A DNA stretch of 64,000 bases. Source: Geosiphon pyriformis uo1 (lineage: Eukaryota; Fungi; Glomeromycota). Where the stretch lies: positions 350,541-414,540 of the forward strand of contig JAAOMT010000294.1 in the NCBI GenBank assembly GCA_016748015.1, in the 5' to 3' direction. The notes beneath the pieces are model-generated. The model was not told where the DNA came from. It saw only the letters and a list, made by a program, of their open reading frames with translations, and made no database searches. The position numbers and the translations under genes are program-made. This document shows, piece after piece, positions 1 through 64,000 of the stretch (positions within the stretch are counted from its first letter, which is position 1; every line of letters starts with the position of its first letter).

Positions 1-914
1 TTGGGATAGATCTAGATGTGGTAAGTAAGTTGAGGTTTGTTTAGTAAATAGAAACTCATGTTGCTACTATTGGCTAATGTGTTCGCCGAAATAATGTCTA
101 AATATAATAGAATTGCAAATCTATAAATTTAATTTACATTTATTATAATTTTTTTCATTATTTTAATTTTAATTAATTTTATAGGTTTTCCAAAAAATAA
201 CATAATTGATAAAATTTTATGTTTTAATAAGTGTTAAAGATAACATTTTTTTAGAATACAACCAATAAAATATTTAATTTTTATAAGATATATTTTAATT
301 ATTTCAAATATTTTAATTGAAATGAATTCAATTTTTACATTAAAATATTGAAAAGTAATATTAAATTTTTTATAACAAACTTGATAAAGAAATATACTTT
401 GAAATCTTAATTTGGACATTTATGCGCCTTAAAATTTTTTGGTTAAGGATTGAACGTAAATCCTAATTAAGAAATAAACTCAAAATATGTGGTTGAAAAT
501 TACTAGATTCTAAAATATATTTGCTATATTTGACGAAATTTTTGATGTGAAGTTTAAGATTCAATGTAATTAAATAAACTTTTTGAAATAGCCACTTAAA
601 CTAGTCAAACAATTATTTTTGCCTATTAAAATACTTGTGAGAAATTTAAATATGCCTTTATGTTCTAAACTGTGTCGAGTAAGTGACCTCATATATTATT
701 TCCATATATGCTCGTGGGTAGATTTTCAGGTGTTCCGGAAATTGCAGAATTTTATTTGATTGGTTATTAAAAAACGTGATACATAATAATTTTAATTGGG
801 AGAAAAAGTAATAATCATGTGTTTAAAGTAATGTTTATCCGTTACCTGAATATGTAAAATAATAAAGTTAGGGAATTAAATAAAGAAAATGTATGAATAA
901 AAAACGCATAAATA

Positions 915-3400
915 CCTACCATTTTGACAAGTTGTGCTATTATGCCCTGGTTGACTGCATCTACCAAAGGTGTATGTACATGATTTTCCTTTTTTTTTTT
1001 TTTTTGGTAATGGATTTATAATATTTGGTTTCTGGGTGTCTCTTTTGTCATAAAACTAGCGGATTTTCAATTGTTCCAGGTTAATTTTCCTTGTTTGCAT
1101 CATTGACTTGGATTTTGGAGGGTTCTTCAAGATTTTGATTTTGCACTGACCTGGTAAGTGTAGCTGTTATTTATTTATGCTGATTAATGAACTCTTTTAA
1201 TAATGACAACATTTTATCATGGTTATCATAATCAACAGCAAGTTGGGTGGTATTTTGTACCAGTTCTCAGACTTCTCCATATTTGACTTTTCGTTGTACT
1301 GCACAACATAGAATACATATCACGGATTTGGGTATAGTTGAGGGATTTGGCATTAATATTTTGTTCAGATGATTCTTTGTTGATTCTTGGTTCACAAAAC
1401 AACAGGCATTCACGATTATATCATTTGTTTTTTTGCTTATCATTATACCACTGAATAGGTATTATTTGAATATGAAATCTCACAATCTTTGAGTGTAGCA
1501 TCACTCTGAAATAATGACGACAAATAATGTCATGAGATATGTTGGACATACATGAACAATGATAAGAAATAGAATTAACTACTACTACAAAATGCAGGTG
1601 TGTGTCTTTAAATCTTATGTCTTTAATTTTTCAAAGTTCTTGAACATTTTTTTTGTCAACTTTAGCAATTATCGATTTCAAAAGGATTTGTTTGGCATTA
1701 TATAAATTTTCAACAAATCTATTTGTTATGTTAGTATTAGAATCTTAAAGACAATAAAATTTTAGACTTATCTAAATAACTTAAAATATTTGTATTATAT
1801 TTTATTTATCTTAACATAATTATTCACAGTATTTATTTGTTTTGCAACAAAATACAAATATTGTGTCATTTTCAACCATTTTGCAGATAATATGTAAGAA
1901 GTAAAATATTCATGATTAACCACAAATTACTATTTGTTGTTAATATGTATTTGATAATATACTTAAGATTTTTAACATAAAAAGTAGTTTGAATTCTAGT
2001 AATAAACATTTTTGATATAAATACACAAATTTGTACTTGTCAATTAGAATAGAGCGTTTTGATTAAATAATTTTTAACATTAAGATATTTTTTAGTAAGC
2101 TAAAACTATTATTTATAAAATTATTTTTTACATAAATTGTTATAATATATAAAAAAGTCATGAATAAAACTTTTATATTAATTATAAAACTTGAATTTGA
2201 GATTTTTGGTAGATTTTTATTGATATAAAAAATATTATAATACTCTAACCAAAGAACAATCTGTGCTAATAATATCTAAAATAAGCAAATAAGTTGCTTT
2301 TTATTGTCTAATTCAAATTTAATAGCTTATTAATAATCATATAATTTGTAATTAAGAAGTGTTGTTAACAAATATAATGTATTTAGCTTTTTATTAATAT
2401 GAACTTTAAATCTTTATATTATGTTTAAAAAATCATGGTCAAGAATAGACTTAGTTAGAAATTTTGCTTTCAGTGGCTTTTTTTGAGTACCAATTAACAG
2501 ATTTTTATTTTTAATAAGAAATTAAATTTTATTAACATTTTTAGAAATATTTTAATATATTAAAACATAATATTAAGCATTAGGATATAATGAATGATTG
2601 TATATATTAACAAAAATTGTAAGAGTTATGAGTAAAACATTTCATAAAGAATTAATATTAGTATGCTATTTACAATCTTGGCATTTTGATTTATAATTAT
2701 GGTAGTCATGAAAATTGACTTTTTTTTGATTGACAATAACCACTAAATTTACATCTGTAACTATGATGTTTAATGTGACCTTTAAAATATAACTTCAATT
2801 TTTTTTAGACAATATCAAATTTTTTTTGCTTACCATAGTTTTTTATAATATTATTGGCTTCTTTTCATGATGAAAAGATATAATTAACATAGAGATCCAA
2901 TACATCTATAGATAGACAAAATAAGTAAAACTTAAAGTAATTTGTTGCATTTTTTCTAATATGTAATCTTATTTTTATTGGATTATTTATATTAGAAAAG
3001 TATTATAACACCAAAAAAAAGATGAAATCTACCAATAAGAATATAGAATACCTTTATTTACGTCTTAAGAATGTATTCTATATTAAGAGTAGGTTCTATA
3101 TTAGTAAAAGGAAATTTTTAATGTGTTTTTTTTATTATTCTCTATTGGCACTTGTTCAGATGTTTTTTTTGGTCCGTAGCTGTCAATTTTAGACTTTAAT
3201 ATCAAGAAAGTTACGGGTTAGTATTAAAAGAGAAAGATATTAATATACCATGAACTGGAATATCAATAAAATTGCAGTCTTGAATAGTTTTTGTTTGAAT
3301 AGTCAGTTTCAACATAATTTATTGGTTTTTAACACTTTAAACTTATAACTCATACTTTGTATATGAAGTTTGGCCTCTATTTTCAATAAAACTGGCTTTT
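915..3400 (-). mobile_element. Degenerate MULE/FAR1-like (Mutator) transposase relic
   Basis: Manual minus-strand translation of 1441-1600 gives HFVVVVNSISYHCSCMSNISHDIICRHYFRVMLHSKIVRFHIQIIPIQWYND (SWIM zinc finger plus FHIxxIPxxWY). ~1230-1300 gives KVKYGEV*ELV; ~1010-1075 gives IENPLVL*QKRHPETKYYKS; ~920-985 gives a zinc knuckle RCSQPGHNSTTC; ~2580-2630 gives FAR1-like TIFVNIYNHSLYP. Many stops; boundaries approximate. Confidence 0.8.
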
Positions 3401-4339
3401 CTGGACTCTGTTATTGAACAAAAACTTCAAAAAGCGCGAACGTCGCATGAAAAAAGTCACAGTTGTACGAAAAAATGCAAGCACAACAAGTTGCATGAAA
3501 AAAAGCAATAGTTATCATATATTTTTATTATATGTATTATTTGTCTTGTATTACAAATATGGTCGGAAGTCACATGATTTTCCAAGATAGTTCCTGGAAC
3601 AGAGTGTTCCATTTAGATTATAATTTTTAAAAAAAATTTCAATATTTTATTTATGATTACTACTTATTAATTTAATATTTAAAATTAATTTCTTTTTTTC
3701 AATAATAATATCAATTTTTTTTTTCAATAAAAATTTTGCTTATTTGTAAACAGAGAAATTTAAATTAAACATAAAATAAACTGAGAATTTATTTGAAAAA
3801 TATAAAAAAAAAGTTTCAAAGATTAAGAAATGTTTAAAGTGAATATTTTTATTTACATATGTTTTTTTTGTTTATAATTACTTGTTAGTAATAATAATTT
3901 TTTATATATGAATTATTTTCATTTGTTATTTTAGATTTCATGGATGATTTATTCTGAGGTTAAAGAATTTTTTTTTCAATGGATGATTGGGTAAAAATAA
4001 GCTGTTAGAGTTTGAATTTTCAGATGGTATGATATACTTTTTTAATGAGCTTGAAAAGGTAAATAAATATAGATTCGTTTTAAAAAATGTAAATATAGCA
4101 GTATATAAATTCTTATAATACTATTTTATATATCTTTAGATTGCCAAGACTCGAAAAAAAAATGATATTTATTATAGCAATTGAGTAAATAGTTCCATAG
4201 TCAATTGGATAAATTTTCATATTTCACAATTGGCAGACTTTTAGATATTTGAAATACCTACCAATTACTACGCCTACGCTGACGAAAGTTCAAAATAGAA
4301 ACTCTTGAATGTGGCAGATTTCACCTTAATAATAATAAT

Positions 4340-4600
4340 AATAATAGGAAAAAACCCTATTTTCTAAACGAAAAGGCATTTCAACTGTTCCCAGCATAAT
4401 TAAACATTGACACAAGGGAAAATGATCAGTTTGTCCAAGATCAAAAGATTGTAGAAATTTTTTTGCATGGGCTTTTTGTATGAAGAAAAGATTTGTGTTG
4501 AAATTTTGCAACAGCATGTTGGGGGAAGTTAATATAATAATTGGGAAGAAATGGTACTTTCAACAAGATTACAATCCCAAGAAATCTTTTGAAAATCTAT
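4340..4600 (+). mobile_element. Tc1/mariner transposase fragment
   Basis: Plus-strand, frameshifted VEILQQHV..EVNIIIGKKWYFQQDYNPK resembles the Tc1 second catalytic Asp motif FQQDNDPKH. Confidence 0.6.
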
Positions 4601-4879
4601 CACGAAAATTAAATGGAATTTTTTTTAGGAGAAATTGATGCATTTACAAGACAAGGTAAAACCTTGTAGGATTACAGTAAATCAAAACTGGTTTAAGCTT
4701 CAAAATATTTTATTCTTCAAGAAAAACTTTTAAAATTTTTTAGATTTTCTAAACCATCAAGTACATTTATTTTCTCATTTCAAATTATTCTATTTTTGTT
4801 TTAACATTTTCCTTTAAAACTTTTTCGAAAGTATCTAGATTTCGACTGATACCGCATTTTTCAGGAACCTTTTTGACCA

Positions 4880-5533
4880 TCAGTCACCATAGTCATAATT
4901 AGATGAAGTAGCAAAGATTTGAGTCCAGTAATCATCCACCATAGCGGAACCAAAATGGGTGAATTCCTGTTTAAGAATGTTTGCCCGATGATGGGACGAG
5001 TCCATCCATCTGTTTTTTAGGTAAAAAGAATTCGATTTTAAAAACTTCTTCCAGAGAAACTTATTTAAATAACGAAAAATTTTAAAAGATAAAAGATAAA
5101 AAATTTAAAATTTCTTACGCATCCATAATTTCATATGGATTCGATGTCTGGGCTCCGATGTTTTCACCCACATAATAATAATTAAACCCTTCATCCAGAA
5201 TACGAGTGCCAACATCTCCACCCGGATCATCATGAGTCATGGTGTGAATTTCGGCTTGATATTCGGAATGTAGTTGAGCGCATTTTATTAGGCGACTAAT
5301 AAATTAAAATATCGGGTGAATTTATTCAAAAAATCAAATGGCATAATATATATATTGACAAGATCAATAAGGAATACGTACGGATCAAGTTTCAGTGCTT
5401 GGATGCCATTCCTTACTCGCTCCTCGTTTACTAAATTTAAAAGTGTTTGAGATGAGGAAGCAAATGCCAGGTTTGTTGCCATGATAAAAATTATAAAAAT
5501 AGAGAAAAAAAGAATTTGGATTTTGAAGACCAT
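4880..5533 (-). CDS. Secreted CAP/SCP (PR-1 superfamily) protein, bacterial YkwD-like type; 3 exons
   Basis: Spliced by hand (exons ~5533-5382, 5295-5119, 5009-4880): signal peptide MVFKIQILFFSIFIIFIMATNLAFA, LLNLVNEERVRNGIQALKLDPRLIKCAQLHSEYQA, MTHDDPGG, VGENIG, WMDSSHHRANIL, YWTQIFA, stop TGA at 4880-4882. Confidence 0.88.
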
Positions 5534-7207
5534 TATTACTATTTTAGTTATTATTATTATTATTATTATTATTCTTTTTTTCTTTGTTGTGTGATTAGAA
5601 AAATTAGAAAGTATGATCAAAAAAAAAGAAAGAATGAAAAATATAGAAGAAATCAAAGTGTAATTGAACGTTCCTGACGTTGCTATTATAGAGAGAGGAA
5701 AAGCTTAAAGCCTGATATCAAATAATTTCTTTTCCACTGCCATTTTTATAATAAAATTTTTGACCCAAAAAATTTCCAATCGTTGTAACATATGTGTTTG
5801 ACTTTTTCGAAAATTCATAATTGTTGTATGAAACAAGAAAAAGCTTGGCGAAAATGTATTTTTAAGCTATTAAATTTTACAGCTATTTAAGAAAATTTTA
5901 ATCATCAAATAAGTTTTTGTTCTCAAGTCACATTATGATAGATGGTTTGATTTAGAGTGAGTATTAAAACTTCATTCTGTAAGGAAACGTCCTTTTGAAT
6001 GTAAATAAACAAAAAATATTACTCTCTCACATTCTATTTTAAATTAATATTCACTTAATTAATGGGCCACATGGAATAAAAAATTTACCATTTGGGTAAA
6101 ATAATAAAGTTTGAAAATTTTTTCTCATTTGTTAATTTGAATTGATTCTTTCTAAATCTAAATTTCTGGTATGATCCTCCCATTTATTACTTACTAAATG
6201 GGCTCAATTTCATATAATCATTGAAATTTTATTATCCTTTTAAATCTTTTAATATTTTTTTTAGAGAAACTAAATTTTTGAAGATCCTTTACTTGTAATG
6301 ATTAAAAAAGCAATTAAAAATTTGGATTATTTATTTAATCTATGTAAGAATATTGGGGAGAAAATCATGAGACTTGAGTACTTTTATGAATAAATTAAAA
6401 TCAAATTAAACTTTGGAAAAAATTAAAAGGTTTTGGTTTCAACAACTTTTCAAAAGAAAAAACACTAATTGTAATCGCATTAGATTTTTAAATACCTAGA
6501 TAACTGTCTAGCCTTTGTTCCTACATACCTATATTTATGATCAAGTACATCTCATACCAAAAGATTCGCTATTTTATTTAATCAATGAATAATACTAACT
6601 ACGACGAGAATGATGAAAATTTAGGTCATCGAGAGCGAATCTCGCCATCAAGGTAGCGGCTGGAACAAAAATTGAACATCATGTTCCGATTTCACTCATT
6701 TTCACTCAAAGTACTCTACACGAACTTCCGAGTATCTGCCCATTCTCCTTTTCTTTCGGTTCGCAATCAAGCCCTCGCGTGTCGACCTAAAATCAACTGC
6801 GTATTTCGTTATTAACATGCTCTGAATACATATTATAATTCACAAATACACTTACCGCCCATTTTATTACAGCCTCATACAAGAAGACGAAATCTAGCAT
6901 ATCTCTCCCAGTCCCTGGGCAAAGTAAAACAAAACACGGTAGAGGTGGAGCTTCAGAGGGTGGTAGCAGGAGAGCTACTCGCGATATTCGAAGAAGCGGA
7001 ACGATCAGTACTGATGGCAAGGAACAAAAAGTCGCGGTACAATATTGTTCCTTTGATTGTCCCTATAAGCTTTCGGAGCACACAATTACAGATCTAACTC
7101 TCATATTCATGACTCGGTATAGGTTAATTCAAAAAGTCTGTGGGTAACTAATAACAACAAAATTTAAATATTATAGAAAAGCACGTTTAAAAAATTCCAG
7201 TTTTACA

Positions 7208-8430
7208 TACCGCGGTAGTAGTCCAACATTGTCAGAGACTTTCGTCTTAAATGCAGCGACACTGTAGGTCCTCAGATTCGGAAAAATATGTCTACTAGCG
7301 TTTGCTTCTGATAGAAAAATGTGATTGTCAAGATATTCATGCTTTTGGCATTTTTTATATCATCATCAATGATTTTTGTTGTTGAAACCCAGCCTCGCAA
7401 CCTCATAAAAAATAATGGTATAATTATGGGACATCATTTAGGAACCTGTTACTACTAGAGAACAATTCAACGTATACTTCATAAAGAAAACGTACATTCC
7501 AATGATTTCGGTAGAAAATAGAAGAAAACGATTTGCATGGACAATAGAAAAAAAGTATTGGACTATAAACGACTGGAAAAAGGTATTCTGGATAGATGAG
7601 TCTAATTTTTCTCAGTTTCAAAAGTCTGGGTAGGGAAGGGTATGACGTAAACCAGGGGAGGAATTGTATTGCATCTTCATCAAAACATCTCCTCAAAGAA
7701 TTTTTTGGGTAGGCTTTTGTTTTTTAAATTAGGTCCCATTATTCTACTTATAGGTTCAATTACTGGAAAAGTATATCAAGATATACTTGCCACCCATCCA
7801 ATTCTTACTCTTAAAGCATTTTCCCGCCATACTAAGCAAAAATTTATTTTCCAAGAGGGACAATGCACCTGGTCACAAAGCAATAATTGCAGAAAATTTC
7901 TTTGTCAAAATGGTGGTGTCTCGACAAAGTCCTGATCTCAATCCAATTGAGGTCATCTGGACTATTATTGAAATAGCAGTTCGAAAACGCCATACTCAAC
8001 ACTCAAGTATTCATGAACTTGAGAAGGTAATTAAAGAGGAATGGAATGTGATGTGATTCCACAAAAAGTATATCGCGATTTGGTACGATGGATGCCAATT
8101 CGAATTCAATCAGTAATTGCTGCTAAAAGGTGGGCATACTAAATATTAAATGCCTAATTTCAAATAAATAGCTTTCTTTTTGTGATGTAAAAAGGGGCTA
8201 TTTTGATGAATGGAGGTATTGTGGCGAAGTTAATAGTTGTAATAAGCATTTAAAAAATACCATATGTACAAGTGTTGAAAGATGGGATACGTCTTATTCT
8301 TGCACGCGAATTTATTTTGTTAACTTTTCCACAATACCTCCATTTACCAAAATATACCTTATATAAATAAATTTTTGTTGTACTAATTTAAGAAATTGAA
8401 GCGTGGAATATTTTTCTCACCCCTCGGTAG
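7208..8430 (+). mobile_element. Degenerate Tc1/mariner element
   Basis: DWKKVFWIDESNFSQFQKSG*GRV*RKPGEE (~7570-7665), DNAPGH and SPDLNPIEVIW (ORF 7787-8056), C-terminal GHTKY* at ~8131-8148; frameshifts and stops; ends approximate. Confidence 0.85.
8199..8354. repeat. ~37 bp imperfect inverted repeat with ~80 bp loop (MITE-like or subterminal hairpin)
   Basis: tattttgatgaatggaggtattgtggcgaagttaa (from 8199) versus reverse complement of 8318-8354, tattttggtaaatggaggtattgtggaaaagttaa. Confidence 0.8.
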
Positions 8431-11349
8431 TTAATGCTAGATATAATCCAAAGTGCAGCATCAAGCACAGGATATACAAATTGATTGATTGAAACGTGAT
8501 TTCTCGAGCGTTGAGATATCTCTTGACAGATATAAGGCTCCTAAAGAGGAGACTTAAACACTAGATTCCCATTTCAACAATTCTGAGTCTTTCTATTGAC
8601 ATTCATGGTGTTCAGACTTTCCATCCATCATATTAGACCATAGTCGCAGTTGAAGAATTCTGTTAGGAGTTCATGTAAATAATCTGGTATGCTGTTGTCA
8701 ATCGAGTCAAAAGTTTGATGAAAATATATTTTCTTGGGAGTTCTTGTCGAGAAATAAGAACTTTAAAGTTAGACGTATATCTATTATGATGTTTCAATGT
8801 ATTTTTTTTAAAAATGCTAGCGATACTTTTCTCCACAAAGAAGGTATCAATTGCCTCTTCTAAATGTCTTGAACAGATTCCAGCCACACATTGATTAAAC
8901 AAATAAGTATTTAAAATATATTAAAATTTGACAAAATAATATATTAGATTTTCATCTTCTTTGCTGCGATAATACAAAATTACTGTGTTATACCCATTTC
9001 ATGATTTTTCTAATGTTCAAAGACCTGATATTACTTCCCCACTTGTTACACTAAGCTTTTATAAAAAAAATGTTGGAACGCTAATTCTAAGAATAATTCT
9101 ACTGCCCAAGAAATTCTTCACAATTGGGGGCAAAATTTCCTAATGACTTTGAGATTTATAATTAGAAATTTATATAAAAGAAAATGCGAAAGATGACTAG
9201 TTGGCAACAAAAAACTTTACGAATAATAATTCATCCAGGCGTAGTTTAAACAAGTCTTCTTTTAAAATGCAATCCTTTGAATTAATTAATAAAGAAAACA
9301 TTTATTCAATTTTAAAATAGAGTTTATATATCTTCCTAAAAAGTAAAAAGTTAATAATAAAGTCAAAAATAAAATATTTTACATATCAGATGTAATTATG
9401 AATTACACGAAGTTTTTATCAACAGATTAAAACCACGTGAAGAACAAATTTGTAACCTTAAATTACGTAAACCTACGAACAATAAAATTACAACAATAGT
9501 AAAACTTAGAAACAAACAAACAAACAAGCAAGCAAACAAGCTAATAAGCAAACAAACAAACAAGAGGAAAAATGACTAGTAATATTTATAGTTTAGGGAT
9601 TTTTATTACAGGAATTAGCCTATAATGAATATTTTTAAATGATTCTTCAACAGGTTTAATAGATCTAAGCGTTAATGGTAAAGAAAGGATATTTTTTTTA
9701 AATTTCAATAGTTTTAGATATAAATCTCATATGAAAATTTAACTAATAATACTATGAATAAGATTTTTTCTAAATACACAAAATTCTTTAATAAATAACA
9801 TTTGAGAAGTAGAATTTACATATGATGAATCTTTGTATCATAGTATACATTATAAAAACTTTTAAATTTCTTAATTCAAAATTTAGAATGTTTTTACATT
9901 TTAGAAATAAATATATATAAAGTATATTAAGAACTCCTGTTTTGTTGGTTTTTGAATAAATTTTTTTATATTACTTAAAAATTAGCTTTGATAAATACAA
10001 AATCAGTACATTTTGAATTTTTATTTCCTAAAAATATGATTAAAATAACTCTCTCGAGCTAAACTATTATTTAGAACAATTTTAAAAACTTGAATTAACT
10101 TTCCACCCTTAGATTTTTTCAGTTTTAAAATAGTACCAAAAACTCAACAAAAAATTCAATAATCACTTGAAACTACCCTTTATTTTTTTTTCGGTTGTTG
10201 GATTTTTGTACTCGGTAACAATTTCAGTTTCTTGTTTATATCACAAAGCTTAATGTATTTGCATTTATTTAGCTGAATATTTTCAATGAATGCGCAAAGA
10301 GAAAATCTTGAGAATCTAAAAAGAATTTTAGAAAGTTCAAGTATTGTATTCAACTTCAACGTCCAATTCCCAATTATACCAATTTTTTTTTCTCATTAAT
10401 GTCTTTAAGGCTTATTAAAATATTAACTTAATTTTCAAACTGTAATTCTAAATAATAGAGCACCCCGTCACCAATCTCTACCACCAGTTGATTACAATTA
10501 AAAAAGTTAAAAAGAGGGCTAACGACCTTAGCCCAGCCATACCTTTCAATTCATAAAAATTGACAGGTCTCTAAAGATAAAAATATCAGATACTTTTGTG
10601 TTGTCTGCTTCTGCTACTGTATCGCCATATGGAATCAGAAGTTCGCTTGTAGGCTTGGGAATAGTTTGCTGGGATTTGACTATAATATAAAAAATGAATC
10701 CAGAATTTCCACCTTTCTCAATTTTACTTTAATCTCTTAGTGATCATTAGCAATCGAGATGGCCAATTAGGTGTAAAAAAAAGCTAAGTGAAATAATAGC
10801 ACAAATTCTAAGGATACATACAAGGACATGAAGGTTACTTTTATTACTACTAGTAATATTTTTTGACAAATTTGGAATAAGAAAGTGAGATGAACCAGTT
10901 CAATTATAAAATGGAGATTAGCAATTATAAATAGAATATTTAAACTGATTTCGATTTTCTTACCTTGACAGTTAAGGCCTTCTTATTCAGCTATTGTGAT
11001 TACCCCATCTTTGATTGTACATTCATATTTAGGAGGTTAGGTCAACTATAAGATAGAGAGGATCCGAGGAATGGGCTTTACCTCGTATGATTTCTCGACA
11101 TTGTGATATAAAATGTTACTCAGTTTGGAAAGATTTTTCTTCAATTAAAATAATTAAAAATAAAATCAAAGTATATGGAAATTTATATCAAGTTAAAATT
11201 TCAACTGTAACAATATAAATATTTTTAAATTTATCCATTTTCTTGGAAAAGTAAAAAAATATTAAAATTACAAAAAATGTCTTGAAAAGTTCTGGCATGG
11301 CTATATAATACGCGTGACGTCATCAACTTGTCACGGATAATTATTTTTT

Positions 11350-11433
11350 ATATGCTAAAATTATGTAAAGTATGAACATTAGATTTTTTTGATATGCTAA
11401 AATTATGTAAAGTATGAACATTAGATTTTTTTG
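11350..11433. repeat. Perfect 42 bp tandem duplication
   Basis: atatgctaaaattatgtaaagtatgaacattagatttttttg occurs twice. Confidence 0.9.
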
Positions 11434-11669
11434 AAATGCTGTACACTAATAATAGAGATGATATTTAGGGATGCCTCTGATTACAACATTTTAGTTTACA
11501 AAATCAATATTTCGAAAGATTTTATAAAAATTACACTTAGTTTAAGAAAACCAAGAAATTGATGGTTCTAAAACTATAAATACAATATAGTATGCAGTTA
11601 ATATGAAGAAATTTACATTTGATAGTCGTGATGACGATTAAAAATTGTCTATAAAAAAAATTTTTTTTT

Positions 11670-13980
11670 TCATGATTTATTTGTAGTTGCTGAAGATTTT
11701 CGTCGAGGATTTATTTTATCCACTGATGGGAAACTGTTGGCGCCCGAATAGTCTTCATACTCCCTAGTGACGATATGACTTACAAATATTCGCCGCGATT
11801 GATCAATGGGAGATACAATAGTTTTCGAGTTATTGTCAAATGATTCAATTATTGACAATGAATTAGCTTCTCCTGGGTTGGAATTTCTAATAAATAAATC
11901 CTGACCCTCATTCGAAAGCTCTTCAAGTGATTGCCGCTTGGTCTCGGGTATAAAATAGGTCACGAGAAAGCCAAGAAACATGAAGAAAGCAAAGAATAGT
12001 AGCAAACGACCAACATACATATTGGTGCCGCCTATATCTTTCATTTGTATGAACCACACTTGAGCAATTAATGCACCTAGTTTTCCAAAAGCTGCAGAGA
12101 TACCGTGGCAAGTGGACCGATATCGAGTCGGAAAAACTTCTCCAGGCACAATGAACGTTGTAGTATTGGGTCCGAAGTTTTGGAAAAACTTTGATGATGA
12201 AAAGAGTATTTAGTTAGATATATATTATGTATGGAAAAAATTTTAAAAATTTTATCGATGGCATGAGTCAATTGAAAAGTTTTTTACTTGTGCTAATGAA
12301 AAGAGCAGGATGAATATTACGATCGAATGTTGTTGTAATGCTTGATATCTAAAATATGGAGTGATAAGAGAGATTAATTGAAGGAAGTTCTTTATACTTT
12401 TGCCAACTTTTTAAGAAAAAAGACAATTTGACTTTACCCAAATCCAAGTACAAGAAAGATAATGGTTAACATGATAAAACCCATTTGTTGAATGAATTTA
12501 CGACCCCTAATAATAATCAGAATAAAAAAGTTTAATGAGTATCAAAAAAAAAATTTCATTTGAAAAGTCATATATATATCATTACCAGCTATCGATCAAA
12601 AAAACAGAAAACCAATAACCCGGAACTGTTCCAAGCATTGTAATAATTATATTTCCAACAGACACATTCCATAATCTTTGAAAGGGTTCTTTCGATCCAG
12701 CAAACCCAATGGCATTCAAAATAATTGAATTATTAAGGCCAATTCCATAGAAGGCTACATCCAACAGGAACCTGGAAATTTCTTTAGCATGTGAGTTTCA
12801 AGTAAAAATTTCTCACAAAATTTCATAAAAGCTTACCAGGATGCACTGGTGCCAATAAGAACTTTAGCATTTTCCCATTTTTTAAAATATTCCTTGAAAT
12901 CTTCCCAACCAAATGAGGGAACATCTATTTGAGACTTTTCTGAGTCATTGTTTAGTTCCTGAAATTTTCCTTTGCGTATTACTGTGACAATATCATGGGT
13001 GGCTTGCTCGATATTACGCTCAACATCCATAGTAAATCGAGGGGTTTCAGGTATTGTTAAGCGAAAAAAAAGCGCCAAAGTAGCTGGTAAAACTCCAAAA
13101 GCAGTGACTATTCGCCAAATGTAATCAATATACAAAGGATCCCTTTCGATTTGATTTTTGAAAATGGCCAAAGTTAAAATCGAACAAATGCCTCCTGACA
13201 ATATTCCGAAGCCTTGCATTGCAAAGACTGCTGACATCATTGCCCCTCGGTTGTTTTTTGATGCTAATTCACTCGTTATAACTATATGTATTTATTTTAG
13301 TGATGGTAGATAAGGTGGTTTAGATTATAATGAGAGAAACTAGACTAAATTTAAATTATGACCTTGTTTTCAGTAAAGCTTACCAGCAGACATTGGATAA
13401 TCACCACCGATTCCAATACCCAGTAAAACTCTCCAAAAAATTATTGTGGTGTAAATACTTAAAGAATATGAATCTGCCGAGAAAGACTGTCCAACTGTGG
13501 CGATAATCATGATAATTAGTTCAATACCATACATCTATGTTTTAAGTTTCATTTGAGTCTCAATTGAAAAAATAGGTGAAACAAACTAGGATAATCAAGC
13601 TCAACAGAAAATCTTGGGCTTACTTGTTTTCGTCCGTAACGATCAGCTAGAATTCCAAAAGATAGTTGGCCCAACAGAGTACCAGTTGCAGCTGATACTT
13701 TGAGACCCAAATCAATATTCCGTGGCAAATTACCCTCATATTTGTCATTATTGAAATGAACAACTCCCAACATTGCCGAAATTAAATTTATCACGAATAA
13801 ATCGTAGGCGTCTGTGAAAAATCCGATTCCGGATACAATACAAATTCTTATATGAAACCATCCAAAATTTTTATCGTCAATAGTTCTCAGAGCGGCTTTT
13901 CGTTTTTCGTTTGGATCTTTTATTTTTCGCAAGGTTTCCTCTATCATATCGGTTGGTTCACTGTAACTACAAGAGGCCAT
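11670..13980 (-). CDS. PHO84: High-affinity H+/phosphate symporter (Pho84/PHT1 family, MFS); multi-exon
   Basis: SGIGFFTDAYDLF, ADRYGRK, spliced exon GIGIGGDYPMSA (13384-13535), FRLTIPETPRFT, DVAFYGIGLN, PGEVFPTRYRSTCHGISAAFGKLG, IPETKRQSLEEL. Confidence 0.96.
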
Positions 13981-14298
13981 TTTTCAAAATTTTTCAGGAT
14001 TTAAATTTTTACGTGTACCCGAGATATCATAAACTGTTCATTTTAGTGACACAATTTGAGAGTAAAAAACAATGAAGATTAAAAATTAAAAATTCAAGGA
14101 AATAATGTATATATATAAAAGATTGACAGATTTTAATTTTTTCACTATATATATATATATATGAAATTAGTTTGCGAAAATGAATGACATTAATGAAAAA
14201 AAAAAAGTATTTTAGAAGCTCAAACTTCTTAAAAAGTTTGAGATTTTTTGGTTTATTTATATTCAAAAGATCCTGGGTGGTATATGTTAAATTCCTTT

Positions 14299-14308
14299 AA
14301 AAACGTGC
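14299..14308 (-). promoter_or_regulatory. Candidate Pho4-type E-box (GCACGTTTTT) about 320 bp upstream of the PHO84 ATG
   Basis: Plus strand aaaaacgtgc; CACGTT is the known low-affinity Pho4 site of yeast PHO promoters; a short motif that can arise by chance. Confidence 0.45.
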
Positions 14309-15783
14309 AAAATGTACCCTGTTCTAGAATTCCAAATGAAATATTACAGCCCCAATCAAATCATGATGATTTAGCATGTCGATTTTTTTTGCCTTGTGTG
14401 TGACAATCCCTGCGTTTGGACAACTGATATTGCATTGTGTATCCCAAACTTTAAAAATAATGGATGACAAAAAATGAAATTCACCATTCCAAGGCTTTTG
14501 CACTGATAATAATTAACATTTCCCCGAGTTCTTGACTAATTTCATAAAAAGTCAACCAGCTTGAGAGAGAGAAAGAGAGAGAAGGATGAATAAAAAATAA
14601 TAACTGTCTTAGAATATCAGTAAAAGAATCGAGGAGTTGTGGATTACTAATATTGAAAGATTGAACTTTTTTGCTTATAATGCCAAAAATACCTGGAAAT
14701 CAGATAAATTTAGTGATGAAAAAGTAAAGGGATAGTTTTAGATGGAAAGAATTGGTTTGTGAAAATATATATTATGTAACTAGAAGATCCGGGCTCATTG
14801 GTATAGTTTAGTTTAAAGCGCATGAACTTTATGCACGGGGAAAATTTTAAAATTTTTACTACATGGTGCTTGGGCGCTTTAACACCTAATTTGATTGACC
14901 TTATTTTATGCACATGGAAACAAGGTTTAACATTGTGTAATATAAAAGATCTTCCAGAACTCTTAATTAATTTAACTTATCTGAATCAAGATTTTTTTCA
15001 TGCAAAGATTTAAAATAGTAAAACAAAATTTTAGATTACTCGAAAACTTGATTTTTTAATCAAGATCGAATTTCTTTATTTCTTAGTTTTGTGTGATTAT
15101 AAAAATTCCTTGAAAAACTGATAGTATATCATTTTTTTACCTTGTTTACCTTTTCAGTTGAACGAATTAGCTTTTGACAGTGAGAAAGGGGAAATTTCAA
15201 ATTGGGGACTAAAAATTGTTTACATCATCTGATTGACTAATAATTAGCTTACGATGTGTCTCATGGTTTTTTTTATTTTATTTTTTGGAGATTTGTAACA
15301 TTATTTAACATCATCTTGTTATAATCAAATATTTAGATTTTGTGAATGTTCAAATCTTTTGATGCTCACCTATTTTTATTTCAAATAATATGTCGTAATT
15401 TGTGATCAATTAATATTTAGTGAAATGTTCTAGGTTATTTTTGGAAAGATTCTAGAGAAAAATTAGATGATTTGTTTTCCAGTAAAGCGTGGAGAAAATT
15501 CCCGATAGTTTTTTAATTAGAGTTTCAAAGAATTGCGCAGCACCATTTGAATATGCATATCAAAAATATACCAATATCCAGTATAAAAATTCGGTGATAG
15601 TCACACCTGTACTTTAAATATTCTAAATAACCATCAATTTTAAACTTTGATATTACTGAAAAATTATGTTCTTCCTAATATAACTTTTCGCTCTGTTGCT
15701 GTTAAATTTTTCCCACTTCAAATGATATATCCAATTTGATGATATAAACATCTTTTTTGAGTGCATCTTTTTTATGAACAAAT

Positions 15784-15826
15784 ATAAAAATAAAAATAAA
15801 AATAAAAATAAAAATAAAAATAAATA
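15784..15826. repeat. (TAAAAA)n microsatellite
   Basis: Direct reading. Confidence 0.85.
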
Positions 15827-16558
15827 AACAAAAATACACAAAAATATAATGTTAGTTTAATGTGGGGGTTTAGCCAATCTTAATTATGTTTCAGAGGTTC
15901 AAATGTTCTATTAAAAATTTGTTAAATAATTCTATGCATATTAAATTACAATCTTAACGAATTAAAATACTAAAGAAAATAATAAAAAATACATGCATAA
16001 GTTTTCGCAAGGAATTTTGAAATTCTATCAAAGAAATGTTTAAGTTTAAAAATATGGTAAAGCCAATAAAAACTTGGACATATCTCATAGCGAATATTAG
16101 AAAACCAACTCTGAAGGGTTCTATTAAAGTTGTAAATCCTGATTTGATTTCGGATCCACACAAATCTGGCGTACGTAAAACAAGAAAATTGTCCGAAAAT
16201 GGCAAGGACTTGTAGTGAGTGTGACATTAGAAAAAAAGTGAATAACGTTCTGCGAATCATTGATTCGATAAATAGCATGCTGTTAATTTTCATTGTTTTT
16301 TTGAGCCATTTTTAGGCGTTTTACTCTTTAATAAATTTAAATTTTTTAATTTGAAACGAAATTTAAAACTTCCCAAAAAATTGAAATATTAAGTCCGAAA
16401 TAAATAATTAAAATGCTTTAATCAAGTCTGAAAATAGTTTTATTTTTCTCCATAAATTCTCGTTGTGCGTAAAAAAATTTGTTGCTCTAACCTTCAAAAA
16501 TTTTAATAATCAGAGTATTTTGTCAAAAAAAATTTTTGTCCAATCTTTTATTTTCATT

Positions 16559-17455
16559 ATGAATACAGATTCAAGTATCGAAGCATGGATTGGTTTAATA
16601 GTAGTCAGTGCAGGATTGACACTTACCATAGAATCTGCAGTACGAATGTATCTCCAAAAATCAAGACCTGCTAAATTTTTTCTTTTTCTCTTAATCTGCT
16701 TTTTGATTTTTATGATAGGAATCAATACAATTGTTCGAATTTTTCTTTTGAAATTTCAACAGAACAAAAATGTTCACATGATAACGAAAACTATGAACGA
16801 TTTCTTAAATATTTTTACAAAACCTATCATCCTTTATCTTGCACGATTAAGGTGTAAATCAGTTTATAAATTATGGGGTAGATTTCCATGGCTTCATTTT
16901 ACCTTTTTTGGATTTTGCATTGCTCAAATTGTTTCAGGTTTGAAAAAAATCTTTTTTGAAATTGTTCATCATGGTCAGTTGACAGCATTTTTAATTGTAT
17001 TGTAAATTTGAAATATTCAGTTTTCATAGGTGATCTCATATATATTGGAAAATGTAACTTTGACATGGAAGATCATCGTTGTGATCATCTTATCATTTTA
17101 AAGACTATACGTGATGCATTCGCCCCATTCCCACAAATATATTACATGATATCTGAAACAATTTTCTTCATAATTTTTTTTAAAGCTCTGAGAACTTTTA
17201 CTAATTCAAAAGTCGTTGAACAAGAAGCGATAATTCGTTATCGATGCTTCCAAGCCATTATTTTTGCAATCGATCTCTCCTTTATAATGTTTATTATTAT
17301 TTATCGAATTGCAAGCATCTTCTTTCCTTCGCTTCCGACTTATGATTACGTTGATGAATTTTTTACCGCTTTCACCGTCTTTAACATGACACAATTCGGA
17401 TTGACCTTACCACGACTTTTCAACAAGAATATCAAAAATCATTCCTCCTCTCCTC

Positions 17456-17492
<37 letters not shown>

Positions 17493-17619
17493 TCATCATC
17501 ATCATAATCATCATACTTCTTTGCAGGTTGAAGAAAAGAATCAGAAATCGAGCTTCAAGGATGATCAAGATCTTCCTTCTGTTTTGGGATCTACCGTAGT
17601 AAATTCAAATATCGTATAA
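16559..17619 (+). CDS. Orphan seven-transmembrane (GPCR-like) protein with polyQ/polyH tail; 2 exons
   Basis: ATG at 16559 in ORF 16463-17005 joined through an intron (~16938-17029) to ORF 17008-17619; seven hydrophobic segments; two Cys in the TM4-TM5 loop; CAA/CAT run at ~17455-17514. Confidence 0.75.
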
Positions 17620-18331
17620 GACCCCAACTTTGGATCAGACCTACATATCGTTTTAGATTACTATATAGATGTTCGCCTTTTTTTAAAAAAAAAAAAATGT
17701 TAGATTAATTGTTCGACTTAATGATACTATAGAAAAGAACTTTAAAAATCGATTTTTCGATTCGTATATTAGGATTTTTTTATGAATTAGAGATGAAATT
17801 TTCGAACAATAAAAGCATAATCAAATTTTCAAATTAACCTAGAAACGCTAAATTATAAATTTGGATAGGAGATATAATATATAAATTTTTTCTGGCAACT
17901 GTCCAATGCCAAAAAAAATATTAATATTAATATTTTAATTCCAACAAAATAATCATTAATTAATTTGGGCATTGAAAACATTTTGACCAAAAAATATGCT
18001 CGAAATTGTGAATTTAGACAAATGAAAAGCATCCCCTAAATAACTCAACTATTTAATAATTGGGTATTGAATCAACGTGAATTATAAAACACTTTATATA
18101 TGACGTTCAAATTTAGCCCTAGGCAAACCGAATTTCAGTGAATAAAATTGCCAAACCAAAATCTTTTGCGTCGAAACGCCTCAAGAATCTAACGTTTTTT
18201 TTTTAAAAAAAAAAATTGTTTTCAAATACTTGGTGATATCCAGTTTCCCAGTTTTTTAAATCGTGATAATTAAAAAAAAATTCATAAAAAATAAATAAGG
18301 ATATGATAATTTTAATGTAATATATAAAGTT

Positions 18332-20443
18332 TCAGAACAATTCCACAGCGTCAACACTCATAGCACGTATCGTGCGTTGTTTTATACTGCCTGTTCGAAA
18401 TTGAGCATTTGCAAGTTCCTTCTCTTGCCTTTTTTTTGTCGCTTCCGCTTGCCAGCGTAGATCTGGAGCGTTGTAAAATAAAACCAGGAAACCAGCAACC
18501 AAAACAAAAATTCCTTCAAACCATAAACTTTTGGTCATCTTCAAAGACTTTTCTTGTTTTTGGTCGCGAAAGTAATCCATAACTAGCGTGGCCATGGTGC
18601 CAAATAATCCACTGCCAGTGTATAATAATGTCGTTGATGTATTTGCTGATATTGGATACGAACCTGTGAAAAATACTTATTATGATTTTACGCTACGAAA
18701 AACTTTTTTAAAATATTTTCAAGAAAAAGAAAATACTTACATTCTACTCCCAATTCTAAAAATATTGGAATTAAACTGAGATGAAGAAAACCGATTGCAC
18801 AGCAAATTGCTCCAATGACATAAAAATTATTTTCCTTTACTTTGGGATTAAATTAAAATTAAAAAGTTAAATTGAAATGGATAAATAACCATAGGTAGAA
18901 AGAATTTTGGTAGTTATAGTTACCAACAAATATAAGCATAAAGAATGATATGCCAATTAAAGGAGCGGCTGTTTTGAGAACAAATTGATGAACATGAAAT
19001 TTATCAATTATATAGCTTACGATCCCTGCACCTAAAATTCCTGACATGATCATAATCGCACCCACATTCCCTAAAATAATTTGAAGAGAATATTTTTCAC
19101 GTCATTAAAATAATTCAAGCTCAAAATTATAATCTAGAAATTGCATACCTGCATCCTTCTCAGTATAACCATAAAGAACAAAAGTTACACTTAACAAACC
19201 CAATATAGCAGTCCGAAACCCATTTATAGTTGAAAATGAGAATAAAAGGATGAGAAAATTTTTATCCTTAATAAGCTTTTTTACTCCTGGAATACTTTTT
19301 TCTGTAAGAGATAATGCTGCGTATGAAGGTGGTGTTTTTGGCTTATCATGCATCAATATAATTGGCAAGATTAAGATCAAAGCAATCACGGCGGACACTA
19401 AAAGCTGTACAATATAAAAAGCGTTTAAAGCAAAATTGGAAATTTTCACTACAGCTGGGATGCTGAAATATTACCACAGCAGGAACCCTATTATCAAAAG
19501 TTCCAAGTAAAGGAACAATGAAAAAGCTAATGGCTCCTCCAACAGGGCTTGCTGAAATTTTTTTAATTAGTCTAAGTCAAACGACAATCATTAGCAGATT
19601 AGAGATTGGATTGGTTCACTTACCAATTGATGCTATCATCGTTGCCATTGTTCGTTCTTTATCGTTGAACCAAGACATTGCGTACTTTCATTATGAATAG
19701 AAAAATTGAGTAAAGTTAGAATATCAATATTAAATATGATGTTTTCTAGTTTCAAGCAATCTATTTACCCTTGTTGATGTAATCTGAACAAATGGGTTGG
19801 CCATTGCACATATTGTCTAAAGGATAGTGAAAAGAATATTTATTTGCCTATTAATAATATAAGAGGATCTTCGAAAATTCATACCTGGCCCGTGATTACT
19901 AAGGCAAATCTAGTCGAATTATTGTTTGACCTGATTGCTGTATAACGGACTGTTGCACCAACACCATTCAATATAGCCCCTATCAAAAGCTAAAAATAAA
20001 TGAGTTTCACGTATTTTCAAGAAAAAAAAAATAAATTTGAAAATTTATTACCCGATCGTTCAAGAAAAACCTTTACTTACTGCTTGCTTTACTCCATATT
20101 TATTGAGAATGGAATTGGAGAATGGTGGAATAATTATATAAACTAACATATACTCCGTCGCCAATATATTAATTGCCATTAACGAAACATCAAAGTAATC
20201 CGCTGAAGTATTTGCAATCGGTGCAAAGCTGAAGCAACATAATATAATTGACATGTTCAATAGTGCAATTACTGCGAGACCATACCATCGTTCAAAATAT
20301 ACGCGAAATGGAGGTTGCGTCGTTGACCAGGTGATTTCACGTATTTGCAAAGGAGAAGCAGATGGACTAATATGTCTATAGATGGTGGTAGAGTTTTTTT
20401 TCTCGTCTTTAGTACCGAATAAAAAAGATTTTTCAAGATCCAT
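18332..20443 (-). CDS. MFS transporter, FLVCR/MFSD7-like; multi-exon
   Basis: RVYFERWYGLAVIALLNMS, FSFAPIA, KPKTPPSYAA, LFYNAPDLRWQAE; hydrophobic exons with GT-AG introns. Confidence 0.85.
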
Positions 20444-20979
20444 TTGAAATTAAAATTGTGACAAAAAATATCAAGTTTTAAAACAAAATAAAATAATCGA
20501 ATAAAGTTGAAAAACTGACGTGAACTCAACAGGCTTTGAAAATGAACTTTTCTCGTTTTTTCAGAAAAAAGGTGATCCTTCTTTACCGATATTCATTCTG
20601 GAACGCGAACTTTCTGAGCCATAAGCTTGCATGGGCAACTATCCAACTGGCCACATAGTAATGATTCGTTAGAACAGGCTTAGGTTATAGATCAGCCACA
20701 ATATGTAATAAATCTCATTCTAATTACGATTTCACAGTTGAAATTCGAAATTTTAAAAAAGATCCAGGGCATTTAGTTCACTATAATTTTTCTTTCGACA
20801 AAAGTTCTTTATAAATTTCCCAGAATATCTGGAGGCTTTGCTGTTTACTCGAAATGAAAATATCCAGCTTTGAGGCGCTGTCCGTAAAAAATCTTGGATC
20901 AGATTATAAATTCTTGATAAATCCTGATAGATCTCTTAAACAAGAAATTTGCAAAAGATATTTGTTAACATATTTTTTA

Positions 20980-21430
20980 TGTATAAAAAATTGTTGCCGC
21001 AAGCAAAATGTCATATTTTTTAACAAGGCAATCCACCAGTCCATATGGCGAGAATTGCACAGAATGCTCTTACTACGGCAAAGGTGAAGAGTCTTTTATG
21101 GTTCGCCCATCTATAGTCCCGATTTGAATCCTATAGAAAATATTTGGTCAATAATAGAGTATAAATTGCGTAGTTATAGTCTACTAGTCTATAGAATTGC
21201 AAAAAATGATTCAAGAATGAGATTTAATTCCTCAAAAAATTCTATGGAATTTAGTAAAAAGTATGCCTACTGTTATTGAGGCAAATGGTGGTGCAATAGA
21301 TTACTACTATTTTTTATTTATCTTATATATATTAAATGGTGTGAGTACATTTATTATTGAACTTTCAGTAAAATCTATAAAAATGAAAGTGACGAATTAG
21401 TTTTGTCCCTATCCCTTCCTGTGTGTATTA
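20980..21430 (+). mobile_element. Tc1/mariner 3' fragment
   Basis: SPDLNPIENIWSIIEYKLR at ~21115-21170; VIEANGGAIDY at ~21272-21305. Confidence 0.8.
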
Positions 21431-22330
21431 ATTAAAATTTTAACATTTAATAATAATAAACAAGATTTATTTAAATAAAATATGCCAGTTGTTATAAATA
21501 ATATTTACTATACTTAAAATTTGTCAATAACAATAGAAATTTATTATTTTATAGTTTGTTTTGAAATTTTTAATTTAATTTTTCATAATATTAAATCTTT
21601 TTAAATCTTAAAAAATACAAATATTTTAAGCAACTATATATTTGCTAAAAATTCATAATATGTATTGACATCAGTAAGGAAACTTTTATTGTAAGTTTTA
21701 AAAGCATTGCAAAATGAGAAGCTCAAAGAATCTTTGCTTCTTGAACAAATATTATTCAGTTTAACAAATCTAAATCTAGTCAAGTTTGTTAAGATTATTG
21801 ACTGAAACAATTGTGGGCTACACATGTTACAAAAAAAAGAAAATTTCTAAATAATCCGGATTTGGATACATATAGGCCATACCTTCTGTTATTTTATCCA
21901 GCAATAATTTATAAAGGATCAACAGACTATTCCAAAGAAACTTACAAAATCTCAACAAATCGGTATGATTCGCTAATTAACACACTTACTTTATTCAAAA
22001 TAAAATATATTTTTCAAAAAAAAACTCTCACAAATCGATGCAGCATGAAATTACCCATGTATTCTATATTTATCTTTTAATAATTCATATTTTTTAATAC
22101 ATAGAAGCTAAAAAAAGCCTAAATACGTAAGATGTACGTTAATTGGAATTTTTTATGATATTATCATTGGTTGCAACTTTGAAACAAGAGGAACCAGGAT
22201 AAAACAAGCAAATTGTGTAACACTATAAGCAAACAACTTTCTTGTGTGGCTGCCTACTTTTTTTTCTTTGAACTATTTATAAGTGACTTATTAATCTTTT
22301 TCCTTCGAGTTATCGAATTCTATCACAAAT

Positions 22331-25300
22331 ATGTTAAAATTTCATTGGAAAATTTGGCAATTTTCGCCGCCAGCCATTGTTCTATTTATTATTTTGGCTG
22401 TGAAATTTTTGCGTACCCAGTGTAACGCTTCAGAGATCACTTATAGTGAACCAACTTCTGATTTCATTATGTTATCTGACTCTGCATCGTACGCGGATGG
22501 TACGATCCTTCTACATCTGCGTGGAGGAGAAAACATGACGGAGACGTTCAATGATAAGATCATATCGATTCGTCTAGTCTTTCCGAATGGAACTATTACT
22601 GCCCTAGACGTCAATACAACTTTAATCCCAAATTATAATGATACTTTCACAACTACATATGCTTTATCTGAAAATAATATCTTTATTACCTATATAACTG
22701 ATACTGAAACAAGGATTGGTAATAAATCTGCAATAATTAGTGATTGGTCTGGGAATATTGTTTATGGGTATATTTTTCTTTTTCGCAACTTAAATTATTT
22801 AGTAAATTTTGAAATTTAATTCCTTTTCCATTATTATTTAGTCCAATAATATTAACAGAATCAAATGTTTATAAAGAAGGACTTGTATTAAATACTAATC
22901 CAACAAAAGGCTTCCTCTGGGCTCAAGGCTTTGAAAAAAATGTGAAATGGTTTCAATTTACATCTCCGTAAGTTACTATAATTAATTTAAGATTTTCCTC
23001 GTTCTCTTATAATTAATTAATTCTAACTTATTTTATCTTTCAAAAGGGATGAAAAGGGCCATATTAACCAAATTAATAATGATAGCATATCTCTCGGTGC
23101 AAATATGAATTTAAATGTATTTCACCTCTTCCCAACAGTTGATGAAAATTATGGGGTTGCTCTGACTGCAAGAAATACTCGGAAAGTCACTTATTCGGAA
23201 GATAATTCAACAATTCCATTACAACCAGAGTGGTATACATTTGTATCCTTGGTGTACCCTGAGGTTGAACATACGAGTCAACCTTTATTAATATATCAAA
23301 CAAGTACGAATCTGAAAAGCTTGGAAATATGCGATTGCGGTTCTCATTATGATTCTAGCGGGTAAAGAAAAATTATGCTGTTGATTATTTCTCAAGTAAA
23401 AATTTTCTTTAAAACCACTAAATATTGATAATTGAATTCTTCTAAAAGCTATACATGTATTTTATTAGGTCAAGAGAATAAAGGAAATACAACGCTATCA
23501 GCTTTTATGAAGGTTTCTTTTTATTCATCTGGATCAATCAACACTATTGAACAATTTAATATTGAAGGGGATGGAAATAAAACTATTAACCAATCATGGA
23601 TATATAAAATCAGACCAATGTACTATGGAGGCTATGTGACAATTAACTTGAACTTAACCAACAAGAGCATCTTAGGACTTATTTACAATCGTAATGGTAC
23701 CTTTCGACAATATTGGTCATTGCCGGATAATATGCCACTTGATGAATTTGTTAGTCAAGGTGTTTTACCAAATAATACCCTGTGGTTAGCTTATCACCAT
23801 CTAATATCAAGTGAAACTTGGACATTAATATCAACCCCACTTCCTAGACTCATGGTTGATGGTAGGCAGTTCTTTGAAATTTTCTTTAAATAATATATAA
23901 TTTAATTAATTCATTTATTTTATAAAAAAAGATCTAGGCTTTGAAAATCCAAATATCGTTAATGTGGAGCCTTCCGGGAAAAAGATTGATATAATGGCAA
24001 CTGATCGGATAAATATTACCTATCAATATCCCTTAGCTTTATCAACGGCGAATATTTCAATATATCAATATCGGGATGGTGCCAATGATCTTCTCAGACA
24101 AACTTTCTCATCTCGATCTGATTTATGTACACTTATCAATAATACCTTCACTATTAGCTGTCAAGTTTTCCCAACAACATTTAACAGATGGAATACATCT
24201 TACTATGTATTAGTTGACAATAATTTTGTTAAGACTTCTGGTGTAAATGAGCCGCTCTATGGAATAAAAAGACACCGTTGGAATATCACAACTAAAGCAG
24301 GTAAAGCTTCTTTTTATATTTCTCACTATTTCTTGCAAATCTCTAGAGACTTAATGAGTAATTTATTTAATCAAATTAGAAACCTCAGACAACACATATG
24401 CTGGTATGCTAAACTATTCAGTGTTATCTATTTTTAGAACAGCCAATTCTTATATTTTCTCTATTTAAATTTTATATTTAGATTCCACAATGGCTTTGGT
24501 GAGACTTACACCAGAAGGCACAAGACAATTTAATGCTCTTCCCTCGCCTGGAAAAACCGAATTTGTGAAACAGCTACAATATCAGCTAGCTGAAACAATT
24601 CCCATTGAGTCGTCGCGTTTGAAAGCAACAAATCGACACCAAGCTGATGGAAAATCCAATAACCAGAGATTGTTACAATTTCAAGTACGATCTACAAAGG
24701 ATTTAGATGAGCTTAATGTGAAGGATATTATTTTTGCTGCAAATGGCTTGATCATGAATAAGAAAATGACAGCTCTAGCGAATTATAACCTTACAAACCT
24801 CCTAGATGAGCAATTTGGATTCCAGCAAATACGTAAGTATATGTTTTAATAAATTAATTACGTTTTTTCTAATTTTTAATATAATCAATTAACTTAACAT
24901 CTCTTCTTGATAAAGCAAATCTTTGGTATGAAATCAGATATAAATTAGCTATTGCTTCAGGATTTTTATTCCTCCTATTTATATCTTACCTAATAGCACG
25001 CAGGAAAAATAAAGAGGTAAGCTAAGCATAGCATTCTTTTTATCTAAAATTAAGCTTCTAAGCAAAGCTATCATTAAAACAATTTTTTTAGGCCAATAAT
25101 ATTGTTATTTTTCGATTCGCCCTCGCTATTGTTGACTTGGTGTTTGATACCTTATTTATTATCGAGAATAGCAGAGACGTCCCTTGGCTTTATACTCCGA
25201 GGTAATTTATCGATTCGCATTTGTGTTTAACTCAAATCATTATATACAATAATTTTTTTTTCATATATCAACACAGTATAATCTTTTTTGCTTTACCGCT

Positions 25301-25808
25301 TGGATTCAATTCCACCTGGGCTTTTATTATTATGACTCAACAAATAAAAAATGATGAATTTAATAAATGGTTCAGAAAATGGAATAAAGTCGCTTCAGCT
25401 TTTACAATTTTAGCAAGCTCTAATGTTGAGGTTTTGAAGATCTTATCCTCACAACTTTTCGGATTCGACATGTTTAGCGCTCCGTTTACTGCTAAGACCG
25501 AGGTGTGGATATTTTGGGGCTCAACAGTAAATATCTTGATTGAAGATGTTCCACAACTTTTAATTCAGGTTAGTTTCAAATAAATATTTTTCCATTCCTG
25601 AATTATCTAAATTTAAAATATTCGTTATTAAATTGCCAATTTTTAGATATTATATTTACGTTCGACGGTATCATATAGTATAATTCCATTATCAACACTT
25701 ATCGTAACTTCGGTTGTATTACTCAATAACATTATTAGTAAAACTTTTGACTTTGTCATAGTAAATTGTGGGCGTCATCTATATCGCCAAACATCATCCA
25801 AAATTTAG
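22331..25808 (+). CDS. Large membrane protein: signal peptide, long N-glycosylated beta-rich ectodomain, C-terminal multi-pass domain with EDVPQLLIQ; about 11 exons
   Basis: Same-strand ORF pieces (22331-22819, 23105-23365, 23432-23893, 23964-24437, 24490-24849, 25221-25583) separated by short GT-AG introns; last exon ILYLRSTVSYSIIPL...SSKI* ends at 25808. Confidence 0.8.
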
Positions 25809-26649
25809 TTTATAGACAAACTTTGGAACTCTTGCATACATTTCTGATCACAAAACATTTACACAATAGAATTTAGCTAGTCTATCATTAAGTTAACAAA
25901 AAATCGAAAACAAAATATTACTTTAAAAATTTACAAACCTAGACAAAGTGAACCTTTAAGATGAATTACAAAAATAAGTTTCTTATTTTTTAAGCTAATT
26001 TTAGCAAATACAATTCAAGAAAAAAAATAAAAGATTGATGTTAATCTAAAGTAAAGAAATGCTAAAAATATAATTAGGTTTTTATTTTCAAGGTTTCAGA
26101 TTAATTTAAATACTTTTATATAGCTTTGAAAATTTTATTTATTTAATTAATAAAAAAGCAAACAATCAAGTCAACAATTTAGATATTAATCAGGTCATTG
26201 ATTAATCAATATTTGAGTCAATGACTAAGTTAAAAATTAAGCTATTGATTACAAAATTTAATAAACTTGGTTTAATTTTAAAAAAGCTATTACTAAGAAA
26301 ATATCTGTTTAAATGATTTTTATAAATTGATTATCATTTATAATACTGTAATTTAAAATTTCTATAAAATACAAGTAAAAATTGTCTTTAACTTATTATT
26401 TTCTGGTAAAAGTAATCTTAATTATTATTGATTATGATCTACCAACGCAGTCTTCAAACACCATTTGATCGATATCGTCAATAGAGATTATTATGTATCG
26501 AAAAGATTTGTTAATTTCTGATATTTTAAGAAATTTTATGAACCTTTATATTATTTAATATATTATATATTTACGATCCTATATAGAGTAAAAAAAAAAA
26601 TTTTTGTCATAAAATTGTTTTAACGAAATTAAATTCACTCATTTCTTAT

Positions 26650-28220
26650 TAGTCTTTTTGTTTTCTTTAATATTTAAGGAACAATGCTAGAAAAACCAAA
26701 AGATGATGGTGATGGCTAATGGAATATTGATTGATGGTGAAGATGAAGATGAAGATGAAGATGAAGACGATTCAAATGAGTTTTGATATTTCAATGGATG
26801 TTTTATGAGTTACAACGCGTTAGGTTTGTAATATTTTTTCCAATCAAATTTTATCGTGTCTAAAACAGAAACTTCCCAAACTGCTATCCATTTTTTTTAA
26901 TTTTAATACTTAAAAAAAAAATCTAGTTTTTGAAATTTTCGAAGTTATACACTTACATTGGAACTTAAAGCATTCAAAATTCACCTAATAGGATTTCAAA
27001 TTATTTGGAGCCTATATTGTTTTCGTTTCCATACCCCAAAAAATGATGATAGTATTATTTGGAGCTAATTGCATTTGTGTAGAGAAATAAAAAACAATTA
27101 TTGCTTCTAAAGTTTTGGGATCAAAAAGTTCTCACATTAAATGATGGTTACTTACTACCGACATCTTGATGCATTTTTCGAGATGATGGCACGTCCCCCC
27201 ACTGCAATCTTAAAAAAGTATAAAAATTAGCCTAACTCTTATAATATTAGTAAAAAGCTTTTTTAAAGCAAATAAATACCTTTTGATCCGGTAAATGTAT
27301 CATATACATATATGTCAGCCATACTGGAGAAATTATAAACGTCTTCGACAAATGCTCCACCAAAAACATACATTTTTCCATCGCTCAATAGAGTGGCAGT
27401 ATGTCTTATTATTGGCGCTGGCGAATTATTTTTTGTAAATGTCGTCCAGGTATTCAATATAGAATAATAAACCACTAATTCGTTTAGTAGAATTGTGCCA
27501 TTTTTTCCAGGGTTTGCATAATCTGACCCTCCACCAAAAAAATAAATTTTTGAGTCATTAAAACTAGTTACTGTAGAGTGTCCAAATCTGCGTGTTGGTG
27601 AAAAATTTGGGATCAGCCAAGTTTCAGATGTTGGATCAAATATACGCATTGAATTCGCAGGTGGTGGATTTGGAGATATATGACCACCGAAAATAAACAT
27701 TTCTTTAAATTCAGCACCACCTATGCTAGCTGAGTGTGATTCACTCCGCTGGGTATATTCAAATTCATTAAGCTTTCCCCAAGGTGGTGAATCTACTAAA
27801 AAAGGTATTGACATATCAAGTGCCCAGAGTTCATTTGTTACATATTGTAATGTGGTTCCATTAGCTGCAATATTGTTTCCTCCATACACATATAACCTAA
27901 TTATAGGAAAGAATGTTGAAATTCACAGATTCAGTTTATCTCTTTTTTGATCTTTTTCTATGAATTTCAAAGGATTTTACAGATAAATTTTTATTTCTTA
28001 TTACTTATGAGTACCATTGAATGTCCCCTTTAAATTTTGAAATCATATTTATCTATTTATACTGTTTTTAATGTGAAGAAAGTCTTATGAAAACACTAGA
28101 GACTTACAGTCGGGGGGTAAGGGTTCCCTCCAAATACTAAAGTAGAGAAGAGATGAAAATTAGAATACAAAAATAGATACATTTATTAAAGTGTTTCCTA
28201 ATTTTGTTGATTAAATGCAT
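26650..28220 (-). pseudogene. Kelch-repeat membrane protein pseudogene (inverted paralog of 29433-31293)
   Basis: Exon 1 frameshift to TAG (MHLINKIRKHFNKCIYFCILIFISSLL*), altered exon-2 donor, extra G at ~27195, TGG>TAG at ~27013, GAA>TAA at ~26811, deletion in a 3' exon; central exon 27263-27889 nearly identical to the paralog. Confidence 0.8.
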
Positions 28221-28822
28221 TATGAATCTGATTTCGTAAAGAATAGATTAATTTAAAATGATATCAAAAATTCTTGCACTTTATGACTTTATTAGAAAAT
28301 TTTTTAGCTTCGGGGAATAATTTAATTTAAAAAGATTGTTTTGAAAGTGATTTTAAAATTTAGCTTTAAAATTATTCCAGTAAATTTACTTTTAACTTCT
28401 TGTTCATGGTGTGTAGCATGAGATATTCTTATCAGCGGTCTTCTATTCCAGATAGAAACTGAACACACACTAATTTTGATATTGGTCATTATTATTATAT
28501 TTGGCTATCAAAAGTTGACTCGTACAAAGGATTGTGTTTATTTTACCGAAAAAGGCAAATTAATTTTATATATATATTAAAATAATAAGTTTAAACTGTT
28601 TTTTTACATAAAATTTTTATTAAATCCATTGATATTAAGAATGATCCTCTTATGAAACCTTATTACACGTCAAGCGAAGAAAAAAAGAATGAGAATTAAT
28701 TTTGGTGTATGTAAAATTTATTTATTAAAACTTGTTTATCTTTGAATTTTTCGTTAATAAAATTTTATAAAATTTATTTCAATATTATAAAAATAATATT
28801 AAATAAATAAGCTAATTTTTTG

Positions 28823-28863
<41 letters not shown>

Positions 28864-29432
28864 TCAAAAAAAATAAGATTCTAATTTAGATGTAAAGTTT
28901 AAATTTTAAAATTTTGTTATTTTAAAATTATTTATATATATATCAAATATACATGATTTCAAAAATGGATATATTTGTGATTTATTTAATTTCCTGAAAA
29001 AAAACTTACAAGCTCAAAAATTATCATAAAATCTTCATGGAAGAAAACAACATTTTCAATAGGATTTATCTTTTCTTTCAACAAGAAATTTCAATCAGAG
29101 ATAAATTTATAGTGTTTTTTCAATAATATAAAATCTAATCATGTAAACTACTTTTTGGTTTTTAGGGTCGGGAGCTAAATAGACGCATAGTCATTCGGGC
29201 AATATCAAATATGTGCTAATGATAAGGTTCACATATCGTTATCTAATATAATAATCTTACACAGCATAACCAAAAAGTTAGATATCAAGACGTTTATAAC
29301 TAAATCTCAAAGTCTCTTGAAATTTAACTTTTGAATTATTTCATTCTCTTAGGCTTGAAGATTTCTAAAAAATATCAAAAAGTTCAAAAATTTGTCAAGT
29401 CATTAAAGAAATCTTTAAATTAATTTATCACA

Positions 29433-31293
29433 ATGCGTTGGATCAATAAACTAATTAAACGTTCTTATATATATTTCTGTTTTCTGATTTTCATCTCTTC
29501 TATCTTAGTATATGGAGATAGTCCTAGTTTACGACAGTAAGTCTCGAGTGTTTTCATAAGACTTTCTTCACATTAAAAACAGTATAAATAATAAATATGA
29601 TTTCAAAATTTAAAGGGGACATTCAATGGTACTCATAAATGACAAGTAAGAAATAAAAATTTATGTGTATAATCCTTTGGAATTAATAGAAAAAGATCAA
29701 AAAAGAGAGATGAATTGAAAATGGGAATTTCAACATTCTTTCCTATAATTAGGTTATATATGTATGGAGGAAACAATATTGCAGCTAATGGAACCACATT
29801 ACAGTATGCAACAAATGAACTCTGGGCACTTGATATGTCAATACCTTTTTCAGTAGATTCACCACCTTGGGAAAAACTTAATGAATTTGAATATACCCAG
29901 CGGAGTGAATCACACTCAGCTAGCATAGGTGGTGCTGAATTTAAAGAAATGTTTATTTTCGGTGGTCATATATCTTCAAATCCACCACCTGCGAATTCAA
30001 TGCGTATATTTGATCCAACATCTGAAACTTGGCGGATCCCAAATTTTTCACCAACACGCAGATTTGGACACTCTACAGCAACTAGTTTTAATGACTCAAA
30101 AATTTATTTTTTTGGTGGAGGGTCAGATAATGCAAACCCTGGAAAAAATGGCACAATTCTACTAAACGAATTAGTGGTTTATGATTCTATATTAAATACC
30201 TGGACGACACTTACAAAAAATAATTCGCCAGCGCCAATAATAAGACATACTGCCACTTTATTGAGCGATGGAAAAATGTATGTTTTTGGTGGAGCTTTTG
30301 TCGAAGACGTTTATAATTTCTCCAGTATGGCTGACATATATGTATATGATACATTTGTCGGAGAATGGAATCGAAAGGTTTTTCATCTGCTTAAAGAAAC
30401 TTTTTCATTGATTTTTTGTTTTTTAAAGAGGTCGAGCTAATCCATGAAAATTAAAAATGGTTTTCAAGGTTGCAGTGGGGGACGTACCAGCAGCACGGGG
30501 ACTGCATACAGCTGTCGGTAGTAAGTAAAGAATATTTATTGTGGCAACTTCTAAACTCACTAAACTTTGGAGACTTTCATTGTTGTTAATCTTGTTTTTC
30601 AAAATCTAATTAGCTCCAAATAACACTATCATCATTTTTGGGGGTAAAGAAAATAATGGGACGTGGGCTCCAAATAATTTGGTTATCCTAGATACTACTA
30701 AAACACCATTTATTTGGAAAATACAAAACACAACTGGAGAAACTCCACCTGGAAGAATGCTTCATACAATGACCATGGTTGGAACAAATATCATTGTGGC
30801 TTTTGGTTAGTTATAGTTTTTTTTTTTTACTTGAAATTCTATTTATAATATTAAATTCTTATTTATATTCATGATAATTTGTTGAATACCTTAGGTATCA
30901 CTGTAAGTATATCATTTAGAGCCATTTCAAAATCGAAAATTCTTTAAAGTTTTAAAAATTTAAAATTTAAAATTTAAAATATAGAGAACAGGTCGGGGTT
31001 TTTGTGTTTTAGATACGATAAAATTTGAATGGACAACATCTTATAAACCTAATGCGTTGGAACTCACAAAATATCCCATGAAATATCAAAACTTATCTGA
31101 AATCAAACCCAGCACAAAATCATCTCCATCTTCATCTTCATCATTATCCTCATCCTCATCCTCATCTTCACCAACAACAATCAATATGACATTAATCATA
31201 ACTATTATCATAATATTAGGTGTTTTGATTCTTTTGGTTATTCCAGCATTCTTATTTAGATATTTCATAAAAATAAAAGGGGACCAATTTTAA
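29433..31293 (+). CDS. Type I membrane protein with kelch/galactose-oxidase-like beta-propeller, Ser-rich stalk and C-terminal TM
   Basis: Spliced: MRWINKLIKRSYIYFCFLIFISSILVYGDSPSLRQGHSMVLINDKLYMYGG...; repeated HS/HT...FGG kelch motifs; SSSSS stalk; TM LIITIIIILGVLILLVIPAFLF; frame stays open through an 8-nt microexon at 30895-30902. Confidence 0.85.
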
Positions 31294-33690
31294 ATGGTAA
31301 TGAGAATTGAGTAAAGGTAAGTTTATTTTTATAATAAAAAAAATCAATATCTCTACGATTCAGAGAACAAATTATTAAAAGTCAACTTTTAATAAATATA
31401 TTTTAGATTACCAATTCGAAAATGATTGCATATTAATTTATAAATAAAAAGGTAATTTTTTTCATAGCATTTCATTTAACTCTTTACTATTATAAATGAG
31501 TGAAAAGTATATTAAGGTCATACATGGAAGAAAGTTTTCTAAATCGTTCAAATATTTAACAATTTCTTTGAATTATACCAATTTTTTAACAAATTAGATT
31601 ATGATAATATATTAGAGATAAAAATATCAAATTTAGTTTCACACTTTAAACAAAAGTAATTTAATCAATGTTCGAAAAGTTTATTATTGTAATTGACGAA
31701 TAAAAATTAATTTCGAAATAAGATTTTAAAAAAGCTTGGGTAAATTAACCTATAATTGATTAATTGATTATTTAATTTCTGGATGACTAGAAAATTTTTT
31801 TTAAAATAAATCAACTTGGATTAAAAATAAGATAATAATTAATAATCTATTGAGAATTAATTAGAATGGTGGATTGAAAAAATTTTTTTTTTTAAAGGTT
31901 TAAAGCTATCTTATTTCTGATTTAAAAAAATTTTAATATTACTTATATAATATATTATTTTAATGAATATATTTTTTTTTTAAAAAAAAAAATGATATTC
32001 AAAAATCTTTTAAGTAAATTACAATTTTTAATTCTAATATATAAATTAAAAACTATGATAATAAAAGTTATTAATGAACCAAATATTTTTTTAATATTTG
32101 GTTTAATAATTACACACAAATAATCTATTAATATTTTTATAAATATTTACAAAATTTTTAATTGGTAATCCAAAAAAAAAAAAGTTAAAAATTTTATTGT
32201 TATTTTCATCATTTAAATTACAAATTATAAATTTCTAAGTTTTTTAAAAACTCAATAAAAATACAAAATTTTTTATAAACGAATACTTTTAAATATGAAA
32301 AAAAAAACTTTAGAATTATGATTTTTAATACAAAGTCAAAAATTTTTTTTGTTAATCGTACTAATTAATCTGAAATATAAAATAATTAGAATGATGATAT
32401 TGGTCAAAAAAAGCAAATTTCCTTGGCGGCAATGAACAATATAAATTAATCTTTGTACTTTTGTCAATTTAAATAGATATATTAATGATTTTTATAATCA
32501 TTTCTTTGGAACTAGTGTTGACTAATTATTAAAAATCCCAAAACAAAGATAAAATGTTTATGGGTGGTGCCAATGCAGCGTAAATAATTTAGGCTTATAA
32601 TTCTGCAATTAAAAATGAACCTAATCACAAAATCCAAGGATAGTTTAATCAACATTAAAAAACGGTTGTGTCATTTAAACTTTTCTTATCAAAAAAGTTA
32701 ATTTTATACTTTTTTTTACAAGCATAAAATTAATATATATATATACTTCCATAGAAAACACACCTCTTTAGATTTACATTAAAAATTTTAAAATATATAC
32801 TTTTTAAAAAGTAAAAAATTAAAAGAACTCTTTGACTCGGGATATTTTACCTCTATAACGATAGTAAAAGGTGACACTCCATAAAAAAAATATATGACCA
32901 AAGTGATTACTCCGTAAAACTACCAACTTTGATACCTGTAAAATGTTTATCAAAAAAGCCAATACTGTCATTATCAATTAGCCATTGAGACATCATTCAA
33001 CGGAAGGATTATCAAAATGCCAAGACATGTTCATTAAGGAACCGATTTTATTTTAAACAAAAAATTTTTTATAAATTGAATCCGAGCTAACCTGAAATTA
33101 ATAAATCGCTAAAAATAATTTTTTTGTATTATTAATTCAATGAAATATTACTAATAATTCAAAACAAGGTGTTTCGGCCCCATAATGATGCCGCACGTAT
33201 TGTATCCCTAAATGTATATTAGTAATTTATTACATTGGAAGATCTATACCTTTTTGGTGATCATTGAATTTAAAAATTTTATGAATTCATTTATCATAAT
33301 GTAGTAACGTAAAATTTCACGAGCCATAAATCTCTAGGGTAGAATTCAAAGTTGAGATGATTCCATATTTAAATGGGGATTTTTTAAAAAACGCGATTAT
33401 CTACATACTGATCCTCATCTATTATTATTATTATTATTATTGTTATTATTATTATTGTTATCATTATCATATCATTATCGTATCATTATCATTATTATTA
33501 TTAAATTATTATTTAAAATTCGATGAAAGGAAAATCCTTTGGTGATAAATTTCAAAATTTGTCTTGTGAAATCTTTAATAGAATTTTTGCCGTCAGATGG
33601 TTAACCAATTTTAGTGAATTATATAATCAACGGTTAAATAATGTGTCCTTCAAAAATAAATGAAAAATTCTTTATTGTTTAAATTCGTTA

Positions 33691-33892
<202 letters not shown>

Positions 33893-35346
33893 CTATTGAA
33901 GATTCTTTTTTTTTTAAATTTAATTGCTATATCTTTTCTTTGTACTTTGCACAACATATCTCACATAAAAATCTAGATAAAAATAATAATTTTAGTTTAA
34001 GATGAAAAAACCCTGCATATTAAAGTTTATGAAACGATTTCATCATTCATTCAAAAAATATTAATCATGTGGATGTTTCTTGAAAATGGATCTTTTCCTT
34101 TTTAAGATGACTAAAGTTAGTCGGAATAAATTTTTTTAAGGGTTAAAAATCTGAATTGAAAAAAAACTTTGTTTCAATTAGACTAGAATCTCAAGATGCT
34201 CAATCCTCAAGTTGTAAAGGCAAAATTCATGAAACTGGAAAATTTCAATCCCATATTTACACATTTTAATTGGTCAATCTTAACTTTTCCGTTTAAAATT
34301 ATTAGTTTCCCCCATCTCCCCCCATTCTATCAATTACAAACCAGAAAGAACTGTAAAATCTGAAAGTCTATGGTAAAAAAATAAAAAATAAAAAAATAAA
34401 AAAAAAAAGAGAAAAAAAAAAAGAGAAAAAAAAACCTCTCAAGTCTTTCCTATGCTCGGCTCATTAACAAAATAAAAACATCATCGATATAACACACACA
34501 AAAAATGTTTCAGGCGCTTAATTTTTTTATAGTTAACCTAAAAGTGAAGTTAAAAACTCTCGTAAGAATTAAAAGCCACATTTATTAATCATTTGCATCT
34601 CGGATCAAATGTTTTATTGTCCATATGTTACTGCAAGTAAAATAACAAATTGCATACAATTAGAAAGTTTTTTGGATAATGCATTATTGTATAATCTTTT
34701 ACATGTATGTATTTGATCCTGGAAAAAATAGCCGATATTGGCAGAAAATTTATGGTAGTGCCGGATCTCCACAGGTTTATGTATACATTATTAATGAATG
34801 ACAACAAGTTTAAAAATAGGACTAATAAGGATGATTGTGATCCCGAATAAAGACCCATTGATGCCTGACGAAAATGAATTCTCTCTTGGCGCAAGAAAGA
34901 CTTCAAAGGAAAACCTGAAAAAAGCAACCAATTGGAGATCGAATAAGGAAGTACTAACTTTTTTTTTCTAGTAGATTTTATAATCTTTATTTAAAATATT
35001 GGGAAAAAAGGATCGAAAAAATTAATTTCGATTTTAATATATATTTATATATGTATATATTTATTTATTTTACAATTGACATATAAAATGCGCGCTTTAC
35101 CTTTAAATTATGACCTTTGGTGCATGTAATTTAAAAAAAAATTTTGTTCACCTTTATTGTTACACAAAGCTGGCCAGACTTTTACCCATTCTGCCGAATC
35201 AAAAAATTTATAAATTCAAATAAGTTTTCGGTCAAAGACACAATCTTTTCTTGTAAAAAAAAAGGCAAAAAAAGTGTGTTAAAGCCAATTATTATTTTTA
35301 CATATAAAAAAAAACCATCTATTCAAAAAGATTCTTACAACAGAAA

Positions 35347-36657
35347 ATGAGTCAATTATTATTATCAGAAACCGAACAAAACTTTACCCATTTTCCATTG
35401 AAAGGTCAAACTCTTGACCCTGAGAAGAGTTGCAATATGAATAAGAAACCCCTGTCTTCTCCCGAATCAGATTTCTCTTACTTCACAATTAGCACACCAC
35501 CACCTTCACCACCTTCACCAAACAAACAAGTAATCGTTTTACCTGCAAAGATTCAGACAAAGTGTGGTCCAGACACGACATTGAGGCCATCCATGCAATT
35601 TCGCAATGACGTTGAATCCTTAACAAATAAACCTGATCCTCAAGAGCCTTTACCCATTTCAATGAAAATTGAGTCGCCTGAAAAATCAAAACGTCGGCTA
35701 AAATATCGATTCATACTGGCCGAGGCTCCTCCAGATATACAGAAACAATTGGGTGTAGAAGCAACACCAGAAACTTCAGCTCTTCTTACCAATTCTTTAC
35801 CTTTAAACTTTTCCCATTCAAAATCTATGAAAAAAGAAAGCTTACCACTTCAAGTTGAAAAATTAAATAAAGGCAAGATAACTATGAGCCATCGTTCCCG
35901 AAAAAGTCCATATCCCACAAAATCTCCAAGTAAATCATCCCAAGGGTTCACTTTTAAGCTTCAATTCCCTTCCACATTTTCCGATGACAGAATTCAAAAT
36001 ATACCCCTCCCTATAAACAATTATAAAGAAAAAAACGAATCAGAGGATGAAAACATTTCAATTTTTTCCGAGGATTCATCAGTTGAATCTTCCGAATCCA
36101 AACGTTCATTCCTGGCTATAAATAAAAAGAAGACTCGTGACGCATCAGAATTTGAAGGAATCCAAAATTCTCATCCAAGACAACGGAGAAGAAAGGGAAA
36201 TTCTTTCGCAAGGGTCATGGCAGATCGTGGTTTGATAGAACCGTCATTAACGACTATGCCAATGACAAATCTACCAACAGGTGACCTAAAATCTGGAAGA
36301 ATCCCTTTACCACCTCCAGTTGAATTCTCTGAATTAATTAAAGAACTTAGGCAATTAAAATTGGAAACAACTGGTTTAAATTCGAGACCAAATGTTTCTT
36401 GGAAAAGTGGTCCTTTATCAATAGAGCATCTACCTCACTATGAAGAATTACATCCGAACGAAGCTTATGTTGCCTCAGTTTTACGTTTAACTCCAGTTCA
36501 ATATATTAATGCAAAACATTCATTAATCACCGCCAAAGTTCGATATGACACAAGATTTTTACCATTTCGTAAAAGTGATGCACAGAAACTTCTCCGAATT
36601 GATGTTAACAAAGCCAGTAAGCTTTGGGAATATTTTAATGAGCTTAAATGGATATAA
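35347..36657 (+). CDS. SWIRM-domain protein (Fun19/YOR338W-like); single exon
   Basis: 436 aa ORF with a disordered S/P-rich N-terminus and C-terminal LHPNEAYVASVLRLTPVQY...FRKSDAQKLLRIDVNKASKLWEYF. Confidence 0.9.
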   Translation: MSQLLLSETEQNFTHFPLKGQTLDPEKSCNMNKKPLSSPESDFSYFTISTPPPSPPSPNKQVIVLPAKIQTKCGPDTTLRPSMQFRNDVESLTNKPDPQEPLPISMKIESPEKSKRRLKYRFILAEAPPDIQKQLGVEATPETSALLTNSLPLNFSHSKSMKKESLPLQVEKLNKGKITMSHRSRKSPYPTKSPSKSSQGFTFKLQFPSTFSDDRIQNIPLPINNYKEKNESEDENISIFSEDSSVESSESKRSFLAINKKKTRDASEFEGIQNSHPRQRRRKGNSFARVMADRGLIEPSLTTMPMTNLPTGDLKSGRIPLPPPVEFSELIKELRQLKLETTGLNSRPNVSWKSGPLSIEHLPHYEELHPNEAYVASVLRLTPVQYINAKHSLITAKVRYDTRFLPFRKSDAQKLLRIDVNKASKLWEYFNELKWI

Positions 36658-37070
36658 AGGCTTTGGTTACTTTCCCCATTAGTAAAAATACAATTAATTA
36701 TTTAGCCAGCCATCCAGCCAGCTAGCCAGCCAACTAGTTAGATCATTTTCAATAAAAAACTGATCTAAACATTCAAAGTTAATCAATTTAACCACCGCCG
36801 TGAAATTTGACGAAAGTTAATTTTGAGTCTTTGTAAATATTTCCAGATGAAATCATTTTTTAAGAAAAAAAGTTCCCGAATCCCCGAACACTTTTTGGTT
36901 TCATTAAGATAACGTAATTGTATATGATAGAAACATTTCCATTTTATTAGATAAGAAAATTAGAAAACCTTTTTCTTTTCGCTCAATTTTAGGGTATACA
37001 CAAATTAAGAAATAATAATTAATTCAATAAAAATTTTATTTAATGAAAATTTTTGCCATTTAAAAAAATA

Positions 37071-37075
37071 ACAAT

Positions 37076-37116
<41 letters not shown>

Positions 37117-37243
37117 AAAACAAAAACAACAGCACGGTTATAATTAAGCTCTCGTTTTTTTATTGGTTATTGTTATATTTTCTAAAAATTATTCAAATTC
37201 AAATTCAAATTCAAATTCAAATTCAAATTCAAATTCAAATTCA
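37071..37243. repeat. (AAC)n and (ATTCAA)n microsatellites
   Basis: Direct reading at ~37071-37115 and ~37191-37243. Confidence 0.9.
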
Positions 37244-39249
37244 GACCTTTACTGTATACTTGTAAATGTTAAAACGGGTAAAAATAATTGTCTAGTCATA
37301 TTACACGAACTTTCATAAACAAAATGTACCAAGTGGATCTTATCTTCTAATTGAAAGAGCAAAAAGTTATTTTGGCCCGATCTCAGTGATACCTTAAATC
37401 TCGCGAATGCATTTCATTGTCTTTGATTCCACTAAAGCTCTTTACTTGGAAACACACATGATGATCTTTAATCTTGGTTGTACCTAAATAAGTTTGGTTA
37501 AAATGATAGCAAATCGAAACAGGATACATTCAAGGATTGAAAATCGGGAAAAGTTTTTTAAAAGTTTCGAGAAATTCGGAAAATATTATTTATTTCACTC
37601 ATATGATATTTTTTTACTGACAATCTTGGTTCAGTTAAAATTTTGTTCCATCATCATCAAATGTTCTTTATGTTGTTGAAGCACAAATTCCCCCCTGCAA
37701 GTTAAAGCCATCTTCCCTCTTTTGGTGAGATCGAAAAAGATAATCATTGAACAACAAATAATAAATTCCTTATTATGTCTGAGATGCCTAATGAAGAAAG
37801 AAAATTCTATAAATAAAATATTTGATCATGAGGGATAGGGGATGACCAATTTTGTTTTGTGCCCTATTTTTGATTCAACTTTTTTTTAAAGTTTTACTCA
37901 ATGACTGATATTAAATTATTCATGAAAACAATTCATTTTTTTTTTTTAATTTAGGAATTTTGTTTTTCCACCGCCAAGGATTTTTCTACAATGAGTTACA
38001 CACAGCCCAAAAATTCCATAAATGATGAATTGACAAAAAAAATTCTTAATGTGAATGGTAATTGAGATTTTTTTTGGACGGTATTCTAAAATTTAGCCAT
38101 TTAAATTTTTTAAGTAACACGAGGTAGCTTTTTCAATAATTTTCTTCTAAAAGAAACTTCTACTTGAAAATTCGTTCAACTTGAGTTTACCAATAAATAA
38201 TTAAAAAAATAATCAAAAATATGATGAAGTTTCTCAAAGATAAAAATATATAGATTATTTCTAATAATGAATTAAAAATCGAAAATTTTATTTTGATATT
38301 CGAGCTTTAAAACTTCGTAACAATCTTTTGTAGAATCTAGAAAAAAATTGATCAAAGAAACCCTTGTGAATTCCTAATTTTCATTATAATTTATAATTTT
38401 TTAAAATTCAAAATTTTCCTCAAGCTACAGTATATATTTCAATAAGGAACTTTTTTTAATCCGCATTTTCCCTTAATTATATTAGCCGTTTTCAATTTCT
38501 ATAATCCACAGATAGACTAGGAGCTTATCTTAATCTTTTTTACAAAGAAAATTTAATCAATATGTTATTAATAAAAATTGATTATAATAAGATTTTTAGT
38601 ATTTTATTTTTAAAAAAAACTTGAATAGTTTAGAAAAAACCTTTTCTTCATTTGTCTCCATCTAATCTACACGAACTCCTCGGTTTAAAATTTTAAATCT
38701 CATCGCCTTATTTTTACTCGAAAATTCAAGCTAGATTTTGACGACCAGTCTTGACCAAATTTGATGTAGTTCATGATGAGATCAGTTATGAAGCACAACA
38801 TTTATTCACAGATCTTCCCAAAAAGTGAAGGTTCATAGAGAATCATTCAACATTAAAACTTTCTTTACTTTTTGAAGTAAGTCCAAGTTCCTGGGCTCAA
38901 CTTCAAAATCCTTTTAGCGTAATCTTTACAAGAAATTGGTCACACCAAATCGAAACAGAGTTTGGGGTCAGAAATCTCTGTTTGTTCTTCGAATTCGTTG
39001 AAAGTTATTATTAAACCCTTCACGGTCCCTCTATTGTGCCATTAGAGATCATGAAAGATCTTTAACTATTTTCATTCCTCAAGCACTATGAGGTAATCTT
39101 GTTTTTACTTCTATGAATCAAGTCTTTTGGTATTCTTTTCTAAGATCGGCTGAATGAAAAGACAAGAAAGATAAGTCATCTTTCAATTAAATTTTTAATT
39201 GGCTAGCGAATCTTTTCTTGATGATAATCGTGATTGTTGATATCTATCT

Positions 39250-39790
39250 CGGATGAATTATAACACATTAATAGTAGTATCCGTTGCCAAGTAAGACTAC
39301 TATTTCCTACATAACCCTCAGGATATGATTAAGGCAATGTCAACCAATGCCCAGAGGAGAATTTCCCCGAGTACTATTTTCATCTCTGTTCATCACAGCT
39401 TGGAATTCCCGGTAGTTGTACACTTCGAAACCCCTCAAATGCTTTTTATGTCACCATATCAGCTACAAGTCTTGAATGTATAAGTCTCATTTTGAATACA
39501 ACGCAGATTCCTAACTCTTAGACCTTGATAATTAGACGTTGAAAGAAATGGTAATGTTATCAGAGTATTTTTTGGACGGTCTTTCACGTAATTTTTCTCA
39601 TCTTATGGTTCGTTATGTCTGACACCTCAAACGACAGGATGATGATTACGTCAAACTCACGAATGAAGCAAACAATTACCTTTCTCTCTAAATCCTTCGT
39701 TGTATGTGCGAGACTGCTTTGCTGAGTTGTCGGGCCCTACGTTTCTTACGCTTTGAAGCAGAGACAGTCTGTTTGACTTTTTTCGAAATG
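39250..39790 (-). mobile_element. Fanzor (TnpB-like) relic, copy 2: C-terminal RuvC-II, zinc finger, RuvC-III and putative omegaRNA/right end
   Basis: Manual translation with frameshifts: ISKKVKQTVSASKRKKRRARQLSKAVSHIQRRI / FIREFDVIIILSFEVSDITNHKMRKIT*KTVQKIL**HYHFFQRLIIKV*ELGI / IQNETYTFKTCS*YGDIKSI / EVYNYREFQAVMNRDENSTRG / ILLWALVDIALIIS* (stop 39318-39320). Confidence 0.85.
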
Positions 39791-40515
39791 GGCGTAGGTA
39801 GAATTTTATTCTCACGACTTTATTGATTAGTAAAAATTTTCAGCGGTAACACATATGGCCTCATTTGCGTTCCAAAACCTTTAAATTGAGATCATTTTAA
39901 TTTGGTCTGGAAAAAATCTTTTCTAGCATCGAGAAAAATCAATTATTCAATTACAATCATTGGTTTTTTGATACTACGATACATGTTTGATACTCAACAA
40001 AAAGTTTTTGCACCTGGCAGGAAATAATATTGATAATTTTTTTTATTTTTAATGGCAATTCTTGCATTACTATGGAAAAAATTATCAATTTAAATCAACA
40101 GCTGAAATTACTTTTCAAATTTACAATCTACTCTACTTTTACATATAATGATGATACTAAATTTGTGAGTGTCAAAGTGTTTACAGTCTAAAATATCGTA
40201 ACCAGTATGAGGCGGCCAGCCACCAAAAATATGATTAAGTATAAAGGTTTTTTGTGATTGACTTCATAAATTCTGCGCCCAAATTATCCTTTTCACAATA
40301 CAATAATATGATGATTTCTTATGTTAATTTGTAACTTTAATAGTAGGTGTCAAGGATTAGCCTTCATTTGTGCCAACCAAAAGTTTACATAAAGAATGCG
40401 AGCTTTTTATCTTGGATAATTATGAAATAATACTAGATAGGAAAAAGCGAATAGTAGAGAGTTAGTATCTGATGAATGTCGTCGATATATCTCCTATAAA
40501 AATTATCTATTGAAC

Positions 40516-42485
40516 TCACCAATTCTTTTTTTTCTTCTTCCGTGCGGCTAAAGTCTCAATTGCAGCTGTACTACCATTGTTGGCTGCTGTCGTCAACCAT
40601 TTTGCTGCTTTGCGTTTATCTTTAGTAGTGCCATAACCGCCATCGTAACATAAAGCAAGACTATATTGAGCGGACACGTTGCCACCTTCAGCCGCTTTCT
40701 TATATGTTAAGAAGGCTTTCAATCGATTCGGTCCAGTTCCTTTTCCGTAGTCATAACACTGTGCAAGATTATTTAGAGCAGCAGCATTTCCAGCTGATGC
40801 CGCTTCCTTGAACCAATCAAATGCTTTTAAACTATCCCTTTCGACGCCAATGCCATCTTGATAGCATAAACCGAGATGATTTTGTGCCGCGGCTTCCCCA
40901 TTATCTGCCGCCTTTCGATAAAAGTTGTAAGCTTGTTGTGTGTCTCGATGCGTTCCAAAACCTTCCTCAAAGAAATAACCTAGCACGCAATCACGATGTC
41001 TTCGTTCACCACCGTTGTACAATAACTCAAATATTTTTTTCGGATCATTATCTTCTACATCTGTCCATTGCTTGAGATTTTTGGCTAGCCAATCAAACCC
41101 GTACTTTTCAGCTTCTACATACATTTGTATCACTTCATCTAACATTTCAGCATCTGATTGCGGATTATCATTAATTGGGCTGAGTGGTCTTTGAGAAAGA
41201 GTCGTCCCAAAGCCAGCATGCATATTATTTATGCTAGGCGTTGCACTAGTTAATAAATTGTTATGATTGATGAGAGCATGTTGGCTATTGGTATCCGATT
41301 CTGGCCCACGATCTCCGGCAAGATCATCTTGACTAGCATAACGCATAAGCGTATTGGTATGTGTCGACGATGATGATTTACTAAAACTCATCGTATGATC
41401 CGGTAATTCTGGGCGCACATTGAACAATCCTTCCAGTACTACTAAAACATACAACAACTGTGCTCTTTGCCGTGGATTATGTCGTGTGATTTTCAAAAAT
41501 ATTTGAGAAAATTCAAAAGGACAATCAGCAGGAAGTTGTGTTCTTAGCACTTCTGTAGTGTTGAATTGTTTTTTCTCTGACAAAATATTGTCTCTTAGCA
41601 TGCCATCATAAGGGATTGCACCATTGCATCCAACTAAAAATGAGGCAGTAAAAGTTTTTGTTCAGAACATGTTTACAATGAGAATTTCTTAAAGTTTGTT
41701 GCTTACCCGACCACAATATTAACCCAAAAGTGTAAATATCAGCAAACTTGGGATTCCTGTGATATATTAGAAGAAAAGAATTTTGTTATTTTGGAAATTT
41801 TCAAAAGTATAGCTTCGATTTAAATAAGGCATAACTTACTCTTCAAAATATTTCTTCATGCTAAGATCGACAGCGACCACCTCTGGAGCCACCCAATGAA
41901 TGGTACCAGTTGGCTGAAATAGAGTAACATCTTCCTCGCTACGACGTTTATCGCTGATGAAGCCAGTAAGTTTAGGCGTTAAGTCTGTCGTCAAATATAT
42001 ATTTTCTGGTTTTAAATTATAATTTACAATATTTTCTTCGTGACAATGGAATAATCCAAGTGCTATATCGTGACAAAGTTTAGCCCTTAATTCCCAGCCA
42101 ATGGTCTGGTTTCTTTTTAAAAAGGTATTCAAGGTTCCGTTTGCCGCATATTCAATTATCAGAGCAATTTTGTCACCACGCAACATAAATCCCAGGAACT
42201 TTAGTACAAATTCACATCGACGAAGTTTATTGTAAATTTGAAAATCTTCCAAGATTGCAGTCATATCATTCTATAAGGAAGATTTTAAAACGTGTGAGAA
42301 ATGCAACTTTTACATTTTTGGGATTCTCCAATTCCGCCAGAACTTACATTGCTCGATTTGATTGCCACATCTCGTCCTTGATATTGAACCTTGTATACTT
42401 TTCCTAGCCGGCCTGTGCCGAGGATAATCGGTGGTCTTGGCCACGATATTTCATGACTCTTTATGGTGATGTTTTTTAATGACAT
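40516..42485 (-). CDS. TKL-type (pseudo)kinase domain fused to C-terminal Sel1-like repeats; 4 exons
   Basis: LGTGRLGKVYK, VAIK, IEYAANGTL, NYNLKPEN, WVAPE, spliced ADIYTFGLILW; four Sel1 repeats (AQNHLGLCYQDGIGV, ALNNLAQCYDYGKGT, AQYSLALCYDGGYGT); basic tail RKKKKKNW. Confidence 0.92.
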
Positions 42486-45314
42486 TTATTGAAGTACCAA
42501 GTTGTTTCTTTGACGGTTTTGGAAGTATGGTGGTGGAAGTATGATGTTGGTTTATATTATTTATCGATGATATTCCTTAGGATGTTTAGCCTCAAACCTT
42601 AAACCTTACTTAAAGGAATTGTGGATTCTCTTTTTGCAAAAAAAAGAAGCGAAAAAGAATTAAGACGGATAAATGAACCGTATAGAAAGTTAAGTGATTG
42701 AAAACAATCAAAATGGTCGAGCAAGTTGGGAATGAGTGAATCAGTTTTTAATTTTATTTTAATTTTTGGCTTGATTGACGGTTGATGATGGCGGGTTAGC
42801 TGTTAGTAGTTGCCATTAAGTACACAAGTTGAGATGCATATTGTCATTCCGGGCACACACGTACCAAACACACTTCCACACGCGTAATTTCCCCCTTAAA
42901 CAAGCAATTATAGCGTCGCGCAGCTTTACAACTAACACTTTTACAGGAATTGAGAGACAAAAAGCTCAACAAAAAAAAATGCATCAAAAACCTTGCATAC
43001 AACGTGCAGTGTTGTTCTATCAAGAATTCAAAGAGAAAAGGACTATCCTTAAAAAAGACATGCAGCTAGAATTTTCTGCTTAAAAAGTTTTCGATCAAAT
43101 TAATAAAAATATCATATATTAACACACATGTAATTAGCACATAATTTCTCTGGATTTACACGAAAATGGATTGCTGAGGCATTCTTGAACAGAAACGCTA
43201 AACCTGGCACAAAAAATCAGTCCTATCATTAATTATGTTTTCATAAAATCAAGCCGAAAGAATTATTTGAAATGAGATCGTGCACAATTTAATTTAATTC
43301 CAACAACCAACTTTTTTCCGACTTTTTACCTATCCTTTTCCCGTCTCTTTCGCGCTCTATCATTGTGCGAAAATTTGGTCGCGGAATTCTTTTCCGAAGC
43401 AATAGGACCAAATCATGAGATAAAGGATATTTTTTGATTGATTCTGTCTAAAATTTTCATTCCTTCTTGATTAGATTTTTTTTATGTAGCCTTTTTCCTG
43501 TTAATGCTTTTTCATTGATTCTTTTCGTATGAGCTTTCTATTGAATTTTCTTTCACTTCAATGAAATCATCTCGATTATTATTTTTCTTTGTTTTGATTC
43601 GTGTTCATGAATGAAGTCAAATAAAGAATAAAAATCTATTTCATTCCTTGAATCGAAAAATAATGAATATATTTTTATTATGTATCTTTACTATTTTTAT
43701 CATTTTCTTGGTTATTAATAAATTGGATCATTCATTTACATTTATTAATTATTAAATTTACTTTGTTTGGAAGAAACAATTTTTTTGTTTCAAAATTAAG
43801 ACTCATTTTTGAATGCAAAAACCTTGAACGCGTTAAGATTTTGTATCTCAATTTGTTTTTATGTATATGGGTAATTTTTATATCTCTAATTGTTAATCTT
43901 GAATTACCGTTTTTGAAATTTTATTGGCCAAAAACAAACCATATTAATTATTGTACGCAATGCGCCTTGAATTTTAGGAAACAATAGATGCAGAACTTGT
44001 AAATATTTAGGTTTTGCTTATTTTGATATATATATGTGTATTTAAATGTATATAGTTTTTTCTTTTTTGAAACTCCTTATAAATCATTAAATGTTTTAGA
44101 TCTCTTTGAGCATTATTTGTTGTTATTTTCTTTTTCGATTGCTTACCAAACAATGAATCATTTTGTGAGGTATCTTTATCCCAATCCTTATTTATAAATC
44201 AAAACTATTTTTTTATTATACTAAAGAGTGCAAGATTAATTATTCTTGTGCAAATTGATCTGCAAACTTTTTTGCAATTGGACCAACGAACAATATTATT
44301 ACTTTGTTCTCTGAAGGTGATATTCAACGGCCTAGATTTGACGCATTTATATTGAAGAAAGATGTAAATTATATATTTTCAACATTTAAAGCTTTTCCTC
44401 AAATTTTTAAATATATGTGTGTAATAATAAAAGTTAAAATATAAAGTTTATAAACTGGAATTTACAATATACCTGTTTTTAATATAAAATTCTTTGTTTC
44501 TTCAATTCATATTTCTATCTCGATGAATTACCGAATCGCTGGCTCACAATAATGAAATCACGTTAACTGAAAAGTTTCAAGTTGATCGACTGTAAACGTA
44601 ATAAAAACTATGGTACAATAAGAGAATGATGTTTTTTTTTTTTTGAACAAATTCATTTTTGTTTACAAAGGCATAACATAAATGACTTTTCTCTATTGGA
44701 ACTAACTTGACCTTTAAATTTTACTTGAATATTTATTCATCATTTTTTTTCCAAATCATCTATTTTTGATAAAAATGGATTCATATTAATTGGAAATTGA
44801 AAGTTTTGATCTATAAAGCCTAAAATACAAAAATCAAAAATAATTAAAAGTTAAATTCTAATTCTAATTTTTAAAATTTTTTAGATTTATTTGCAATCAA
44901 AAGAATTTATTTAATTAAAAAACAAAATGCCAAGTTGAAAATTTCTTGGTTTTATTATACAATAAAAAAATTGAATTCTCGTTCCGAGTACATTATGAGA
45001 AGCTAATTCAATAAAATAAAAGAATTTCAAGCTATTATAGGAAATAAAAACAAGTTTTTTAAAGAATTTCCAGATGTTTTATTGAATGTATTTGAAATTT
45101 AATTAATAAAAATGTCCAAACTTGTTTGAATAAGGCTAGGAAATAACTTTAATTAGAAATTCTGGATGATAAATAATTTTGGTAAGATTAGTGTAAATAA
45201 ATAAGAATTAGCTTTGATTGATTGTATCTTTTATAAATTTTAAGGAATTTTGTCGGTTTATCACACATTAAAACATGTTTTAAATTTTGGTAAACAGAGA
45301 AGTTATATGGAAAA

Positions 45315-47930
45315 CAGCTTCGCAATTCCGGTAGTTGTACACTTCGGACCCTGCGATCCTTTTTATGTCACCACAGGACCAGCCAATCTTGGATATAAAA
45401 GCTTCATTTTGAATGGCAAACACAGACTTTGGTAATCAGATGTTAACGGAAATGGTAATGTACCTAGCAGAGCATTTTTCGGACAGTCTTTCACGTAATT
45501 TTTTTCACCGTACGATTAGTCATGTCTAACACCTCAAATGGCGGGGTCAAACTCATGAGTGAAGAAAACGATCGCCTTTCAGTGGGTTTCACTCGGCAAT
45601 CCTTGTTTTGGATGTGTGAGACTTCTTTGTAGAATCGCCGGGCCCTGTATTTCTTATTTTTGAAGTAGAGACAGCCAATTTGACTTTTTTCGAAATAAGG
45701 ATATCCATATATTTGCGCAGGCGAACAATGTCATCGGAGCCTATTACAACCACGCCTTTAGAAAAAAAATGTATAAGGCTTTTTATCATTTAGTTTTAAA
45801 GAGAAATAGGCCAAATTTAAAAAAAATTCAGGAAAGTGAACGAAACTAAACTTATATCATTTTATGCCACTGAATTTTCAATTTCAATATTCAATTATTA
45901 AAAACAACGAAAGGCAAGATGTTGTTTTAAAAATTTATTGGTGGATTTTAGTTAACTAAATAAGGCAAACATTTGTATTTAAAGAAATGTTTAATTAAAT
46001 TGATTCACTGTATTTCAGAAGACGACCGTAATTTATCATGCGATGGAAATTATTACAACGTATCTATTGAACTTTTTATTTTCCGTGAAAATATCCTTGA
46101 TGCTATTGATGCAAAAGCTATATAAAAATTTTGCAGAAACTCTGTGAGATTTTGATCCCCTTTTTAAAATAATTCAAGACGAGGAAGTTTAATATGAAAA
46201 AAATTTGATCATTCTATTGTAGATTCCGTCTTGTATACTACTAGCAAATGAGGAGTATTTAATTTACAAATTTCTTCGAGGTGATACAACATATTAATTC
46301 AGGCTTTGCTGATCTTCTTAAATGAAAGAAATTTGCTGAATTAGAATCACATTGGAAACTATGAGACTAATCTATCCCAAACATTGATTTTTCCTAAAAA
46401 AGCAGATTTTGGTCATTGACAAAAAAAATTACAGCCAACAAATTCTAATTAAACGTTTGGCTATGAAGAAGATTAAAACTTGAGCCAAAAATAAAAATAT
46501 GTATAATATAATATTGAAGGCGGCGTCTAAAAACCGAGTTTCTTCAATGTGGAAATTTTCAATGATCATAAATAAATTTTATTTATATATTTTCAATATA
46601 ATTTTTTGTGAGTTGCTAATAATAGTTTTTAAATTTCTTTGAAATCAAAGTATTACTTGTCATTAATAACCAATCTTAAATTTTGCAATTATTCAAGTTC
46701 ATTTCATATTAAATTGTTTTTTAATTTTATATATAAAATAATTTAATATTTTTTAAACAATGAATCAAGTTATTGTTATTAATTTAAATTTAAATTTATC
46801 AAAAAAGTTTTTTAATATCTATTAATTTAAAATTTTGTGCAATGTATTTAGTTTATATAATGTTTTATCAAGGTCTTTTGACTCAAAAATATTATAACTA
46901 ATTGTAACTTTGATGAAAAATTGATTGTAAATAAATCCAATGTTATTTAATTACATTATATAAAAAATAAATCTCTTATGAATTCTAATTAAGTGTATTT
47001 ACATAGTTTGAAATTATAATTGTGTAATATTGTTTTTTATTAACATTTTTTTAAATTTTTTATCTTTATTATTTTGCATTAACTAAAAATAATGGGTAGA
47101 TACTAAATGAACACCAGGATCAATAAAGACTGCATTTCATAGACACATTTATTCTTATTATAAAAATCTTGGCCTTGTTGAGATACGAGACGTAATATTG
47201 TCATCCAATGGCTTATGCGACTAAAAAGTAAGATAATGCGCTGAAACACCTTGTTATCCTTGCGTATTATATCTAATAATTTCGTCTAGTATTAGCAGGA
47301 GCCGAACTTGAGCAACCTCCTAAGAGCATGCCGGCTCTATAAAACCCTTGTTCGTCCCAGATAGCGGAAGCGTCATCAAAAATAAGACGTTTTTGTTGAA
47401 AAATCATAGGCTCAGCCATTTCTTTCTGTAATGCCGTTTTGTTTCTTTAAAACAACACAAGGCCTTTTGTTTCACCCATTATGTTATTAAAGGCAAACCT
47501 CACCAAACCCATGCCTCGCTTCAATAATTGCTTCTGAGGGTGGTTGGGATGCATCTTCACCAATGTGTGCTTTAGAGTTTCTCCCGAGCGTCGTCGGTTG
47601 CACATTTTGCTTTTTGTAGCGCTCTCTTCTCTATTTAGCTATTCCCCATCCTTGCGTTCTGCCGATGAAGATAGTGTTGATGGCGACATTGAATGCAAAG
47701 CGGCAGATGGGTAATCACCACTCCGCTACATGCCATTCCAATATGGTCTTAATCCCAGTTGTTTGAAGCTACCACCTGAACCGATTTCTCTGATAAATTT
47801 TTAGGCTGGAAATTGAAAGAGGAACTTCTTTTGTCGACCGAGATCTTTTTTTTGCTTGACGCTAGACATAGGTGTTGAGGTGACCTTTCTTAGTAGCGGA
47901 GGTGCTGATAATTGCTTCATTTTAGGAAGT
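45315..47930 (-). mobile_element. Fanzor (TnpB-like) relic, copy 1, interrupted by a ~1.3 kb AT-rich insertion (~45765-47105)
   Basis: 5' part: RPYWN..[W]LP (~47709-47750), TLKHTLVKMHPNHPQKQLLKRGMGLVRFAFN (47487-47580; HTH_OrfB_IS605-like), NAVFIDPGVH (47107-47136; RuvC-I). 3' part: KGVVVIGSDDIVRLRKYMDILISKK, SETH*KAIVFFTHEFD/PPFEVLDMTNRTVKKIT*KTVRKMLC*VHYHFR*HLITK, IQNEAFISKIGWSCGDIKRIAGSEVYNYRNCEAV, truncated at ~45315. Confidence 0.85.
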
Positions 47931-48122
47931 TAGTTCGAGAAGAATACACGCGAAGAAAAAAAGGTGAGGTAGCAAAAAAGATGGGGGCATTTATTGTCAC
48001 CAAATAGTTTGATTACTAAGCAGTCAAATGGGCTATCGTTTTTATAGTATTATTTAATAAAGATCTGATACCACACATTTTTATATCAAGTTAAATGAAA
48101 TATGAACTTGATTAAAGAGAAT

Positions 48123-50173
48123 TTATAACTCCTCATGGGGTTTTCTATCTCCAGAAGTTTTGCTCGCATTTTCCTCTTTTTCAGTTTCTGTCCCATCGAC
48201 AATAGGATTTTCCTTTTTCTCAGCCTTGGTATCGTCTTTATCCTCAGACTCAGTGGTCTCCTTCTCTTTTGTCTTTTCTGGTTCTTTATCTGTTGTGATA
48301 TTTTCCTGAGTTTTAGTTTCAGAATCCTTCCCTTTCAGACTGAGCGGAAAGTCATACGAAAAACTTTTGACCCTCCCGTTAATAGCATCTTTGATAAACC
48401 TTTCGATTGATTCTTCATCAAATGGTCCCAGTAAAGCCCTATAGGCTTGTTTCTTCGGATTCAAAATCACTAGATTAGGGAACAAATCTGCTATTTTGAA
48501 GTCCTTTATCATTTTCTTGGCGTCGTCATACAAAGAATTGAACCAAACGAATCCAAGTTTAATTTTCCCTGCAAACGATTTATGAAGTTTCTCTTTGACT
48601 CGTCGAACGATTGCCAAGTTGGCTTCGTGTTCAGAAACTGATTCAGGAAATTCAAGTTCTAATGTGCTGAAGGTAAATATACAAAAGTTTGATGTTGATA
48701 GGCAGTTTTTCTCCAAGTCTGTTTGAGTTCGAGCTTCCAGAATTTCCGGATCAACTTTTTTCAAATTTCAAAATATCAGCAAATCTACTATCATGTTTAA
48801 ACATTTTTCGAAGTCATTTCGAGAAAGACTTACACGTTTCGGGTATCTCTTCTGAATCTTTTTTTGGTGTTTCATTTGGTTTTTCGGTTTTCTTTATTTT
48901 TGGCTTGAATGGGAGAGCATGACCATTCAGAAATTCAAATAAGGTCTCATGTTTCAGCTTACCTGAAAAGTTAAATTGAAGCGGGTTGAATTACAATTAA
49001 CCATAATTCGAATTTTTAACTAGCTTCACATACCGTCGAATGTGATCACATCGCTTTTTCCTTTTGGAATAACGATCAATTTTGGGAAAGAATCAACCCC
49101 AAATCTTTTCAAAACCAAAGAGTCTGTGTGTCGTACCTCACCGAAAAGCAAGCGATCGTGAAAATCAACAGAAAGGGCTTTGTAAAGCGTAGTCGTTCTT
49201 TGCTTATTGGTAAATAATATTACTTTGGAAAGGGTTTCATTCTAGGGTCAAAATGAAAAACATTAGTCACGTCCAAAATTTCAAAAAGTGATCGATGAAT
49301 TTAAAAATATTTGTACATCTTTCTCCAAAAATTCGTCAATTGTCATCGATTTTTTGGTAGGGTTCTTGTTTGTAATGGGCTGCACAAATGAAGGAATCTC
49401 GGGAAGCACAAAATCGACTATGGCTTTAGCAGTTCTAGGCCCTTGGTAATCTATAAATTGTGGTTTTAATTTATTTTACATAAAATTTAAATCTATGAAA
49501 TGATTTTAAATATTTGGAAGGAAATAATGGTAATAACCTTTTGGCTTTTTGGTATATGCGCCTGGGTTCTTTTTATCAGGAACTGATTGACTTGGGAAAA
49601 GCTTAATCGTCGGGTATCCTGCAAAAGGAAATCGAAGAAGGAAATTATGTAAAACTTCAAAAACTCTCAAAGCATGATGAAAACTGCATCATATTATACC
49701 TTTAACATTGTAGGCAGCGCAGAGAGCTCCATTAGAGTCATCATCACAATCAATGGCGACAACTTTAGCAAGACCTTTAAGATTTTCTGCTACCTTTTTG
49801 TACTCCGGGACTAACCTATTTTTAAAAATTTTAGAGCAGAAAAGAGGATGTTGTTATTGGGCAAATAGTTTTGAAAAAAAATTTGAGAACTTACTTTTGG
49901 CAGTGACCACACCATGGAGCAAAAAATTCTACTAAAACTACTCGCTATAGATAAAAAAAAGAGTAACATACAAATTTAAATGAGATGTGAGGTAAAATGT
50001 GGTGAATCGACATCGAAATCTTGGAAGAGACTAACCTCGGTTAATAACACTTCTTTCTTAAAATTTTTTTCAGTGAGTAGCATCACAGAATCATTCTCAT
50101 CATATAAAGCAGTGGTGTAGGAGGCAAAGAATCCGAAGATCAATAAAAGGAAACGAATACCCGATGATTGCAT
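48123..50173 (-). CDS. ER protein disulfide isomerase family member (Mpd1/PrpA/PDIA6-like, one CGHC domain)
   Basis: Signal peptide; spliced exon RVVLVEFFAPWCGHCQ (49895-49944); GYPTIKLF; b-type thioredoxin domains; acidic tail ending in the HEEL ER-retention signal. Confidence 0.92.
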
Positions 50174-53100
50174 GTTTGAAAACGAAAGAGAAAAGGAATT
50201 TGTGAGCTAAGCTGACATCAAGATTGATCTTCGACCTAAGCTAGAAAATATAGTAAACTTAAGATATTAAGTAATACGTGTTTAAAAACGATTGGTTAAA
50301 TGATGAATTTAAACTGAAACTGCTTTACTAAAAAAATGCAACTTTGAAATTTTATTTGGGATACGATAAGTCAATGTTAGAGCACCGAGTTGAAATCTGC
50401 CGGGAGGGAAATTCTTTGAACAGAATTTACCTATCGATCATCCGATTTTTTCCAAAAATTTGATTACATTGATATGCATTCGTCGAAAGATTTTATGGAT
50501 ATTTGGTTTAATGAGTTGATAATCAGGAATTGAAACATTAATAATTATACTAAATTTTATTGGGAAAAGTTAATTATCAATGGATAATGTTGACCCAAGT
50601 CTTTGAAGATTCCAAGTTTTTTAATATGCGAGAAGATGTCAATACAAATTGTAACGCAAAATTGAACTTTAGGATCAAGTTTTTGTAAGAAAAATTTTTA
50701 ATATAAAAGTTATATTGTTGAAACTATCACAATGGTAAATTAATATTTTTATGTAAACTCTTCATTGTGATCGAACAATACGCCTAAAAAAACAATTTTT
50801 TAAAATAACTTCAAGTGCCTAACAATTAAAATTTTATTATCTTTCAATTTTGAACAATATTAAGAGAGAGAGTGAGAGTGAGAGTGAGAGAGAGGGAGAG
50901 TAAAAAATCAAGATACATGTATTATTATTATTAATTAAATTATTTTAGTTAATGGTGATAGCTCACTCAATTTAGTAAAGCTTAGTGTTTAAGAGTTTTA
51001 AAACCCTGCATTTAATTATTGAATATTTGATCAAATAATTTCTTTCTTAACAAGGAAAACAAGTATCATGAACGCATTTAGGATAACTTCAAGATTTTTC
51101 CTTTAGAAAATCTTTTGCTGGTCATGTTTCTAAAAATTCTTGACACTTTGTAATAAATAGTCAACCCTTTTTTTTTTGAATATCATTACTTAATATAAAA
51201 ATAAAAATTTGTAAACAAGAAAATTTCCATTTTCTCTTTATTATTAGAAATAAATATATTCACAAAGAAAAAAAGATATTTTATTAAACTTGAAACAATA
51301 TTCAAACTTAATTATCGAATTGTAGTAAAAACAAAAACCCTTAATTAGAAATTACTTTGTTGGTTTTCAACAATTAAAATTCTAAACAAGTTCAAGATTT
51401 TAACTTTTCAAATATAATAGTTTTGAAATATATTGTAATTTTTGTAATATTTCATTTATTCTTTCTTTCTTTCTTTCTTTCTTTTTTTCTTTTTTTCTTC
51501 AATTTTTTTCCTTTCTTCCGATCTATTAAATTACTCATGCAACCAAAAAAATTCTATTCATATCAAGATATAAAATTTAAGTTAATCGAGAACTTTAAGA
51601 GATTAATATTAGGTAGAAAAAAAAAGTTTTTACATGAATTCATTAGTCAAAAAAAATTTTAAAAAATTAATTTTTGTACAAGAAAACATTTTAAAATGTT
51701 TAACTAAGATATTTTGTGTTCAATTATATTAGCATATTTTTCAAAAAACTCATTATTTGAAATTTGGGTTTAACCTATTTCAAAAGAAAAATATTATAAT
51801 CTCTCATGCTATTAAGAAAGTGAAATAATTTATGCAATACTTTGATATTCACGGTTTATATTTTATAAAACTATCAAATCATGTCTTTTTATTCAATATT
51901 CATTCCATACATATACATACATTAATAAAATAATTTTTGGATATGCTAAAGACTTTTAAAATTAATCGAATTGCTAAACCATCTTAGTCAAATCTGGTAT
52001 TTTAGAAAATTTAGATTATAAGATTCTGATTCAGTTTAATACATTGATGATAAATTTTATCATGTGAAAATGTAAATATTCTCATCAACAGGGAAAGCAA
52101 AAAGGTATCTTTCTCATTAGTTAAATCATACTGCGAAGATTTTCTAAGATTGATCATTAATTATTTTTAGATTTAAAAGTATTCCCCTTTGAAACCAGTT
52201 AGAAAATTGCGCAAACCAGGAGATTGAGAAATTGCATCACTTTATCACATACAACTTTTTCAATAAAAAAAGGATCGGAAAGCGTCACGGCGTCGATATT
52301 AAATATTGTAACCTAAAGAAGATAAACTGGGGATCTTAGCATGGAAGTTGTACATAATTAATATTGCATGATCATGACTTGAAAGGAAATATTGAAACGT
52401 TCTGAATAAAAAGAAGAAAGAGTAAATTAATCAAAGAATATCTTTGATATCAATAATGATATAATCAAAGAATCTTATATTATATTTAAAAATTTCCTTG
52501 TTTGTACCTACAGCCATTTTATTTCATTAATCTATAGTCACATTTTCATCATACTTTCACTTAAAATTTTTATCTTTCTTTTCCCTTTTTACTCATTCTC
52601 ATTATCATCTTTCTTAAGAAATTCTCATCTTTCCAAAAAGAAATTTCTTTATAGTACCAATTAAATTTAAATCACCCACATGGAGGATTAAAAAACAATC
52701 TTAAAAAAAACACAGTTATTCCCCGTAATTGTACATCAGTATCATGTAGGGGAAAATTCAAATTGATGATTGCCTATCACGTTTAATTTTAATAATAGAT
52801 AATTTAAAAATTTAAAATTTGCCAAATTTTTGGTTGGGTCTTGCTTCTTTAAAATACAACCCATTTTCTGCTTTATTCAAATTGTGGATATTTTTACATT
52901 TTTCATTTTATTTGTGCCTTTTTTTAATAATTTCTCCGCGTTTCAGTAGTACATAATTTCAAATTTCATTTTACCAAATCTTCTTGTCCTATTAGTTATT
53001 TAAGCGTCGAGTATCATAAACCAAACAATTTCTATAAATAAAAAGGGTTGACATGAATCCTCAAGTTCTTCACTCTCATTCTTTCTCACTCGTACTTTCC

Positions 53101-53365
53101 CCTTGTGTTTTTCTTCTTTTTCATAGAAATTTTAGATTTTGCCGTTTAGAAAGAAAAACATTTCATTAAATTTCGCGTTTTTTCACATAACCATTACCTC
53201 CCTCTCTCTCTCTCTCATTTCCCCCTTATAATAGAAAAAGGAATTTGTACATCCTTTAGAAATAAATAAAAATTCAATTAACCTTTTACATCTTTTCATC
53301 AACAACAAAAAAACAACAACAACAACAACAACAACATCATCATCATCATTACCCAACATTTAAAA

Positions 53366-55045
53366 ATGGCACGTAAACTCACCTACTTCGCTATTTTCTC
53401 ACTTCTCTCTCTCGCCATCACCACCACCATCGACAAAGTTGAAGCACGTCCAGTGCGTCGTCATGCTCCCTCAGGTGGAAATGGAAACAACAATGGAAAC
53501 GTATCCGGTATTGGAAACTGCAATGGTTTCGGCGTTTGTAATGATAACGGAAACGCAAACGGCAATGATAATGCCGCTGGTAGTACTGGAAACGGTAATA
53601 ATAACGGCAACATTTTAGGTCTTGGAAATTGTAATGGATTCGGTGTCTGTCAGGATAATGGTAATGCAAATGGAAACAAAAATAATGGTGATAATAACGG
53701 TAGCGGAAACGGAAATATTTTTGGTGTCGATTTGAAAAACGTTCAAGCTAAGGGAGCTAGCGGAAATGGAAACGGATCTGGAAATGGAAATAAAGGAAAT
53801 AATAACGGAAACACCAATGGAAATAATAATGCCGGAGTTGGAAATGGAAACGGATCTGGAAATGATAATGTTGGCAATGCAAATGGAAACAAAAATGGAA
53901 ATGCCAATGATGGAAACGGAAATGGAAATGGAGCCGGTAATAAGAATGTTGGTGATCAAAATGGAAACCTTAACGGAAATGAAAACAAAGGTAGTTCCAA
54001 TGGTAACGGTGTCGGTAACAAGAATATTGGTAATCTGAACGGAAACGTCAACGGAAATCAAAATGAAGGAAATGCCAATGGTCTTGCCAACGGAAATGCC
54101 AATATTGGTGATAATAACGGTAACGCCTCAGGAAACCAGAACAAAGGTGATGCCAATGGTATAGGCAATGGAAATTTCAATCTAGGCAATCAAAACGGTA
54201 ACGAAGGTGGAAATGCCAATAAAGGAAATTTCAATGGTATTTTGAACGGTAACGAAAATAAAGGTGATAACAACGGCAACGTCAACGGCAATGCCAACAT
54301 TGGGGAACATAATGGTGAAGGAAACGGTTCAAATAACAAGGGTAGCGATAATGGAAACACTAACGGGAACCAAAATGTCGGAAAATGGAATGGTGCCCAC
54401 AATGGCATTGAAAACAAGGGTAATTCCAACGGAAATCAAAATGGAAACCAAAATAAAGGTGATTTCAACGGTAAAAAGAACGGACAAAAGAACCATGGTA
54501 ATGCCAACGGTAACCTTAACGGAAACCAAAATAAAGGGAATCATAACGGAAAAGAGAATGGTGTTAAAAACAAAGGCGACGCCAATGGAAATGCCAACGG
54601 AAACCAAAATAAGGGTAACAACAATGGCAGAAAGAATGGCCAAAAGAACAAGGGTAACGCCAATGGAAACACCAACGGAAACCAAAATAAAGGTAACTGG
54701 AACGGAGCTGAGAACGGCATCAAAAATAAAGGTGACGGAAATGGCAGTTTGAACGGAAATCAAAATGTTGGAAATTTCAATGGTAAAAAGAACGGACAAA
54801 AGAATAAGGGAAACAATAATGGGGTTGCTAACGGAAACCAGAACAAAGGAAACCGCAATGGCACGAAAAACGGAACCAAGAACAAGGGTGATTACAATGG
54901 AGTTCTTGATGGAAATAATAACATTGGCCATAAGAATGGTAATAAAAATGGAAACAAAAATGAAGGCTCTTACAATGGTATCTCCAACGGAAACTCAAAT
55001 ACTGGTCACAATAATGGAAATAGTTCCGGAAACGATAACATCTAA
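53366..55045 (+). CDS. Secreted Gly/Asn-rich repeat protein (559 aa, intronless) with 32 x 13-aa NxGxxNGxxNGxx units
   Basis: Long ORF with aaaATGG start; signal peptide MARKLTYFAIFSLLSLAITTTIDKVEA; RR dibasic site; two CNGFGVC modules; synonymous codons vary between repeat units. Confidence 0.92.
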   Translation: MARKLTYFAIFSLLSLAITTTIDKVEARPVRRHAPSGGNGNNNGNVSGIGNCNGFGVCNDNGNANGNDNAAGSTGNGNNNGNILGLGNCNGFGVCQDNGNANGNKNNGDNNGSGNGNIFGVDLKNVQAKGASGNGNGSGNGNKGNNNGNTNGNNNAGVGNGNGSGNDNVGNANGNKNGNANDGNGNGNGAGNKNVGDQNGNLNGNENKGSSNGNGVGNKNIGNLNGNVNGNQNEGNANGLANGNANIGDNNGNASGNQNKGDANGIGNGNFNLGNQNGNEGGNANKGNFNGILNGNENKGDNNGNVNGNANIGEHNGEGNGSNNKGSDNGNTNGNQNVGKWNGAHNGIENKGNSNGNQNGNQNKGDFNGKKNGQKNHGNANGNLNGNQNKGNHNGKENGVKNKGDANGNANGNQNKGNNNGRKNGQKNKGNANGNTNGNQNKGNWNGAENGIKNKGDGNGSLNGNQNVGNFNGKKNGQKNKGNNNGVANGNQNKGNRNGTKNGTKNKGDYNGVLDGNNNIGHKNGNKNGNKNEGSYNGISNGNSNTGHNNGNSSGNDNI

Positions 55046-56483
55046 TTTTCAATGATCCTTCATTAGCTGCTAAATTGTTTTTTCTTTATATCCTTTTATT
55101 CCTGAATATTTTTCTTTTCCTTAGATTTCAAATTCCATTTTTCTGTATTGTAAAAAATGAATTCGTTACTGACTATCACAACCGAGGGTCTTTAGTGCAT
55201 TACTGAAAGGCGTATCATAGAAAAGAAAATAAGGAATAAAATTTTCATTAGCAATTAGTTTACTCAATCCTGATATCGTCCAAACCTATTTTTCAAAACC
55301 TAATTTCTCTTAAAGATAATCAATCAATTTTGTATATAATTTAATAAATATGATGCGTGATATTTGACTTTGTTTTTGATGAAATTTCAGCTGACAGGGA
55401 GTCCAATAACAATATCTTTAAAAATTAACTCCATATTGTCGGAGATGATTGATTGTTTATTCATTCCTAAAGACTAGAACTAAATCAACTCCTACAGGCC
55501 TAGGATCTAATTTAAGCGTTGGTCAATATGTTCGTCCGCAAGGGACAACCTTGAAAAGCTTTTCGATAGTAAATCGTCGACTGATGACTGATCACTTATT
55601 ATAAAGTTGGCCAGCGAAAGTTTAGAATCCGAAAAATTTAAGTCAACTGTTACCTATGACTCAGCAGCGAGATAAGCAGAATTACTTGATCTTTTCTGTT
55701 TTATAAAGAATGATTGGCAATTAAAATTCTACTTAGCGACTTGATCTCCAATATTTATGTTTTACATATATGTGGTGACTACCTGATAAACTTGTTTTCT
55801 CTTATGTTTGAATGCTGAAACTAAATAAATAAGCAAAATGTATGTGGTCTAGTGCAATTCTTCAATACCGGTGTTTTAATCTTTTTTTTATTTTTACCTA
55901 AATAAAAGAACAACTTTAAAGATTTTCTACCAAACTGAGAAAATCAGTTTTTGAATATATATTGTCTACGTTATCTTGTATGAAAAAAATTATTTTTTGT
56001 ATTTAACCTTTTTAAGTTTCAAGTTTAATCATGCTAATTTTTCTACTCATAGCTAAGCGATATCTGACTTAAGATTTCTACAACTTTAGAGTGCTAAAAA
56101 AGCTTTGCACACAATGTACCTTTTTGAAATTGTTTATTGCCGGGGCATTTTTTATCATCAATCGGCTGATAACGATTTTTCACGCGAATTTTCTAAAGTT
56201 TTAAGCCTTTAAGCGCCGGTCTTGCCTATTTTAGAATGTATCGAGGTTCTCACTGAGCACAGGCAAACATACTAGTCATTAGTAGTTTATTTTTGATTAG
56301 TATATTTAAATAAATAAACGTTTTCGGGCTAATATCGATCCTAACTTGGGATGAAAATCTTGAATAACATCACTTGTGTTTGACCGCATTATTGCAAGCT
56401 TTCTTGCATCCCCCGAACCTTAATATTACACAATAATGATTTTTATTTCATAACTTTGAGATAAAAAGCATCAATATAAAAAA

Positions 56484-59400
56484 ATGGCGCATAAAAAAAA
56501 TACTAAAAGCTACACTCGCCTGCATGAATCAATGGAACACTTAGAAATCTCAATTGGTGAACCGGTTGGTTATATTTATTGTGGTCATAAGGAATTAAGA
56601 TTTCCTTTCTCAACAAATCTTTTGTATTTTCAAGAGTAAAAAAGATAAACCAGAAAATCCCATTGAAAACCTTGCTGAAAGAGTCCTTCGAAAAATAAAG
56701 AAAAAAGCACCTTTATCCACTGATGTATTCGCAAGAAATGGGGTGACCGAAATTGAATTGGAGAATCCTGATCGCATAGTGTACTTACTTGATGGGGAAG
56801 ATGCCTCGCTTTTCTATCGAATGAACGATTGGAAAACTAGCAATCCCAAAAAATCGCTTTTAGACATGATGGATGATTTTGGTAAAAAATCTTTCAAAAA
56901 TTTTCCAAGAAAAGTGAAATACCAAAAAAAATAAATTCACGCACCTCTCTAACTGGAAAATTTCTGGTTGCAGAAACTGATAAAAATTCAGATGCAATTG
57001 CTCGAATATTGTTTGATTACCCCTTTCCGGATTTTATTCTTAAGTATTCTGATGAAGAAGATGGACAAGAGTTATTGAAACGAATAAGAAAACGTCGAAA
57101 TTTCGAAACCTTGCTTTTAATGTCGGGTTTAGTAATAGAACATGAAGATGATATTGATCACAACAACACCTATGTAAAGATATGGGCACCATTCAACTTG
57201 TTATGTGAAGAAGCTCATAAATTGCGAATAAAAATGCCTTTAGATGTAAGTCGCTTAAGAGTTTCTGATGCATACTTCAAGTTTCTACATTCATGTTGGC
57301 CGGGTACACTTAGACCTCCAAATTACCAGACATCCAAATTAAAAGCTACGTGCCGCAATGTTTTGGATGTATAACTAGGCGATTTACGCGACAAATAGAT
57401 TTCCGAAAAGAATCAGCTGTATTCAAAAAAGAGAAATTGCGCCAGTACCGAGGTGCGGAAGCGAAGAAAAGATGGAGTGATATTGTGCTTACATTTTGGA
57501 CTGGCGCCAAAAGAAATTATTTGGTAAGCCACCTTTTTTCCTGATTTATTGCTAAAATAAACTTCTAAATTTATTTCCCTTCTAGACCCATCATATTATA
57601 ATAAACTCTAACCAAATTCAGATGGAAGGGCACGATGAAAATGGAAAGTCAGACTTACAAAAGCAAAGAATCAGATCATTGGCGATCAAGAAATTACTCA
57701 AAGAAGGCACTTATTCTGAGTTTTTCCCTCTTCATGATGGTCCACCGTACGAAGAGTCTGTTGATCAAAATCCAACCAATCTTCGTGCGAAACTTTTTAA
57801 AACTTGGGTGAAAAGTGTCTCAAATCAGCCTCTTGAAGACATTAGGGACTATTTTGGTGAAAGATTGACCCTCTATTTTGCATGGCTTGGTATCCAAATT
57901 TAGAATTTTTTGCTTCCTTTGTTTCATTCAAAGATTGTTTTTTAAAGGATCGTATTCATATCTGCTCTTCAGGGTTCTATACAACTTGGCTTACAGTTGC
58001 TGCAACACTGGGAATTATTACTGTTTTATATGGTTTAATTGAGACCGTAAGGTGATAAATACGTTTGTTCAGACAACGTTCTCGGAAGAAAAACTAGGCA
58101 TTAAAGATGTTTCATTTATAGGACAAATGGCTTCAGCCATGGTATTGAGGGTATATCTAAGATTTGGGACAATGCACTGACCTTTCCTTTTGCCCTTATA
58201 ATGTCTATTTGGGGTATATTCCAATTTGATCCTCGATTTGCTTTCAATAAATCACAGCCTTTATATTTAAACTGCCTATTTTCCCATTTCAGCTACATTT
58301 TTCTTAGAGACCTGGAAACGATACAATTCAGCGCTTGTTTATGATTGGGATACGTCTGATTTCGAAAAAGAGGTTCGTTAACTTACACTGAAATGTATTT
58401 TTTGGACTTTTATTAAAAGTGTTTTGCTCTGTTGAACTCACAGGAACAACCTAGGCCTGAATTTGTTGGAACTTGTAACTATTATTTGTAACCACTATAT
58501 TTTATTTGATTTAAGATTTTGTATATTGATATTCCTTTCATTCGTTCAGCCGTTCGTATTTCCCCTATCACTTTTAAAAAGGAAATACATTTTCCTTTCC
58601 CAGAAAGATTTAAAAAAGTTTTCATATCTACTACTGTTGTAGTTATTTCGGTAAGGATAACATATTACAAAGCCTAATTTTAAAATATTTATGTGCTAAG
58701 AAAACTCAACTTCTAGATTTGCATTGTTACTGTTACGATTGGTGTTCTCTTAAAATTTTCGAAAGTCTGGATTAAGGTTGGAATTTGGAGCAATGTTGTT
58801 ACTAGTTTAGTTAATTTGGCAACAGTCTTAATCTTGAACACGGTAGGCTTATTTTAATCTCTCTTGCCTTAGCACATTATAATTAATTGACTTGATATCT
58901 GTTGTAGTGTTATGGTAAAATTGCTGAATTCCTTACCAACTTTGAAAACCATAGGACCTCTACTAGTTATCAAGGTATATTTAAAATTTGTTGAAAACTT
59001 AGAGATATATATGGTGCATCTTTGCACTTGTATTTTAAATTCTCTAATTATGATTACTTTTCTGGTATTTAGACTCTCTTACTCTCAAAACATATTTGTT
59101 TGATTTTGTGAATTTTTATTCTGCTCTGTTTTACATACTTTTGTTTAAGAAGGTAAAAAAGAAATATAACTCTTTGTAGATTCCCTTGGTTTTTTCAACG
59201 TTTGAATTTTGAGACCACAAAAATTCTATTTAATACATTATTCAGCTTCTTCTCCGAGATGAAAACCAAGATGCTTGTGAATACCATAGCTGCATTACCG
59301 AATTGACCACTCAACTCGCTATTATCCTTATTGGTAAACAGACATTCGGACAAATCCAAGAAAATTTAATCCCGTAAGTTTCAAAGTCTCGTTATTCGAA

Positions 59401-60467
59401 AACTGTTTTCTCGATTCAATATTTTAACATACATAATCAATGTTTTCCAATACATATTTATGAAAGATGGGCCCTGAGCAAATATCATAGAGCTTCTGCG
59501 GAACAGGAATATCAATTGCTTAAGCAAAAATATTCCGAATCTTCAAGACCATCCGGGGAAATTCCACAATGGGTAAATGATGCAAAATTGGTTGCAGTTC
59601 GCGATGAGGTTCATTCAGAATATCAGGAGATGGGTATTTATCTTGAGGTTCTAGATCCAGTTTTCTGATATTTCATCAATTTAATTAAAACTGATGGCCA
59701 AAATCTTTCATTCGGAAGTTGTTCAATATGGATTTATATCCTTGTTCACGGCAGCTTTCCCTCTGGCCCCTTTTTTTGCTTGGATAAATAACATATCCGA
59801 AATTAGAATGGATGCTCTCAAGGTATTCAAATACATTTTTCATTTCTATATATCCAGTAAATCTAAGTCGAATTATTTTGCAAAAACAGTTCATTCAATC
59901 GTTGCAAAGGCCTGTGGGATATCAAGCTCAAGATTTAGGGATGTGGGAACAAATTTTAAATTTCATTTCACTATTGGCTGTCATCACAAATGCAACAATA
60001 ATTGCGTTTCACTCGAATTGGATGCGCGACGTTTTCATGGATTATGTCGGTGATAACGAGGAGAAATTGCTTGCCGCCCGGCTTGGATTTATTATAGCCT
60101 TTGAAGTATTTCAAATTACAATTTAAACTCTATTCATTTAAAAGTTTCAAGGGAACGTTTTATTTATTAAAAACTTTTAAATTTAAAACAGCATTTCGTC
60201 TTCCTGATTAAGATTTTATTCGCCTATTTCATTCCCGATGTACCAAAATCCGTTCGAATCGCAATCGAACGGGAACGTTATATGGCACGTGTTGCACTTG
60301 AAGATTATGATCCAGCCGCTGATGAATTACCCGAATCACATATATGTGAGCATTTCTTCACGAAAGAAGGAGATCTTGTAATTCCCAAAAGCGACCCATT
60401 TCCTCCCGTAACAGTCATGCTACAGAATTTCCAAGATAAATCCACTAAACTTGCTTGTGATATGTGA
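56484..60467 (+). CDS. Anoctamin/TMEM16 (Ist2-like) Ca2+-activated scramblase or channel; many exons
   Basis: [85 protein letters not shown]...DLGMW, IPDVP; start exon inferred. Confidence 0.93.
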
Positions 60468-60989
60468 TGCAGCCCTGCAGAAAAGACAATAAAAAACAGG
60501 AACTTGATAATTTCCGGGATTTAGCATCGAATTGGATGTCCTTGTATTAAACATACAACATTATAAAAAACGGGAATTTCAAATTTTTTTGATTCGCTTT
60601 GAAGCTTTCATATTTTGTCTGAAAGACCATAAGAAGTACTTTAAGTTTAAAGTTATTCAAGTACATATATTTTTGGTAGGTTTTTCATATCTCGTATAAT
60701 TCTTTCACCTCTTTTCTCTAGGGCAACAAACTTTTGTATAATATTTCCATTTTCAAATTTATTGGCTTTGCTAGAAAAACGAAAAAAATAAATAAATGTA
60801 CCATTTTTTTAAAAACACAAACCATTAATCTAAAAAAAAATATAATGTTGCTGGGAAAAAAATCCAAGTTTTGATTATAACTAGCAGGCCTCATATCAGA
60901 CTGGAAAACTTTGTCTTGGAAAAATCCGTTGAGCAATAAAAATCTCGGCCTTATTTTATTTGTTTCAATATTTGTCACTTCTATACCAA

Positions 60990-61860
60990 CTCTAAGGAAA
61001 AGTTTTTCTAATATGTTTTAGGAGAATAGCAGCTTGAATTTGACAGGCATGGAGCTAAACAATTTAGGAAAAATTCTTGGTTTCAATTCTCGAATATTAG
61101 AGGGCTGAGGTTTAGGTTCGGAGTCTTGACTCAATAAGTTTCACCTTTTTGAGAGTGAAGAAACCTTACGTGTAATTTTTGCTGTATGAACTGGTGCATT
61201 ATCTTTTTGTAAGTTGTTAGTGATAGACAATTCCAGTAATTGAACCCTCCAATGGGCCTAAACCAATCAAACCTAAAACATGACTGAGGGACTATGCTTT
61301 ACAGTTAAATCAATTCAACCCTCATGATATTTTTCAGTTGGTGTTAGTCAAACTCGACCTCAACCAGATTTTGAAAATTGAGAAAGGGAAATTCATTTGA
61401 CCAAATTACTTTATTCCAGTCCAGCATCCAATTGTTGTATTTTTCAGTAAAAACAAGCCTTTACATCTTGTTTGCAACAGAAATAAATGGCTTTGGACGT
61501 GAAATACAAGAGCAATTCGTTTTTTAAAGCTTTCTCTTGAAACTTCTTAACCTTTAATTTGCTTTGAGAAAAGCTGATCAAACTAAATCGTCAGTATTCT
61601 ATATCTTGAAAAAGTGTTATTATTAATTTCTCATGCTTTAGATTGGGCAGCCTGGATCGTTTTGTTAGTGGAACTTTATTTGGGTGAGAACATTCTAAAT
61701 TCAACAATTTTCTCTTGTGTAGCACCAAATTCTTGACGTATAATAATGCTCTCTTTTGTTCAGAGTGATGTTTTTGGTAAGATTCATTTTGTGCGGTAAA
61801 AAGGGCTACTCGCGAGAAAATTTGAACCTTAAGAATTCGCCAATTATCCTGTTTTTAAAC
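60990..61860 (-). mobile_element. Degenerate Tc1/mariner element, same family as the 7.2-8.4 kb copy
   Basis: Minus strand SCISRPKPFISVANK, DWNKVIWSNE, KSG*GRV*, QKDNAPVHTAK; shares ttaggcccatt...ggttcaattactggaa with the 7.7 kb copy. Confidence 0.8.
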
Positions 61861-62157
61861 AAAATCACAACAGCTTCCATTGAGGCGTTCTCATTCATCC
61901 ATTTTGGTGTCAATTGACAAACCAAATATGGCAACATAAGATATTCAATATTTTTTGTCAACAGAACCAGGCTATTATCGAATTTTGAAAATGATGAAAC
62001 TAAAATTTTTTTTCTTGAAATAAATTAAATTTTAAATATTGTCTATTTTTATAATGACAAATCTGTACATTCAAATTTTAATTGACCAATTATATAACAT
62101 CAAATCTTACAAATGCCGACAAACCGTTCAATATTAGAAAAGTGTTTCAATCGCGTT

Positions 62158-63128
62158 TTAGGGTAGGTACATCGCGTCTCTATTGTACTCTGCATACTCA
62201 TTGGATTTACTGTTTCTTGAATTTTTAGCGAGTTTCATCCCGACTATTAAGGCCGAAGCAGGGAAAAATACTGCCAAAAATCCGATCATACCAACAGCAA
62301 TAAATGGACCAATTGAGTTCAGTACAAGTGACCTTCCTGGAAGTGCATCATCAACTTTTTTTTCATTTTCTATATCAGATTTAGTATTTGAGTTGGAATC
62401 AAAGGTTGACTTTGCTGTTGGCTTGGGTATTTTTTTCGGTGTCGGAGGATCAGAAAATGAGGAAGAGGGTGAATTTGTTTCAAAAATTGTGGTATTTGGT
62501 TTAATTGCGGTTTTTGTTGATGTTGGCTCAGATTTTGAGATTGAGGTTGATGATTTAGGTGAGGATTTTTTTGTGGATGATGTAGAATGTCGATTTTTCA
62601 AAATTTCTTCATCTTTAACAATTTCAAACTTTAGTTTTTCTCCATGGCTAGCTGGTTTCAAAATGGGTCCTGTTAGTTCTTGCGGAAGGGATTGATTATT
62701 TTTTGAATCATCAATGTGATAATTACTATGGTGATTTTTGTTTGAATTCTTTGAATGGGTGAGATGTATGAAAGTTCCAATCTTAAAGTCTTCCTTAGTA
62801 GCCTTATTATTATTATTTAAACCAGCTGAATTATCTTGTTTGTTTGTCTTCTTGCGTGTTGTTCCTATCGCTGATAAAAATTTTTGTTTCCAAGCAAAAA
62901 TAAGTATTTCTACAGATTTCAAAAATTCCAATCTGCTTTCTAAAGATAGAATTCTGTAGACTTACCATAAGAACTTGGCAATAAAATAAATAAATCTAAG
63001 ACTAATATGCAAAAGAAAAATGAGCACCAACCAGGGTGAATTTTTCTAGATCCAAAAACTTCCTCTCTCGTAAAGTTTATTTTTTTCTTCATAAGATTTT
63101 TGTCGTCGTTATTCTTTATATTAATCAT
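62158..63128 (-). CDS. Hypothetical cell-surface protein: N-terminal hydrophobic segment, S/T/K/N-rich region, C-terminal TM; 2 exons
   Basis: ORF 62940-63128 spliced at TATG|gtaagt (~62965) to ttttatcag|CG (~62871) in frame with ORF 62158-62931; TM IGPFIAVGMIGFLAVFFPASALIVGM. Confidence 0.7.
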
Positions 63129-64000
63129 TATCCTTTTTTCTACTAAAGAAATTACAAATTATCTTTTAAAATAATACTCTATTTTCCAGAAACCTGTTCT
63201 TCTATATAAAAAAAGTCTTCAAATTTCTATCAATTTATATTAATTGCCTAAAATTTCTTCTGGCATATCCTATCACGCAACAAAACTTTTCACGAATGTC
63301 TATCAAAAAATATTTTTACACAATATGCTCCGCAAACAATTTTGAAAATAAAACAAAAGTCAACACAATTTCGAGTACACAAATGCCCATGAAAAATTCA
63401 TGTTAGAATCAAACCAATTGCAGTTCTATACTTTATATGCTTTCTTTAGTTAATAGATCATCTCCGTACTTTTTTGACAAAAATATTTGCCTTTAATGTC
63501 CAAAGATGATAAGCAAAGCAGAATTTTTGAGGAGGTCCAATAAGAAGCTGATTTTTCAACAACTCGGTCATCAAATTGAAGGGGGTGATGCTCATCATTT
63601 TATGAGGCACATGAATTTTGAAAGGTACATAATATAATCTTTTGTTTTTGTTGGCAAACTATTTTGAAAAATTAAACCGAATTAGAAGATTAAGTGATCC
63701 CAATGTTTCATAATTATCTAATAAGATCATCAATTATCGGGGTAAAGTAGCCAAAAGTGGTGTTGATCTTCAAAGTTCATGTTTCAAGAATACGTAATGC
63801 AGAACTGGGCTTAGCATTTTCAGTTTCCTACATTTGTGTGCTTTACTCCGTTTCAAAAAAAAATTATGCAAGTGACTTTGGATTTTGATCGAAAAATTCA
63901 TCGATATGAAAGCACATCTTCAATCTGCGTAAAAATTCTGGAAAAACTTCAGAATCAAATCCTATTTTTAACCTGGTATCTACGTTATTTGGACAAACAA

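Follow-up and report, generated by a model that had tools for sequence, protein, structure and literature searches.

The window, by which we mean the whole stretch of 64,000 nucleotides of Geosiphon pyriformis DNA that was analysed, is AT-rich (GC about 30%) and carries two decayed fragments of a Fanzor2-like gene, here called copy 1 and copy 2. Both lie on the minus strand, about 5.5-6 kb apart, on either side of an expressed gene encoding a kinase domain and Sel1 repeats. A PDIA6-like thioredoxin-domain gene (PF24541, 2.5e-17) was seen at 48123-48764 (-) and a SWIRM-domain gene (PF04433, 5.6e-9) at 35347-36657 (+). The features on which the argument draws are given below in coordinates of the window, those of copy 2 and its surroundings coming before those of copy 1.

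39250..39790 (-): copy 2, whole relic; 5′-truncated Fanzor2-like fragment that reaches from the helical linker following RuvC-I to the element's 3′ end
39691..39789 (-): copy 2, codons of a basic helical linker (ISKKVKQ...RRI), the first preserved part; family HMM positions 30-59, E 0.011
39611..39655 (-): copy 2, RuvC-II strand FDVIIILSFEVSDIT; family HMM 56-100, E 1.8e-8
39462..39497 (-): copy 2, IQNETYTFKTCS, with the rearranged Glu and the first zinc cysteine; family HMM 131-143, E 0.0017
39364..39429 (-): copy 2, FEVYNYREFQAVMNRDENSTRG, with a ruined second zinc knuckle and the RuvC-III motif; family HMM 152-175, E 6e-4
39287..39362 (-): copy 2, decayed C-terminal codons (ILLWALVD...), placed by alignment to intact relatives and by DNA alignment of the tails
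39245..39286 (-): short conserved non-coding tail, right end of the element, kept in copies L030, L035, L044, L007 and L032
39342..39550 (+): exon of an apparent antisense transcript (X1 contig record 2, 0 mismatches)
39551-39637 (+): its 87-nt GT..AG intron, placed by splice-site context
39638..39993 (+): its second exon (X1 contig record 2, 592 nt), which leaves the relic into unique DNA toward the 3′ end of the kinase-Sel1 gene
40516..42532 (-): kinase-Sel1 repeat gene (Pfam Pkinase 1e-19, Sel1 8e-34), expressed and spliced
45314..45762 (-): copy 1, 3′ block; RuvC-II to the fourth zinc cysteine, ending before RuvC-III, with an 11-bp deletion
47086..48000 (-): copy 1, 5′ block; N-terminal HTH-like segment and RuvC-I (AVFIDPGVHLV, 47101-47133)

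A reading of the letters alone (hereafter the sequence-only reading) had described 39400-39790 as a diverged direct repeat of 45322-45700. BLASTN inside the window confirmed this, aligning 39395-39789 with 45314-45696, both on the minus strand, at 72% identity over 410 columns (E 1.2e-56); MAFFT agreed, and the same pair was recovered in a genome-wide search with E 2.4e-54. The arrangement that it described, two relics in the same orientation flanking the Sel1-kinase gene about 5.5 kb apart, was likewise found, with both relics on the minus strand and the gene at 40516..42532 between them. Its placement of the end of the feature at 39318, however, did not hold, as family homology continues in the 3′ direction to 39245-39257. 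At the other end, DNA homology to the family begins at 39788-39790 in every comparison. The DNA outside copy 2 is single-copy in the genome, and this includes the 725 bases beyond the 5′ break (39791-40515). Because homology always starts at the same three positions and the next 725 bases are single-copy, copy 2 is broken off at its 5′ side inside the linker that follows RuvC-I. The relic showed no internal repeats.

Copy 2 belongs to a family that is widely dispersed in the genome. With the 483-bp stretch as query, we found at least 43 places in the 128-Mb, 792-contig Geosiphon pyriformis assembly, at 65-83% identity, and a six-frame scan of the assembly for PF07282 (Cas12f1-like TNB, the TnpB zinc-ribbon domain) returned at least 68 places, 10 of which coincide with the DNA matches. 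When the two sets were merged, at least 98 distinct loci were present on 67 contigs. The longest open frame was 183 aa at any PF07282 match and 201 aa with the NCBIfam model guided_TnpB, and no genomic match, full-length or otherwise, reached the guided_TnpB cut-off of 100 bits. We therefore saw no intact gene among the copies scored; both this search and the tree described below took in 44 loci, those of the about 98 that were examined in sequence, and an intact copy may lie elsewhere or be split by introns. Two further loci, L013:1462-2587 (-) and L015:1189-1737 (+), represent a second, more divergent Fanzor-like subfamily with the motifs 'IIIPPFNASQ' and 'TVSEAYTSKTC'. This subfamily is the best preserved in the genome (PF07282 2.5e-20, with a single in-frame stop in L013) and resembles the Gigaspora margarita protein CAG8578432.1, listed in the table of Saito et al. 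An association of the relics with kinase or Sel1 genes was considered and rejected, such a gene being present at 1 of about 40 other loci.

The nature of the family was read from its better-preserved members. Open frames of copies L013, L014, L018 and L024 match PF07282 with E values from 9.4e-14 to 2.5e-20, and matches of the better copies to guided_TnpB reach E 2.8e-17. Against the PDB, the L018 frame matches 9B0L ('TnpB-like protein L79' of mimivirus, ApmFz2) with E 3.9e-11. A profile of 16 sequences of the family (A3; Geosiphon frames and relatives) matches the same structure with E 3.2e-25 over chain residues 360-509, followed by Cas12f structures at 6e-15. SpuFz1, a Fanzor1 (PDB 8GKH), was matched neither by the family profile at E <= 0.01 nor by the single sequence at E <= 1. 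Judged on these profile scores, 3.2e-25 for 9B0L with 8GKH unmatched, the family appears nearer to Fz2 and TnpB than to Fz1 in sequence. The catalytic triad of ApmFz2 is D324, E467 and D501, E467 being shifted by about 50 residues relative to the canonical site in RuvC-II (PMC11832414), and Jiang et al. described how Fanzors swap the canonical Glu for Pro or Gly and use an alternative Glu (PMC10530073). The sequence-only reading had proposed aligning its motifs to Fanzor columns, and in the profile alignment to 9B0L the 'QNE' of 'IIQNEAYTSKTC' falls on E467 and the second D of 'DRDEN' on D501. In the same alignment the family's 'IPPFEV' lies on ApmFz2 'IGKLNV' and the canonical column holds Pro. 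The rearranged active site is thus present in the family, its alternative Glu lying about 45-50 residues downstream of the canonical RuvC-II column. The E of 'SFE' is not the catalytic RuvC-II glutamate, which is the rearranged one in QNE (E467 column). These scores and motif columns make the family a TnpB homologue of the Fanzor2-like, rearranged-site type. When the PDB was searched with the L014 frame that carries RuvC-I, nothing relevant was returned, and the family's counterpart of D324 in the RuvC-I column is therefore putative.

Relatives were sought by word search with the L018 frame. This frame is 100% identical to the hypothetical protein G9A89_017284 of Geosiphon pyriformis (P0001 in our set), and the search also returned better-preserved relatives from soil-type metagenomes and a fragment from Funneliformis geosporum, all of them PF07282-positive. 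A relative from Gigaspora margarita stands in Supplementary Table 1 of Saito et al. 2023, so that Fanzor-type genes in Glomeromycotina are already on record. Our literature search found no paper that mentions Fanzor together with Glomeromycota.

Placing copy 2 itself within the family called for more than a Pfam search. When the stop-free pieces of the window were run against Pfam, copy 2 went unmatched, and tblastn of family ORFs with genome-size statistics found copy 1 alone. Since the pieces are too short for Pfam, we used a family HMM, built exclusively from sequences outside the window, and ran it on the complete six-frame set of 3,475 stop-free pieces from the window. The seven top matches of this HMM all fall within the two relics, and copy 2 is represented by five colinear pieces (HMM positions 30-59, 56-100, 112-123, 131-143 and 152-175; E 1.8e-8 to 0.12). 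At the DNA level copy 2 is homologous to the ORF-bearing copies L014 (3e-15), L024 (4e-13) and L018 (2e-11) and to copy L003 (E 2e-55), and in a codon-by-codon projection 46 of 102 residues are identical to the L018 frame. The assignment of copy 2 thus rests on DNA homology together with the family-specific HMM, no piece of the window being significant in Pfam. The identification of copy 2 as a second Fanzor/TnpB relic in the sequence-only reading is borne out by its DNA homology to PF07282-positive copies and by the match of their profile to 9B0L, and the strings that it quoted were recovered from the minus-strand translation of 39200-39900 and 45150-45900, spread over three frames.

Read from its 5′ break, copy 2 opens with the linker, which aligns to 'LISKK..STSKRKKKKA' of L014 and of the relative P0003. 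The RuvC-II strand FDVIIILSFEVSDIT follows; at the canonical Glu column, where the family has Pro, copy 2 has Leu. This segment includes the 11 bases, corresponding to the 'VIII' codons, that are missing from copy 1 and present in copy 2 and all other aligned copies, just as had been claimed for these residues. Between the RuvC-II strand and IQNETYTFKTCS lies the helix '..HYHFFQRLIIKV.ELG'. Within IQNETYTFKTCS, the rearranged catalytic Glu codon occupies 39486-39488 and the first zinc cysteine 39465-39467. This is the KTC cysteine that had been reported as kept, and it is indeed intact, as the sole surviving zinc ligand of copy 2. The zinc finger is otherwise lost: the four ligand columns read C, Y, Y, F. 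Immediately after IQNETYTFKTCS, copy 2 has TGA and Tyr where relatives read W-C, ruining the first knuckle, and the second knuckle has gone from C to Y and from NC to EF, giving YNYREF against the relatives' Y-x-C-R-N-C.

The C-terminal part of copy 2 bears on two further claims. That the relic continues into a RuvC-III motif was supported, with FEVYNYREFQAVMNRDENSTRG at 39364-39429 and the second Asp of DRD on the D501 column. In the RuvC-III motif AVMNRDENSTRG the catalytic Asp codon is GAT at 39382-39384; the first, non-catalytic D of DRD has become Asn (39388-39390) and the catalytic second D is retained. Glu and Asp codons are therefore both kept at their catalytic positions in copy 2. 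Beyond the motif, ILLWALVD lies at 39339-39362 in a frame that differs from that of FEVYNYREFQAVMNRDENSTRG. The stop at 39318 had been taken to end the gene, and here the alignments led to a different result. Intact relatives run on with '...ALILSGDHAGNNSNT' before their stop (ending '...SGDHAGNNSNT' in the protein alignment), and the TGA at 39318-39320 of copy 2 occupies the Gly codon of 'SGDH' in '...LSGDHAGN'. The ancestral stop position is 39287-39289, which is TGG in copy 2 and TAG in L007, L032 and L035. What had been read as a stop at 39318 thus arose when a Gly codon mutated to nonsense.

Copy 2 has decayed throughout. RuvC-I is absent owing to the truncation at 39790, and the remainder carries at least seven in-frame stops and at least four frameshifts, so that no single open frame holds a complete catalytic triad and four zinc ligands. 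With its upstream part gone, these stops and frameshifts, and three of four zinc ligands lost, copy 2 is a pseudogene fragment that is unable to make a nuclease.

Copy 1 is complementary in what it keeps. Its 3′ block gave a family HMM match with E 5.3e-12 for 45283-45435, and in its 5′ block the N-terminal segment 47450-47638 matches PF12323 (HTH_OrfB_IS605) with E 2.4e-4, at the gathering score. The string 'AVFIDPGVHLV' is RuvC-I-like, its correspondence to D324 being putative. The two blocks are split by an unrelated, mostly unique insert of 1.3 kb (45763-47085). A segment of 120-170 bp in this insert, at about 46700-46870, recurs at least 17 times elsewhere in the genome with 69-80% identity and is possibly a small MITE-like repeat. 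Family homology in copy 1 ends at about 45314, directly after '...RNCEAV', and copy 1 accordingly lacks RuvC-III. In the MAFFT alignment copy 1 and L022 seemed to share a 24-bp deletion; this proved to be an artefact of gap placement, since in BLAST the homology of copy 1 simply ends at 45314. Between them, the two relics retain RuvC-I, RuvC-III and, from RuvC-II, both the strand and the rearranged Glu, together with all of the four zinc cysteines but the third, which is Tyr in both. The proposal that they jointly cover all three RuvC segments and the zinc finger is thus right, as a description, for the RuvC segments and falls one cysteine short for the zinc finger. Similarly, copy 2 does hold the RuvC-III that copy 1 lacks, but it 'supplies' this C-terminus in a descriptive sense, both copies being dead.

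We consider it very likely, with a probability of about 0.92, that 39250-39790 (-) is the dead, 5′-truncated remnant of one insertion of a small Fanzor2-like element, of about 1.5 kb, in the Geosiphon pyriformis nuclear genome. In its ancestral form the gene would have encoded an RNA-guided nuclease of the TnpB superfamily, with a split RuvC domain and, separating RuvC-II from RuvC-III, a CxxC...CxxC zinc ribbon. Its active site would have been of the 'rearranged' Fanzor/TnpB2 type, with Pro at the canonical RuvC-II Glu and the catalytic Glu about 45-50 residues on, in 'QNE-YTSKTC'. Copies may have spread in a burst of transposition to roughly a hundred sites and then decayed neutrally. Copy 2 has lost everything upstream of the post-RuvC-I linker and retains the family's 3′ end. 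Copy 1 (45314-48000), which has lost its 3′ end and gained the 1.3-kb insert, would be another member of this sub-lineage that inserted and decayed separately.

Among known systems, the best solved relative of the family profile is Fanzor2 (ApmFz2, mimivirus L79, 9B0L; Fz2 proteins of fungi and Naegleria are given in Saito et al. 2023). ApmFz2 and the family share, in the same order, a linker helix, a non-acidic RuvC-II column, the rearranged Glu, CxxC, a second CxxC and DRDEN with the catalytic Asp. The inferred size of the family protein (about 450-520 aa) is likewise similar, and a TnpB-like HTH is present at the N-terminus of copy 1. Unlike Fanzor2, copy 2 is a fragment, missing RuvC-I and three zinc ligands and broken by stops and frameshifts; and whereas 9B0L comes from a virus, the family resides in a Glomeromycotina fungus and is known here from its sequence, any omega-RNA, TAM, IS607-type partner or activity being hypothetical. 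Fanzor1 (SpuFz1, 8GKH) is alike in being a transposon-carried eukaryotic TnpB homologue, in sharing the superfamily fold and in having a rearranged site (PMC10530073), but the Geosiphon family is shorter and closer in architecture to TnpB and Fz2. Prokaryotic TnpB2 ('pro-Fanzor') and Cas12f resemble the family through the PF07282 and guided_TnpB matches and the second place of Cas12f in the PDB search (6e-15); in contrast to them the family is eukaryotic and nuclear, and their scores are well below that of ApmFz2. The 'ghost' Fanzor loci of Saito et al. 2023 (Supplementary Data 2) are, like copy 2, non-coding Fanzor leftovers that keep the 3′ end region. Ghost elements, however, keep both ends and may still supply omega-RNA, whereas copy 2 has the 3′ end only, borders on unique DNA where its 5′ part is broken off, and gave no terminal inverted repeat when compared with a family 5′ end.

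The 3′ tail of copy 2 (39245..39286) is a candidate remnant of an omega-RNA or right-end region, with structure unsupported. In the approximately 40 bases past the ancestral stop a 9-bp hairpin is possible in copy 2. Consensus folding with RNAalifold found no covariation in the tail, the single-sequence fold has a z-score of -0.22, which gives no support for structure, and no Rfam family matched. The comparison of the copy 1 5′ end with the copy 2 3′ tail gave no terminal inverted repeat, the score being below the shuffle mean. The only RNA seen at copy 2 is on the strand opposite to any omega-RNA.

The pair of relics could also have a single origin, copies 1 and 2 deriving locally from one insertion, either because a 5.5-kb gene-bearing segment entered the element with duplication of about 390 bp or through local partial duplication followed by trimming. 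The geometry would suit such a history: the relics have the same orientation, lie about 6 kb apart and overlap by 390 bp, with copy 1 missing the 3′ end and copy 2 the 5′ part. They are also sisters in both trees (FastTree, SH 0.91; IQ-TREE with GTR+G, UFBoot 90). Their shared branch, however, is short, at 0.025 versus 0.144 for the terminal branches, and in the IQ-TREE analysis clade A has the shape of a star, its terminal branches measuring about 0.13-0.15. Copy 2 is equally similar to L003, on another contig (73%), and to copy 1 (72%), and the rare variants common to the two relics number 5 in 306 sites, which ranks them 10 of 161 pairs, with unlinked pairs scoring alike. Nor does the surrounding DNA favour a local event: BLASTN detected no homology between the flanks of the two copies beyond the repeat, and the 5.5-kb interval between them is single-copy and has no bounding repeats, giving chance AT-rich matches only.

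The genome-wide distribution of copies, which the sequence-only reading had suggested mapping for local clustering, bears on the same alternative. Two pairs lie within 7 kb versus about 0.5 expected (P about 0.1), which is a point in its favour, and five within 25 kb versus 1.8 expected (P about 0.04), these counts being lower bounds. The other tight pair is at locus L025 (G000:C773:419500-429400), where same-strand relics at 4026-4361 and 7282-7629 are 3.3 kb apart. That pair joins two different clades and thus reflects independent insertions in one repeat-rich spot. Clustering is accordingly mild, of a kind typical of repeat-rich regions, and with a significance of only P about 0.03-0.1 it is weak evidence for local duplication. 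We consider a shared local origin unlikely, and independent insertions from one sub-lineage would be the simplest account of copies 1 and 2.

A different alternative concerns what the relic does now. Public run X1 contains half the sampled words of 38800-42700. Its contig 4 has both introns of the kinase-Sel1 gene removed (41634-41706 and 41756-41838, CT..AC), which is the behaviour of RNA, though no library type is recorded for the run. One C-to-T difference from the kinase-Sel1 gene was seen in X1, at 40746. Over the relic, a 592-nt contig matches 39342-39549 and 39637-39993 with 0 mismatches, skipping 87 bases that can be read as GT..AG on the plus strand alone, and the joined exons have no stop-free stretch of more than 60 aa on either strand. 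Given the GT..AG intron and the lack of a long ORF, the relic is crossed in antisense by a plus-strand RNA that is spliced and apparently non-coding, as seen in one contig of one run, which speaks to presence and not to function. Contigs of paralogous copies (X1 records 1 and 3) overlap the relic in part. One paralogous contig, at a depth of about 50, joins the equivalents of 39389 and 39691, the shorter side being only 26 nt; it hints that 'ghost'-like members of the family with internal deletions are transcribed elsewhere.

From this transcript it could be argued that the relic has been co-opted, providing exons of a spliced plus-strand non-coding RNA that is convergent with the kinase-Sel1 gene and has a regulatory role. 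The perfect match of the contig, its plus-strand intron, the short ORFs and the RNA-like behaviour of the run at the minus-strand introns of the neighbour gene are consistent with this idea. Against it, the evidence is one contig from one run described as 'RNA? probably DNA', contigs give neither strand nor level, and the initial 27 nt of this contig map elsewhere, away from the relic. The donor site, moreover, is formed by codons kept in several copies and so may be incidental, no Rfam family matches, and decayed repeats are often transcribed, so that transcription does not show function. We regard co-option as improbable. Slightly less probable still is the more specific proposal that the Fanzor fragment was recruited as exons of a spliced antisense lncRNA modulating kinase-Sel1, with relics seeding new transcription units in Glomeromycotina.

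Geosiphon hosts TnpB-rich cyanobacteria. That the relic might represent a TnpB of bacterial origin, brought in by the Nostoc symbiont or by contamination, instead of a eukaryotic Fanzor, or a chance resemblance, can nevertheless be dismissed as effectively refuted at this locus: the Gigaspora relative does stand beside cyanobacterial TnpB and outside the annotated Fz1 and Fz2 branches in the table of Saito et al., but the GC content of the window is that given above, the relic lies between spliced eukaryotic genes (kinase-Sel1 among them), one ORF of the family is identical to a Geosiphon pyriformis protein, the family comprises about 98 decayed copies on 67 contigs with relatives in Funneliformis and Gigaspora, near-identical cyanobacterial TnpB genes such as recent transfer would predict were not seen, and chance is excluded by the statistics of the repeat (E 1.2e-56) and of the family HMM.

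As a pseudogene fragment, copy 2 alone matters little. As one member of a family, it shows that Geosiphon pyriformis, an early-diverging member of the Glomeromycotina, carries about 100 decayed Fanzor2-like copies, none of them intact among those examined, and this bears on how often RNA-guided nucleases have invaded fungal genomes and gone extinct there. Repeat annotation of such genomes should take in this Fanzor2-like family. Relatives in JGI and ENA data appear better preserved than the Geosiphon copies, and the map of motifs to residues of a solved Fanzor2 may aid the mining of related fungi or soil metagenomes for active relatives.
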